A DNA stretch of 64,000 nucleotides, taken from contig CAVWVQ010000003.1 in assembly GCA_963758525.1 (NCBI GenBank), positions 3,392,001 through 3,456,000 on the forward strand, in the 5' to 3' direction. The translations under genes and the position numbers were made by a program. Within the stretch, counting starts at the first letter, position 1; each line of letters starts with the position of its first letter. Source of the stretch: an uncultured Phycisphaerales bacterium (lineage in GTDB: Bacteria > Planctomycetota > Phycisphaerae > Tepidisphaerales > Tepidisphaeraceae). Shown here piece by piece: positions 1 to 64,000 of this stretch. The notes beneath the pieces are model-generated. The model searched no databases. It was not told the origin of the DNA and saw only the letters and a program-made list of their open reading frames with translations.

Positions 1-188
1 CGGACTCGCCAATCGAGCCAGCAGTAGCTTGCCCTTCGCGGGAGCAGCAAAGAAAAAACGTCCGGATGAATCCCGACCTACATGGGGTCGCCGTCCACCA
101 TGTAGGTCGGGCTTCAGCCCGACAACCCCTCCCGTCACGTTCCAATCACCCGCACCGCTATCCGCTGTCCATTATCAACTATCCACTA

Positions 189-1261
189 TCACGAAGTCTT
201 CCCCTCCTCCGGCGTCACTCGCACATCCAGCTTCTCGGTTCTCCGGATCAAAGTAATCGTCATCGGCTCCCCCGATCTTTCCGCAGTCAGCAACCGATGC
301 AAATCATCGATCCCCGGCATGGGCTTGCCATCGACTTCGATCAGGATGTCCCCGTCCAGAATCCCCGCCTTCTCGGCAGGGCCGTTCTTTTCCAGACCGA
401 CGACGAGAACGCCAACCTCGCTTTGCAGCCGGAAGTATCGCACCAGCCGGCGATGCAGCGGCACGTTTTGCCCGCCGACGCCGATGAAGCTGCGGCGAAT
501 TCGTCCGTCGCGAATCAGCCGCCCGGCGACGAACTGGGCGGTATTGCCCGGAATCGCAAAGCAGATTCCCTGTGCCGCGGGGATGATGGCGGTGTTGACG
601 CCGATCACCTGCCCGCGCGAATTGAGCAGCGGTCCGCCGGAGTTTCCGGGGTTCAGCGCCGCGTCCGTCTGGATCACGCCGTCGATCAATCGCCCGGTCT
701 GCGAGCGGAACGATCGGGCGAGATTGCTCACGACACCCGCAGTCACCGTATATTGAAAGCCGTACGGATTGCCGATGGCGATCACCAGTTGCCCCACCTG
801 AATCGCGGCGGAGTCCGCGAAGCCCAGCGATGACAGATTAGGCGCGTCGATGTTAATCACGGCCAGATCCGTGTCCGGATCATCGCCGACGAGCTTGGCC
901 TCATACGACCGGCCATCCGAGAGGGTCACCTGAATGCTCTCGGCGTCGTGGACGACATGGCTGTTGGTCAGCACCATGCCGTCCGGCGTGAAGATAAAAC
1001 CCGATCCGCTGCCGCCCTGCGGGCCTCTTCGCGCGGGGTGACCCTGCTGCGGAGCCTTGGGGCGCTGCGCATTTCGATGTTGACCACTGCCGGGCTCGCG
1101 AGCTTCGCCGAACCCACCACCGCCGTCGAATAGGCGTCGAGCAGTGGCCCGTCCTCCGGCTGCGGACTGGCCACCGACGGCTCAACCGTGACGGTCGCCG
1201 TCGCTGATGTATCTGATTCGACCTGCGAATCGTGGCCGATGAACTGTGCGATCCGATTCAT
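189..1261 (-). CDS. HtrA/DegP-like trypsin serine protease with PDZ domain (frameshift near 1010, probably a sequencing error)
   Basis: ORFs 968-1261 and 189-977 join into one S1C protease: TNSHVV (His), DLAV (Asp), QTDAALNPGNSGGPL (Ser), and a C-terminal PDZ (GPAEKAGILDGD). Confidence 0.9.
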
Positions 1262-1373
1262 GTTGTTCCTTCTTCCTCGCGCGATGTTCGAGCGCGTTCG
1301 AGGAATGATAGGCGTGTCAATTTCGATTGAACAGGTACACGCCGGCAGGTATGATACTTACCGAATAGATACC

Positions 1374-1700
1374 ATGGCCGGACGAAAACTCTCCCCATCC
1401 TCGGACAAAGTTTGCTGTCCCGCGACAGAAACGTTGCGGGTGCTCAGTGGACGCTGGAAAGTCCCCATCGTCTGGTTTCTCTTCGACGGCACGCTCCGTT
1501 TTTCCGCGCTTCGCCGCGAGTTGCTGCCCGTGACGCCCAAAATGCTCGCCCAGCAGCTCCGCGAGCTCGAACGCGACGGGATCGTGCTCCGCCGGGTCTA
1601 TCCGCAGGTGCCCCCCAAGGTGGAATACTCGCTGACCCCGACCGGGCGAACCCTCCGTCCGGTCGTCGAGGCAATGTGCCGCTGGGGAAAGCGCCGGTAG
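1374..1700 (+). CDS. HxlR-family winged-helix transcriptional regulator
   Basis: CPATETLRVLSGRWK...LRELERDGIVLRRVYPQVPPKVEYSLT is the HxlR signature; ATG at 1374. Confidence 0.92.
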   Translation: MAGRKLSPSSDKVCCPATETLRVLSGRWKVPIVWFLFDGTLRFSALRRELLPVTPKMLAQQLRELERDGIVLRRVYPQVPPKVEYSLTPTGRTLRPVVEAMCRWGKRR

Positions 1701-1710
1701 CGGATCACTT

Positions 1711-1853
1711 CCCGTGGCATGGGCGTCCCGCCCATGCGGACGACGCAGGAGTAGAACGTATCACGGGTTTCCAACCCGTGCGCGCTCCGATCGAATGAGC
1801 GGGAAAACGATTGTTAACCAAAGCCGCTCGCACGGGTTGGAAACCCGTGATAC
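1711..1853. repeat. REP-like palindrome cluster (GTGG-type plus an inverted pair of cacgggtttccaacccgtg)
   Basis: gtggcatgggcgtcccgcccatgc at ~1714; tcacgggtttccaacccgtgc at ~1761 and its inverse at ~1830; the same motifs recur at 22535, 42936 and 46095. Confidence 0.85.
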
Positions 1854-1858
1854 GTGGT

Positions 1859-4800
1859 TCAATCCGCCAATCCCATGGCGTCGTCGCCGAGCGTGTCGTC
1901 GTCCGGCATCGTGGGGGGCGTCGTGCCCTGGGAATTCTCCTCGGCTTCTTTGAAAAGCTTCTGCTGCTCCAGGAGCTTCCTCCGCCGGCGGGTCCCCTGT
2001 CCGCAAAGCTGCACGCAATCGGATCCCAGCAGCGTGTGCAGCTCTTCGACAAGCGTCTGCGTCGGCCGCAGAAACCGATCCTTGTTGAGCCGCATCGTCA
2101 CCTTGCGGCCGGAGCCTGCGACCTGAAGGTACACCTCGGTGTTCCCCTTGTGACGGCCCAGCGTCTCCTCCAGCGCGGTGGCAACTCCGCTCCCATGCCG
2201 CGCGGAATCGAGCTTTAGCGCGACCATCGTCGTCAGCTTCGCAGACGCTTCGGCGATCGGAATCAGATCGTTCACGACAATGCTCGGCGTCTCGCGCCGC
2301 TTGTCGACTTTGCCGCGCAGAAACACGATCTGCTCGTTGGCGACCGAGCCAGGGTAACGCTTGAGAATATCGGAATACGTCTCGGCAAAAAGCACGCCGT
2401 CGATCTGCCCTTCGAGATCTTCCATCGTGATCATCGCCATGCTTTGGCCCGCGGATCGGCCGTTCTTGGTGACGCTCTTTTTCACCCGGCTGATCATCCC
2501 GCCGATCAGCACCTCGCTCCCTTCCGAACATGCCATCGCCTCCTTTGTGCTCGCCGTCGAGAAATTCTCCAGGGCCGACTGATGCTCCGTCAGCGGATGG
2601 CTCGTGATGTAAAAGCCCAGCAGCTCCTTCTCATATTTGAGCAACTCCGCGTCGGACAGCTCGTCCACCTGCGGCAGCGCATGCGACACGCGCGACGGGC
2701 CGGCGCTGGGCTGTGCCGCGAACATGTTCAACTGCCCCGATCGTTTGTCCTGCTGCGCCTGCTGGCCCATTTCGATTGCGCCGTCCAGCGCCGCCAGCGC
2801 CTGCGCCCGGTTCGCGCCAGTGGACGCAAAGGCGCCGCATTTCACCAGCGCTTCGGTCGTCGCCCGGGAGACCTGGCGAAGATCGACCCGCTCGCAGAAG
2901 TCGTACAGACTCTTGAAATCGCCCCGCGCATCCCGCTCGGCGATGATCGCCTCGACGGCTTTCTCCCCCACGCCGCGCACCGCCATCATCCCGAATCGAA
3001 TGACGCCCGTCGGCGCCGCCTGCGCGGCCCGCTTCTTCCTGGGAGCGTCCTCGTAAATCGGCGTGAAATCCTTGTCGGAAAAGTTCACGTCCGGCGGCAG
3101 CACCTTGATCCCCTTGCCGCCGCCCGGCAGCGTCAGCCGGCGGCATTCCTCGATGTATTCGACGACTTTCTCCGTCGTTCCCATTTCAAACGTCAGCACC
3201 GCCGCCATGTATTCGACGGGGTGATACGTTTTCATGTACGCGGTTTGAAACGCGATGATGGCGTAGCGCGTGCTGTGCGATTTGTTGAATCCGTAGCCGC
3301 CAAACTTCAGGATCAGCTCGAAGATTTCCTCCGCCTGGCGTTTTTCGATTCCTTTTTCCTGCGCACCCTTGAGAAAGTCCGGCTTGTATTTGGCGATCAC
3401 GTCCGACTGCTTTTTGCTGATGGCCTTGATCAGCTTGTACGCCGCGCTCAGCTCGATTCCGCCGAGCTGATTGAAAATCTGCATCACCTGTTCCTGGTAG
3501 ACCATGATCCCGTACGTTTCCTCCAGGATGTGGTCCATGATCGGGTGAACGCCCGGCACCGGCTCGCGCTTGTGCTTGCGGGCGCAATACGACGGGATCA
3601 GCTCCATCGGCCCGGGCCGGTACAGCGCGTTGGCGGCGATCAGATCCTCCAGCCGGTCCGGCTGCATCTTCATCAGCAGATCCTGCATGCCGCCGGACTC
3701 AAATTGAAAAATCCCCTTCGTTTCGCCCCGGCAAAAGAGGGCCAGCACCTGTTTGTCCGTGAAGTCGACTTTCTCAATGTCGACCTCAATGCTCTTCTTC
3801 TGCTTCACGAGCTCGATCGATCGCTGCAGGGTGGTGAGCGTCCGCAGGCCTAGAAAATCCATCTTCAGCAGGCCGACTTTTTCGACGATCGGCCCTTCAA
3901 ACTGCGTGAGAATGTCGTCGCCGCTCTTGTAGAGCGGCACGAAATTTTCCAACGGCTGATCCGCGATCACCACGCCCGCCGCATGACAGCCGGCGTTGCG
4001 CGCCATCCCTTCCAGCCGTTGCGCGATATCAATCACATTCCTGATCGTCGGCACCTTCTGATACATCTCCGACAGCTCCGGCACCTGCTTCATCGCCTTC
4101 TCGAGATTCATTCCGACGGTTCCGGGAATCAGCTTGGTGAGCTTGTCGATCTCCGCGAGCGGAACTCCCAGCACGCGCCCGACGTCTTTGCAAGCTGCTT
4201 TGGCCGCGAGCGTGCCGAAGGTGATGATCTGCGCGACGTGCCCGTATTTTTGCCGGACGTAGTCGATGATTTTCCCGCGTCCCTCCTGGCAGATGTCGAT
4301 GTCGATATCGGGCATCTCGCTGCGGTTGGGGTCCATGAACCGCTCGAAGAGCAGGCCGTATCGGATCGGATCGACGTTGCACAGCCCCAGCAGATAGCCG
4401 ACCATCGTCCCCACGCCGCTGCCTCTGGCGCCGACGGGAATGCCATTTTCGCGGGCAAAGTTGCAGAAGTCCCAGACGATCAGGAAATAGCTGCAGAAGT
4501 TTTTCCCGATGATGACCGTCAGCTCTTTTTCCAGCCGCTGGCGGATTTCCGGCGACACGTCGCTCGTGCCGTATCGCTCGACCAGGCCCTTCTCGCACAG
4601 TTGGCGGATGTATCGTTCGTCGTCCTTCTGTTGCTTCTCCGCTTCCGACCTGGCCGGCCCGACCGCCTCGGCGGATACGCGATACACCGGCGCGTGACGT
4701 TTGGAAAAATCGAGAGTGAGGTCGCACATCTCCGCGATGCGCAGCGTGTTGTCGATCGCTTCGGGAAACGCGCCCAGCGCGTCGGCCATTTCCTGCGGGC

Positions 4801-5548
4801 TTTTGAGATACAGCTCGGTCGGATATTTCAGCCGGGCCTCGTCGGTAATCAGCCGGCCCATGCTGATGCAGCAGAGTACGTCGTGCGCGTAATGGTCGTC
4901 CTTCGTGAGGAAGTGAACGTCATTGGTGGCGACCAGCCCGCAACCCAACCGCTTGCCGAGGTCGGCAAGCTCGGGGTTGATCATGTCCTGCTCGGCAATC
5001 CCCTGTTTCTGCACCTCGATGAAGAAGCGATCGGGGCCGAAAATGTCCAGATACGTCTCGGCAATCTTCTTCGCCGTCTTCGCGTCACGCTTCATAAACG
5101 CGCTGGGAATTTCCCCGCCAAGGCACGCACTGGTAGCGATCAGCCCGGCGTTCCATTCCTTCAGGCACGCCTTGTCGATGCGCGGCTTGTAATAAAAGCC
5201 GTCGCGATACGCCGTGCTCGAAAGCTTCAGCAGGTTTTGATACCCCTCCAGATTCTGAGCCAGCAGCAGCAAATGGTACGACGCTTCCCCCGCGTGCCCG
5301 CCGGGCGTCGATTTTTCCGTCCGATCGCCCGGAGCCATGTAGGCTTCCATTCCCAGAATCGGCTTGATCCCCTCCTTCTTGCACTCGTTGAAAAACTCCA
5401 CCACTCCAAACATGCAGCCGTGGTCGGTGATTGCGATGCTCTCCATGCCGAGCTGCTTGCAGCGCTTGACAAGGTCGGGAATTTTGCATGCGCCGTCGAG
5501 CAGCGAGTAGTGCGAGTGGACGTGAAGATGAGCGAACTTTGCGGCCAT
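1859..5548 (-). CDS. dnaE: DNA polymerase III alpha subunit
   Basis: PHP domain HLHVHSHYSLLDGA, MPDIDIDIC catalytic motif, GYGFNKSHS, C-terminal OB fold; start MAAKF at 5548. Confidence 0.98.
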   Translation of the reverse strand: MAAKFAHLHVHSHYSLLDGACKIPDLVKRCKQLGMESIAITDHGCMFGVVEFFNECKKEGIKPILGMEAYMAPGDRTEKSTPGGHAGEASYHLLLLAQNLEGYQNLLKLSSTAYRDGFYYKPRIDKACLKEWNAGLIATSACLGGEIPSAFMKRDAKTAKKIAETYLDIFGPDRFFIEVQKQGIAEQDMINPELADLGKRLGCGLVATNDVHFLTKDDHYAHDVLCCISMGRLITDEARLKYPTELYLKSPQEMADALGAFPEAIDNTLRIAEMCDLTLDFSKRHAPVYRVSAEAVGPARSEAEKQQKDDERYIRQLCEKGLVERYGTSDVSPEIRQRLEKELTVIIGKNFCSYFLIVWDFCNFARENGIPVGARGSGVGTMVGYLLGLCNVDPIRYGLLFERFMDPNRSEMPDIDIDICQEGRGKIIDYVRQKYGHVAQIITFGTLAAKAACKDVGRVLGVPLAEIDKLTKLIPGTVGMNLEKAMKQVPELSEMYQKVPTIRNVIDIAQRLEGMARNAGCHAAGVVIADQPLENFVPLYKSGDDILTQFEGPIVEKVGLLKMDFLGLRTLTTLQRSIELVKQKKSIEVDIEKVDFTDKQVLALFCRGETKGIFQFESGGMQDLLMKMQPDRLEDLIAANALYRPGPMELIPSYCARKHKREPVPGVHPIMDHILEETYGIMVYQEQVMQIFNQLGGIELSAAYKLIKAISKKQSDVIAKYKPDFLKGAQEKGIEKRQAEEIFELILKFGGYGFNKSHSTRYAIIAFQTAYMKTYHPVEYMAAVLTFEMGTTEKVVEYIEECRRLTLPGGGKGIKVLPPDVNFSDKDFTPIYEDAPRKKRAAQAAPTGVIRFGMMAVRGVGEKAVEAIIAERDARGDFKSLYDFCERVDLRQVSRATTEALVKCGAFASTGANRAQALAALDGAIEMGQQAQQDKRSGQLNMFAAQPSAGPSRVSHALPQVDELSDAELLKYEKELLGFYITSHPLTEHQSALENFSTASTKEAMACSEGSEVLIGGMISRVKKSVTKNGRSAGQSMAMITMEDLEGQIDGVLFAETYSDILKRYPGSVANEQIVFLRGKVDKRRETPSIVVNDLIPIAEASAKLTTMVALKLDSARHGSGVATALEETLGRHKGNTEVYLQVAGSGRKVTMRLNKDRFLRPTQTLVEELHTLLGSDCVQLCGQGTRRRRKLLEQQKLFKEAEENSQGTTPPTMPDDDTLGDDAMGLAD

Positions 5549-5589
5549 AAAATTGTAGATCCGTCTCTTAATTGAAGGCCGTTGAATGA

Positions 5590-5750
5590 CCCCCTCTCCC
5601 GGTACCCCCGGGAGAGGGTTGGGGTGAGGGTGATTTCGAGGACCAACGGCACCCGACGTTCCAATCACCCTCACGCCCGCGTAGGGCGGGATTCATCCCG
5701 CCGCGCCTTCTGCAAGGCCGGACGACGGCGGGATGAATCCCGCCCTACAG
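5590..5750. repeat. REP-like repeats: ccctctccc...gggagagggttggggtgaggg hairpin plus an inverted GTAG-type pair (gtagggcgggattcatcccgcc)
   Basis: The GTAG family recurs at ~61-124, 43080-43136 and 62036-62103; the ccctctccc family recurs at ~23216, ~28155 and ~61678. Confidence 0.85.
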
Positions 5751-6022
5751 GCGACCGACCCGCAATTTCAGATGGGATGCACCACTAGCCCGCGCTTATA
5801 CCGCCGCATCCTCGCCCCGACAACCCGCCTCACACCCCCTTTAAACCTCGCAGGCAGCACCTTCCTCCCAGCAATTCCCGGCCCTGAGGTTATTGCGACG
5901 CTGCAGCGTCAAATCCCTCCGCACGGGTCGGAATTCGGTGGTAAATCTGCACAGAGGCGGTGCCGATGCATGGGCTGTACCGCAGCCCGCCTCGTGGTTG
6001 CGAATGTCCCCGAGGTTGCAGT

Positions 6023-7143
6023 ATGTCGCTCGCCAACGTGCTCGTTGCTTCAACCGATTCTGTCATTCCCTTTCTCCGCTCCATGCTTCCGCGACTGGCC
6101 AACGCACCGGCCGCGGAGACGATCGTCAGCGACCCGACGGGCCTGCGCGCCGTCGCCCATCGCGCGTGGCCAACGGATTCAGGGTTTGCCGACGCCTGGG
6201 ATGATTTGCTCGCGCGCGTTCCCGACGCCACTGTCTTTCAAACCGCACATTGGCAACAGGCGATTCTAGGCTGGCCGCAACGGCTCGATCGGCTCGTGAT
6301 GCTCGCCATCTGGCGCGGTTCGCGCCTCATCGGCGTGCTCCCGCTCCAATCCGCGCGCGGCCGACGCCTTGAGTCCGCCGGCGCGATCGTCAGCGACTAT
6401 CTCGATCCTCTCATCGATCCCGCCGACGAAGAAGCGGCCTGGCGATCGATCTTCAGCTTCCTTCGCGAGAAGCCGGCAACTGCGCAGACCATCACGCTCC
6501 GCAACCTTCGGCCGCAATCCTCCGCCCGCGCCACGCTGCGCGCATCGCCCCCGAGGAAGGGTTTGAGGTCGCCGAAGAAGTTCACGGCGCAAGCTGTTAT
6601 CTGAAGCTCCCCAAAACCTGGGACGACTATCTCGCCAGCCTCAAGGCCGGCGACCGAAAGGAACTTCGCCGCAAGCTCTCCAAAGCCGAGTCGCAGGCCG
6701 GCGCGGCGCTGGAGCCCGACGCCGACGCGCCGGGAAACGTGGAACGCGCCCAGCGCATCTTTTCCCTGATCGAATCCGGCGGCGGGAAGCGCGGCATCAA
6801 ATGCCGCTGGATCTTCCGAGGCCTCCTCGATTCCAGCGGGCCCGCACTGGCCGAACGCGGCTGGCTCCGCGTCTTCTCCCTGCGCCTCCACGACCGCCCC
6901 TGTGCCGGAGTGATTACCTTCCGCTCCCCCGGCAACGGATTGATGGCCTGGGCAACGGCCTACAACGAATCCGACAAAGCCTGGAGTCCCGGCATTGTCG
7001 CGTTCGCCATGACGATCCGCCGTGCGATCGAAGAAGGCGCCGACCATCTCGACCTCCTCCGCGGCGACTGCGACTACAAAGCCCGCCTCGGCGCCCAAAC
7101 CCGGCCATTGTATCAACTGACGCTACGGCGCAGTGCATCGTGA
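6023..7143 (+). CDS. GNAT-family acetyltransferase, CelD/BcsL-like (frameshift near 6550)
   Basis: AWDDLLARVPDATVFQT..W, IVSDYLDPL, then SPGIVAFAMTIRRAIEEG...DLLRGDCDYK. Confidence 0.85.
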
Positions 7144-7289
7144 CGCTTCTTCGCCGTCGGCGAGCGTGAGCGAATTTCCGGTCAACACACTGTGGTGCGG
7201 GCTTCCAGCCTGCAATTGCACCCGCGCAAACACAGTTTGCTCTTTCTTGCCCGGAAATTTGCGCACAGTCCGTCCGCAGCACCGAAGAA

Positions 7290-7740
7290 TCCGAGCCTTC
7301 GGAGTACCTCAGACTCGGCGTGGGAAGAACAGCGGGCATTTGAGCCGAGTCGCTGTTACGGCGCGGGTTCATCTACAGGGTCGCCGACCCCTTCCACAGA
7401 TGCGATGCCCCGAACGCCGAGGGTGCTCGCGCCCTCGGTCTTCGACGCTGAATACCCCCCAGCGTGAAGCTTGCATTGCGGTGAACTGCTGGCGATACCG
7501 ATCGAGAGGCGTGCAGGCGCTTTCTGCACCACACTCCGCGACGACGCGAAGCGACTGCCGCGCTCCGTCGGCGAAAGTGCGGCAGATCACTTTGTGAATC
7601 CTCCAAAGTGGTGTCACCTCGCTATCGTTCACGAAACTCAATGTGCCACGATCCGCCGAGGGCCAGCCGAAGTCGCTTCGCGTCGTCGCGGAGCGTGGAT
7701 TGGCGCAGAAATACGGAGTCGCCGACCCCGTCTACAGAGC
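7290..7740. repeat. Intergenic cluster of hairpins and inverted repeats
   Basis: ccgaacgccgagggtgctcgc(g/a)ccctcggt at ~7410 recurs at ~19468; ctccgcgacgacgcgaagcgact (~7535) is inverted at ~7671. Confidence 0.7.
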
Positions 7741-7827
7741 ATTCCATGCACCCTCCTGGCTGCCTCGGGCGGATTGTTGCGATTGGGGAATTCGCCAGCT
7801 TTGCCGCGCTCATGTAAGGTGCGTTGC

Positions 7828-8643
7828 ATGCATCAAACGTGGATCCAGTTCCTGATGGTGGCCGCGGGCACGGCCTTCTTTCTGACTGGCGTGACCCTGC
7901 TGCTCAGCAATCTGGCGCGGGCGCCCCTCGCCCTGCAGCATTTTTGCATCCATGCGCCGGGACTGGATCTGATGGTGGCGCTGTTCAGTTGGATCCCCTG
8001 GTGCGCGGGGGCGGCAATCGCCGGATGGAAGGGATTGCTCGGCGCGGTTGCGGGGCAGATCGTGACGTATTGCATCTGGGTCACCTACCACGAGCAGACG
8101 CATCGGCAAGCCGTCGGCGGGCCGCGGATCGTGACATTCTTGAATGGAGCCGTTGGGCGATGGCAGAATCATGCCTGCCTGTGGGGAACCGTCCTGGCTC
8201 TGCCGGCATTTTTGCACGTCCGTCTGATTGAGGTGACGATTTATCCGCTTCTTGTCGTGGTGCTGAAGTTCCCGGCGTATCGCCAGCGGGATTGGATCAA
8301 TGTCAGCCGGCAGAAGTTCGACGGGCTCGTGGGCCATGATCTGTTCTGGTGCCTGTACTGCGACTGGATGACGGGAGTGACTTCGCTGTGCGTGGAGATG
8401 CTGCGGAACGTCGAGTCGTTCTGGTGCCCGATCCGTTTTTACAACGGCAAGAAATGCGAAAACTGCAAGCTCGATTTCCCCGACATTCATGGCGGATGGG
8501 TTCCGCCGGACGGGACGATGCTTGACGTGGAGCAGACGCTGGAGCGGATGTACGGCGACGGGCAACGATCGTGGTATGGGCATCCGTCGCGGCTGCCGGC
8601 GCGGAAGGATGTGCCGCTGCCGATACTGGGGGAGGGACATTAA
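7828..8643 (+). CDS. Membrane protein of unknown function with Cys-rich C-terminal region
   Basis: Several hydrophobic helices, then WCLYCDW, FWCPIRF and KKCENC motifs; ends 2 nt before the polX ATG. Confidence 0.75.
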   Translation: MHQTWIQFLMVAAGTAFFLTGVTLLLSNLARAPLALQHFCIHAPGLDLMVALFSWIPWCAGAAIAGWKGLLGAVAGQIVTYCIWVTYHEQTHRQAVGGPRIVTFLNGAVGRWQNHACLWGTVLALPAFLHVRLIEVTIYPLLVVVLKFPAYRQRDWINVSRQKFDGLVGHDLFWCLYCDWMTGVTSLCVEMLRNVESFWCPIRFYNGKKCENCKLDFPDIHGGWVPPDGTMLDVEQTLERMYGDGQRSWYGHPSRLPARKDVPLPILGEGH

Positions 8644-8645
8644 TC

Positions 8646-10422
8646 ATGTCGCTGAACACCGACCTGGCTGATCTGTTTGCGAGCTTTGCCGCGATCATGG
8701 AGATCAAAGGGGAGAGTCCGTTCAAGGCGATCGCCTTCTCCAAGGTGGGCCGGATTCTCAAGGATATGACCTTCGATATTCGCAAGGTCTGCGAGGAGGG
8801 GAAGCTCAATCAGATCGAAGGGATCGGCAAATCGAGCTGCGCGATCATCGAGGAGTTTGTCCGCACCGGCAAAAGCACCGATTTCGAGCAGGTGGCCGCG
8901 AGCGTGCCGGCGGGATTGCTCCCGCTGCTGGATATTCCCGGCCTGGGACCCAAGACGATCGCGATGCTGTGGAAACAGCGCGGCGTCACCAACCTCGAAG
9001 AGCTCGTCAAGGCGATCGATTCGGGGCGCTGGCGGGGCTCAAGGGAATCGGCGAGAAGAAAGTCGAGTCGATCAAGCAGGGGATCGCGTTGCGCTCGCAG
9101 GCGTCGCAACGGCTTGGAATCGTCGAGGCGATGACGATCGCGCAGGGGCTGGTGGAACGTCTCCGTCAGCATCCCGATGTCGCGCAGGCGGAGATTGCCG
9201 GGAGCCTTCGCCGTCGGCGGGAGACGATCGGAGACGTCGACCTGATCTGCGCAATGAAGCCAAAGGGATCGGGCCCGGTGGTGTCGGCGGCGTTTGTCGC
9301 GTTTCCCGAGGTTCAGCGCGTGTTGGGGCAGGGGCCGACCAAGGCCAGCGTGCTCACGGCCGGGGGATTGCAGGTCGATCTGCGCATGGTCCCCGCTGAC
9401 AACTTCGGCGCGGCGCTGCTGTATTTCACCGGATCGAAGGATCATAACGTCAAGCTGCGCGGCCGGGCGCAGGACGCCGAGCTGACGCTCAATGAATGGG
9501 GTCTGTACCGCATCAGTGAATACGACAAGGCGGCGAAGAAGACCGCCGAAGCCCCGGCAGTGAAGCCCGTCGCCAGCCGGACGGAAACGGATGTCTACAA
9601 GGCGCTGGGGCTGCCGTACATCGCGCCGGAACTTCGCGAGGGTCGCGGCGAAGTGGAAGCCGCGGCGGGGGGGACGCTTCCGAAACTGATCGAAGCCGCC
9701 GACATCCGCGGCGATCTCCATTCCCACACCACCGCATCCGATGGGTCCGCGACGATCGAGGAAATGGCCGAGGCGGCGCTCGCTCGCGGATATGAATATC
9801 TCGCCATCACCGATCACTCCAAGAGCCAGGTGATCGCCAATGGTCTGACCGCCGAGCGGCTGCTCAAGCACGTCGCCGCGATTCGCAAGATCAGCGGCAA
9901 GCTCCGCGGCATCACGCTCCTGGCCGGTTGCGAGGTGGATATTCTTGCCGACGGGCAGCTTGATTTTGAAGACGCGGTCCTTGCCGAGCTGGATATCGTC
10001 ATCGCCAGCCCGCACATCTCGCTCAAGCAAGATACTGACAAGGCGACCGCCCGGATTCTGGCGCGATCGAAAATCGCTACGTGAATGTCATCGGCCATCC
10101 CACCGGCAGGCTCATCAATCGCCGCGCCGGGCTGCCGCTGCAGTTTGACCGGATCTTCGCAGCCGCGGCGCAGACGGGCACCGCGCTGGAGATCAACGCC
10201 GGCTATCCGCGGCTGGACATCAATGACATTCAGGCCCGCGGCGCGCTGGAGGCCGGCTGCTGGCTCGCGATCGACACTGATGCGCATAGCACCGATGAAC
10301 TTGCGTCGATCGGCTGGGGAATCGACGTCGCCCGGCGTGGCTGGGCATCCCCTTCGCGCGTTCTTAACTGTCTTGGCAAAGAACAGTTGCTGCAGTTTAT
10401 TCAGAAGAAACGCATGAAATAG
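8646..10422 (+). CDS. polX: DNA polymerase X / PHP 3'-5' exonuclease (frameshifts near 9025 and 10062)
   Basis: HhH IPGLGPKT, AGSLRRRRETIGDVD, YFTGSKDHN, PHP motifs DLHSHT, AITDHS, IGHPTGR, DTDAH across three ORFs. Confidence 0.93.
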
Positions 10423-10581
10423 TGAAAGATACGTTGCGAGACTTCTGAAACTGCCCGTAAACGGACCACCCCGTTGCGGCGTAGGGAATAAGCGGGCATC
10501 ATCGGCGTTAGGGTTTCGGGTTCACTTCAGCTTCATCTGTGGTGGGCGGGAGCCTTTTGTCCGCACATTGGGAAAGTTGAG

Positions 10582-12285
10582 ATGGGTATCAGCAAGTGTG
10601 CTATCGCTCTGTTCGGCGCCATTCTGTGCGGCGGCGCGTGCGTCGCGGATGCAGCGCCGCCAAAAGAAATCAGCGCGCGTTCGCTGACCGCGCTGATGGA
10701 CCAGGGCGAACAGGCGCTGCTGGCCAAGGATTACAAGGCGGCCCGCAACGCATTCTCCGATGTGCTTTCCGCCGACCCCCGCAACAAAATGGCGCTCGAA
10801 GGCGCGACGTTCGCCTACTTCGAGCTCGACGACTACATTCACTCCAAAGCCTATCTCGAAAGGGCGATGGCCCTCTCGCCTCATCCGACTCACCGCTCGG
10901 CGATTATCGGGGCGTCTGTTTATCTGCGCACCAAAAATCCCATGCGGGCCGTCCGGCTGCTGATCGAATACATGACGCCGATGACCTCGGTTGATGAATC
11001 CGCCCTTGACGCACTGGCGGTGGCGCTGAATCAAACCGACGATCAAGCCCGCAAAGGCAGGCTCTACGCCGACGCAGTCAGTTTCTACGCGGCGCAGACG
11101 AAGAAGCTGGAGCTGAAGAATCCAGGTCTGAAGCGGTGGGGGACCGAGTGGCTCCCCGCCGATCAGGCAGATCAGAAGATTGCCGCCTGGAACGCGACTC
11201 AGGCGGCCACCACCAAGCTCGGGCGTGAACTGGCGGCGCTCAAGGCCCACCTTGCCATGGTGGTGCGAAATCAGAATGATCCCGGCTTCATCCAGCGCAT
11301 GGAGATTCAGAACTATACCCGACCGCTGAACGTCGATCCGATGGACGAGTTGAACCTCTCCAAGCTACAGCCCGAAGTTGACGCCAAACAGGCCGCGTAC
11401 GACAAGGCCATGCAGGCCGTCGAGCACCCGCCCGTTGCCGATTCGATCGATCCTGCCAGCATCGACGTCGAAACGGCCAGTGCGCTGGCGAGCGCGCGCG
11501 GGGCAGTTGACCCCGGCGGCGCGGCTGCCGATTCATCGCCCCAGAGCGCGGAGACCCCGTCACCCAAACCCAGGACGGCTCGCAAACCGTCGCCGGCCAC
11601 CACTCCCGTCCAGGTTGCAACCGCGACACCGCCCGATGGCGCCACACCGGCGCCGGCTTCCACCCCCGGCGACGCGCCGGCTCCCGCGGATCCAAATCCG
11701 CCGGCCGCCCCGCCGGACAGCGACGCTGCGCCGAAGAAGACCTATCGCGTGACGTCGTATGCCGCTGCCTTTCCAGTGGGCGCGGATCTGCTGGTCACCG
11801 CCGCCGAGGCCGTTGCGGACGCCACGGAAATTCAAGTGCAGGTCGCCGATGGCGCAGCATTTTCAGCGACGGTGGTTCGCAGCGATCCACAAAGCGGCCT
11901 GGCGCTGCTGCGAGTGCCGACGGCGAAGTTCGCCTGGCTGAATCTTGCGGATCATTTCAGCGGAGGGACCATCTCCTGCGTCAGCTTCCCCGGCGTCGAT
12001 CTATTTCAACCGGCCGCGACAGCCATTGCCGGATCGGCGGTTGCCCCCAAATCGCCCTGGCACGTCCGCCTTTCCGAAACCCCCCGGCTGGGTGGGGGGC
12101 CGCTGCTGGCCGATGGGAAAGTCGTGGGCGTGGAACTCGCGATCCGCGACTCGGAGCTCGGCGCAATTCCGGCGGTCACCCTCGACGATCTGAAGAAGTT
12201 CCTCGCCGCCGATCTGATCCCCGGCGGCACCGCCAGCGATGCTGTCGCGGCGACCGTCCAGCTCACTGCAACCCGGGAAAAGTAG
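10582..12285 (+). CDS. Secreted TPR-like protein with degenerate (inactive) trypsin-like C-terminal domain
   Basis: Signal peptide, helical repeats, KRWGTEWLP motif, Pro/Ala linker, LLVTAAEAV...GLALLRV...RLGGGPLLADGKVVGV. Confidence 0.75.
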   Translation: MGISKCAIALFGAILCGGACVADAAPPKEISARSLTALMDQGEQALLAKDYKAARNAFSDVLSADPRNKMALEGATFAYFELDDYIHSKAYLERAMALSPHPTHRSAIIGASVYLRTKNPMRAVRLLIEYMTPMTSVDESALDALAVALNQTDDQARKGRLYADAVSFYAAQTKKLELKNPGLKRWGTEWLPADQADQKIAAWNATQAATTKLGRELAALKAHLAMVVRNQNDPGFIQRMEIQNYTRPLNVDPMDELNLSKLQPEVDAKQAAYDKAMQAVEHPPVADSIDPASIDVETASALASARGAVDPGGAAADSSPQSAETPSPKPRTARKPSPATTPVQVATATPPDGATPAPASTPGDAPAPADPNPPAAPPDSDAAPKKTYRVTSYAAAFPVGADLLVTAAEAVADATEIQVQVADGAAFSATVVRSDPQSGLALLRVPTAKFAWLNLADHFSGGTISCVSFPGVDLFQPAATAIAGSAVAPKSPWHVRLSETPRLGGGPLLADGKVVGVELAIRDSELGAIPAVTLDDLKKFLAADLIPGGTASDAVAATVQLTATREK

Positions 12286-12454
12286 CTTATCGCGCGCCCG
12301 TGACACTCCCGCGAGTTACGTGCCGACGAGTCGAGGCGTAATATCATGTTCGTAGCCGCGGATCTACATCCGCGGCTCTTTACGCGAGTCCTCGTACCAG
12401 ACCCGGCGTAGTGAGCGATTCTGAGGTCCTCAGACTGCTTCTTGACGCAGCTTT

Positions 12455-15406
12455 ATGGCGACCATTCTGACCTGCCCATCTTGCGGAAAGCGTTCCAAGG
12501 TCGCCAGCCAGGCGCCGGGGTCGGCGGTGCGATGCCCCCATTGCACGGCAGTGATGAAGGTTCCCGGCGAAGCGCCGCCTGTTGCCGCGACTGCGACCGC
12601 GTCGGTGGCGCGTGCGCCTGCAATCGTTCCGCCCATTGTCGCGAGTCCGGCGGCGCCGCCGCTGCTGGAGCAGTTGCCGCCGGCTCCGCAGGTGCAGGCG
12701 CCGGGATTCATTTGCTCCGTCTGCGAAGGATCCTTTCCAATCGACCAGGTTTATGATCAGAACGGCTCGATCATCTGCGAGGCATGTCACGCCGCTGGTG
12801 CGAGCTTGCCGGCCGATTCCGAAGAAGCCGATCCCGGAAGTTTTCCAGTAGTTCCCAGCCTATCGACTCTCGTGATCGAGCCCGCGACCGATGAGGCCCC
12901 GCCGCCGTGGCAGCAAGCGCCCGCCGCTGGCGTCGTAGGGGTCGCCGCTGAGTCACAGGAGACGGTCGCGCCGCAGGAGCCTGATGCCGTTGACAGTGAC
13001 TTGGCGGATCTGAGCGCCACTCCCCGGTCCGGTCCGCGCGTGAGGCGTCCGCCGTTCTGGAAGAGGATGTCGCCGACGCAGCTCGTCGTCGCCGGATCGT
13101 GCGCCTTCTTGCTGACCTGCGTCCTCACCTATGTCATCACGCGCTACGGCGGCGCGCGGCCCCGCGCTGACATCTCTCCTTCCGCTCCGGTGGTCTCCAA
13201 TCCGAGCACTCCGCCCGATACGTCCGTCGGCGGTCCCGATCAGTCGATGTCGGAATGGGAAAAGAGGAACGCGCCGCGCCTCTCCCAATGGCGCAGCACC
13301 GCCAAGTCAATGGAAGTGTCCGGCGACCTGGCCGGCGCGCAGTTGCTCTACCAGAAAATGCTGCTGCTCTCCAAGGCCCCGGGCGCCACGCTGCAGAATG
13401 CTGGCGTCGTCGCGATGCTCGGCGATGCGCAGACAAGCTTTGACGCAATCACCCGCAAGATCGGTCCCCCGCCCGCGCCGCTGGCGGTTGCGCCGCCGCC
13501 GCTCACACCGGCGCCGGTGCAGACTTCTTCGGTGACTCCCGGCGACAGCTCGACGCAGCCCGTTGCTCTGCCGCCCGAATCTCCGGCGACAACTCCCGCG
13601 GCCACCGCGCCACCAGCGCCGCCAGCGCCGGCCGCGCCGGCGCAAATTGCCGATGACGGGGTCAATTGGGAACCGGCGCATCACGACCAGTTGCTGCAAC
13701 TCTCCGCCGATGCCGGGTTGCTCGAGAAGCAGCAGCACCCCGTCGCCGCACTGGCGAAATTGCAGGAATTGCTGCAGCTGGTCAGCAATCACCGCACTGC
13801 GCTGACCGATCCACAACTGAAAAGCACCGTGGCGGCTGCCGAAGAATCGCGCAAACGGCTCCTGGTGTTCGCCCGCGATTCCGATGAGGCGCGCGCCATC
13901 ACCGCGCGTTCGCTGCTCGCCGCCGGGCTCAAAGCCGAGAACCAGAAGAAGTGGAAGACGGCCCTGGATTCCTTGTCGGACGCAAGCCATCTGATCGGGT
14001 CGATGCTCAAGCCGGTGCAGCGATACCGCGATCCCCTCTATCTGACGTCGCTGAACGCGACCGCGGTCGCCTACATGAACCTGAAGCTGAACCAGCGCAC
14101 CGGCGAGCTGTTTTCCGACGACGAACCGCTCGGCCGCGCGTCGCTGGCGATGAATTCGCCGTCGCGCGATCTGGTCTGGAATCGCGCGGTGAACGACCTG
14201 ACGCAGAAGTTCAATATCATGCGCTCTGTGAAAATGCTGCACGAATACATGGACCAGCACACCGAACCCGACGAGCCGCTGATGAATCTGCTCGGCACCG
14301 TGCTGTTCGTTGCCGACGAAAGCAATCCCGTCAATCGCAAGGTGCTCGACGACGGGATCGGGTTTTACGGCCAGCGCACGATGGATCTGGAAAAGACGCG
14401 CCCCGGGGAACGGCGCTGGGGAATTCAATGGCTACCCGAGGCCGATGCGCAGGCAAAGTTCGATCAATACAACAAGTCGCTGGACGCCTATGCGGAAGCG
14501 GTGCGCGTGAAAACCGCCGCCGATACGCATCTGAAAGACCTGCAGAACTCGCAGCACGCGAGCGTCGGCCGGGCGACCGCGGCGCAGATCACCGCCGCCA
14601 AAGCGTCGGTTGCCGCCGCGATCGCCGGCGTGAAACGCGCGCACGATGCCATTCCCCGCCCGCCCTGGCTGACGGACGTTGAGCCGATCGTTCCCAAGAT
14701 TGATACCGGTGCGCTGCTCGCCGTCGGTCCAACCAGCGCGCCCGCTCCCGCGAGTCCCGGGCCCTCAGGCCCTGTCGCCGTGCCGGCGTCCCCGCTGGCT
14801 GCGGTTGCTCCCGCTTCCCAACCAGCCGTCGACGTCGCGGTGCCGCCCGCTCCCGAGGCGCGCTACGCGGCGGCGTTCCCCGTCGATAAAACGCATCTCG
14901 TGACCGCCGCCGAACCTCTGGGAAGCGCAACGACTGCCAAGATAGAGGACACCAGCGGCGGCGTGATGACCGCCAAAGTCGTCGCCAGATCCGATCGCCT
15001 GGCGCTGCTGGAGATTTCGTCGGCGGACGCGAGCGCGCCGCTCAAATTCCTGACCCTCGCCACCGATTTCACCGGCGGCCCCGTTCAATGCGCCGCGATC
15101 CCGCAGGCAAATGTGTTCGGCCCAACCATGGCGCTTCTCTCTGCCGACGCGCCCGTGCCCAGCAGGTCTGCCTGGTGGGTCAATCTGAGCGATCATCCGC
15201 GTCTTCCCGGTTCGCCGTTGCTCAATGCCCAGAACGAAGTGATCGGCGTGGAAGTCGCCGCCCGCGACGACGCGCGGCAGAAGATCCCCGCCGTCACGCT
15301 CGACGACCTGCGCAAATTCCTTGAGGCCAATCACGTCGTCTCCGTCGCTTCGGGCGCGAAGGGGGACCCCAATGTCGTCGCACAGGTCACCGCGGAATCA
15401 GAGTAA
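12455..15406 (+). CDS. Zinc-ribbon, single-TM, TPR-like protein with degenerate trypsin-like C-terminal domain (paralog of the upstream gene)
   Basis: CPSC/CPHC and CSVC/CEAC pairs, TM LVVAGSCAFLLTCVLTYVI, RRWGIQWLP, HLVTAAEPL...RLPGSPLLNAQNEVIGV. Confidence 0.75.
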   Translation: MATILTCPSCGKRSKVASQAPGSAVRCPHCTAVMKVPGEAPPVAATATASVARAPAIVPPIVASPAAPPLLEQLPPAPQVQAPGFICSVCEGSFPIDQVYDQNGSIICEACHAAGASLPADSEEADPGSFPVVPSLSTLVIEPATDEAPPPWQQAPAAGVVGVAAESQETVAPQEPDAVDSDLADLSATPRSGPRVRRPPFWKRMSPTQLVVAGSCAFLLTCVLTYVITRYGGARPRADISPSAPVVSNPSTPPDTSVGGPDQSMSEWEKRNAPRLSQWRSTAKSMEVSGDLAGAQLLYQKMLLLSKAPGATLQNAGVVAMLGDAQTSFDAITRKIGPPPAPLAVAPPPLTPAPVQTSSVTPGDSSTQPVALPPESPATTPAATAPPAPPAPAAPAQIADDGVNWEPAHHDQLLQLSADAGLLEKQQHPVAALAKLQELLQLVSNHRTALTDPQLKSTVAAAEESRKRLLVFARDSDEARAITARSLLAAGLKAENQKKWKTALDSLSDASHLIGSMLKPVQRYRDPLYLTSLNATAVAYMNLKLNQRTGELFSDDEPLGRASLAMNSPSRDLVWNRAVNDLTQKFNIMRSVKMLHEYMDQHTEPDEPLMNLLGTVLFVADESNPVNRKVLDDGIGFYGQRTMDLEKTRPGERRWGIQWLPEADAQAKFDQYNKSLDAYAEAVRVKTAADTHLKDLQNSQHASVGRATAAQITAAKASVAAAIAGVKRAHDAIPRPPWLTDVEPIVPKIDTGALLAVGPTSAPAPASPGPSGPVAVPASPLAAVAPASQPAVDVAVPPAPEARYAAAFPVDKTHLVTAAEPLGSATTAKIEDTSGGVMTAKVVARSDRLALLEISSADASAPLKFLTLATDFTGGPVQCAAIPQANVFGPTMALLSADAPVPSRSAWWVNLSDHPRLPGSPLLNAQNEVIGVEVAARDDARQKIPAVTLDDLRKFLEANHVVSVASGAKGDPNVVAQVTAESE

Positions 15407-15468
15407 AAAGAAAAACGGACCGAAGGGGAGCCACTTCCCTCGGCCCGGCACTGAATTTCAAATTGCTG
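15405..15468 (-). ncRNA. Candidate small RNA (~65 nt)
   Basis: Minus-strand TTGACG-N16-TATCTT promoter (15502-15475) followed by a GC hairpin (15416-15446) and a U-tract; no ORF. Confidence 0.45.
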
Positions 15469-15810
15469 CTCAACAAGATAATCGGGTTTCGCGACGCGTC
15501 AATACCGTGGCTGCTGCGTGGCTGCTCCGCAGCGTCGCGCGGGTGTCGCCGGGAATTCAGTTGCCCCGGAAATGCGCGCATGCGCAGCGGGGGCTTTCAC
15601 TTCGTCCATTGAGCTTCTCTTTGCCTTGCGATCATCCTTGTTCATCCGCTCTTTCAAGCCGCATCGTCTCTCGGTCCGATAAATGAACGGTGCGCCGGGC
15701 GCGGACGGCTCAGGTGCAGGCGAATCGAGCCGATAGCTTCAGTGTGGTGCACCCCGGCGGCGACGAACGTGGTGCGCCGGACGCCCGGTAAGAAATGGAT
15801 CGCTTCACGG

Positions 15811-16488
15811 ATGAGGCAGATGCGCGGCACGTGGAACCGACTGCTGATCGTGGCGCTTGCCGGCTTGTGGATGACGGCCGGATGCGAGGAGCCGCCAAAG
15901 CCTTATGGCACGGAGGTGCGCCTTCGTCTGGTTGCGCCGGTACGGCAAGTGTGGGCGGTTGCGCCCGCGGTCAATCTCAGCGGGCAACGCGATGTCGATC
16001 CGCTGCTCCAGGCCGACTGCGTCTATCAGCAGCTTCAGGAAATCGACGGGCTGACGATCGTGCCCGTCAATCGGGTGGTGGAAGTATACGCCGGGCTGAA
16101 AATCGACGGCGTGAAGTCGCCGGAGCAGGCGGCGGAAGTGTGTCAGTTGCTCAAGTGCGATGCGCTGGTGGTGCCCACGGTGACGGCGTTTGATCCGTAC
16201 AACCCGCCGAGGCTCGGCGCCGCGCTGCAGTTGTTCCAGGCGACGCCGAACACGGCAAGCGACGGGCCGCCGCGGCCGGCGGTCTTTTTTCAGGCGGTCG
16301 GCATGTACGACGCGGCCAACGGATCGGTCCGCGCCAAGTTGCTCGCCTACGCGGCGGGCCGCAACGATCCGAAGAGTCCCCTGGGACCGCGGGAATATCT
16401 GGAAAGCATGGAGCGGTATTGCGGGTTTGTCTACAACATGCTCGCCGCCGACCTGCTGAAGCAATTAAATCAACAACCGCCCGTGTGA
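15811..16488 (+). CDS. Putative lipoprotein
   Basis: Lipobox-like LIVALAGLWMTAG-C; globular domain with FDPYNPPRLG. Confidence 0.75.
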   Translation: MRQMRGTWNRLLIVALAGLWMTAGCEEPPKPYGTEVRLRLVAPVRQVWAVAPAVNLSGQRDVDPLLQADCVYQQLQEIDGLTIVPVNRVVEVYAGLKIDGVKSPEQAAEVCQLLKCDALVVPTVTAFDPYNPPRLGAALQLFQATPNTASDGPPRPAVFFQAVGMYDAANGSVRAKLLAYAAGRNDPKSPLGPREYLESMERYCGFVYNMLAADLLKQLNQQPPV

Positions 16489-16558
16489 AGACGGGCGCCG
16501 CGCTTGGTTGGCACAAGCGCAAGTGAAATTCGCAGTTGAGTCAACCGGAGAGAGAAAG

Positions 16559-16777
16559 ATGACGGACATCAAGACGCTGAGCCTGATGAAGGGCAAGCAA
16601 CACTTCTGCTTTCGCTATCAGCCGGGCGATGAAGCGCACGTGCTGGATGCGCTGGTGGAGATGGTGAATCGGCGCGAGTTGAGCTTCGATTGGTTTGACG
16701 CCGCGGTCATGTCTCATCAGCTCGGTCAGCATTTAGCCAAAGAATTGAAGGCATATTTGCCGAAGAAAGCGGCATAA
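16559..16777 (+). CDS. Small hypothetical protein upstream of xerC
   Basis: GGAG RBS, 72 aa, LSFDWFDAAVMSHQLG motif. Confidence 0.7.
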   Translation: MTDIKTLSLMKGKQHFCFRYQPGDEAHVLDALVEMVNRRELSFDWFDAAVMSHQLGQHLAKELKAYLPKKAA

Positions 16778-17017
16778 GAAACGATTCGGGCTTTCGGACG
16801 TAGCTGCGAGGCGGACAACGAAACGAGGATGAGGCCGAACGACCGGCCGCATCCGAGTTACGCGCCGCCTGCAAGATGTAAGCATGTCCTGTGGGGCGCT
16901 GATCGCTTTTTACGCCGATCGTGTGACGAGGATCGTCCCACATAGTGGGCCACCGGAAACGCCGGCCGCGTGGCAGTCATCCCTGGTCTGGACCTTCGCA
17001 CTCCGCGACCGGTTTTT

Positions 17018-18076
17018 ATGAACATCGCAACAGCCCTTCCTACCGCGGCTCCCGTTCCCAAACAGTTTTCACCACTGGTCACCCAGTTCCTTGACTACCT
17101 GCATCTGGAGAAACACTTCTCCGATTACACGGTCAAGAGCTACGGGGCTGACCTCATACAATTCGGTCAGTTCCTCTCGGGACAGATCGGCAACCCCGCC
17201 GGCGCTCAGCCCAGGATGACCGGCGGCGAAATCGATCAGAAGCAGCTCAGCTGTGAGCCGCTGACGATCCGCGAATTTCTCGCGTATCTCTACGGACAGA
17301 ACTACACGAAGAGCACCACCGCCCGCAAACTGGCGACGCTGCGCAGCTTCTACAAGTTTCTGATCCGTCGCGGCCTGGTGAGCGTGAACCCGCTCTCGAC
17401 GATCCGCACGCCCAAGCAGGAAAAGCGCCTCCCGCGATGCCTTGATCTCGAACAGGTGCAGAAGCTCCTCGACGCCCCCGGGGACGCGGACATTCTCGCC
17501 GCCCGCGACAAGGCGATGCTCGAAGTGCTCTACTCCAGCGGCATCCGCGTCAGCGAACTGGTCGAGCTGGAGATGGCCGACATGGATCTGCAGGAGGGCG
17601 TTCTCCGCGTCCGCGGCAAGGGCCGCAAGGACCGCCTCACGCCGATCGGCAGCCAGGCGATCAAGGCCGTGCAGCGTTACTTCGAGTTGCGCAGCAGCGA
17701 GCCCAAGTGCCAGGGCGCGGCGGCCAATCGCGTCTTCCTCAACAAGCACGGCGAAGCGCTCAGCACGCGCTCCGTCCGCCGCAAGCTCGACAAGTATCTC
17801 GTCGCCGCCGGGCTGGATCCCGGCATCAGTCCGCACACGCTGCGCCATAGTTTTGCCACGCACCTCTTGAATAACGGCGCGGACCTCCGCAGCGTGCAGG
17901 AATTGCTCGGGCATCAGAGCCTGAGCACGACGCAGATCTACACGCACCTGTCGAGCAACCGGATGAAGGAAGTCTACGACTCGGCGCATCCGCGAGCCGG
18001 CGCCCGGCGATTCCGCATCCAGCAGTTGCGCAACATGCCGCAGAACACCGGCATGTACCCCGCCAAAGCCGGCTGA
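17018..18076 (+). CDS. xerC: Tyrosine recombinase XerC/XerD
   Basis: N-terminal SAM-like domain, LYSSGIRVSEL, GKGRKDR, HTLRHSFATHLL, LLGHQSLSTTQIYTH. Confidence 0.92.
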   Translation: MNIATALPTAAPVPKQFSPLVTQFLDYLHLEKHFSDYTVKSYGADLIQFGQFLSGQIGNPAGAQPRMTGGEIDQKQLSCEPLTIREFLAYLYGQNYTKSTTARKLATLRSFYKFLIRRGLVSVNPLSTIRTPKQEKRLPRCLDLEQVQKLLDAPGDADILAARDKAMLEVLYSSGIRVSELVELEMADMDLQEGVLRVRGKGRKDRLTPIGSQAIKAVQRYFELRSSEPKCQGAAANRVFLNKHGEALSTRSVRRKLDKYLVAAGLDPGISPHTLRHSFATHLLNNGADLRSVQELLGHQSLSTTQIYTHLSSNRMKEVYDSAHPRAGARRFRIQQLRNMPQNTGMYPAKAG

Positions 18077-18158
18077 ACTCGAAGTTTTAGGAGCGACTCC
18101 CGCGCAGTTGCGAACGCTCAAAAGAAAGCCGCCGGCTCTGCCGGCGGGCATTGCTCCG

Positions 18159-18188
18159 AACGGCCCCGCCTCGCGCGGGGCCGTTTTC
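18159..18188 (+). terminator. Probable intrinsic terminator after xerC
   Basis: aacggccccgc-ctcgc-gcggggccgtt followed by T residues. Confidence 0.55.
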
Positions 18189-18249
18189 ATCCGATCGCGA
18201 ATCTGCAGCGGTGACCCCCAGGACGACCGAGCCCACAATCGCGCAACAC

Positions 18250-19290
18250 TCACTTCGACCGCTGTCGCTCCGTCGCTTTGCACAGCGCCCGGCGCTCCAT
18301 CCAATTCAACGATTGCATTCCGTGAGCATGCACTTTCTCCAGAATTGAATCGATGTTCTCCTGCTCGCGTCTGGCGGCGGCGGCTTTTTTCACGGCGCTT
18401 CGGGAGGCCCAGCGGGACTTGCGACGCGCGGAAGTCGGCTGCGCCGATTCATAAGCCGCAGCGCTGAACGCATACGACTCCTCCAGTGCGCCGCCGGCGA
18501 GTTCTCTGCGCTTGCTATAGCTACTGGCAAATAACAGTGCCCAGTAGATCATCCCCATCACATTCACCGTGTAGAGGGAGTAGAGACACATCGGGCCGGC
18601 GACGATCATTCCCACGATGCAGGTGACGTTGATCTGCGCGAGCGGGAGAGCCAGGGCCAGAGGATTGACTCGAGCAGAAATCCGCCGTCGTACCAGTAGA
18701 ACGGAAGCAGGTTGATGAGGATCAGTCCGATATTTAGTTGCAGCGAGAGAAACAGCAGGTATGCCACGATCGCGGCAAACGGATTGCTGACGATAGGGGC
18801 AGCGCCGAACTGTGCGCCGAGCGGGTTCCAGGATATCTCGCCGAGGATCGAGCCCAGATGCATCGAATACAGCGCCGCAGCGCAACCGCCGGCGATGATC
18901 AGATGGACGAGAATTCCTCCAACGTGAGCGAAAAAAGAGGCCCATGGATCGGGCGGGACGGTGGGGTGAACCAGCCCGCCCGCAGGCCACAGGATGAATT
19001 CATCGAGTGATCCGCCCACACGCTGCGCAGATGCGATGCCCGAAATCGTGCAGGATCAGAAACGCGATCAGCAATCCGGCTTGCACAAAGAAGAGCAGCG
19101 GCTCTCCCGCATGCATGTCGCCAAACAGCATCAATGCCAGAACAAGAAGCAGGAAAAAGTTGAGGCGGACCGGCACCCCAAACCATCTCCCGAAGGGGAC
19201 GGTGAAGCCGAAAAACAGCGAGGGATTTCCGAGGTATTCGCCGCCGGAACCTCCACCGCCGCGGTTATAGTCGCGATTTTCCCAAGCCAT
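18250..19290 (-). CDS. Site-2 protease (M50) family membrane protein with C-terminal DUF6576-like helical domain (frameshifts near 19010 and ~18640)
   Basis: LHDFGH, LWPAGGL, NLLPFYWYDGG; C-terminal IDSILEKVHAHGMQSLNWMERRAL. Confidence 0.8.
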
Positions 19291-19633
19291 GTGTTACCGA
19301 GCAGACGATAGCCGGGCCGCGGAGGGTTCTCAATTCCCCATTCAACGCGCTATGGCAAACGACTAGGGAAGCTGTTGCGATAATGCTCGGCGCTGCAACT
19401 TCGCGTGATCACCCCGGGTGCGAACCACGCAGGCCGTTCTCAGTCTCGCAAGCTCGTCGCTGACACGCCGAACGCCGAGGGTGCTCGCACCCTCGGTTTC
19501 CCGACGACATCGCGGAAATCCCTGAAATTATCGGACAACGCTCGATGCACCCGGCGCCAATTGCATCCGGGGGTGGTTTCCCGATAATCGGGAGGGCCGG
19601 AGTGAGCAGCGGTTGGCAGGAAAGGACTTAGCC

Positions 19634-20569
19634 ATGAGACGAGCGAAAATCAGCATCATCGGAGCGGGAAATGTCGGAGCCACGTGCGCCCATTGGGCGG
19701 CGAGCAAGGAACTGGGAGACATCGTCCTGGTGGACGTTCCGCAGGTGGAGGGAATGCCGCAGGGGAAGGCCCTGGATCTGTTTGAAGCCTCGCCGGTGGA
19801 GGGGTTTGACAGCAAAATCATCGGAGCGACCAGTTACGACGCGACTGCCGACAGTGATGTGGTGATCGTGACGGCCGGGGTGGCTCGCAAGCCGGGGATG
19901 AGCCGCGACGACCTGATCAATATCAACACAGGGATCGTGAAAAGCGTTGCCGCAAGCGTGGCGAAGCATTCGCCCAATGCGGTGATGATCGTCGTGAGCA
20001 ATCCGCTGGACGCGATGGTGTACGTTGCCTGGAAAGCGTCCGGGCTGCCGGCAAAACAGATCATCGGCCAGGCGGGCGTGCTCGATACGGCGCGCTATCG
20101 CAGCTTCCTGGCCCTGGAAATCGGGTGCAGCGTCGAAGACGTGCAGGCCCTGCTGATGGGGGGACACGGCGACGACATGGTTCCGCTGCCGCGCTACACG
20201 TTTGCGGGAGGAATTCCGATAACTCAACTGGTGAAGAAGGAGCGGCTCGACGAAATCGTGAAACGCGCCCGCAACGGCGGGGCGGAAATTGTGGGCCTCC
20301 TGAAGACGGGCAGCGCCTATTACGCCCCGGCGGCCGCGACCGTGCAGATGGCCGAATCGATCATTCGCGACAAGAAGCGGATTTTGCCCTGTGCGGTCTA
20401 TTGCGATAAGGAATACGCGGTCGGCGGCTACTTTGTCGGCGTCCCGTGCATCCTCGGGTCGGGCGGCGTCGAACGAATCATCGAAGTCGAATTGGACGAG
20501 AGCGAACGAAAGATGTTTCAGAGCAGCGTCGACCACGTGAAGGAACTGGTCCGCACCGTCAAGCTGTAG
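19634..20569 (+). CDS. mdh: Malate dehydrogenase (LDH-like type)
   Basis: [41 protein letters not shown]. Confidence 0.97.
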
Positions 20570-20673
20570 CGGCCGGTGTCCGGCGTTGTGACGCCGATGG
20601 AGATTCTGGCTGGGGATGCCGTAACCACCGCTGCGGGCTGACGCGGTGGCCAATGCAGATCGGGAGTTGACTT

Positions 20674-22302
20674 ATGACCGCGGCGGATTGGGGCCGACGA
20701 TTCATGCAGTGGTCTGGCCGGACAGGCGCGGGCATCGGGCTGATGCTGGCGCTGTGTCTTTGCGGCTGCGTGTCCAACCCCCGCATCCTGTCCATCGAAG
20801 AGCAGAAGCCAATCGACCGCAGTCTCGTCGAGTTTCCCAGCGGCTATCAGTTTCGCCGGTACGTCACCGATCTCACGGCGCCCACTGCCATCGCGTTTGA
20901 CGCCGATGGATCGCTGCTCATCGCGATGGGCGAGCGCGACGGAGAAGTCCGGATCATCGGCTATCGCACCGATGGGGCGCCTTTTGCCGTCTTTCCGTTG
21001 AACGATCAGTCTCTTCTCAGTCTGGTCACTCCCGGCGGTTGGCGCATGTATGGGCCTGTCGGCGGAATGGTCTGCTATCAGGGCAAGGTGTTTGTCTCCC
21101 ATCGCGACGCCGACGGCATGGGCGTGATCAGCGCGCTGGATTACCACGGGCATCACACCACGATCCTCGGCAATCTGCCCGCGCAGGGAGATTACGGCGT
21201 AACGGATCTGGCGATTTCGCCAACCAACGGCCGGCTCTATTTCGGCGTCGGCACTGCCACCAACAGCGGTGTGGTCGGACTGGACAACTGGGCGGCCGGC
21301 TGGGTCCGCGATCATCCGCTGGTGCACGATGAGCCGTGGCAGGACCTGGCGCTGCTCGGATATCGTTTCGATTCGCCCAACCCGCTGGCGGGCCTTCTTG
21401 GGCCGACCGATCTGGCGGTGACCGCGCCGTTCCAAGCATTCAACCACAGCAACCAGACGCGCGTGCGCGGCGTCGCCGGTCCGGACGGAAGCCATAAGCC
21501 CAACGGCGCGATCTACTGGGTGTCCCCGGACGGCGGATATGCCACCGTTGAAGCGCACGGAATTCACAATCCGCGCGGCATCGCCATCAACGAGTTCGGG
21601 CGCGTGTATTTCACCAACGATGGCATGGAAATGCGCGGAACGCGACCGGTGAAAGATGACCCCGACGCGCTGCTGCGCCTCGTTTCCGGCGCCTGGTACG
21701 GCTGGCCGGATTACACGGCCGATCTGGAGCCGGTCAGTGATCCGCGGTTTCAGCCCCCGATGGAACTTCTCACGCGCAGCGGCTATCCCGAGCTGCGTTT
21801 CTCCATCGACAAGGAATCCAGCCATCTGATCGCGCCCAATCGCGATACGCTCCTGCAGTCGGCGTTCCCCTCGCTCTCCGGCGCGGCGCACATCGACATC
21901 GCTCCCTCGTCCGGACCGTTCCGTGAATTTCGCGGCAACGTGATCGTCGCCATGAGCGGCGACCGCGCACCCTTTGCCACCACCGGCGAAAAGCTCGTCG
22001 AAACCGTCGGGTACAAAGTGATGCGCGTCGATCCTGACATGCACCAGGTCAAGGAGTTCATTCGCAATACCGCCGGCAATCCTCGCAGCCGCGTGCCCGG
22101 CCACAGCGCCGCGCTGCTGGAGCGCCCGATCGATGTGAAATTCGGCCCCGATGGATCGCTCTACATCCTGGATTTCGGCGCTTTGGAAATGCGCGAAGGG
22201 CGCGAGCACGTCACCCCCGGCACCGGGCAGGTCTTCCGTCTGGTTCCCGTCTCAGACTCGCAAATCGGCCCCGCGAATAAGGCGGGGATCGAACAGCGAT
22301 AA
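20674..22302 (+). CDS. Beta-propeller glucose/sorbosone dehydrogenase-like lipoprotein
   Basis: LCLCG-C lipobox, APTAIAFDADG, GIHNPRGI, WYGWPD, RPIDVKFGPDGSLYILDFG. Confidence 0.8.
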   Translation: MTAADWGRRFMQWSGRTGAGIGLMLALCLCGCVSNPRILSIEEQKPIDRSLVEFPSGYQFRRYVTDLTAPTAIAFDADGSLLIAMGERDGEVRIIGYRTDGAPFAVFPLNDQSLLSLVTPGGWRMYGPVGGMVCYQGKVFVSHRDADGMGVISALDYHGHHTTILGNLPAQGDYGVTDLAISPTNGRLYFGVGTATNSGVVGLDNWAAGWVRDHPLVHDEPWQDLALLGYRFDSPNPLAGLLGPTDLAVTAPFQAFNHSNQTRVRGVAGPDGSHKPNGAIYWVSPDGGYATVEAHGIHNPRGIAINEFGRVYFTNDGMEMRGTRPVKDDPDALLRLVSGAWYGWPDYTADLEPVSDPRFQPPMELLTRSGYPELRFSIDKESSHLIAPNRDTLLQSAFPSLSGAAHIDIAPSSGPFREFRGNVIVAMSGDRAPFATTGEKLVETVGYKVMRVDPDMHQVKEFIRNTAGNPRSRVPGHSAALLERPIDVKFGPDGSLYILDFGALEMREGREHVTPGTGQVFRLVPVSDSQIGPANKAGIEQR

Positions 22303-22356
22303 GCCGACTTAATTTGCAATTTGCAATTCCTTACGTGCCCTGAGCCGAGTCGGGCC

Positions 22357-23090
22357 CTACGCCTCCCGTTCCGGCCGCCAGCGGTGCTCCAACATTCCCT
22401 TTCCAACAAACTGAATCGTCCGCGGCTGTAATGGAGCCGGGGGCTTGAGGTGAATCGTTCCCGTCACGCTGCACTCCGGATCGGATAGGTAAACGTATTC
22501 CCCGTTTTCGCAGGTAACGGTCGCGGGCGTTGCGTGACATGGGCGTCCCGCCGGTGTTGGAGATGCACCCGCAGACGAACCCTGGATATCCGAATGTTTT
22601 TCTGCTGCTTCGTCGCTCACACGGGCGGGACGCCCGTGCCACGTTGCGGGTTGCGGCACAAATGTGAGTTCCCCCTGGCCGTTGCGGTGTTCCATCCGCA
22701 ATTCGAGTGAGTTGTCGGCATTTCGTCTTAACGAGTGCGACCCGGCGGAGATTTGCAGGCGCTCGCTCGATGCCTGGAAGCTTCCCGGCGCAGCACCTGC
22801 AGGTCGGCAAACTTCCCGCCGTACGGCGCGCCAATTTCGATTTCGACGACGGGAAAATCTCGCGGCGTCGGCGGCGCGTTGCTCGTCGGCCGGCGGAGGT
22901 ATTGCCGATATCGGCGAAGATACGCGTGCAGCGACGGATGGCCGTCAAAAAAACCGACGCAGAGTTCCACCTTGCTGTCATCGTCCGCGGCGCTGATCTC
23001 CCAGAACTCGTAGCCCCCTGGGCCGCAAATGCGGTGCGAGGCGTCGGGACCGCCGGGAGGATCTGGGAGGAAGAGGGGGATGAGGAGCAT
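22357..23090 (-). CDS. Hypothetical protein, possibly a divergent CrtC/lipocalin-like protein (frameshift near 22790; in-frame REP-pair insertion)
   Basis: ORF 22728-23090 (GPGGYEFWEI..., YLRRYRQYLRRPT) continues in another frame as PGSFQASSERLQISAG into ORF 22357-22701. Confidence 0.5.
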
Positions 23091-23464
23091 TTCCTGATTG
23101 TCGCGTTCCTGGCGGCCAATGCACGTTCACCAGTCGGTGCGTCGCAAAAACCCCGAGTTGCCAAAGCCAAGTTGTTCCACCCGCGCGCCATTAAGCTGAG
23201 GCCTTTTTCATTTACCCCTCTCCCGGTACTCCTCCGGGAGAGGGGGCAGTCGCTCGAGGTTCTGAAACATCCTTGAACCAGCCGCTTCCGCCGCTCCCGA
23301 AGGAGCCGCGTCCCGAATGACGAAACCCGAATGCCGAATCAAACAATCAAACTTGGTTCCGATTTCGTCATTCGAATTTTCCGTGCGGTCGGCACGGTCG
23401 TTTGTTCCCCGTGGGCGGCCATCATATGATGAGGAACTCGATTTCTGACGTCACCCAAGGATGC

Positions 23465-25250
23465 ATGCAGATACGGAATTTCTCCATTATCGCCCACATC
23501 GACCACGGCAAGAGCACGCTTTCCGACCGGCTGCTGATGCGTGCCGGCGCCATTACTGAGCGCGAGTTCAAGGAGCAGATCCTCGACGACATGGATCTGG
23601 AGCGGGAGCGCGGGATCACCATCAAGGCGTCGGCGGTGACTGTTTTTCACGAGCACAACGGCGAGAAGTTCATGCTGAACTTCATCGACACGCCGGGGCA
23701 TGTTGATTTTCATTACGAAGTGCAGAAGGCGCTGCAGGCGTGCGAAGGGGCGATTCTCGTCGTGGATGCGACGCAGGGCGTGCAGGCGCAGACCGTCGCC
23801 AATGCTTACGCGGCTATCGAGGTCGGTCTGGACATCATTCCGGTGATCAACAAGATCGATCTGCCAAGCTCCCGGCCGGTCGAAGTTGCGGAGGAAATCG
23901 AACAAGTGCTCGGGTTCAAAGCCGAGGACTGCATTCTCGTCTCGGCCAAGACCGGGCAGGGAATTGACGACCTGATCGGCAAGCTCTGCGATCAGCTTCC
24001 GCCTCCCAAGGGAGACCCAAATCTGCCCTTGCGGGCGCTGATCTTCGACAGCATTTACGACGATTATCGCGGCGTGATCGTCTACGTGCGCGTCATTGAT
24101 GGGGAGTTGCGCAAGGGAATGAAAATCCGCCTGATGGGGGCCGACCGGGAATATCAAGTGACCGATCTCGGGAAGCTGATGCCGCGGCCAAAGCAGGTTG
24201 CCACCATTGGCACGAGCGAGGTCGGCTTTCTTGTGGCGGCGATTAAGGATCTTCATGACGTCCGCATCGGCGACACCGTCACCGATGCGCAAATCCGGCG
24301 CCGAGGCGCTCCCGGGTTACAAGCCGATCCAGCAGATGGTTTTCTGCGATTTCTACCCGGGCGGGAAGACGCAATACGATGAGCTGCGCGACGCGATGGA
24401 TCGCTTGCAGCTCAATGACTCCAGTTTCACGTTCTCCCCGGAATCCTCCGACGCTCTGGGCTTCGGCTTCCGCTGCGGCTTCCTCGGGCTGCTGCACATG
24501 GAAATCATTCAGGAACGGCTCGAACGCGAGTTCAATATCGAAGTGGTGCAAACCGCGCCGACCGTCACCTACGAAATCCTGTTGAACGATCAATCGACGA
24601 TCCGCATCGACGCCCCCAGCGAATTGCCCGACCTCACGCATGTGGCCGAGATCCGCGAGCCGTACATTCTGATGAATCTGATTCTTCCCGCCGACGGCGT
24701 CGGCGCCCTGATGAAGCTCTGCGAGGATCGCCGCGGGGTTTATAAGAAGACCGAATACATCGGGGCGACGCGCGTCATTCTCGTTTATGAAATGCCGCTG
24801 GCGGAAGTGATCTATGATTTTTATGACCGCCTCAAATCCGCCACGCGCGGCTACGGCACGATGGACTACGAACTGATCGGCTTCCGCGTCGGCGACCTCG
24901 TCAAGGTCGATATCCTCGTCAATGGAGACCGGGTTGATGCGCTAAGCGTGATCGTCCATCGCGAGCACGCCGAAGCCCGCGGCCGCCGGCTGCTGATTCG
25001 GCTCAAGGCAGAGATCGCAAAACATCTCTTTGAGATTCCCCTCCAGGCCGCCATTGGCGGAAAAGTGATTGCCCGCGAGACGATCAAGTCCGTCGGCAAG
25101 AACGTGACGGCCAAGTGCTACGGCGGCGACGTCTCGCGGAAGCGAAAACTGCTGGAGAAGCAAAAAGAAGGCAAGAAGCGCATGAAGCGCGTCGGTTCTG
25201 TGGACATCCCGCAGGAAGCATTCATGTCGATCCTCGAGACGGGGGATTGA
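23465..25250 (+). CDS. lepA: Translation elongation factor 4 (frameshift near 24295)
   Basis: IRNFSIIAHIDHGKSTL, DTPGHVDF, GFRCGFLGLLHMEI, KCYGGDVSRKRKLLEKQKEGKKRMK. Confidence 0.97.
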
Positions 25251-25336
25251 GCTCTTACCGTGACGAGGATCGTCAAGTCTCGGTTGTCAAGTCTCGGTGC
25301 TGACGGATTACGCGGCGGCTGTTACCATTCGAGGCG

Positions 25337-25897
25337 ATGACCGTCAGCACGATTAAGATGACAGCCCGGCAATACCTGCAGCTTGGAGAAGATCCGCCCG
25401 GGGTGAGGCTGGAACTCGTGGATGGGGAGGTAGTCGTGAGCCCAAGTCCGATTCCCGATCATGGGTACACGGTCGGCGCGCTCCATCGCCTGCTCGGCAA
25501 CTTCGTCGAGGAGCACGACCTGGGCCAGCTCTATCTCGACACGGATACGCTTTTTGGCGAGTATGACGTTCGTCGGCCGGACATCGGCTTCATCCGAAAA
25601 AGCCGGCTGCATGTCATCGGGGATACTGCCATTGAGATGCCGCCAGACCTGGCGATCGAAGTCGTGAGTCCCACCAGCGTAAATATAGATAAGAAAGACA
25701 AATTCAAGCTGTATGCGGCCAGCAAAGTGAAGGACTATTGGATCGTCGATCCGAAAACCAGGACAATCGAAGCATATCATCTGACGCGGGGCAAATTCAT
25801 CGGCCAACTGCGCGGCTCCGGCTCGGATGTCGTGAAACTTCCGCCGTTCGAGCGATTGGAAATTCCCCTCACCAAGCTCTGGCGTCCAAGGGCCTGA
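25337..25897 (+). CDS. Uma2-family endonuclease-like protein
   Basis: LELVDGEV..SP, RRPDI, PDLAIEVVSP, YWIVDP. Confidence 0.92.
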   Translation: MTVSTIKMTARQYLQLGEDPPGVRLELVDGEVVVSPSPIPDHGYTVGALHRLLGNFVEEHDLGQLYLDTDTLFGEYDVRRPDIGFIRKSRLHVIGDTAIEMPPDLAIEVVSPTSVNIDKKDKFKLYAASKVKDYWIVDPKTRTIEAYHLTRGKFIGQLRGSGSDVVKLPPFERLEIPLTKLWRPRA

Positions 25898-25901
25898 ATG
25901 C

Positions 25902-26624
25902 ATGATCACTCCCGAAATCAAAGTGGTGCGCGATGGCGACGCCATTGCCCGCGAGGCGGCAGACCGGATCGTCGAACAATCCAGGTCGGCCATCGCGCAT
26001 CAGGGAAAGTTCTCGATCGCTCTCTCCGGCGGCTCTACGCCGAAGGTGCTTTTCTCGCTGCTGGCAAGCGATACGTACCGGGGCCGGATCGAGTGGTCGA
26101 GCGTCCACGTCTACTTTGGCGATGAACGCTGCGTTCCGCCTGAATCTTCCGACAGCAACTATCGGATGGCGAAGGAGACGCTGCTCGATCACGCGCCGAT
26201 CCCAAACGAGAACGTGCATCGCATTCGCGGCGAAATCGAGCCCGAAGCCGCTGCGACGGAATACGGAAAACTGCTCGAAAGGGATTTTGGGGACGGCGGT
26301 CTCGATCTGGCGCTGCTGGGAATGGGCCCTGACGGACATACCGCTTCGTTGTTCCCGAATTCTGCCGCTTTGCGGGAGGCGAAGCATCGATGCGTCGCCA
26401 ACTGGGTGGAAAAAATGAAGAGCTGGCGGGTGACGATGACTGCGCCGTTTCTGAATCGGTCCCGCCAGGTGACCATTCTGGTAAGCGGCGCATCCAAGGC
26501 CGCGATCTTGCATGAAGTTTTGGAAGGGCCGCGCGATCCCGAACGGCTCCCGATTCAGATGATCGAACCGGAGAGCGGGAAATTGACATGGATTGTCGAC
26601 GTTGCAGCGGCAGGGATGGGGTAG
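25902..26624 (+). CDS. pgl: 6-phosphogluconolactonase
   Basis: ALSGGSTP, FGDERCVPP..DSNY, LLGMGPDGHTASLFP. Confidence 0.96.
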   Translation: MITPEIKVVRDGDAIAREAADRIVEQSRSAIAHQGKFSIALSGGSTPKVLFSLLASDTYRGRIEWSSVHVYFGDERCVPPESSDSNYRMAKETLLDHAPIPNENVHRIRGEIEPEAAATEYGKLLERDFGDGGLDLALLGMGPDGHTASLFPNSAALREAKHRCVANWVEKMKSWRVTMTAPFLNRSRQVTILVSGASKAAILHEVLEGPRDPERLPIQMIEPESGKLTWIVDVAAAGMG

Positions 26625-26825
26625 GGGGAAGGCACAAAGGGAAGAAGGCACGAAGGCACGGAGGGAAGAAGGCACGGAGGGAGGAAGGGACCGAACTCGC
26701 CAACGGCACCGCCGTGGCTTGCCCTTCGCGGGACATATCGCGTTCGCTTGCGAATCCTTGTTCCCTTCTTCCCTCCGTGCCTTCGTCCCTTTCCCCACGT
26801 CCCTTTCCCCACCGTGCCTTTCCCC
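26625..26825. repeat. Inverted arrays of short ggcacgga/aaggcac purine-rich tandem repeats
   Basis: gaaggcacgaaggcacggagggaagaaggcacggaggg at ~26630-26690 mirrored by cttccctccgtgccttcgt at ~26765-26820. Confidence 0.7.
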
Positions 26826-26864
26826 GCCTCGCATCTCCCGGCCTAACCCGTTATCTTTGTCAAC

Positions 26865-28058
26865 GTGATCTTGCCGCTGGTGCTGATCGGGTTGGCGATT
26901 GTGTCGGCCGGGGCGATGGCGTATGGCACCGAGCCGGGATGGGCGCAATATCCTCACGGAATACAATGCATCATGCTTGCCCGGCGGCTCGAATGGCCGC
27001 TGGTGAGCATTTCCATTCTGCTGTGTCTTGCATTAATCGCACTGGTCGTCGCGGGGAAACGACGCGCCTGGTTTCTCATCGGGCTCGGTCCGGTGATTGC
27101 GCTTTTTGCCCATCGATTCATGACTCAGCCGGCCGGCGGCACCATCGCCGACGATCCCGTTTTCCTGGACGCCGAATCCGTCCACTCGCTGGCGGACGGA
27201 GATTTCGTTGTGGGCGCTCATTGCGGCGATGACGATTACGCGTATCCCTATGCCGCGCTGTTCTGCACGCCGGTGGTCATTCATGCGGATCACGAGCGGC
27301 GCGTGATGCTCATCTGGTCGGCGTACGCCAACCGCGCGGTGGCGATGTCGATTTCCCGCGATCTCAAAGCGCGCGATCTCGAGATCGTCGGTTCGCCCGG
27401 AAATTCGCTGCTGCTGTACAACGGCCGCCTCGGACAATTCATCAATGGCGTCACCGGTCGCACGCCCGACGGCCGCAAACCATCTGGCGCACTGGCGGTC
27501 ATCCCGACATGGAAGATGACGTGGAGAGCATGGTTTGCCGATCATCCACAGACGAAGGTGCTTTCTTCCCCGCTCGCACTGCCCGCAAATGCGCCGAACG
27601 GCCCGATTCTGCCGGCGTTTCCGCTGCCGGGCCGGCCGGTCATTCGCACGGAGCAGAAACTTGTCGCGCTTGTCGACGATGCGAATCCTTCAGCGCTCGA
27701 CAGCGACGCCATCGGCCCGCAGCCGCTCAATCTGGACATCGATTCAACGCCGATCTTCGTCGTGCGCGAGGCGCCGGATCAGCCGCTGATTGCTTTTGAC
27801 CGGCGGCTTCCCAACGACCTGCGCCCGAGATTCGATCTGGCAACTTCGCATCGCGTGCCCGCCGCGATGTTTGTCGATCGGGACACCAATTCTCTCTGGT
27901 CCGCCCAGGGCGCATGGGTGGCCGGCTTGAAGGAGCTGAAGGGAAAGAAATTAACGCCCGTGCCCGTGGAAGATGGGCTGTATTGGGATGTGATGAAGTT
28001 CTGGTATCCGCAACTCACGCTGGCAAACGATACCCAGTCGAACCAGAGCGTGCGGTAG
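26865..28058 (+). CDS. Membrane-anchored DUF3179-like protein
   Basis: N-terminal TMs; YAYPY, NSLLLY, MTWRAWFADHPQTKVL, DRDTNSLW...LKGKKL, YWDVMKFWYP. Confidence 0.7.
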   Translation: MILPLVLIGLAIVSAGAMAYGTEPGWAQYPHGIQCIMLARRLEWPLVSISILLCLALIALVVAGKRRAWFLIGLGPVIALFAHRFMTQPAGGTIADDPVFLDAESVHSLADGDFVVGAHCGDDDYAYPYAALFCTPVVIHADHERRVMLIWSAYANRAVAMSISRDLKARDLEIVGSPGNSLLLYNGRLGQFINGVTGRTPDGRKPSGALAVIPTWKMTWRAWFADHPQTKVLSSPLALPANAPNGPILPAFPLPGRPVIRTEQKLVALVDDANPSALDSDAIGPQPLNLDIDSTPIFVVREAPDQPLIAFDRRLPNDLRPRFDLATSHRVPAAMFVDRDTNSLWSAQGAWVAGLKELKGKKLTPVPVEDGLYWDVMKFWYPQLTLANDTQSNQSVR

Positions 28059-28208
28059 ACAACGATCGCCGGCTCAAGAGCGCATTTTAGAACTTCAAAC
28101 GACGGGCGTGCGCGAATTTCCGGACAACCTGTGCGCGGCGATATCCCGCTCTTGCCCCCTCCCCTAATACTCTGGGGGAGGGTTGGGGTGGGGGTTAGCG
28201 CTAATCAT

Positions 28209-28439
28209 CTACATAGGTGTTTTGAATCCCATCGCCCGCACCACGCACCATCCCTTGAGCCCTTCAAAGATTCCAAATGCACCCGCTGCGGCGCATGAGA
28301 TGGTGATCACCCAGAGCGATACCGAATCGTAATGAATCGCCCAGCCTATCGCGAGAATCGCGGCGATGATGACGAGCACCACGCCGTAGATCAGTCGGGC
28401 GATTCTTCCACGTCTGTCGATGTTGCAGGTGAGTGCCAT
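28209..28439 (-). CDS. Small two-TM protein (DUF2892/YgaP-like)
   Basis: CNIDRRGRIARLIYG...EGLKGWCVVRAMGFKTP. Confidence 0.75.
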   Translation of the reverse strand: MALTCNIDRRGRIARLIYGVVLVIIAAILAIGWAIHYDSVSLWVITISCAAAGAFGIFEGLKGWCVVRAMGFKTPM

Positions 28440-28556
28440 GGTTCCATTATAGGTTGGCGGGGTTGGCCTGCGGCGGGATTGCCCATAGACTACCCGACTT
28501 TGCGGAGGGCTTGGCGCCGGGACATCGCCGGGAAGCTGCCGCCCGAGAGGGAAGTT

Positions 28557-29960
28557 ATGGATCGCATCAGTCTGTATTGGAGAAATGCAACCGCCGAGGC
28601 AGTTGGCGAACGCCATGGGGTGAGCGACAGAGAATTGAAGCAAATCGCGCCGCGAATCAAAGCCCTGACGAAGCAGATGAACGACGATCGCAAGGCCGGC
28701 AAGCTGCGCTACCGCGATCTGCCCTATGACGAGGAGATGGTCGACAGCATTCATCGCGAGGTGGAGCATTTCCGCGATCGCTGCGAAGTGCTGATCGTCT
28801 TGGGCATCGGCGGAAGCGCGCTGGGAAACATCGCGCTGCACAGCGCCCTGAATCCCTGGACCTACAACCTGATGAGCGACCGCACCCGCAATGGGCCGCA
28901 ACTGTTCGTGCTGGATAACGTCGACCCGGACCAGATCAAGTCGGTGGTGGAGCTGGTTGCCCCGAAGATCAAGAAGACCATCGTCAATGTGATCAGCAAG
29001 TCCGGCGAAACCGCCGAGACCGCGGCGCAATTCATCCTGTTCCGCGACCTGCTGCAGCAGAAGCTGGGGAAGAAATACATCGAGAACATCATCGCCACGA
29101 CGGATGCCGGCGGCGGCACGTTGAGGGAGATCGCCAAGGCCGAGGGATATCGCACGCTGGAAGTTCCCCAGGGCGTCGGCGGGCGATTCTCGGTGATGTC
29201 GGCCGTCGGATTATTCAGTGCCGCCATGTGCGGCGTGGATGTCGATGCGCTGCTCGAAGGGGCCGCCGACATGGATGATCGGCTGAAAAACGGCGAGTTG
29301 ATGACCAACCCCGCGGCGATGCTCGCGGCGGTTCAGTACATTCTCAACGGCAAGGGGAAGCCGATGAGCGTGATGATGCCCTACAGCACGTCGCTCTATT
29401 CGTTGGCCGATTGGTTTCGCCAGTTGTGGGCGGAGAGTCTGGGGAAGCAGAACGGGCTGACGAAAAAGAACGTATTTGCCGGTCAAACGCCGATCAAGGC
29501 GCTGGGCACAACCGATCAGCATTCACAGGTGCAGTTGTATCGCGAAGGTCCGAACGACAAAATCATCACGTTTCTGGAGGTCGAGCGTTTCGGCCAGAAG
29601 CTGGCGATTCCACAGGCGTTCAAGGATGTGAAGACGCTTCAATATCTGCCTGGTTCAACCTTCCAGGCGTTGATCAACAGCGAGAAGCTCGCCACGGAAT
29701 ACGCACTGCTCGAGAGTCAGCGCCCAACCCTGTCGGTGGTGTTTCCGAACATCTCCGCCCAGACAGTGGGACAGTTCCTCTACTTGTATGAGGTGGCCGT
29801 CAGCTACATGGGCGGATTATTCGAGATCGACACGTACAATCAGCCGGCCGTCCAGCTTGGCAAGGACGCGACCTACGCACTGATGGGCAAAGAAGGATAT
29901 GCTGACCTGGCAAAGAAGATTCAGTCGGTCGCCAAGCGTGATAAGAAGTACCTGATATAA
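28557..29960 (+). CDS. pgi: Glucose-6-phosphate isomerase
   Basis: LGIGGSALG, ISKSGETAET, VGGRFSV, QLWAESLGK, DQHSQVQ, NQPAVQLGK. Confidence 0.96.
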   Translation: MDRISLYWRNATAEAVGERHGVSDRELKQIAPRIKALTKQMNDDRKAGKLRYRDLPYDEEMVDSIHREVEHFRDRCEVLIVLGIGGSALGNIALHSALNPWTYNLMSDRTRNGPQLFVLDNVDPDQIKSVVELVAPKIKKTIVNVISKSGETAETAAQFILFRDLLQQKLGKKYIENIIATTDAGGGTLREIAKAEGYRTLEVPQGVGGRFSVMSAVGLFSAAMCGVDVDALLEGAADMDDRLKNGELMTNPAAMLAAVQYILNGKGKPMSVMMPYSTSLYSLADWFRQLWAESLGKQNGLTKKNVFAGQTPIKALGTTDQHSQVQLYREGPNDKIITFLEVERFGQKLAIPQAFKDVKTLQYLPGSTFQALINSEKLATEYALLESQRPTLSVVFPNISAQTVGQFLYLYEVAVSYMGGLFEIDTYNQPAVQLGKDATYALMGKEGYADLAKKIQSVAKRDKKYLI

Positions 29961-29972
29961 GGAGAGAGGCCA

Positions 29973-30068
29973 AGGGAGGGTTCAGGGTGTCAGGGTTCAG
30001 GGTTCAGCAAGAGAAAAGCCGCGCTTGTCTTCGCTGAACCCTGAACCCTGACACCCTGAACCCTCCCT
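29973..30068. repeat. Perfect 36-bp inverted repeat built of ggttcag-type 7/8-mers
   Basis: agggagggttcagggtgtcagggttcagggttcagc (29973-30008) and its reverse complement (30033-30068). Confidence 0.9.
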
Positions 30069-30081
30069 CGGCCCCATCGAT

Positions 30082-31188
30082 ATGCAATATGGCGTAATCA
30101 TGGCGGGTGGCGCGGGCACGAGGCTTTGGCCGCTGTCGCGCGGGGTGAAGCCCAAGCAGCTTCTGTCGATCGTGCGGGGCAAAAGTCTTCTGCAGCTCAG
30201 CTACGAGCGTCTTCGCGGCATTCTGCCGGCGGAGCGCATCTACGTCTGCACCAACGCCGCCCACGGCGCCGCGGTACGGGAGAATCTGCCGGAATTACCG
30301 CCCGACAACCTGCTGGGCGAGCCCGTCGGCCGCGACACGGCCAACGCCGTGGGCTTTCCCGCGGCAATTATTTGCAAGCGCGACAAGGACGCCGTGACCG
30401 CGGTGATCACGGCCGATCATGTCATTGAACCGGTGGATGCATTTCAGGCCGCCGTCCGCACGGCATTCGACGTCGTCGCGGAGCATCCGAATTATCTGGT
30501 CACCTTCGGCATCGCTCCCACGCACGGCCACACCGGGCTGGGATACATTTTTCGTGGCGATCAGCTCAAGGTGAAAAATGCAACCGCCGGGGCGTATCGC
30601 GTTCAGGCGTTCAAGGAAAAACCGGACAAGCCGACGGCCGATCGATACGTCGAGTCGGGCCGGTATTACTGGAACAGCGGCATGTTTGTCTGGCGTGCCG
30701 ACACCGTGCTGAACGAGCTGGCGGCGGACCTTCCCGAGTCCTACAAGGGGCTGACGGCCATCGCGGACGCCTGGGATACGCCCGACCGCGACAAGGTGCT
30801 CAACGAGATTTATCCGACGCTTCCCAAGATCAGCATCGACTACGCGGTCATGGAGCCGGCCGCACAGGCGAAGGGAAAGGCGGCGGTTGCCGTCGTCGAG
30901 ATGCCGGTCCAGTGGCTCGACGTCGGTTCGTGGCCCGCGCTGGCCGAGACGCTTTCCATCGACGAGCATAGCAACGCCACCGAATGCAAGGCGCAGGTCT
31001 TCGTCGATTCGGACGACAACATCGTCATCAGCGAAGATCCGGAACACCTCATGACGCTCATCGGCATCAGCGACATGATTGTCGTTCACACCAAGGATGC
31101 GACCATGGTCTGTCCGAAGGGCGAAGCACAGCGCGTGAAGGAGCTCGTCGGGAAGGTGAAGGAAAAGTACGGGGAACGGTATTTGTGA
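30082..31188 (+). CDS. manC: Mannose-1-phosphate guanylyltransferase
   Basis: IMAGGAGTRLWPLSR..PKQ, EPVGRDTA, FKEKPD, YWNSGMF, ISIDYAVME, WLDVGSW. Confidence 0.95.
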   Translation: MQYGVIMAGGAGTRLWPLSRGVKPKQLLSIVRGKSLLQLSYERLRGILPAERIYVCTNAAHGAAVRENLPELPPDNLLGEPVGRDTANAVGFPAAIICKRDKDAVTAVITADHVIEPVDAFQAAVRTAFDVVAEHPNYLVTFGIAPTHGHTGLGYIFRGDQLKVKNATAGAYRVQAFKEKPDKPTADRYVESGRYYWNSGMFVWRADTVLNELAADLPESYKGLTAIADAWDTPDRDKVLNEIYPTLPKISIDYAVMEPAAQAKGKAAVAVVEMPVQWLDVGSWPALAETLSIDEHSNATECKAQVFVDSDDNIVISEDPEHLMTLIGISDMIVVHTKDATMVCPKGEAQRVKELVGKVKEKYGERYL

Positions 31189-31406
31189 AATCCGAATGAC
31201 GAAACCCGAATCCCCGAATCAAATAATCAAATCCGAATGACGAATGACCGAATGACGAATGACAGAAGCACGAACGGTGTCGAACATCTTTCACCAAAAG
31301 TAGTAAGTCGGCGTTGTTTGAGGGACCCGGCTTCGGGTTTGATTCTGGTTTCGAGCTTCGTCATTCGGGCTTGATTCTGGTTTCGGGTTTCGTCATTCTG
31401 ATTTTC
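31188..31406. repeat. Inverted arrays of cgaatga(c) short tandem repeats
   Basis: aatccgaatgacgaaacccgaat...gaatgacgaatgac mirrored by ttcgtcattcgg...tttcgtcattctgatt; a similar unit lies at ~23313-23380. Confidence 0.75.
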
Positions 31407-31411
31407 CCGTG

Positions 31412-31852
31412 ATGAGAACCTTAGCCGTCGATTTGGGAACGCGACGCGTTGGCCTCGCGTTAAGCGACGACGGCGGGAAGTTCGCTTCCCCGTACGATGT
31501 CCTGACAATCACCAATCCGGACCAGGCTATCGAGCAAGTGCAGCGGGTGGTCGACGCAGAGTCCGTCGAGCGGCTGGTGGTTGGCGTTCCGCTGAACATG
31601 GACGATTCAACAGGCTCGCAGGCTCGGCGAGCCGTCGAGTGGGGGAGGCGGTTGAGTTCTCGGACGTCCCTCCCGCTGATCCTCATCGACGAGCGGCTCA
31701 GCTCATTTGCGGCCGAGCAGCAGTTGATCGATCGCAAGAGATCCGGCGAGAAGCTCACGCGGGCACGAAAAAAGAAACAGCTCGATGCGTTGGCGGCTGC
31801 CGCGTTCCTGCAGCAGTTTTTGGACGGAACACTCGTGCCGCTCGACCTTTAG
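31412..31852 (+). CDS. ruvX: YqgF/RuvX pre-16S rRNA nuclease / resolvase-like protein
   Basis: LAVDLGTRRVGLALSD, VVGVPLNMD, DERLSS, LDALAAAAFLQ. Confidence 0.93.
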   Translation: MRTLAVDLGTRRVGLALSDDGGKFASPYDVLTITNPDQAIEQVQRVVDAESVERLVVGVPLNMDDSTGSQARRAVEWGRRLSSRTSLPLILIDERLSSFAAEQQLIDRKRSGEKLTRARKKKQLDALAAAAFLQQFLDGTLVPLDL

Positions 31853-31932
31853 CTGCTTTCGTCGACATATCGTTGGGTTTCGATTGGTATTTGACGAACT
31901 ACCGAATCCTTAACAACGTAAGTCGTTTCAGC

Positions 31933-32199
31933 ATGATGATGACGTGTCTGGAGACCGACGCTTGCCTCCCGCAATACCTGGCAGGGGGGCTGTCCCAATT
32001 GGAGCGGGATGAGCTGCGCCAGCACCTTTCCATTTGCCGGATTTGCGCTCGGCACGCCGCGGAACTGCGCGCGGTGAGGCAGACCATCGGGCGTTTTGCC
32101 GCTGACACCCCCGAGCCTTCGGCCAGCGAGGTTCCCCTCGCATTAATCCAGGCGATCCTGGAAATGGCGGAGTCGCCGCCCGACTGGCAACAGTTTTGA
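31933..32199 (+). CDS. Small zf-HC2 anti-sigma-like zinc-binding protein
   Basis: MTC...LPQYLAGGL...HLSICRIC (HxxxCxxC). Confidence 0.7.
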   Translation: MMMTCLETDACLPQYLAGGLSQLERDELRQHLSICRICARHAAELRAVRQTIGRFAADTPEPSASEVPLALIQAILEMAESPPDWQQF

Positions 32200-32592
32200 C
32201 CCACTCTCCGCGTTCTCTCTGGAAAATCTTTCCTCATCTTTCGCGGCCGTGCTTTTCTTCCGTTCAAGTGGGAATTTTCATTCCCACCGACTCTCCGTTG
32301 GAATAGACTTTCCGTCCCGCGGGTTCCCCTCTTACGACCCGCCTGTTGCGAGCAGATCGAAGGCGGGTCTTGGGTTCGAGCGGATGAGAAAACCGGAGTC
32401 AGATGGCCTCGGGTCCGCTCCGTCGCCCGGCAATCAACGGCGAAGGAGGTGCTGCTCGGCAATGCTGATTGTTCCCAAAAGATCGTGGCCAGCGCGGTCC
32501 GCGCGTGCGGCAAAACTCGCTGTCCGATCTGTCAGTTCACGGTTGTACGACGAATCAATTGTTCCCCACACTTTCTGCGAAAGGATAACGCC

Positions 32593-32868
32593 ATGAAGTC
32601 CTCGAAAATGATGCTCGCTGCTGCCGCCATGGGTGGTTTGGTTGCTGGCGCCGCGATGAATGTCTCGGCCTCCGCCTCGACCCATTCCCAGAAGTCGGCC
32701 GTTCAGTCCCAGGTCGGCGCCAAGGGCGCCGCGATCGCGCTCGATAAGCACGATTGCAAAGGCATGAATTCCTGCAAGGGCCAGGGCGGTTGCAAGACCG
32801 GCGACAACGGCTGCAAGGGCAAGAATTCCTGCAAGGGCAACGGCGGCTGCAAAGTCTCCGAGCTGTAA
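32593..32868 (+). CDS. Bufferin-like RiPP precursor (signal peptide + six Cys, BufA2-related)
   Basis: Sec signal, then DCKGMNSCKGQGGCKTGDNGCKGKNSCKGNGGC; directly upstream of a DUF692 gene. Confidence 0.88.
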   Translation: MKSSKMMLAAAAMGGLVAGAAMNVSASASTHSQKSAVQSQVGAKGAAIALDKHDCKGMNSCKGQGGCKTGDNGCKGKNSCKGNGGCKVSEL

Positions 32869-32993
32869 CGCGTTCTCCCTCGGTGTAGCCGGCGAGCATG
32901 CTCGCCGTTTGTTCAGCGTCCCAGCATGAAGGGTCTGGACCCGCATTTGGTTCCGGTCCAGACCCTTCATCGCTTTTTGCCGAGATCACTCTG

Positions 32994-33887
32994 ATGCCCG
33001 CAAATCGCTTCAACGGATTCACGGATCTGGGAATCGGCATCGGCCTGCGGGTGCCGCATTACCGCCACATTCTCGACAAGAAGCCCGCCTGCGATTGGTT
33101 TGAGGTCATCAGCGAAAATTACATGTGCGATGGCGGTCGGCCGCTCGAAGTGCTGGATGAAATCCTCGAGCAGTACAAGGTGGTGCAGCACGGGGTGTCG
33201 ATGTATTTCGGCTCAGCGGACAAGCTGAACCGCGAGCATCTCAAACGGCTGAAGAATCTGGTCAAACGCACGAAAACGCCGTTTCTTTCCGACCATCTCT
33301 GCTGGGGCAGCGTCGATGGAACCTACTCCCATGATTTGCTGCCGATGCCCTACACATTTGCCGCCGCCAAGCTGACCGCGCAGCACGTCCGCGAGGCCAG
33401 CGATTTTCTGGAGGTCCCGATCTGCGTGGAAAACGTGAGCAGCTATGCCGAATATCACGTTTCGGAAATGACCGAATGGGAGTTTCTTTCCGAAGTCGTC
33501 GACCTGGCGGATTGCGGAATGCTGCTCGACGTCAACAACATTTACGTTTCCAGCAAGAACCACGGCTTCGATCCATACGACTACCTTCGCGGCGTGCCGC
33601 TCGATCGGGTCGGGCAGATGCACATTGCCGGGCACAGCAAGTACGAAAAATACATTCTCGATACGCATGACCATCCCGTGCTCGATCCGGTCTGGAAAAT
33701 GTACGAGCATGTGATCGAACGCATCGGGCCCGTGAACACGCTCCTGGAATGGGACGCCCACATCCCATCGTTCGACGAAGTTCACAACGAGGCGCTCAAG
33801 GCCAACAAGTTTGTCGCGCGCGTTCTGAACAATGGACGTATTCAGAAGAAGCGGAAGCGGGAGGCGCATGAAGCGCTCACGGTCTGA
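32994..33887 (+). CDS. DUF692 multinuclear non-heme iron oxidative enzyme (MNIO, BufB-like)
   Basis: GIGLRVPHY, FEVISENY, HGVSM, SDHLCW, ENVSSY, LLDVNNIYVS, MHIAGH, LDTHD, LLEWD. Confidence 0.95.
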   Translation: MPANRFNGFTDLGIGIGLRVPHYRHILDKKPACDWFEVISENYMCDGGRPLEVLDEILEQYKVVQHGVSMYFGSADKLNREHLKRLKNLVKRTKTPFLSDHLCWGSVDGTYSHDLLPMPYTFAAAKLTAQHVREASDFLEVPICVENVSSYAEYHVSEMTEWEFLSEVVDLADCGMLLDVNNIYVSSKNHGFDPYDYLRGVPLDRVGQMHIAGHSKYEKYILDTHDHPVLDPVWKMYEHVIERIGPVNTLLEWDAHIPSFDEVHNEALKANKFVARVLNNGRIQKKRKREAHEALTV

Positions 33888-34820
33888 ATCGCTGCCGGCG
33901 ATCGCGCCGTTGTCCGCCCCTGCGCCGCGCCGGCGACAGACGCTCGGCGAGCTCAAGGAACTGCAGCGGCTCACGTTCTCCGCGATCAGCCGGCAGCTTG
34001 GGCCGTCCAACTCCATGCAGCGCACCTGGACGGACGGGCGGCCCACCGCGAATGTGATTGCCGAGTTTATCAAACCGAATGACCGGCTCACGTCGCTGGA
34101 ACGCATCGAACTGTATAACAAGCAGTATTGGTTCCGTCTCCTCGATTGCCTCTACGACGACTTTCCCGGCCTGCGCGATCCTCGGCGAAAATAAGTTCCG
34201 CAAACTGCGCATCGCATACCTCGATCGATATCCGTCCAAATCCTTCACCATGCGCAATCTCGGATCGCGGCTCGTTGAATTTCTCGCCGCCAATCCGCAG
34301 CTCATTGCGCCGCACACCGCGATGTGCATGGAGATGGCCCGTTTTGAATGGGCTCAGATTGTCGCGTTTGACGGCCTGATGCTGCCCCCGCTGGTGCCCG
34401 AGGATCTCCTCGGCCGCGATCCGCAGAAGCTGACGCTCGCACTGCAGCCGTACGTCACTTTGCTGGAACTCGGTTATCCGCTAGACGAGTTCGTGCTGGC
34501 GATCAAGAAGACGTCGCTGGCGCAGAAGCGAGCAACGCCATCGAGATGGAAGAGCAGTCATCCACCCGAAAACGCACGGTCCCTCTTCCCCGCCCGCGGA
34601 AGATGTTCATCGGCGTGCATCGCTGGAACAACAGTCTTTATTACAAAAGGCTGGAGCCGGGCGCATTTCATCTGCTTTGCGCCTGCGCGATGGAAGCACG
34701 GTAGCCGAGGCTTGCGCCATCTCAATCGAAACCGGCGGGGAAGAGGAGAACGACTGGGCCGGGCGCATCCGCGCGTGGTTTCAGCTTTTCACCGAACTGG
34801 GTTGGCTCTGCAAAGCGTGA
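33868..34820 (+). CDS. DUF2063 / BufC-HvfC-like MNIO partner protein (frameshifts near 34175, 34515, 34680)
   Basis: RIELYNKQYWFRLLDCLYDDFPGL, YPSKSFTMRNLG, MARFEWAQ; ends ...FTELGWLCKA. Confidence 0.85.
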
Positions 34821-34856
34821 ATCGCACTCCGCACAAAATTCCACTACGGATTTCCC

Positions 34857-35405
34857 ATGACTGAATGCAAAACTGATCTGGCACACGAACTGGTTCTGCG
34901 CGGGTACAGCACCTTCGACAGGGTCGCCAACAATCTCCGTTCATTCGTTCTGCTCTTCATCCGCCTCTGTTTCGGCTGGGAGTTGTATGTTTCCGGCCGG
35001 GGACATCTGCAGAACGTTGATGTGATGATCCAGAGATTTATCGAATGGCACGTTCCGTTCCCGCACATCAATGTCTACATCTCCGCCTACACTGAAATGA
35101 TCGGTGGGATGGCGATGCTGTTCGGTGTCTTTTCGCGACTGGTCGCGGTGCCGCTGACCGTCAACTTCATCGTCGCCTACCTGACCGCCAGCCGGGACAC
35201 CGTGATTCATCTGCTGCACGGGCCGGACCGGCTCAAAGCCGTCGACGACTTCACAGGGGATACCGCCTTTTTCTTTCTCGTTGCTGCCCTGGTCATTCTG
35301 GCATTCGGTCCGGGAAAGGCGTCGATCGATTACCTTCTCTCCCGCACGCTCTTCAAGAAACGGCAGCATTTGTTAGCCGGCAGTCAAATTCGCTCGAAGA
35401 GTTGA
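34857..35405 (+). CDS. DoxX-family membrane protein (BufD-like)
   Basis: LLFIRLCFGW, EMIGGMAMLFG..SRL, GPGKASIDY. Confidence 0.9.
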   Translation: MTECKTDLAHELVLRGYSTFDRVANNLRSFVLLFIRLCFGWELYVSGRGHLQNVDVMIQRFIEWHVPFPHINVYISAYTEMIGGMAMLFGVFSRLVAVPLTVNFIVAYLTASRDTVIHLLHGPDRLKAVDDFTGDTAFFFLVAALVILAFGPGKASIDYLLSRTLFKKRQHLLAGSQIRSKS

Positions 35406-35472
35406 CCGCGGCCGCGATCGAATGAGAACGCGCGAAGTTCCGCAACGCGTTCTGGTTCATAAGCGATTTCGG

Positions 35473-35587
35473 CACCTGCTTAGCCGCGCCGCGAAGCGAA
35501 GCGCGTCCGGGAGGGCCGTATTGACGGATTGAGTCAAACTTGCGGAAAACACCGCTGGACGCGCTTCGCTGCGCGGCTAAGCAGGTG
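35473..35587. repeat. Inverted TTAG-type REP-like pair
   Basis: cacctgcttagccgcg...gaagcgcgtcc and ggacgcgcttcgctgcgcggctaagcaggtg. Confidence 0.75.
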
Positions 35588-35640
35588 ACGAAGCGTGCGC
35601 CGAATGCGTGCGCCGAAGTTCCTGAACGCTTCTGATTCGC

Positions 35641-37631
35641 TTATCCTTCGCTCTTGAAGCTCTTCATCGCCGCCATCACGCGATCGATCGCGCCGCTCCA
35701 ATCCCCGGCGCGGGCTGTCGAAACAATCGCATGCTCGGATACCACGGCGTGTCCGCGCGATGCAGCAGCCAGCGCCAATCCGGCGCGAATGCGAGCAGCG
35801 TCCACACCGGTCTGCCCATCGCGCCGGCGAGGTGAACGATGCTCGTGTCGACCGAAATCACCAGGTCCAGATTGGCCACCAGTGCCGCGGTATCGGAAAA
35901 ATCCTGCAGTTGATCGCTCACGTCGTGCAGCGTCATGCCAGCAGGAGGATTTGCCGCCTGCGATGCCGGCGGTCCTTTCTGAAGACTGATCAGCGCCGCG
36001 TCCGGCACGCTCGCCAGCGGCGCCAGCGCGAGCAGCCCGCAGGACCGCTCCTGGTCGCGCTGATGATCCGGATTGCCGGCCCACGCGATGCCGATCTTCA
36101 GCTTTCCGGGCATCGCGGACAGCTTCTCCTTCCATCGCATCACCTTGGAGGGCTCGGCAAAAAGATACGGGATTTCCGACGGAATAGTCGCCAGCGTCGT
36201 CTGCAGGATCGTCGGCAGGCTCAGAAGCGAGCAGTGCGCGTCGAAAGTCGGGTCCGGGTCGGGCGCACAATGAATCCCATGAACGCCCGGAAGCGTCGCG
36301 AACAGTCTTTTCATCGACGGTTGACACTGCAGGATGACTTTTGCTCCCTGCCGGACCACGAGCGGGGCATATCTCGCAAACTGAATCGCGTCGCCAAGGC
36401 CCTGCTCCGAGTAAATCAGGATCGTCTTTCCCGCCGGATCCGAGCCATCCCATTCCGGCTGCGGAAACTTCCGGCGGGGCGGGTAAAAATCCGTGCATTC
36501 CCAGCGCCATTCATACTCCTTCCAGCCTTCCAGATAATCCCCATTGACCAGCAGCGACAGCGACAGTCCCCAGTGCGGCAGCGGCGCGGTCGGTTTCACT
36601 TCCACCGCTTTGCGAAAACAGGCGATCGCCTGATCGATCTCGCACAAATCCAGATGCACGACGCCAAGGTTGTAGTGATTCAACGGCGCGGTCGGCTTCA
36701 ACTCGATCGCGCGGCGGCAGGCGTGCTTTGCTTCGTCGAATCGGCGCAGAGTCCTGAGCACCGAGCCGATTTCCATCCAGGTCTCCTCGCCATCGGGATC
36801 CAGTTGCAGGGCTTTGCGATACTCGGCGAGGGCCTCTTCGTTGCGCCGCATTTTCGAGAGCACCGATCCCAGATTGCGCTGCGCGTCCACATAGCTGCTC
36901 CGCAGACGCAGCGCCTGCCGCACCTCCGCCTCGGCCTGGTCATACATCTTGGAAGCCACCAGCGCCATTGCCAGATTGTTGTGCCCTTGCGGATAATCCG
37001 GTCGAAGCGCGACGGCGCGGCGGCAGCTGGCCAGCGACTCTTCATTGCGATGCAGTTCCGCGAGGGTGGCGCCCAGCCCTGAGTACGCCTCGGCGTAGTT
37101 CGGGCGCGCTGCAATCGCCTTGCGGTAACATGCTTCCGATTCTTCCAGTTTTTCCGCGATGCGGAGCGCCCCGGCCAAGCTGTTCAGCGCCTCGGGGAAG
37201 GTGGGGTTGAGCGCCAACGCGCGTCGAAAGCATTGCTCGGCTTCATCCGTTTCGCCCAATTCGTTGAGGACCACGCCGAGATTCTGATGCGCCGCCGCCA
37301 TCTTCGGATCGAGCTCCACGGCTTTGCGCAGATGCGGCAGCGCCTCCGCGGGCCGGTCGCGATCGCGCAGCAAATTTCCCAGATTGCTGTGTGCGACCGC
37401 GATGTTCGGCCTGAGGTGAACAGCCCTCCGCAGGAAAGTCTCCGCCTGGTCGAACCGCCGCGTCTGGCTCAGCAGCACGCCGTAGAGATGCAGCGCGTCG
37501 AAGTGGTCCGGCGAACGATTCAGCACCTGCCGATACAGCGGCTCGGCCTCGGCCAGCTTACCGGCCGAGTGCAATTGCGCCGCTCGCTGAACGACGCTCG
37601 AAACCCGGTCATTGTCAAAGGGTAAAGGCAT
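35641..37631 (-). CDS. TPR-repeat glycosyltransferase-like protein (GT9-like C-terminus; frameshift near 35712)
   Basis: About 10 TPRs, GWKEYEWRW, EQGLGDAIQFARY, DLVISVDTSIVHLAGAMG, TPWYPSMRLFRQ. Confidence 0.9.
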
Positions 37632-37648
37632 TTGCGTTGTTCCTTCCC

Positions 37649-37801
37649 GCGTGCGCAGCACTCCGAATCGTTTAGTTAGCCGCCTCGCTGGCGAGGCGTG
37701 TCCAATAGCGCAATTGTTACCGCGTCAAACTGGACTACCGCGCCGCTGGACACCCTCGCGAGCGAGGCGGCTAACTAAAGGATTCGGAGTGCTGCGCACG
37801 C
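37649..37801. repeat. Long (~55 bp) imperfect inverted repeat containing a TTAG-type REP
   Basis: gtgcgcagcactccgaatc.tttagttagccgcctcgct...tgtcca and tggaca...agcgaggcggctaactaaa.gattcggagtgctgcgcac. Confidence 0.85.
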
Positions 37802-37822
37802 AGTGAGGAGGCGTCATCCCCG

Positions 37823-39673
37823 TCATCCCTCCGACGGTGCCGGCAGTTCCTCCGACGACCGCATAAACCGCGCGAACCATCCTTCGTTCCTCGCCAGCAT
37901 CTGCGGCGAACCCTGCTCGGTCACCTGGCCGTCCTCGATCACATACACCATGTCCGCCTGATTGATCAGGCTCGGCCGATGGCTCGTCAGCACGGTGGTG
38001 CGCCCCGCCATCAGGCGGTCCAGGGCGGCAACAATCGCCGCTTCTGAATCGGGCTCGACGCTGCTGGTCGGCTCGTCGAGCAGGAGCACCGTCGGATTCG
38101 CCAGGAACGCCCGGGCGATGCTGATCCGCTGCTTCTGCCCGCCGCTGAGTCGCACGCCGCGTTCCCCCACCCGCGTGTCATACCCGGATGGCAGTCGTTC
38201 GATAAACGCATGAGCATTGGCGGCTTTGGCCGCGGCAACCACCTGCGCCATCGTCGCCTCGGGATGACCGTAACGAATGTTGTCGATAATGCGATCGTTG
38301 AAGAGAAACGTCTCCTGCTGCACCAGCGCGAAGTGCCTCCGCAGATCGTCGCGGCGGATTGAACGCAGTTCCCGGCCATCCAGCATCACCTTGCCGCGCA
38401 GCGGATCGTAGAAGCGCAGCAGCAGATTCAGTACGGTGCTTTTTCCGGCGCCGCTGGGCCCGCAGAGCGCAACCGTCTGCCCTCGGTGAATAACGATATT
38501 CGCGTCACGAAGCACCACCGGTGGCTCGCCGTCGTCGCCTTCGGGGTAGCGGAACGTCACGCCGATCAGTTCCATTTCACCAGCAATCTGTCGGAGCGGA
38601 GCGGCATTGGGATCGTCCGGAAGCTCGTCGGGCGCGTCGAGAATTTCGAACACCCGCCGCCCGGATGCGATCGCCCGTTGCACCATGTCGTTGACCCGCG
38701 CCAGCGTCTGCACCGGCCCGAAAAGCCGCCACCAATAGGCCCGGAACGCGAGCAGCTTGCCGACCGTGAATCCGCCGCCGGTGAGGATGGAGTATCCCCC
38801 GACGCCGATCATGAAAATATTGCTGAAGAAGCCAACCGCGCGGGTGAAGGGGAAGAACAGAGTCCGCGCATTGATCGCCCGGATCTGCTGGCGGTAATAC
38901 CCCTCGGTGGCAGCGCGGAACCTCTCGGCCTCCTGCCGCTCGCGCCCGAAGATTTTGATGACGATCACGCCCGACAGATTTTCCTGAAGCCGTGTCGTGA
39001 CATCCGCCGCACGCTCGCGCACGGTTGTGTAGATGGATTTGACGCGGGCGTTAAAAATCCGCAGCAGCACATAGACGACGGCCATCGGCGCCAATGATGC
39101 TGACGCGACCTTCCAATCCATCAGCATCACCAGCGCGACCGTGGCGCACCACTGGAGGCCGTCACCGATGATCTGGTCGATCCCGTTGACGATGAACGAC
39201 TGCAGCTCGTCGACATCGCCGATCGCCCGGCTGATCAGATCGCCGCTGCGCTGCCGCTGCAGATATCCGAGGCTCTGCGACTGCAGCTTGTGATACACGC
39301 GGTTTCTGATGCCGAGGATAAACTTCTGCGCCACGCGGTTGAGCACATTTGTGCTGGCGGTTCCCATCGCTTCGCCGATCACATACACCCCGAAGAGCCA
39401 GATGATGGCAGACAGCAGCAACGCCAGTTTGCCGTTGAAATGTCCAGCGAACGAGAAAAGAAACGGAAGCACGGGCGTTGGCCGCGACCTGCCCGCGAGG
39501 ATCAGGTCGTCGGTGACATATTTCCAGACCAGCGCCGGAAACAGCTCACACGGCGCCGAGAGGATCAGCAGGAGCATCCCCGCCCCAATGGCGGCATAGT
39601 GGGGGCGCAGCATCTTCAGCAGCCGTCTGAAGACGCTGCCCGATGACTGGGTTTGCACGGTCCACGTGGTCAT
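37823..39673 (-). CDS. ABC transporter, fused permease/ATP-binding protein (MsbA-like exporter)
   Basis: TM domain, GPSGAGKST, LSGGQKQRISIARA, LLLDEPTS. Confidence 0.95.
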   Translation of the reverse strand: MTTWTVQTQSSGSVFRRLLKMLRPHYAAIGAGMLLLILSAPCELFPALVWKYVTDDLILAGRSRPTPVLPFLFSFAGHFNGKLALLLSAIIWLFGVYVIGEAMGTASTNVLNRVAQKFILGIRNRVYHKLQSQSLGYLQRQRSGDLISRAIGDVDELQSFIVNGIDQIIGDGLQWCATVALVMLMDWKVASASLAPMAVVYVLLRIFNARVKSIYTTVRERAADVTTRLQENLSGVIVIKIFGRERQEAERFRAATEGYYRQQIRAINARTLFFPFTRAVGFFSNIFMIGVGGYSILTGGGFTVGKLLAFRAYWWRLFGPVQTLARVNDMVQRAIASGRRVFEILDAPDELPDDPNAAPLRQIAGEMELIGVTFRYPEGDDGEPPVVLRDANIVIHRGQTVALCGPSGAGKSTVLNLLLRFYDPLRGKVMLDGRELRSIRRDDLRRHFALVQQETFLFNDRIIDNIRYGHPEATMAQVVAAAKAANAHAFIERLPSGYDTRVGERGVRLSGGQKQRISIARAFLANPTVLLLDEPTSSVEPDSEAAIVAALDRLMAGRTTVLTSHRPSLINQADMVYVIEDGQVTEQGSPQMLARNEGWFARFMRSSEELPAPSEG

Positions 39674-39725
39674 GTTTTCACTGTTCCGCTACGCCGCCAG
39701 CGCTCAGTTTACCGAAAATAGAGAT

Positions 39726-41328
39726 ATGCTGCCCTTCGCGATTGGTCCTGGAGCAGAGAAGCGAACCCGGCTGGGTTTCTCGCTCGCAATCGGGCTGATC
39801 GCACTGCTGGCGGTAGCGAAAGTCGTTCTGTTCGACACCCTCGATCCGGATTGCTTCTGGCACCTGCGCGTCGCCCAGCAACTCAAAACCGAAGGAATCG
39901 GACCGCTGGTCGATAATCTCTCGTTTGCTTCGATGCAGAGGCCATGGACCCCGTACTCCTGGTTGGCCGAGCTGGCGATGCGCTGGATCTGGCAGAATGC
40001 CGGCTGGCGCGGCGCGGTCGCGACCCAGGCATTGCTCCAGGCGGCCTTCGTGATATTCCTGGCCGCCGCCTGTCGCGCTCGGTCGACTTCACCCCGAGCC
40101 CATCTTGGCCCGCGCGGCCAGGGCGCCGACCGATCCGGGCGCGCTTCAGGCCGTCGTTGCCACGCTCTTTGGAACGGTCCTCTCGCTGCCGTATCTGAGC
40201 TTTCGTCCGGTAACCGCGGCGCTGGCGGCGCTGACTGCCTGCGCATGGCTGATCATCCGCGATCGGCGCGCGGCCGAACGCACCTGGGCCGTGTGGCTCC
40301 TGGCGCCGCTGACGGCGTTGATCGTCAACTTGCATCTCTACGCGATCTTTGTCCCGCTTTGGATCTTCGCGCTGTTGCTCGGCGCGGCATGGGAACGGCG
40401 GGCGCTGAGCAGCCCCGCCGACCGACCTGAAGCAAATCGGCGCATCGAACGCTATGCGATCCTGCTGGTGCTCACGACGGCCGCTTGCGCGATCACGCCG
40501 ATGCTTCCCGGCGCGATCAGCGTTGCGGCGCACTATCAGTTTGCCGACGTGATGGTGCGCGGCACCATGATCGCGGAGATGCAGCCGTTTTATTCCGGGA
40601 TGGCAGGCCGCGTGGCGGCGGCACTGGTCGTCGCGTTCATGTGCTGCGTCACGTTCAATCACCGCAAGCTCCGCAGCGGCGAGATTCTCTGGCTGCTGAT
40701 GAGCTTCCTCCTGCTGCTGCGGCTCGGGCGATTTGCGCCAATTTTCGCGATCGTCGCCGCCCCGATTGCCTCGGCGACCCTGCCGACGCTCTCCGATCGC
40801 CTGCTTGGGCGGACGGCATTGTGCGGCGCGATGACCATCGTTCTCGCGCTGGGCGTTGCGCGCGTTTTCAATTCGTTTCCGCCCCCGGATCAGTCTCTTT
40901 CCGATTGGCTCAACCGCCACGGCTCCGACACGCCCGGATATCCCTGTGCGGCCGCCGACTTCGTCGGTGCGAGGGTGAAGCCCGCTTCGGGCCGGCTCAT
41001 CAATGAGTTCTCGTGGGGCGGATATCTCGAGTGGCGTCTGGGAGACAGGTACCAGACATTGCTGGACGGCCGCACGCAGTTGTTCGTGCCCGAGTTCTGG
41101 AAATGCACCTATCTCGGTCAGCCCGCCGAGCGCGAGCGCTTCCTGGGCGAGTTGGGCGCCGACGCCGCGATCCTGCCGACGCACAATAGCATTTTTCACG
41201 ATTCGCTATCCCACTTGGGCTGGCATACCGCGTTCCGCGACGATCGCTCCGAGGTGATGTTGCCGCCACCTGGCGTCGCGCCAAAACAATCGGACTGGCC
41301 CACCGCGTCGATTCTCCTGGGGGAGTAG
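39726..41328 (+). CDS. Polytopic membrane protein, possible GT-C-fold glycosyltransferase (frameshift near 40095)
   Basis: DPDCFWHLRVA...PWTPYSWLAE, VNLH, C-terminal LINEFSWGGYL...DGRTQLF. Confidence 0.75.
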
Positions 41329-41417
41329 CTTCCGCATCGCCGCTCGCGGCTTCGCTGCGCGAGACCTCGGCGTCGACCACTTCTCTCGACGAGTAAAATA
41401 ATGCTCGTCCGCTGAGT

Positions 41418-42349
41418 CTACTTCTTCTTCGTGGAAGTGCCGCTGCTCGACGAATCCGCCACTGCCGTTTTGGTCGGTGCGACCTTCGGCGTCGCCTCGA
41501 TGTCGCGCAGGTACGAATTGCCATTGTCTTCCACGATGCGGAACGTCACCATCGCGCCGGGCTTAAACTTGCGAAGCTCACTGAGCACTTTCCCATCGAC
41601 GGTCCATCGTTTCCCCTCGAGATGCCCCGGCACTACCACGGTGACGGGGCTGCCGTCCACCTCAATATCGGCTTCGGTCGTTTTGTTCCCATCCACGTCC
41701 GCCGGCTTGATCGCCTTGAGCGTCCCGCTTTGCGGCGTGTTGTAGACCTCAATGCTCTTGATCACCGGGTATTTCACGCCGTTGGTGGCATTGATCAGAA
41801 CCACTTGCCCGTCTTTGAGCTTGTTGATCGAAGCCGTCAGATCGGGATCCGGCGCCATCGCGCCGGTGGAATCCTTCTTATTCGGCAGTGCGAATGAAGT
41901 CACCTTGTCGAAGCGCTTGGCGTCGACCAGCGTGAGGACGTTGTGATTCTCGGAGTGGTCGTACATCTCGTGAAACAAATAAGCGTTAGGCAGCTCCATG
42001 CCCGGCTGCATCGGATACGCCGCAATGCTGCGCATCATGTGTGTCTTGTCAGATTCAATCGTGTAGATGACCTTGACCATGTCACCCGGCGCCACTGCCT
42101 TGATTTGATCCAGAATATCAGTCACGGGATCAACCTTGTAGCCCTTCTCGTCCTTGTTCGTGATGCCGACCTGGACCGGAGCTCCGTCGATGGGCTTGAT
42201 GGTCACCACGTACCGCGGGCATCGTGGTATCGCAACTGTGTCGCATCGGCCAGTCGGCCGATCGCCACGCCTTCTTCGGCGGCCGCGACGCTCGCGAACG
42301 AAAGCACCAGGCCCATCGCCGGCGCCCAGATTCTGTTGCGATTTTGCAT
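41418..42349 (-). CDS. Secreted hypothetical protein with three similar beta-rich repeats (frameshift near 42215)
   Basis: GGAG RBS, then MQNRNRIWAPAMGLVLSFASVAAAEE signal; repeats IKAVAPGDMVKV / INKLKDGQVVLI / LRKFKPGAMVTF. Confidence 0.65.
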
Positions 42350-42489
42350 GTGCGATCTCCTCTGCCACACCCTGCCGTATTGTATCAGTCCGCGAAGCGG
42401 CTGCGAAGTAGCTTATGAAAATTGCACAGCGGGGGATTTTGCAAGCCGCTTCCTCCGCGGGCTTGCCGGACTGATCGCGGGCCGCTTCA

Positions 42490-42981
42490 TCATTTCGCTG
42501 CATCACTGTCGGACGGCATGAACTGGTCGTGCCCGTCTTCTTCCTGCTGCTTCAACTGCTTGTAAATCTCCTGCGCCTTGGCGTTGTCCCCGTCGAGAAC
42601 GGCGGTTTCCATGTTGCACATGCTGATCAGCAGGGCTGCCATCCGTTTGTGATAATCCGACACGAAAGCCGGCTGCTGGTCGGAAGGCATCGTGGTGGCG
42701 CGCGACGGGGTCATCGCTTTGGAGTCCAAAACCGCCTGCTCCACCTTCGCGATGGTTTCCAGAGATTGTGCGTTCGCCTCTTTGCTCCGCAAAGACCGGC
42801 GAAGCTTCTTCATCCCGTTGTCGATCTGCTCCATCGCCTTGCCAAGCGGTGTCTGCGGCTTCTTGTCCTCCGCGCTCGCCCGCCGCGATTCGCAGAACAG
42901 CACCCCCATCGCCAGCAAACCGACAACGCACACTCGTACCACGGGTTTCCAACCCGTGCCAACACCGCCGATGGTCAGCAT
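42490..42981 (-). CDS. Cytochrome b562-like periplasmic four-helix protein
   Basis: Signal peptide, N-terminal Met (LGKAMEQI) and C-terminal His (EEDGHDQF) at b562 ligand positions. Confidence 0.7.
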   Translation of the reverse strand: MLTIGGVGTGWKPVVRVCVVGLLAMGVLFCESRRASAEDKKPQTPLGKAMEQIDNGMKKLRRSLRSKEANAQSLETIAKVEQAVLDSKAMTPSRATTMPSDQQPAFVSDYHKRMAALLISMCNMETAVLDGDNAKAQEIYKQLKQQEEDGHDQFMPSDSDAAK

Positions 42982-43079
42982 CACTTTCTCCTTCACGGCA
43001 AACACACTCCACGAAAAGTTATTCGTCCTCGAGCACTAGTGATTCGTTCCAACAGAATGTACGGCTCGATCGATCCGTG

Positions 43080-43210
43080 GTAGGGCGGGATTCCTCCCGC
43101 CGCACTTGAGCGGCGGCGGGATGAATCCCGCCCTACACACTGTGGCACAGCCGTCCCGGCTGTGATTTCCAACCCGAGCCGAAACCACAGCCGACACGGC
43201 TGTGCTACAT
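43080..43210. repeat. Two REP-like inverted pairs (GTAG and GTGG types)
   Basis: gtagggcgggattcctcccgcc / ggcgggatgaatcccgccctac; gtggcacagccgtcccggctgtg / cacagccgacacggctgtgctac. Confidence 0.85.
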
Positions 43211-43262
43211 CATGCCTGATTGCATTGCTTCAAAACCGATAAGGTAATTCTTGCTCGAGTCT

Positions 43263-44575
43263 CTACACTTTGTCGTTAATCACCTTCGTCACCCCCGGCG
43301 TCGGAATCGGGTATTTCCCGTCCTTATCCGGCATCGTCGGAGGATCGGCGTGGAAGTCGAAGTTGGTCGGCATCACGCTAATCGTGCTGTTCAGCGCATC
43401 TTCCCACTTGATCTCGTGGCCCGAATACGTCGCCATCCGGCCCATCAGCGCGGTCATCGTGCTGTGAGCGCCGCGCTCGGCTTCGTTGTATTCCTTATTG
43501 TTGCGGATCGCGTCGAAGAGATCGTTGTGCTCCACCTGGTATGGGTCGATACGATCGCCCTTCCAGCGCCACTTCACTCCGTCGGTGCCGTCGATCTCCC
43601 CGCCGCCCACGTTGGCGTAAGTGCCGGGGCCGTGCGCGTGCTCTGATACATTGTTCCAGCAGTTTGGCATGTGCCGGCATTGGCTCAAACACGTCATGCC
43701 GTCGGGATAGGTGAATTCCACGAAGTGATGATCGTAGATTTCCCCGCTGTCCTTGCCGACATGCACCTGGCGTCCGCCCTGGCCCTGTGCCTTGGCGGGC
43801 GGACCGCCCTTGACCCAGTTGGCAACGTCGAGGTTGTGGATGTGCTGTTCGTTGATGTGATCCCCGCACAGCCAGAGGAAGTAGTACCAGTTGCGCATCT
43901 GGTACTCCATCTCGGTCTGATCGGGTTTGCGCGGCGCACCCACGGGCGGTCGCCATTCCAGTAGACGCGCATCAGCTCCAGCTTGCCCATCTGCCCGTCC
44001 TGAATGCGCTTGACAGTTTCGATGTACTTCGCGTCATGGTGCCGTTGCAGTCCGACGCCGACTTTCAGGTTCTTCTTCTTGGCTTCCTCCGCGGCGGCCA
44101 GCACCTTGCGGATGCCCGGCGCGTCGGTCGACACCGGCTTTTCCATGAAGATGTTCTTGCCGGCCGCGACCGCCGCCTCAAAATGGATCGGCCGAAAACC
44201 GGGCGGCGTCGCCAGGATCACCATGTCGGCTTCTGTTGCCAGCGCCTTTTGATACGCGTCGAACCCGGAGAAGATGTGATCGTCCTTCACGTCTACCAGC
44301 CCCGGATGAGCGTTCTTCAAATTTTCCAGGGACCGCTTGGCGTTGTCCTCAAACGCGTCGGCAACCGCGATCAGCTTAACGGGGCCGCTGGTGCTCAGCG
44401 CCTGCCCGGTGGCTCCGCTTCCGCGTCCGCCGCAGCCGATCAACGCGATCTTGACCGTATCATCCCCGGCGGCATAAACGGAACTGGAGAGCAAGCTTCC
44501 CGCGATCGTCGAGGCGGCCACGATTCCCGCGGAACTCTTGAGAAAATCACGTCGCGACTGATTCAACTGAGGCAT
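43263..44575 (-). CDS. Tat-exported Gfo/Idh/MocA oxidoreductase (frameshift near 43935)
   Basis: SRRDFLK, IGCGGRGSGA, ATPPGFRP, MEKP, EQHIHNLD. Confidence 0.93.
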
Positions 44576-44692
44576 GATACTCCTGGGGTTGGTGTTCCTA
44601 TGAGCTTGCTCGATGACTCGCTCGATTTCCGTCTACGTTTAGTTTAGCAGCCGCCCAGAGGGCGGCGCGTTCCCGCACTCGCGTGCGCAAAC

Positions 44693-45805
44693 TCATTTTC
44701 CCGGAACCAGCGCCGGCGGTTGCAGCAACTCGCGAATCTCGCGGTCGCGCTGAGTCGTCCGGATCGTCGTCTCGTCATCGGCATTCCAATATTTGTTCTT
44801 CTCGTCCTCCGAAGGCTCCTTGAGCGGAGCCACCACGCGAAATCCGATCCAGAAGCCGTCGCTGAGCCAGTGCGGACTCTGCGGCAACTGCGGGTCCTTC
44901 ACGTTCATCGACTTGTCGGAAACGATTCGCGCCGCCGACCGGCAGTCTGCCGCTTCCGAATTCCAGCTTCCGCCGCGGAGGATGCGTCCATACTGCTTGG
45001 TGGGCCAGTCGATCACGTCGTGCCAGGTCGGAGTCTTCCCGGCAAACTCCTGATAATGCGTCGCGGAATATCCGTCGATGCACCACTGCGCGACATTGCC
45101 GTGCATGTCGTACAGTCCCCACGGATTGGGCTTTTTCTGCCCGACCGGGTGATATCCACCATCGCCGTCGGCCAGCGCCGAGTTGTCAAAATACCAGCCG
45201 TAATCCTTGAGCTGCGCCGGATCGTCACCGAAGCTGTAGGCGGTGGTCGTGCCGGCCCGGCAGGCGTATTCCCACTCGGCCTCGGTCGGCAGCCGGTAGA
45301 AGCGCCCCGTTTTCTTGCTCAGCCATTTCGTGTATTGCCGCGCCGCAAACTGCGACATGATCACCGCCGGAAAGCTTCCGCCCCGTCCCATGCGGTCGAA
45401 GACCGGCCCGGCTTCCAGCTCGTACATCGGCGTCGGATACGTGACCGCGTCAGCCATCTTGTCGGCCGGAATCACCGGCGCGCCCGCCGCCGCCAGCCGC
45501 TGATAGTTCGACAGGAACAGGTTGTATTCCGACTGCGTGACCGTGTACTTCCCCATGTAAAAGGCATCCACCTGCACGGGGAACTGCGGGCCTTCGTCCT
45601 TCTTTCTTCCCTTCTCCGAATCGGGGCTCCCCATCGTGAACGTGCCAGCGGGAATCGGCACCACGTCGAACTTCACGTCCGAGCCGGGAATCGCTTCAGT
45701 GAAAGGTTTGGCATCCCCCGCGCCGCTTTCCGCAAAAGCGGGCGACCCCGCCAACATCAAAACGAGCAGACCACAAGCTACAATCAGCGAACTTAAAACC
45801 CTCAT
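44693..45805 (-). CDS. Secreted FGE-sulfatase (SUMF1/EgtB/PvdO) domain protein
   Basis: FTMGSP, YRLPTEAEWEYACRAG, PNPWGLYDMHGNV, RGGSW, GFRVV. Confidence 0.92.
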   Translation of the reverse strand: MRVLSSLIVACGLLVLMLAGSPAFAESGAGDAKPFTEAIPGSDVKFDVVPIPAGTFTMGSPDSEKGRKKDEGPQFPVQVDAFYMGKYTVTQSEYNLFLSNYQRLAAAGAPVIPADKMADAVTYPTPMYELEAGPVFDRMGRGGSFPAVIMSQFAARQYTKWLSKKTGRFYRLPTEAEWEYACRAGTTTAYSFGDDPAQLKDYGWYFDNSALADGDGGYHPVGQKKPNPWGLYDMHGNVAQWCIDGYSATHYQEFAGKTPTWHDVIDWPTKQYGRILRGGSWNSEAADCRSAARIVSDKSMNVKDPQLPQSPHWLSDGFWIGFRVVAPLKEPSEDEKNKYWNADDETTIRTTQRDREIRELLQPPALVPGK

Positions 45806-45874
45806 CGCGTCTGCTCCTCGTCCACGTGTCCCCTGTACGGCACCGTCGCCTTAGATATCCTAGCCGAACGCACA

Positions 45875-47251
45875 ATGTTGAAGCAAAGAAATGTATTGGC
45901 AAAGAGGCACGGAGGCACCGAGGCACCCGCCGCGGCGGGTAAACTGGGGCACGAAGGGGGAGAGCAGGGGGAGGCGAACCTGCGCACGCACACACCGCCC
46001 TGGTGCCCTCGCGGCGCTGCTCTGTTTTGCCAGAAACCTCGTTGCTGCGGTGTGCCTTTGACGGCTCCGCCAGGAGGCCTCCGTGAACTCTCCCCGTGGC
46101 ATGGGCGTCCCGCGCGTCCCGCCCGTGCGGACTGCGGAAGAGTTTCGGAAGACGTTGTCTGCAAATATCCACGCAATCAGCACGGGCGGGACGCCCATGC
46201 CACGGGGCCACGATTCGCAGCGGCGCGAATTGCGTGCATCCTGACCGGTGTGTTCGCACTGGGGTGTGCGGCGCACCTCCAAAAATTCGACTACGTTCGC
46301 CCGAAAATGGGCACCGGCTTCCACATGGAGCTTTATGCCCCCGATGCGCCCTCCGCCGAATCGGCCGCGGAGGCGGCATTCGCGCGGATCGATCGGCTCA
46401 ATGCGGAGTTCAGTGATTACGACGATCACAGCGAGCTGAGTCTCCTTTCGCAGAAGACCAACGACGGTCCCATGACCCAGCCGGTGAAAGTGAGCGACGA
46501 TCTTTGGCGCGTGCTGACGAAATCGAAAGAGATCTCCGAGCTCTCCGATGGCGCGTTTGATGTGACGGTCGGTCCCTTCGTCCGCCTCTGGCGAAGGTCG
46601 CGCGCCCTGCAACAACTTCCAACAACGCAGCGCCTTGCCGATGCTCGAGCATCGGTTGGCTACCGCCTCCTGCTGCTCTACCCCGCCACGCGATCGGTGC
46701 AGCTCATGGCAGCGCACATGCGCCTCGATCTTGGCGGCATCGCCAAAGGGTTCGCGGCCGAGGAAGCGCTGCACGTACTCGCGCAGCATGGCATCTCGCG
46801 CGCGCTTGTCGGCGCCGCCGGTGATATTGCTGTCGGCGATCCGCCTCCCGGCAAGCAAGGCTGGGTCATCGGGTTTGAAAACCCCGGCACCTCCAAAGGA
46901 ACCAACGGCATCTACGTCCAACTCCGCAATCTGCGTGTCTCCACTTCCGGCGACACCTATCGCTTCGTCGAAATCGAAGGCAAGCGGTACTCGCACATCA
47001 TCGATCCCACCACCGGCCTCGGGCAGACCCGCCGCATCGAAGCGTCGGTGATTTCCAGTGATGGGATGACCGCCGACACGCTGGCGCTGGTCGTTTGCGT
47101 CCTGGGGCCGCGGAAGGGGCTGGCGCTGATCGACCGTCTCCCCGGAACCGCCGCGATCGTGACAACGTATGATGCGGGAACGCCGACGGTGTATCGTTCC
47201 CGGCTGTTCTCGAAATACGAAGTGCTCAACACCGCGCCGGATGCGCAGTAA
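45875..47251 (+). CDS. apbE: FAD:protein FMN transferase (ApbE) lipoprotein; start uncertain
   Basis: FALG-C lipobox, KMGT, GAFDVTVGP, DLGGIAKGF, STSGD, YSHIIDP. Confidence 0.9.
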   Translation: MLKQRNVLAKRHGGTEAPAAAGKLGHEGGEQGEANLRTHTPPWCPRGAALFCQKPRCCGVPLTAPPGGLRELSPWHGRPARPARADCGRVSEDVVCKYPRNQHGRDAHATGPRFAAARIACILTGVFALGCAAHLQKFDYVRPKMGTGFHMELYAPDAPSAESAAEAAFARIDRLNAEFSDYDDHSELSLLSQKTNDGPMTQPVKVSDDLWRVLTKSKEISELSDGAFDVTVGPFVRLWRRSRALQQLPTTQRLADARASVGYRLLLLYPATRSVQLMAAHMRLDLGGIAKGFAAEEALHVLAQHGISRALVGAAGDIAVGDPPPGKQGWVIGFENPGTSKGTNGIYVQLRNLRVSTSGDTYRFVEIEGKRYSHIIDPTTGLGQTRRIEASVISSDGMTADTLALVVCVLGPRKGLALIDRLPGTAAIVTTYDAGTPTVYRSRLFSKYEVLNTAPDAQ

Positions 47252-47427
47252 TCAAATGGACGGGGTGAGGAGGCGGTTTCAAATTTCCAAACGAAACGCG
47301 AGCCCGCGCTCCGCTGCGCGTCGCGGCTAACCGTGGAAGGAAGTCGGAGCACGACGTATCCTTAGATGTCGTGGTATCTCCTTTAGAGTATTGAACGAAC
47401 CGCACAATCCAACAGGAAAAGTTTCCC

Positions 47428-48729
47428 ATGCCGCAATCCACGACCGACCGCGCGTCCATACCAACCCGCCGCCAATTCATCGCCAAATCCGGCGCCGCCG
47501 TCGCGGCGGCGGCCGTCGCCAGCTCGGCAATTCAATCCGCCGTCTATGCTGGCTCAACGGACACGATCAAGATCGGACTGGTCGGCTGCGGCGGGCGCGG
47601 AACCGGGGCCGCTGCCAACGCGCTGGGGGCCGATCCCAACATCAAGCTCGTGGCGCTGGGCGACATGTTCAAGGATCAGTTCGATATCGCGCTGGGAAGC
47701 CTGATGCAGACGCCCGTCGCGTCGCAGGTGGCGGTCACCGACGATCACAAGTACGTCGGCTGGGACGCGTACAAGGGCGTGATCGAAGCAAGCGACGTCA
47801 TCCTGCTCGCCACGCCGCCCCATTTCCGTCCGGTGCATGTCAACGCCGTCATCGCGGCCGGCAAGCATTGCTTCTGCGAAAAGCCTGTCGGCGTCGACGC
47901 GCTGAGCGTGCAATCGGTCATGGAGGCCGTGAAGGTCGCGAAGGACAAAAATCTCAATCTCGTCTCCGGGCTCTGCTACCGCTACGACGCGGCTAAGCAG
48001 GAATGCATCAAGCGCATTCACGACGGCGCGGTCGGGCAGATCAGAACGCTGCAAGCCAACTATCTGACGACCGGCTTGTGGTACAAGCCGCGCAAGCCGG
48101 AGTGGACCGACTTCGAATGGCAACTGCGCGACTGGCTCTACTTCTACTGGCTCAGCGGCGACCAGGTCGTCGAACAGCACATTCACAGCCTCGATAAGGC
48201 GCTGTGGATCATGCAGGACGTGCCGCCCAAGAAAGTCATCGCCAGCGGCGGTCGCGCCTGCCGGACGCAGCCGCAATACGGGAACGTCTACGATCACTTC
48301 AACTCCATTTTCGAATGGGAAAATGGCGTGAAGTGCTATTCCGGCTGCCGCCAGTGGTCGGGACCGGAGCAGATTGCCCTGGAAGTCAGCGACTGGGTCT
48401 ATGGCACCGACGGCATCGCCAACGTTCAGCAGCAGCGCATCACCGGCAAGAATCCCTTCCGCAAGCCCGACTCACACATCAACATGTATGACGCCGAGCA
48501 CCAGGCGCTCTTCTCTGCCATCCGATCCGGCAACACGATCAACAACGGCGACTACATGTGCAAATCCACCCTCATGGGAATCATGGCCCGCCAAAGCGCC
48601 TACACCGGGAAGATGGTGACTTGGGACCAGGTGATGAGTTCCAAAGAAGATTTGCGTCCCGCCAAGTACGAGTTCGGCCCATTTGAAGTCCCGCCGATCG
48701 CGGTGCCGGGCATCACGAAGTGGGTGTGA
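47428..48729 (+). CDS. Tat-exported Gfo/Idh/MocA oxidoreductase
   Basis: TRRQFI, VGCGGRGTGA, ATPPHFRP, CEKP, EQHIHSLD. Confidence 0.94.
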   Translation: MPQSTTDRASIPTRRQFIAKSGAAVAAAAVASSAIQSAVYAGSTDTIKIGLVGCGGRGTGAAANALGADPNIKLVALGDMFKDQFDIALGSLMQTPVASQVAVTDDHKYVGWDAYKGVIEASDVILLATPPHFRPVHVNAVIAAGKHCFCEKPVGVDALSVQSVMEAVKVAKDKNLNLVSGLCYRYDAAKQECIKRIHDGAVGQIRTLQANYLTTGLWYKPRKPEWTDFEWQLRDWLYFYWLSGDQVVEQHIHSLDKALWIMQDVPPKKVIASGGRACRTQPQYGNVYDHFNSIFEWENGVKCYSGCRQWSGPEQIALEVSDWVYGTDGIANVQQQRITGKNPFRKPDSHINMYDAEHQALFSAIRSGNTINNGDYMCKSTLMGIMARQSAYTGKMVTWDQVMSSKEDLRPAKYEFGPFEVPPIAVPGITKWV

Positions 48730-48833
48730 ATTGCCGCCGGGGCGGCAATGAAGCGGAGAGGGTAGAAAGTCGAAAGTAGAGCAAGCAATCCGCCCGCAGC
48801 CACTCATTCCGGGCTGGCCCGGGCGTCCGCCCC

Positions 48834-48912
48834 GACTACGTCAGCAGCACCTCGAACATCATCAATCAGACGGTCACGCCCTGACGAAGGGGTCGACACC
48901 TGCACATCATCT
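48834..48912 (+). pseudogene. 3'-terminal remnant of a paralogous Ig-tail gene; direct repeat of 52754-52830
   Basis: Encodes DYVSSTSNIINQTVTP* versus DYASSVSNIVRQTVTP* at the end of the lyase; shares tcagacggtcacgccctgacgaaggggt and the downstream acacc.gcacatcatc. Confidence 0.8.
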
Positions 48913-49038
48913 CCTCGCGCGGCCGGCGCTCCCGAATCGGGCACACCCCGCAGGTATCGCTCTTTAAATGAGGCGAAAGGGCGGACAAATGTCGAAAAAT
49001 CACTCCCTTGGGCAATTTGCATCGGCGGATGCTGAGAT

Positions 49039-52000
49039 TTGATCGGAACTGTCGGTCTGCGCCCGTGGACGGACCTCGCGACGGTTTCAAAGCAGCAACG
49101 AAGGAGCACTCCTCTGACGCAAACCCTTCGACATCGAAAACGCCCGCGAACGGGGCGCGTTCACCTGATGGAAGCGCTGGAAAGCCGAACGCTGTTCGCC
49201 TTCGGCCTGACGACCACCAGCTCGAGCTACACCGTCGACACGGGCGCGGGACTTGTCTTCAGCGTCCTGCGCGGCGGATCCACCAGCAGCACCGTTCACC
49301 TCGGCGATCTGACCAGCGCCGTCTATAACGGCACCCAAACCCTCGCGTCCTACTCCCAGTCGAGCCGGTATTCGCATTACGAGGAAGGGCTCAGCTCCGC
49401 CACCGTCATCACCGCGACCGTCGATCCGAATAATCAATGGATTCTCATCTCCTGCGACGACACCGCCGGCAGCGGCGCCGGTGTCATCCAGTATTACCTC
49501 GCGCGCAACGGCTACAACAACATTTACATGGCGACGTATTCGCCGGGACCGAGCGCCTCCTTCGCCGGGGGAAATGCGGTTCATCACCTACACCAACCCC
49601 TCCGTCCTTACCGATATCCCCGCTTCCTCAAATAACAACGGCTCGACCGGCGCCATCGAAAGCCAGGACGTCTTTGGCCACCCCGATGGCACCACCACCT
49701 CCAAATATTACGGCGAATATCGCGCCATCGACACCCAAACCTACGGTGACACCGGCAGCGGGCCTGGCGTGTTCATGAACATCGGCAACCGCGAAACCAG
49801 CAGCGGCGGGCCCTTCTTCAAGGACATCGATTTCCAGAATAATGAGCTATACAACTACACCTTCTCGGGCCACTCGCAGACGGAGAATTTCCGACCGGGT
49901 CTCAAAGGTTTCTATGCGTTGGAATTCACCACCGGCGCCACGCCGGCAGCACCCGATTACAGCTTCATCGACACCCTCGGCATCGGCAGCGACATCGCCG
50001 GCTACGTCGGCAGTTCCGGGCGCGGCACGCTCGCCGGCATCGCAAGCGGAGTGCCCGCCACACTCCAGGAGACCGTCGGCCTGAGCAACGCGGCCGACCA
50101 ATATTGGGCAACCCCCAGCGCCAATACCGGCGCGTACGTCATCGCCGGCATCCTTCCCGGCACGTACACCGAGACAGTCTACCAGGGCGAACTGGCCGTT
50201 GGCACGCGGATGGTCACGATCACCGCCGGGCAAACCACCGCCGCCAACATCACCGACACGCTGTACGCGCCCAGCGCCGCCAGCACGATCTTCCGCATCG
50301 GCACGTCGGACGGCACGCCGCTGGGCTTCCTCAACGCCGACAAGATCACAAACATGCATCCCACCGACGTTCGCATGTCCCCATGGGCGGATTCGACGGG
50401 CATGACCAACTTCACCGTCGGCGCCGATTCCGACAGCAGTTGGCCCATGGCGGAATGGCACGCGGGGGCTTCCGCCGCGCCGTATGTCGATACCGCGAAC
50501 CAAATCACGTTCTCCTTGACGGCCGCGCAGGCGGCGACCGCGCAGACGCTGCAGATCGGTCTCACACGCCTCAGTAGCGGCAGGCCCACCATCGACGTCA
50601 ACAGCGGCGCCTGGAATTCGCCGGTTCCCGCGCTAACCACACAGCCCAGCTCCCGGGGTCTGACCACCGGCAACTGGCGCGGCAACAACTGCGTCTACAC
50701 GTTCAACATTCCGACCAATGCATTGAAAGCCGGAACCAACACGATCGACATCTACTGCACCAGCGGATCCACCGGCACCCTCTATTCGGGATACCAGATC
50801 TACGATGCCGTCGATCTGGTCAATACCAGCAGCATCGCGAATGCGCCCGTCCTCAGCCGCATCGCCGTGAGCCCGGCGAGCCCGAGCGTGCCGCTGAATG
50901 GCACGCAGGCTTTCGCCGCCGCCGCGTTCGATCAGTTCAACAATCCGATGCCCGCCAACGTCACCTGGTCGGCGAGCAGCGGCACCATCGATGGAACCGG
51001 TCTGTACGCCGCCGGCGGAACCGCGGGCACGGCGACAATCGCCGCCGCCAGCGGCAGCGTCAGCGGTGACGCGACCTTGACCATCGTGAACACCGCTCCC
51101 ACGATAGCGACCGCCGCCACCGCCTCACCCAACTATGGCAGCGGCGCCACCGCGAACCTGTCCGTCCTGGGCGCCGACGATGGCGGCGAAGCCAACCTCA
51201 CTTACACGTGGACCGCCGATCCCTCCAACCCGGCGCCATCGTCGATCTCCTTTGCTTCCGGTGTGAGCAATGGCGCCAATGCCGCTAAGAACGCCGCCGC
51301 CACGTTTGACGCGGTCGGAACGTACGGGTTTCAGGTGACGATCGCCGACGGCTCGGGCCTGAGCGTCACCAGCACCGTTTCAGTCACGGTGATGCCGACG
51401 CTCATCTCACTGCACGTCGCTCCATCCAGCCCCACGGTTGGTCCCCACGGCACCGATCAATTCACCGCCGACGGCGTCGATCAATTTGGCAATCCGCTGG
51501 CGATTTCCGGCGCTGTCTGGAGTCTGATCGGTCAACCGAGCGGCGCATCCGCCGGCGTTGACAGCAACGGCGTTCTCTCGATCGGAACCGTCGAGGGAAA
51601 TTACACGGTTCAAGCATCGCTCAATGGCTTGGTCAACTTCGCAACCGTCAACACCACCCCGGCGGTGAATGCCTCCATCACGCTCTCTCCCGGGAGCGTC
51701 ACGCTCAACGCCGGCGCCATGCAGCAGTTTTCCACAACGGTCTACGATCAGTTTGGCAGCACCGTCGCATCGCCGACGATAACTTGGAGCGTAACTGGAG
51801 CCGGGAACGTGATCGGTGCAACCGGCCTGCTCACCGCCGGCGCGACGGCCGGAACGTTCGTCGTCACCGCCGCCGCGGGAAGCGTCGCGACGACCGCGAG
51901 TCTCATCGTCAACAAAACCATCCCTTCGTTGACGCTCACCAAGAACACAACCGCTCCCATCAAGTTCGGGCAGAGCGTCACGCTCACCGCGACCATGGCG

Positions 52001-52804
52001 GCCGTGAGTCCCGGCCCCGGCGTTCCGACCGGCACGATCACATTCAAGGACGGATCGATCACACTCGGAGCGGCCACGCTCAGGGGTGGAATCGCGACCT
52101 TGACAACCACCACAATCCCCGCGGGAATCAACTCGATCACCGCCGTCTACGGCGGAGACGCAAACTTCTCCGCCATCACCTCCGCCGCGCTCATTCAGAC
52201 GGTCAACCCGTCGGCGACCACCACAAAGCTCACCAAGAACACCACCACCGCCATCAAGTTCGGGCAGAGCGTTACATTCACCGCCACCATGGCCGCCGTG
52301 AGTCCCGGCGGAGGCGTCCCCACCGGCGTCGTCGCGTTCAAGGACGGCTCAACCGTACTGGGAACCGCAACTATCAGCGGCGGCGTCGCCACCTTCACCT
52401 CATCTGCTCTTCCCGTCGGCAGTAACTCGATTACCGCCGTCTGCAGCGGCGACGGCAACTTCACCGCCAGCACTTCCGCCGCGCTCGCTCAGACGGTCAA
52501 CCCGGCGGCGACCACGACGAAGCTGGCCAAGAGCACCACCACCGCCATCAAGTTCGGCAAGAGCGTTACATTCACCGCCACCCTGGCCGTGATAAGCCCC
52601 GGCGGCGGCATCCCGATCGGCGCAGTGATCTTCATGGACAACGGCACTCAGATCGGCACCGGCACGCTCAACGCCGCCGGCGTTGCGACGTTCACAATCA
52701 CAATGCTTCCCATCGGCAGCGAATCGATCACCGCCGTCTGGAGCGGCAACCTGGATTACGCGAGCAGTGTCTCCAACATTGTCCGTCAGACGGTCACGCC
52801 CTGA
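49039..52804 (+). CDS. Rhamnogalacturonan lyase (PL4, RhgB-like) with Ig-like (Big_2/Big_3) repeats; start uncertain; frameshift near 49560
   Basis: EALESRTLF export motif, AFGLT..YTVDTG, GEMRFI, SKYY (Lys), SSGGPFF, SGHSQTE (His), three C-terminal Big_3 repeats. Confidence 0.88.
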
Positions 52805-52864
52805 CGAAGGGGTAACACCCGCACATCATCCTCGAAGCGCTTCCCGCATCACGCTGTGCCCCGC

Positions 52865-54336
52865 TCATTTTGTTCGCTCCGGCGAATGAAAAATGTGCCA
52901 GTCCGATCCCGGAGCGCTCGCCAGAAACGGGGCCGCCTCGGCATCCTCTTCCCAACCGGCGCGGCGCACTTCCTCCAGGGTGACTGCTCGATCGGAGTTT
53001 GCGTTCTTGGGACCATAGAGTGGATCCCAGATCAAAAGCGTCTCCGGCGGCGGGTGAAAGATCGTCGTCCGCGTCCAATCCTGCATCGACTTTCCACTGG
53101 GGCTCACGTCCAACGCATAGAAAAAACCCATGTGCGAGCAGAGCAGATAAGGGTAGCGCCGACGCGCATCGCTCTGCGAATACCACCGCGCGACGCGATC
53201 AGCCATCACCCAACTCGGCGGCGGACGCAAGGGAACGATCGGATGAAACGCGTTCAGCACCAGCGGCGCCAGCGCCGCAATTGCAGCCCAGCGAACTGGG
53301 ACCGGCCAGCCGAGCCGGTCAAAACACCACTGCCAGCCCCGACCCGAGAGAACTCCCCAGAACGGCGCCGCGATCAGCAGATATCGCGCTTCGCCGTAGC
53401 TCCCAAGTTTTCCTGTGGCATACAGAATCGTGTGTACCGAGAGCACAAACAGCGGAACCGCGGCCGTCACAACGCGAAGCCGCGTTCTCTCCGCGGCGCT
53501 GCGCCAAATTCCCAGCAGCGTCGCCGGCAGAATCAATGGTGAGACAACGATGGGAAGCTCCGCGACAAACGTCAGCGGATCGCCCGGGAAATACATGCTG
53601 TGCGTCGACCAGGGCCATTGCTTGATCAACCAATGCCACCACGGCCCCTGACGATAGTCGATGATCCACCCCGCGATATCCCATGTCAGCAGCGGCAGCG
53701 GCAAAATCGCCAGCCAGCGCCATTGCCGCCGCCAGATCAGCGCAGCCGCGATGATGAGGATAAATCCGAATCCTTCGGGCCGCGTGAGCGGCATCAACGC
53801 CGCGAGCAGCGCGACCAGGCCCCATCGTTCGGTTAGAAATGCGAGAAACGCGCCCCCGAGCAGCAGCGCGAAGGGCAGTTCCGTCATCGCGCTGAGCGAG
53901 TGAATAAATAACATCGGCTGCGCCAGCGTGAAGATCATCGCCAGGGCCGGCAGCCGATCGCCTTGATGGCGGGCGATGCGATAGCTGACGATGCCGCAGC
54001 CGATGGCCACCAGCGCGCTGGTGGCGCAGTCCCCAAACTTTCCGCCCAGGACCGCCGGCACCGCATAGAGCGCCGTGCAGACTGGCCGGCCCCACATGTC
54101 CACGAAATTGCCGGGAATTTGAAAGGCAAACCGCGCGCACAGATAGTGCGTGCATCCGTCCGCCTCTGGAAAGCCCCGCGAGTAGATCGCCGCCGGGAGC
54201 CACAACAACAGAAACACCGCGATCGCAATCGCCGCGATCTTCCAGTCGCGCAGACCTTCCCCCGCGGCACGGGCAGCCTGCCCGTGCGAGGTGCGTCTTG
54301 CTCAAGAGTGCCGCTGATACCCAATCTTCCTTCCAT
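52865..54336 (-). CDS. Polytopic membrane protein, possible GT-C glycosyltransferase (probable frameshift in the G-run near 54260)
   Basis: EADGCTHYLCAR, DMWGRP, MTELPFA, TRPEG motifs; ~10 TMs. Confidence 0.7.
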
Positions 54337-54380
54337 CCCTTGCGCCCAAGTCCGGCGCGGCGGGCATACCGAGAGCCAGC

Positions 54381-56291
54381 TCAGGATCGCGAAACCGAAG
54401 CGACCAGCAGCTCATTCACCCGTCGCGCAAAATCGGAAGGGTCCTGCACGCGCGACCCTTCCGCGATCACCGAAAGATCGTACAAAACCCGCGCGGCTGT
54501 CGCCAACCGTGACTCGTCCCCCTGGCCGTCCGCGACTGCCTGCATCGCCTTGACGACCGGATGCTCCGGATTCAACTCCAGAATTCGCTTCGATTCGGGG
54601 ATCTCGCTGCCTCGGCCCATTCGCCCAAGCAACCGCTCCATGTGAGCGCTGATCCCGCCGTCGTCGGCAACCAGACATGCCGCGCTCTCTTTCAACCGCG
54701 ACGAAATACGAATCTCCTTCACTTCGGGAACGTGCGGCTTGAGCTTCTCCACCAACGTCTTGAACTGCTCGGCTTCGGCCTTGAGTTTCTCCGCCGACGC
54801 TTCGTCCTTGGGAAGATCGCCACGGTCGGCGGCGTGCAGCGGCTTGTCCTTGTATGCCGGCAAAGACGCGACGAGAAACTCATCCACCGGATCGGTGAGC
54901 AGCAGCACTTCCTGCCCGTTCGCTTTGAAGGCTTCGAGATACGGAGAGCCTTCAATCAGCGCCCTGCTCTCGCCGATCAGATAGTAAATCTCTTTCTGAT
55001 CCGACTTCATCCCTTCCAGATATTTCGCCAGCGTCGTGTATTTGCCCGGCTCCGTCTTGGTCGACTGCAGCAGCAGCAGATCCGCCAGCCGCTCGCGATT
55101 GACGTAATCCTGCCCGACCCCCTCCTTCAGATACGCCCCGAACTCCTCGTAAAACTTCTGGTATTTCTCCGCTTCGCCCTCCTTCATCTCTTCAAGCGTC
55201 TTGAGGATGCGGTTGACGAGATTCGATTTGATCTTCGCCAGCAGCGGGTTGTGCTGCAGCGTCTCGCGTGAGACGTTCAACGGCAGATCCGCCGAATCGA
55301 CCACGCCGCGAATGAAGCGCAGATACGACGGAATCACCTCTTCGCAATCGTGCGTGATCAACACCCGCCGGACATACAGGTCGATCGACGATTTCTTCTC
55401 CGGCCCCGTCATCCAGTCGAACCCGCGCTTCTCCGGCACGAACAGCAGCGCGCGAAATTCCGTCGCGCCCTCAGCCGCAAGATGGATCGTCGTCAGCGGA
55501 TCGCCGCCGTCGCGGCTGATCTGCCGATAAAACGCGGCGTATTCCTCCGGCTTGATCTGGGCCTTGGGCCGCAGCCAAATCGCCTGGCGGGAGTTGAGCG
55601 TCTCCTCTTCGGTGGTTTTAGTCCCGTCCTTCTCCTTCTCGACATCCATCACCACCGGATGCTCGATGTAATCCGAGTAACGCTTCACAATGTCGCGCAA
55701 CCGCCATGGCGTCAGAAATTCCTTCGAGTCGTCCCGGAAATGCAGGATCACATCTGTCCCGCGCGTCGCCTTTTCTGCCGGCCCCACGCTGTACGTTCCC
55801 TGTCCATCACTTTCCCACCGCACCGGCTGCGCATCACTCCCCGCCGCTTTGGAGATCACCGTGACGCGATCCGCAACCATGAACGACGAATAGAACCCGA
55901 CGCCGAACTGCCCGATCAACTCGGGCCGATCCTGGGCATTGGCTTCCTTCAGGCTGTCGAGGAACGCCCGCGTCCCCGACTTGGCGATGGTGCCAAGGTT
56001 CTCGACGATCGCGTCATGCGTCATCCCGATGCCGTTATCGCTGACGGTGAGCGTCCCGGCTTTTTCGTCGGGAATCAGTTTGATCTTCCATTCGCTTCCC
56101 GCCTCGGCCAGCGACGGATCTTTGAGCGACTCAAATCGCAGCTTGTCGATCGCGTCCGCCGCGTTGCTGATCAATTCGCGAAGAAAGATTTCCTTCTTCG
56201 TGTAGAGCGAATGAATGATCAGATCGAGGAGTTGCTTGAGTTCGGTCTTGAATTCCAGTTTTTCAGTTGGCTCAGATTGCGCAACAGTCAT
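54381..56291 (-). CDS. htpG: Molecular chaperone HtpG (Hsp90)
   Basis: SLYTKKEIFLRELISNAADA, DNGIGMT, IGQFGVGFYS, LPLNVSRE. Confidence 0.98.
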   Translation of the reverse strand: MTVAQSEPTEKLEFKTELKQLLDLIIHSLYTKKEIFLRELISNAADAIDKLRFESLKDPSLAEAGSEWKIKLIPDEKAGTLTVSDNGIGMTHDAIVENLGTIAKSGTRAFLDSLKEANAQDRPELIGQFGVGFYSSFMVADRVTVISKAAGSDAQPVRWESDGQGTYSVGPAEKATRGTDVILHFRDDSKEFLTPWRLRDIVKRYSDYIEHPVVMDVEKEKDGTKTTEEETLNSRQAIWLRPKAQIKPEEYAAFYRQISRDGGDPLTTIHLAAEGATEFRALLFVPEKRGFDWMTGPEKKSSIDLYVRRVLITHDCEEVIPSYLRFIRGVVDSADLPLNVSRETLQHNPLLAKIKSNLVNRILKTLEEMKEGEAEKYQKFYEEFGAYLKEGVGQDYVNRERLADLLLLQSTKTEPGKYTTLAKYLEGMKSDQKEIYYLIGESRALIEGSPYLEAFKANGQEVLLLTDPVDEFLVASLPAYKDKPLHAADRGDLPKDEASAEKLKAEAEQFKTLVEKLKPHVPEVKEIRISSRLKESAACLVADDGGISAHMERLLGRMGRGSEIPESKRILELNPEHPVVKAMQAVADGQGDESRLATAARVLYDLSVIAEGSRVQDPSDFARRVNELLVASVSRS

Positions 56292-57176
56292 TCGATGGCC
56301 TCCGCTTTCGTTAGTTGGGTGCAGTTGTGCGAGCCTGTCCACTGATCAAAGAGCGTGCCGCCCCTGGCGTTTCGTAAGACCTTTCCAAGCTGTAGTTTAC
56401 AAGAGGACATCGACATCCCGCTCTGCCAGAATTGCAGTTTCCCCGCCGTCTGAGCTCGCAAAGGCAGTCTGAAATTCCCTAAACAGTCCCCCTTCCTCCC
56501 CTTCGTGCCGCAGCAAGGTCCCGCGCGCCGGGGTCCCTTCGTGCCTTCGTCCCTTCTTCCAGCAATGCGACATCGCGCGACAGATTTTGCAGCGCCGCAT
56601 GTCGCATCCGGCATCCAACTCCTTGCCATGCCACGGGATACTTCCCGTCCCCGCGCGACACCGCGCGCAACAGTTGCGCGCCGAACGCTGAAAACGAGGC
56701 ATCGTCGGTCGCTGGACCCCGTGCGAGATTGATTGGCCTCCGGCGCCTCATCGCCCGGCGATTTCGTCTGCCCCGGCTCAACGAAAACTCCAAGTGCTTT
56801 GGGCAAGTTTTGATTCATGGCGTCGAACCTACGAAATCCCCCCTTTGCGAAGCGACATTTACTGCCGGCCGAATCTGTAATCAGAAAGCCCCGACCTCAG
56901 CTTCACCTTGTAAAGTGGCACGAAATGGCACGAATTGGCACACTTTTGAAGTTGCTCTGTGCCGATCGAGGAGGAAGTGAATGTTGACAAAGCCATCAAA
57001 TTTCATCTCACACGTACTGTCAGCGGAACTCCTCCTCGTTTAGCCGGCGGGCATGCCCGCCGTGTCGCCGCAGGCGAAAAAACTATTTCCGGAAACTCCG
57101 TGGAGTACCGCGGATCCCGGCGAGCATGCTCGCCGGCTAAACAGCCCCCCTTCTTCCCCTTCGTGCCGCAGTGATA

Positions 57177-57410
57177 TCAGCGAGGAAATGCATCTTCCTC
57201 GTCAAAGATTTCGGCGATCTTCTCGTTTGTGAGGTGCAGCGACCCGGGTCTATCCGAGTCGACCATAGGCAACTTCACCCGGTGCCCGGCTTTCTTTTCC
57301 GCTCCAGCCGGCGCCAGGTCATAGACGATGCGCACCACGGCACCTTCGGGGAGATGCGCATCTCCCTGCGGAATGATCACCCCATGATTGACGCGACCCA
57401 GCAACTCCAT
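57177..57410 (-). CDS. Orphan antitoxin-like protein (DUF104/AF2212-like)
   Basis: MELLGRVNHGVII...LPEGAVVRI; no downstream toxin. Confidence 0.6.
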   Translation of the reverse strand: MELLGRVNHGVIIPQGDAHLPEGAVVRIVYDLAPAGAEKKAGHRVKLPMVDSDRPGSLHLTNEKIAEIFDEEDAFPR

Positions 57411-57412
57411 GG

Positions 57413-57643
57413 TCAAATTGTACGCCGCGGCGCCGGAAACGGGAAACGGATCCGCGGGGACCACGATCGCCCGCCCTGCTTCGTCGCCTCCGGCCGGCGC
57501 GGCGCGCGGCGAACCGTCTGGCGACCCTCCTGATCCTGCTGGCGGCGCAAGTCGGCGGCGATCGCGTGAACGTCATAGTTGAACGACGCGGCGTATTGCT
57601 CGCGATCGCGTCGAACAGCCTCGACAATCGGGTCATCGTTCAT
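57413..57643 (-). CDS. Small antitoxin-like protein (partner of a PIN toxin)
   Basis: MNDDPIVEAVRRDREQYAASFNYDVHAIAADLRRQQ, typical of ORFs following VYIETT-type PIN toxins. Confidence 0.6.
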   Translation of the reverse strand: MNDDPIVEAVRRDREQYAASFNYDVHAIAADLRRQQDQEGRQTVRRAPRRPEATKQGGRSWSPRIRFPFPAPRRTI

Positions 57644-57739
57644 GGGGTCGTCCTGCTGAGCGAGTCGAATGACATCCCGGCTCGGCCAGGCGGTCAGGTA
57701 GCTGAGTATCGTCGTCTCGATGTAAACGGTCGGTTTCAA
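57644..57739 (-). pseudogene. PIN/VapC toxin N-terminal fragment (internal deletion)
   Basis: MKPTVYIETTILSYLTAWPSRDVIRLAQQ; only ~30 aa remain before an in-frame join to the partner gene. Confidence 0.7.
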
Positions 57740-57874
57740 CGGCCGTCATTATAACGTGCCGACAACCGATCCATTACAGGAGAGCTGTGCGGGACACCTT
57801 ATCGAACCGGACAGAGAATTTCCTCCTCAATCTACGCTTGCGTAACATTAGAGTGCGGCAACCAGTGACAACAA

Positions 57875-58255
57875 ATGAGTCGCGGCAAATCCAATTCGCG
57901 CGAGCGTGAGATCCGAAAGGCTCGGCGTCTGCTCTCGGATGAGCAACTCTTGTCGCTCCTGCGGGCGATGAGGCGGCCCGGGCAGTCGTCGTTTGCGGTG
58001 GAGCAGATCAATGCCGACCTGAACCAGGGACAGATGCTCGATCAGATCTTTTACACGGGGGAGAGCGACGGCTTCCATCTGAAGATCACGCGGCAGGCCG
58101 CCTCGCGCCTGCAAATCGAATTCTCATGGACATTCCAGCAGACACTCGGAAACTCGACGTCGTTCAGTGAAGGGGCCGGCGGAACGTGGTTCGTGGAAGT
58201 CGACGCATCAGGTGCGGTGCGATTGCTGGACGGCGCGATGATTTGGATGAGTTGA
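57875..58255 (+). CDS. Hypothetical protein, paralog of 58892-59251
   Basis: Identical first 25 aa (MSRGKSNSREREIRKARRLLSDEQL) and a shared DQIFYTGxSDGF motif. Confidence 0.75.
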   Translation: MSRGKSNSREREIRKARRLLSDEQLLSLLRAMRRPGQSSFAVEQINADLNQGQMLDQIFYTGESDGFHLKITRQAASRLQIEFSWTFQQTLGNSTSFSEGAGGTWFVEVDASGAVRLLDGAMIWMS

Positions 58256-58281
58256 AGGTTTCGCGCAACGCGCTCAGCGTG

Positions 58282-58599
58282 CTACGGCAGTTCCAAGCGA
58301 CGGTATTCGCCCGGTCGTATTGACGAGATCGCAGACTGAATAAGGCCGACGTTCGTGACGATTCGACGAAGCTTGTTTGTTGAGAGCTCAAGAATCGCTA
58401 TCCGACGCCCGGCGAGATTCTGCTGATACGCGAGGTTCTGATCGGAGGTGATGAAGAGATCAAACGTCGGCTCGGCGAGGCGGAGTAGTTCGCCATTTCT
58501 AACGCCAGCCCAACCACAGAGCTGAACCGGCCGGCATTCATGGCCGGTTAGATATTTGGCTAATGGCCAAGGCACACACTCATCGAGCAGGATCTTCAC
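58282..58599 (-). CDS. DUF5615 PIN-like toxin
   Basis: KILLDECVP, GWAGVRNGELL, FITSDQNLAYQQNL; GTG start overlapping the DUF433 stop. Confidence 0.88.
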   Translation of the reverse strand: MKILLDECVPWPLAKYLTGHECRPVQLCGWAGVRNGELLRLAEPTFDLFITSDQNLAYQQNLAGRRIAILELSTNKLRRIVTNVGLIQSAISSIRPGEYRRLELP

Positions 58600-58814
58600 G
58601 GCGCCGCCGGCGCGAGAAGAGCGGACTCGGATCTTTCCAGCACGCGACACGCCATCTCACGCGTCACCGTCGGAAAGCATTCGAGAAACTCATCGAGCGC
58701 GTAGTCGTCTTCAAGGTAGTCGAACAGCGACTTGACCGGAACGCGCGTTCCCCTGAAGACCGGCGTGCCTCCGAGAATTTCCGGGTCGATGGTGATGAGA
58801 TCGCGGGCGTCCAT
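58596..58814 (-). CDS. DUF433 antitoxin
   Basis: ITIDPEILGGTPVFRGTRVPVKSLFDYL...FPTV. Confidence 0.92.
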   Translation of the reverse strand: MDARDLITIDPEILGGTPVFRGTRVPVKSLFDYLEDDYALDEFLECFPTVTREMACRVLERSESALLAPAAP

Positions 58815-58891
58815 GGCCCTGAATTTTAGCAGGTCTCTTGAGGCACTGCAAAATATGCTGGATGCCTGGGGGCGGCTAAAAGTGGAGACAA

Positions 58892-59251
58892 ATGAGTCGC
58901 GGCAAATCCAATTCGCGCGAGCGTGAGATTCGGAAGGCCCGCCGTCTGCTCTCCGACGAACAACTGGTAGCGATTTTCCGCGCGATCGAGCGGAGCCCGG
59001 AAACGAACATCTTCGCGGTTACGCTCGCGAACGAAGAGCTGAGCCGGGGACAATCACCGGACCAGATCTTCTACACCGGCGCCAGCGACGGCTTCGTCCT
59101 GAGCGTCAAAAGACTTTCCTCGTCACGGGTCGAAATCGACTTCGGCTACGTCCCGGTCCCACTCGCCGGCGATGGGGGCGCCTGGGTCGTGCAACTTGAC
59201 GAAGCCCGAGACGTGCGATCGGTGCAGAATAAAATCTGCTGGACAAGCTGA
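58892..59251 (+). CDS. Hypothetical protein, paralog of 57875-58255
   Basis: GGAG RBS; shared N-terminus and DQIFYTG motif. Confidence 0.75.
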   Translation: MSRGKSNSREREIRKARRLLSDEQLVAIFRAIERSPETNIFAVTLANEELSRGQSPDQIFYTGASDGFVLSVKRLSSSRVEIDFGYVPVPLAGDGGAWVVQLDEARDVRSVQNKICWTS

Positions 59252-59296
59252 GGCCCTTCGTCACTCGCGGTGTTCCATTTCATGCGCCGGCGCCCC

Positions 59297-59416
59297 AAAG
59301 CCAACGGATTGCCATCCGTTGGGCATTTTCTGCGAGGGAACGAGGGGAGCGATGGGAAAAAACGCGGGATTGCAAATGGGAAATCGGGGAACAGCGGATG
59401 GCAATCCGTTGGCTTT
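59297..59416. repeat. AAAG-footed REP inverted pair next to the RAYT-like gene
   Basis: aaagccaacggattgccatccgttgg (59297) and its inverse at 59391-59416; a third copy at 60703-60728. Confidence 0.85.
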
Positions 59417-59876
59417 ATTGGGGAAACGGACCGGCGCGATCGAATCTCCAGACCCGGGCCCCGCGCTTCGCGTGATCGAGAATGTATCCAAATGCTTCGA
59501 CCTGATGCCCCCGGTCGGCGATCGGCTCAGCGCGCGAGCGCTTCGCCCACAATCCGCCCTTGGCGCTGCGAAGGCCCAACTGACGAACGGAGTGCGACGC
59601 GTGCTTCTTTGCAAGGCCGATCCAGTGTCTGGGTTTGTGATCGGGGAAGCGAGCGAGGACGTGGAGGTGCCGGGAATCCAGCGAGACAATGAGAACTTCA
59701 ATCCCGTTGCGACTCAGGTTTTCCGCGATGGCATCAGCAACGAACTGCCGAAGTTCCGTTGCGATGCGCACCGCGTCACGCTGCATGAGCGCTTTGGAGA
59801 GTTCGTGCAGATTGTGGTACTTGCCCTTGGGCGGCGGATGCTTGTACTCACCGTCCACATGTTCGGGATGGTGCAC
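59415..59876 (-). mobile_element. IS200-like Y1 HUH / RAYT-type transposase, N-terminally truncated or short
   Basis: HLHVL HUH motif, GGLWAKRS, FGYILDH (catalytic Tyr helix); REPs adjacent. Confidence 0.7.
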
Positions 59877-59963
59877 ACTACTATCTCCGTCGCTCGTGGC
59901 ATTGAATTCGAAAGGGCACGGCTCGCAAGCGAACCGGCTAAAAGTGCAGACTGCGCTAGTAAA

Positions 59964-60656
59964 GAGATCCGACGTTCGCAAAACTGGATCGGCGGTACGC
60001 GGCCCGGCAACGCCCGGTTCGTCCCGCCGCCGCCGGACGAAGTGGCCGGTGCGATGTCGGCGCTGGAGAAGTGGATTCATGCTACGGACCCGCTGCCACC
60101 GCTGGTGAGGGTGGGCTTGGCCCACGTCCAGTTCGAGACCATTCATCCATTTCTGGACGGCAACGGCCGTATCGGTCGACTGTTGATCGCGCTGCTCGCG
60201 GAGCACTGGGGCCTTCTCAAACTGCCGCTGTTGTACCTCAGCGTAGCGTTCAAACGGCACCGCGAGGAGTATTACCGGCTGCTCGGTGCGGTTCGGACCC
60301 AAGGCGATTGGGAAGGCTGGACGGGCTATTTTCTGGACTGCGTCCGCGAAGCCGCCCAGGACGGCGTGTCGGCGGCGCAGCGACTGTTTTTGCTGATTGG
60401 CAAAGACCGCATTCGGCTGGCGAACCATCCCTCGGCCACCGTTGCGGCCATCCGGCTCTTCGACCAGATGCCCGCCCACCCCATCGTCACCCTGGCAACG
60501 GCGATCAAGCTGCTCAACGTGACGAAGCCGACGGCAGGCAAAGCGATCGACGCACTCAGGCAAGCCCGAATTCTCCGCGAAACCACCGGCAGGAAGCGAG
60601 ACCGTGTGTACGCGTACGATGCCTACCTGAAGGTGCTGACCACCGATACGGGGTGA
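59964..60656 (+). pseudogene. Fic-family protein, 5'-truncated
   Basis: EIRRSQNWIGG, HVQFETIHPFLDGNGRIGR, C-terminal HTH; no N-terminal domain or convincing start. Confidence 0.8.
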
Positions 60657-60843
60657 TATCCTGATTGGAGCAGCAGACAGGCGCGAGTCACTGACGGGAG
60701 GACCAACGGATGGCAATCCGTTGGCTTTCCGAGGGCGGCAAGAGCGGGTCTGGGCTGACGCGACTGCGCTGACGCGATAACTGCGCGGCGGTGCCATTGG
60801 TATGATGGTGGCCGCGCTCGGCTCCGTTTCTTAAAATTTCCGC

Positions 60844-61668
60844 ATGATCTTCGGCCATATCATTTTGGAAGCGCGCCCGAGCGACAGCAATAGCGTCCTC
60901 ACCGCGCTCCTGCCGATCATTGTGGTGACGGCGATTGTCGTCGTGCGGCGCTCGAACCGGCCCAAGCGACGGGCGGCGGCGGCGACGAAGCCGGCGGCGA
61001 CATTTGTTCCCACCACGCACCCGGTGATTATGCCGCGGGCCGGCGGCGGGACGCCGTCGCGGGTTTTGTCGCCGATTGAATCGATCCGTCACCTCCTGGG
61101 GCCGGCGCCGCGGACGTTTGATCCGGGTCTTGGCTCGTATCTCACGGTGTTGCCGCCGAAGTGGCTGGAGAAAAGCCCGGCGGATGAGATGTGGCTCAAT
61201 GTCAAACACCAGGAGCGCGTGCGGCGCGATGGGCAAGTCGTGTGGGCGACGATCGTCCAGGCCAATAACAATCTCTTCAAACTGATCGCGGCCGAATCGG
61301 GCGCATCGGTGATCTACAGCCCCGACCCCTTTTTTGACGGCACGCGCGTCATGCTTCGGTCGATCGCCGGCCAGTGTTTCGCCACGAAGGGAACCGACCC
61401 GGCCGACCCGGAATCCGCCGTCTTTGCACGGATGCTCACCAATGAGATGACGCGTGGCATGCGATTGAAGGTGCCTGGCGCTTTCACCAGCGGCCGGCAG
61501 GTCTTTCACTCGTCGATGCTGATGCCGCGCAAGCACCTGCCCAAAGGCGTTCTCTCGGGGAGTTTCTTCCCTGTGTGGATCGATCCGCAAAATACCGGGG
61601 CGGTGGTCATGGTTCCCGCCGCCTACTGGCCGGCGAGTCTTACCGCCGAGTGGGATAAGCCCGGATGA
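60844..61668 (+). CDS. Membrane-anchored hypothetical protein
   Basis: N-terminal TM, VWATIVQANNNLF motif; TAAAAT -10 box 6 nt upstream. Confidence 0.7.
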   Translation: MIFGHIILEARPSDSNSVLTALLPIIVVTAIVVVRRSNRPKRRAAAATKPAATFVPTTHPVIMPRAGGGTPSRVLSPIESIRHLLGPAPRTFDPGLGSYLTVLPPKWLEKSPADEMWLNVKHQERVRRDGQVVWATIVQANNNLFKLIAAESGASVIYSPDPFFDGTRVMLRSIAGQCFATKGTDPADPESAVFARMLTNEMTRGMRLKVPGAFTSGRQVFHSSMLMPRKHLPKGVLSGSFFPVWIDPQNTGAVVMVPAAYWPASLTAEWDKPG

Positions 61669-61677
61669 AGACACTGA

Positions 61678-61948
61678 CCCTCACCCCGACCGTCTCCCGG
61701 ACTTTTTCATGGGGGCCCCACGCCCAGAGAGAGTGAAATGGGGTTGCTCTGGCATTGGGTGGCGTGGGTGGCGTCTCTTTTCAGAGCAGAAATGTCCAAG
61801 GCCCAATGGCCAACAAAGCCCCAAGGTCCAAGGCCCAAGGTTGGTTCTCCCACTGGTCATTGCGATTTGGGATTTTGTTGGCCATTGGGCCTTGGACATT
61901 TCTGGGTCTCCCACATCTCTTTTCGGAGCAGTACCGGGAGAGGGGGGG
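61678..61948. repeat. Nested repeat: ccctctccc-type REP split by an insert carrying a perfect 31-bp inverted repeat
   Basis: IR at 61787-61817 / 61874-61904; 16-bp near-direct repeat at 61774-61789 / 61916-61931. Confidence 0.75.
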
Positions 61949-62163
61949 AAAGTGCTTGATCGCCCCTATCAATCCCCACATTCCCCTCGCAATTGGGTGT
62001 AACTTTTATTTGTGGCGATTGCAGATTTTGCGATCGTAGGGCGGGATTCATCCCGCCGTTTTCTCAGCCGGCCAACAAATCGGCGGGATGACTCCCGCCC
62101 TACTCGGAGCCGATCGCCACTTTCGAGCGCCACACCCTCGCAATCGCATTTCCCGCCGTCGCA

Positions 62164-62191
62164 TTGACCCTCGCGCGGTGGCAGCTATGAT
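62164..62191 (+). promoter_or_regulatory. Sigma70-type promoter for the cimA leader
   Basis: TTGACC-N16-TATGAT; predicted +1 coincides with the leader ATG at 62199. Confidence 0.6.
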
Positions 62192-62198
62192 TGCACCT

Positions 62199-62261
62199 AT
62201 GCATCGGCGGACGATTCGAATTGCCCCGGCCACGATTATGATCGCGATCCATCGCGGGTGA
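62199..62261 (+). CDS. Ile-rich attenuator leader peptide MHRRTIRIAPATIMIAIHRG
   Basis: 5 Ile in 20 codons; directly followed by antiterminator/terminator structures and cimA. Confidence 0.75.
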   Translation: MHRRTIRIAPATIMIAIHRG

Positions 62262-62291
62262 GGGCTATTCGTTGATCGAATACAGTGAGAC

Positions 62292-62322
62292 AGCCCTGCC
62301 CCGCCGGCAGGGCTTCTTTTTT
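62292..62322 (+). terminator. Attenuator terminator upstream of cimA
   Basis: agccctgcc-ccgcc-ggcagggct followed by tctttttt. Confidence 0.85.
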
Positions 62323-62354
62323 AACTTGGTTTTCCAGTTTAATCAGGTGCTTTC

Positions 62355-63997
62355 ATGACCGACCAGCGCCGCATCGAAATCTACGACACGACCCTGCGCG
62401 ACGGGACGCAAGGCGAAGGGTTCAATCTCTCGTTGCAGGACAAGCTCCTGATTGCCAGGAAGCTCGATGAGCTGGGCGTGGATTACATCGAAGGCGGGTT
62501 CCCGCTTTCCAATCCAAAGGACGCGGCGTTTTTTGAGGAGGCGCGGCAAATCCACTTCCGGCACGCGAAGATCGCGGCCTTTGGAATGACGCGCCGGCGG
62601 GGAATCAAAGCCTCGGACGATCCGGGGATGCAGGCGCTGGTGCATGCGCAAACGCCGGTCGTCACGCTGGTCGGCAAGAGCAGCGAGTTTCACGCGACGG
62701 CGGTGCTCTCGGTCAGCCCGGAGGAGAATCTGCAGATGATCGCCGACTCCGTCCGCTTTATCCGCGAGGCGGGTCGGACGGTGGTGTACGATGCCGAGCA
62801 TTTCTTCGATGCGTTCAAGGCCAATCGCGAATATGCGATCAAGACGCTGATGGCAGCTCAGGAGGCGGGCGCATCGGTGCTGGTGCTTTGCGATACCAAT
62901 GGTGGGACGATGCCGGAGCAGGTTGCCGAGGCGGTCGCGGCGGTGAAAGCCGCGGCGTCGGTCATGGTAGGCATTCATACGCATAATGACGCAAGCCTTG
63001 CGGTCGCGAATGGACTGGCGGCCGTGCGGGCGGGCGCGGCGCATGTGCAGGGGACGATCAACGGAGTGGGCGAGCGCTGCGGCAACATGGATCTGCTGCC
63101 GCTGATCGCGAATCTGCAACTCAAGTACAACCTCTCGTGCCTGGCGCCGGGGACGCTGTGCGCATCACCGAGACGAGCCGATTCGTCTATGAGACGGCCA
63201 ATCTGAACATGTGGTCGGGCCAGCCGTACGTGGGGAGCAGCGCGTTTGCCCATAAGGGAGGGATGCACGTGCACGCGGTGCAGAAAAACGCCAGCACGTA
63301 TGAGCACGTTTCGCCGGAGCTGGTGGGAAATACGCGGCGGGTGCTGATCAGCGAATTGTCGGGGGCGAGCAACATCGCCGCCAAGGCGGGCAGGAAGTTT
63401 GACATCGAGTCGGACAAGGCCGCGCTGCGGAAGGTGCTGGAAACGGTGCAGGACCTGGAGAATGCCGGGTATCAGTTCGAAGCAGCCGAGGCCAGCTTCG
63501 AGCTGTTGCTTCGCAAGCAGATCGGCCGGCATCAGCGATTTTTCACGCTGGATCACTACCGGGTAAGCGTTCTGAAACAGGGGGAATCGGATGCGATTTC
63601 CGAAGCGACCGTGAAGTTGCTCGTCAAAGAAACCACGGAGCACCGCGTCGCGGAGGGAGATGGGCCGATCAACGCGCTCGATGGCGCGCTGCGAAAGGCG
63701 CTTCGGCCGCACTACGCGTCGATCGATGAGGTGCATCTGACCGACTACAAAGTGCGGGTGATCAACTCCAAGGACGAGACGGCGGCCAGCGTGCGCGTCA
63801 TCATCGAGTGCCGGCGTCTGCGCCGGGATGGTTCCAAGGAAGCATTCGGAACGATCGGCGTGAGCGAGAATATCATCGACGCGAGCTGGCAGGCGCTGGT
63901 GGATGCCTACGAATATCACCTGATCCATGTGGCGGAGGAATCGGCGCCGCAAGGGACGACGACGCCGGCTGAGGCGCCGGCGATGGCTGTTCGCTAA
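62355..63997 (+). CDS. cimA: Citramalate synthase (frameshift near 63160)
   Basis: YDTTLRDGTQGEG, YDAEHFFD, HTHND, GERCGN, AHKGGMH, GYQFEAAEASFEL, GVSENIIDASWQAL. Confidence 0.93.
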
Positions 63998-64000
63998 TCA

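Follow-up and report, generated by a model that had tools for sequence, protein, structure and literature searches.

Citramalate synthase (CimA) initiates the threonine-independent route to isoleucine, and we asked whether the short isoleucine-rich open reading frame and terminator ahead of cimA in this 64,000-nucleotide stretch of DNA (the window) could tie transcription of the gene to the supply of its end product. An earlier note on this DNA had read the site as a probably leaderless, isoleucine-sensing transcription attenuator. Conservation of the leader, an encoded amino acid that matches the pathway, swapped-pairing comparisons and folding under a ribosome mask all fit that reading, and we conclude that cimA is very probably governed by a ribosome-mediated attenuator that would allow its transcription only when charged Ile-tRNA is scarce.

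Anatomy of the leader and of the gene behind it

All elements of the leader lie on the plus strand. It opens with a predicted sigma-70-type promoter comprising a -35 box, TTGACC (62164-62169), kept as a TTGAC-like box in relatives, and, across a 16-nt spacer, a -10 box, TATGAT (62186-62191), whose first T and last A form invariant columns in an alignment of 22 leaders. This is the one promoter-like site in 61500-63000, a 1.5-kb interval for which 0.3 would be expected. Seven nucleotides downstream of the -10 box, an ATG begins a 20-codon leader ORF (62199-62261) that carries five Ile codons (codons 6, 8, 13, 15 and 17) and has no Shine-Dalgarno (SD)-like site upstream. The leader stop codon is held within segment 2 (62254-62278), which can partner either with segment 1 (62212-62236), the coding strand of a 1:2 protector helix predicted by folding and supported by a swap test, or with segment 3 (62292-62304), which serves both as the 5′ arm and loop of an intrinsic terminator and as the 3′ strand of the antiterminator. 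Segment 4 and the U-tract (62306-62322) complete the terminator, the 9-bp stem of which spans 62292-62314 and is followed by the U-tract up to 62322. The leader as a whole has a folding z score of -2.26, and an SD-like AGGTG ahead of cimA (62345-62349), able to pair with the 3′ end of the 16S rRNA of the same genome, falls outside the hairpins.

The promoter, the 20-codon ORF with its five Ile codons, the terminator and the antiterminator pairing, in which AGGGCT at 62261 faces AGCCCT at 62292, all lie where the earlier note had placed them. That note had also invoked an inner stem of TATTCG (62266) and CGAATA (62277) in favor of the antiterminator. We rejected this stem as specific support, as it is not state-specific: the hairpin is seen in terminated folds, and its sequence is not conserved. 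The lowest-energy antiterminator fold uses a different inner stem and has a further pairing of GCGGG (62254-62258) with CCCGC (62300-62304).

In 18 of the 22 leaders the ATG follows a strict promoter at a distance of 6-10 nt (median 8), and SD-like pairing at or below -4 kcal/mol is found in 3 of 22 leaders as opposed to 14 of 21 cimA starts. Across the genome, 13 of 42 strong consensus promoters have an ATG at 5-11 nt, compared with about 4 expected, with a peak at 6 nt. Since the usual distance from a -10 box to the start site is 6-7 nt, the 5′ leader would measure 0-4 nt; transcription probably starts that close to the ATG and the leader would be translated without an SD. The tight -10-to-ATG spacing and the mostly absent SD lend partial support to the earlier description of the transcript as leaderless, which we would reword as near-leaderless rather than proven leaderless.

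The cimA gene (62355-63997, plus strand) is split over two frames, being one base short at approximately 63156-63161, a shortfall absent from the earlier note and revealed by codon comparison with eight relatives that are in frame there. Both halves find their best family in TIGR00977 (model positions 2-263 and 266-523; 356.5 and 293.4 bits) and score far higher with it than with LeuA models; each half falls below the curated cut-off of 450 bits because of the frameshift. The frameshift is likely an assembly error, given that a similar frameshift-like split occurs in one other locus among the 31 binned hits and that the leader is still intact. When a same-family CimA was used as the query, the three closest named records came from Tepidisphaeraceae or Tepidisphaerales, and a separate leuA is present on contig C2 of the same genome. 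The gene looks monocistronic, as one overlapping frame is the sole long same-strand ORF between cimA and 64977.

The genome contains five PALP-family genes that we could find (cysK, cysM, two thrC and trpB), and no match to ilvA (threonine dehydratase) was found in it, at 90.9% completeness. We considered and rejected a tie of the attenuator to ilvA loss: with G004 left out, 21 of 40 in the family, roughly half, possess an ilvA-type gene too, and the attenuator therefore does not depend on IlvA being absent.

Two large inverted repeats (62037-62103 and 61779-61913) lie upstream of the promoter. The former starts with GTAG, and we take it to be REP-like. At 59415-59720 on the minus strand is the C-terminal part of a long ORF whose motifs resemble those of a REP-associated tyrosine transposase, which we assume it to be, and a plus-strand ORF ending at 60656 is presumably Fic-like, again by motifs. 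The ORFs at 57875-58255 and 58892-59251 have identical first 25 residues and flank a minus-strand ORF (58282-58650) that we take to be PIN-like. The 274-aa ORF upstream of the leader (60844-61668) had no NCBIfam match.

Conservation and amino-acid content of the leaders

A cimA match was obtained in 21 of 24 same-family genomes, and with the unpublished G004 left out the leader device is found upstream of cimA in 19 of the remaining 20, the sole exception being a cimA without a leader (L021, in G016). The Ile-rich upstream ORFs that the earlier note had suggested seeking before cimA in relatives are therefore present. Adding the window and two named loci to these 19 gives the 22-leader set, from which L095 (a duplicate of L013) and L010 (unpublished) were left out. 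The family consensus runs TTGACC, about 16 nt, TAnnAT, 6-10 nt, ATG, an Ile cluster and then GGGTAGGGC, which is the consensus of segment 2 and contains the stop codon in most family leaders; a variable spacer, GCCCTGCCC, a loop, GGCAGGG and a U-tract follow. The encoded peptides are 15-20 residues long with 2-7 Ile each, and in 14 of 22 leaders the stop comes 7 codons past the last Ile. All eight consensus pairs of the terminator are kept in 22 of 22 leaders, and two pairs show two-sided change. From the terminator to cimA the distance ranges from 21 to 275 nt across leaders; in the window, the U-tract lies 32 nt from the cimA start.

To look more widely, we asked for a terminator together with an ORF in which at least two of the last 16 residues are Ile. 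Such leaders were called at 2 of 8 class loci from other families, at 13 of 54 loci of the phylum and class, and at 23 of 77 named loci. The loci so called, a set chosen for Ile content that includes near-duplicates, are mostly planctomycetes, with a few weak calls and some leaders that add Val. In other planctomycete lineages, the cimA leaders L090, L105, L106, L112, L115, L127 and L024 carry Val as well as, or in place of, Ile, which suggests lineage-specific dual sensing. Outside Planctomycetota, we noted weak calls of an Ile-containing leader and terminator before cimA-like genes in L135 and L137, from records titled Terriglobia and Abditibacteriaceae.

Isoleucine accounts for 91 of the 369 residues (24.7%) encoded by the 22 leaders, as opposed to 3.8% in the cimA coding sequence, with Leu at 11 (3.0%) and Val at 5 (1.4%); the other two frames of the same leaders yield 10 and 0 Ile per 369. 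Codon choice differs as well, the 91 leader Ile codons being 61 ATT, 29 ATC and 1 ATA, and the 181 in cimA 26 ATT, 153 ATC and 2 ATA. With a caller blind to amino-acid identity, leaders were recovered at 20 of 23 cimA loci, with 24.8% Ile and 2.7% Leu, and at 19 of 21 leuA loci (20 relatives and the window genome), with 27.0% Leu and 2.1% Ile. In its strict form this caller missed the window leader and L014, both of which were found by a motif-based caller.

The leuA leaders share a similar layout, with TCGTAGGG opposite CCCTACGA or CCCTGCGA. That of the window genome, a Leu-rich ORF with antiterminator and terminator, lies on the minus strand (G000:C2, ATG at 388372, in L033; relatives L174-L192). 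On the same contig and strand, a 17-codon leader rich in Phe, Trp and Tyr (ATG at 119794) and its terminator precede a DAHP-synthase-like gene, which from its N-terminal sequence we take to encode DAHP synthase. Of 386 terminator-like sites genome-wide, 57 combine a short upstream ORF with a long downstream ORF; 2 of these 57 have at least four Ile in the short ORF, and the five most biased in amino-acid content include the cimA, leuA and DAHP-synthase-like leaders. The agreement of leader residue with pathway, Ile before cimA and Leu before leuA, supports an Ile-sensing attenuator. As far as sequence comparison reaches, the anatomy of the leader, its conservation and the match of its amino acid to the pathway are established.

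Predicted RNA states and competing explanations

The leader can form three mutually exclusive helices, 1:2, 2:3 and 3:4. When untranslated, the window leader is predicted to adopt 1:2 (62212-62236 with 62251-62278) together with the terminator (-46.5 kcal/mol). A 5′ mask reaching 62249-62252 makes the antiterminator the lowest-energy fold (-25.1), pairing GCGGG and AGGGCU with AGCCCU and CCCGC, and a mask extending beyond 62258 restores the terminator. Partition functions under such ribosome masks gave a terminator probability of 0.07-0.15 with the A site on Ile13 (62235-62237) or Ile15 (62241-62243), for covers of 6, 9 and 12 nt, and of at least 0.8 for Ile6 and Ile8; these values come from an equilibrium rather than a kinetic folding model, in which the two folds of the window lie just 1-3 kcal/mol apart. 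Ile13 and Ile15 are thus the predicted control codons, and Ile17 (62247-62249) is borderline, with a terminator probability of 0.13 at 6 nt of cover and at least 0.99 at 9 and 12 nt.

We observed a similar pattern across the 22 leaders at 9-nt cover. The terminator was favored in all 22 with a ribosome at the stop codon and in 16 with no ribosome, the remaining 6 failing to terminate, and the antiterminator was favored at some Ile codon in 21 and as an average over the last two Ile codons in 17; L002 was terminated at nearly all ribosome positions. Folding under ribosome masking, a check that the earlier note had put forward, therefore predicts a three-state switch (1:2 with 3:4, 2:3, and 3:4).

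The 9-bp core of 2:3 is 93.9% paired in the family, compared with 33-60% when slid. Own segments also paired better than swapped ones, with duplex energies of -22.4 against -21.3 in the family (52 of 10000 swaps) and at -19.4 against -13.7 ± 0.6 for 38 wider loci (0 of 10000), in keeping with the earlier claim of an antiterminator that excludes the terminator. Swapping also supports the 1:2 protector helix, which was absent from the earlier account: with a 20-nt segment 2, the 22 family leaders gave -18.7 against -16.6 ± 0.55 (0 of 10000), and with a shorter segment 2 there was no signal (2175 of 10000). Compared with synonymous recodings, the mean z was -0.89 and 18 of 22 leaders fell below zero; both the swap and the recoding tests overstate the effect because the kin are not independent. 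As to the covarying stems that the earlier note had proposed to look for, two terminator pairs change on both sides, and column covariation in the 2:3 core is weak, with one pair changed on both sides and 57 of 500 shuffles scoring equally high, as the core barely varies within the family. RNAalifold returned the terminator alone from the family alignment, as expected for helices that exclude each other.

We next weighed whether the same attenuator might sense Ile along with a second amino acid in the style of thrL or ilvL, namely Thr here and Val in other Planctomycetota. Threonine makes up 9.8% of leader residues compared with 6.4% in the cimA coding sequence and often occurs within Ile-Thr-Pro, and Val stands beside Ile in the wider-phylum leaders L105, L106, L115 and L127. 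However, leaders L004, L008, L013 and L015 lack Thr, Val reaches just 1.4% in the family, and the Thr can be explained by RNA pairing, in which the Thr-Pro codons ACC CC engage segment 2; we regard dual sensing in this family as unlikely, though the strongest of the alternatives. The recurring, loose C-terminal pattern I-I-T-P-x-x-x-G could alternatively mark a nascent peptide of the TnaC or SpeFL type that halts the ribosome when a ligand is present, as opposed to starvation at Ile codons. This we find highly improbable: peptide sequence and length (15-20 aa) are highly variable, the terminal Gly is explained by the GGG conserved in segment 2, the leuA paralogue places Leu for Ile on a similar layout, and free-ligand arrest is generally expected to turn on catabolic rather than biosynthetic genes.

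A structured 5′ leader near the cimA start would also suit translational control in which the cimA ribosome-binding site is masked, or a riboswitch or T-box. We give this scarcely any weight, as the SD at 62345-62349 lies outside every helix, the distance from terminator to cimA is variable (21 to 275 nt), and an Rfam scan of 61500-62500 returned no family above threshold and no T-box or riboswitch up to E 10. Finally, the frameshift in the assembled cimA leaves room for the short ORF and terminator to be an independent small gene, with cimA using its own promoter or being a pseudogene in this strain. This is very unlikely, since 61500-63000 holds no second promoter-like site and the relatives share the leader with the compared part of their cimA in frame, and, as to a pseudogene, the second split locus and the intact leader point to an assembly error.

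In an attenuator responding to Ile-codon starvation, the reading that we prefer, stalling of the ribosome at Ile13 or Ile15 would mask segment 1 and allow segment 2 to pair with segment 3; 2:3 then precludes the terminator, and RNA polymerase would therefore enter cimA. A ribosome that reached the stop codon would cover segment 2 and let the terminator form, and without any ribosome 1:2 and 3:4 would likewise bring about termination. We infer leader translation, stalling on uncharged Ile-tRNA and read-through from this arrangement, and the sensed signal would be Ile alone, in keeping with the role of CimA in the pathway.

Relation to known attenuators and what the leader implies

Leader-peptide attenuators include ilvL, thrL, trpL and hisL, of which ilvL and thrL are multivalent Ile sensors. 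With these and leuL of the enterobacteria (ilvL serving ilvGMEDA), the cimA leader shares a short ORF rich in codons for the end product, the 1:2, 2:3 and 3:4 helices and an intrinsic terminator ahead of the first pathway enzyme. It differs in its cimA target, in having no SD before the leader and no Rfam match, and in apparently responding to Ile alone whereas ilvL and thrL are multivalent. Excerpts of PMC5314783 cover the leuL attenuator of enterobacteria as well as a Streptococcus leuA leader detected despite having no sequence resemblance to E. coli. The latter likewise places an attenuator before an enzyme of the isopropylmalate/citramalate synthase family, but with Leu codons and isopropylmalate synthase rather than Ile and citramalate synthase.

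In Corynebacterium glutamicum, excerpts of PMC11857589 present IlvL of ilvBNC as a three-hairpin attenuator (anti-antiterminator, antiterminator and terminator) whose leader is treated as leaderless mRNA, both points of likeness to the cimA leader. Leaders before trpE, leuA, ilvB and aroF are described for the same species in excerpts of PMC3890552, and the window genome has a set similar in its leuA and aroF targets. As compared by description, IlvL differs in its phylum, in its ilvB target and in sensing the branched-chain amino acids as a group. The T-box riboswitches before leuA and ilv genes of Bacillota, in excerpts of PMC12452182, also read tRNA charging and control branched-chain amino acid genes by termination, but they bind uncharged tRNA directly and without a leader ORF, and the window has no T-box match.

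Leader genes are counted in Planctomycetes in PMC4833913, the consulted main text of which does not mention isoleucine, citramalate or leuA, and excerpts of PMC3223726, PMC12452182, PMC13236596, PMC8632094 and PMC9026213 yielded no cimA attenuator. Our full-text searches of main texts found neither a cimA attenuator nor an amino-acid attenuator of Planctomycetota. Lopatovskaya et al. (2010) and Vitreschak et al. (2004), the latter a comparative survey of attenuators in proteobacteria, could include such leaders under the name leuA.

The locus shows every attenuator feature that can be examined computationally, which makes it a well-supported candidate; cimA as the target, sensing that seems limited to Ile, and a very short 5′ leader set it apart. 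We further favor, with more reserve, the idea that Tepidisphaeraceae, and probably the wider Planctomycetota, possess a set of attenuators built on one near-leaderless RNA scaffold, with the stop codon in the antiterminator strand, and recoded by pathway, with cimA using Ile alone, leuA Leu and the DAHP-synthase-like gene Phe, Trp and Tyr, and the cimA sensor favoring the wobble codon AUU (61 of 91, as opposed to 26 of 181 in the gene).

The mechanism is a textbook one, and what sets this case apart, as far as our searches reach, is cimA as its target and a planctomycete host. The Ile-rich leader favors annotation of the enzyme as CimA over LeuA, and could act as a compact Ile sensor. The proposed switch implies transcription-translation coupling tight enough for attenuation, as well as initiation on transcripts whose 5′ leaders are very short or missing, and offers a testable answer to how the citramalate route may be transcriptionally controlled in planctomycetes, a phylum in which little regulation has been described.
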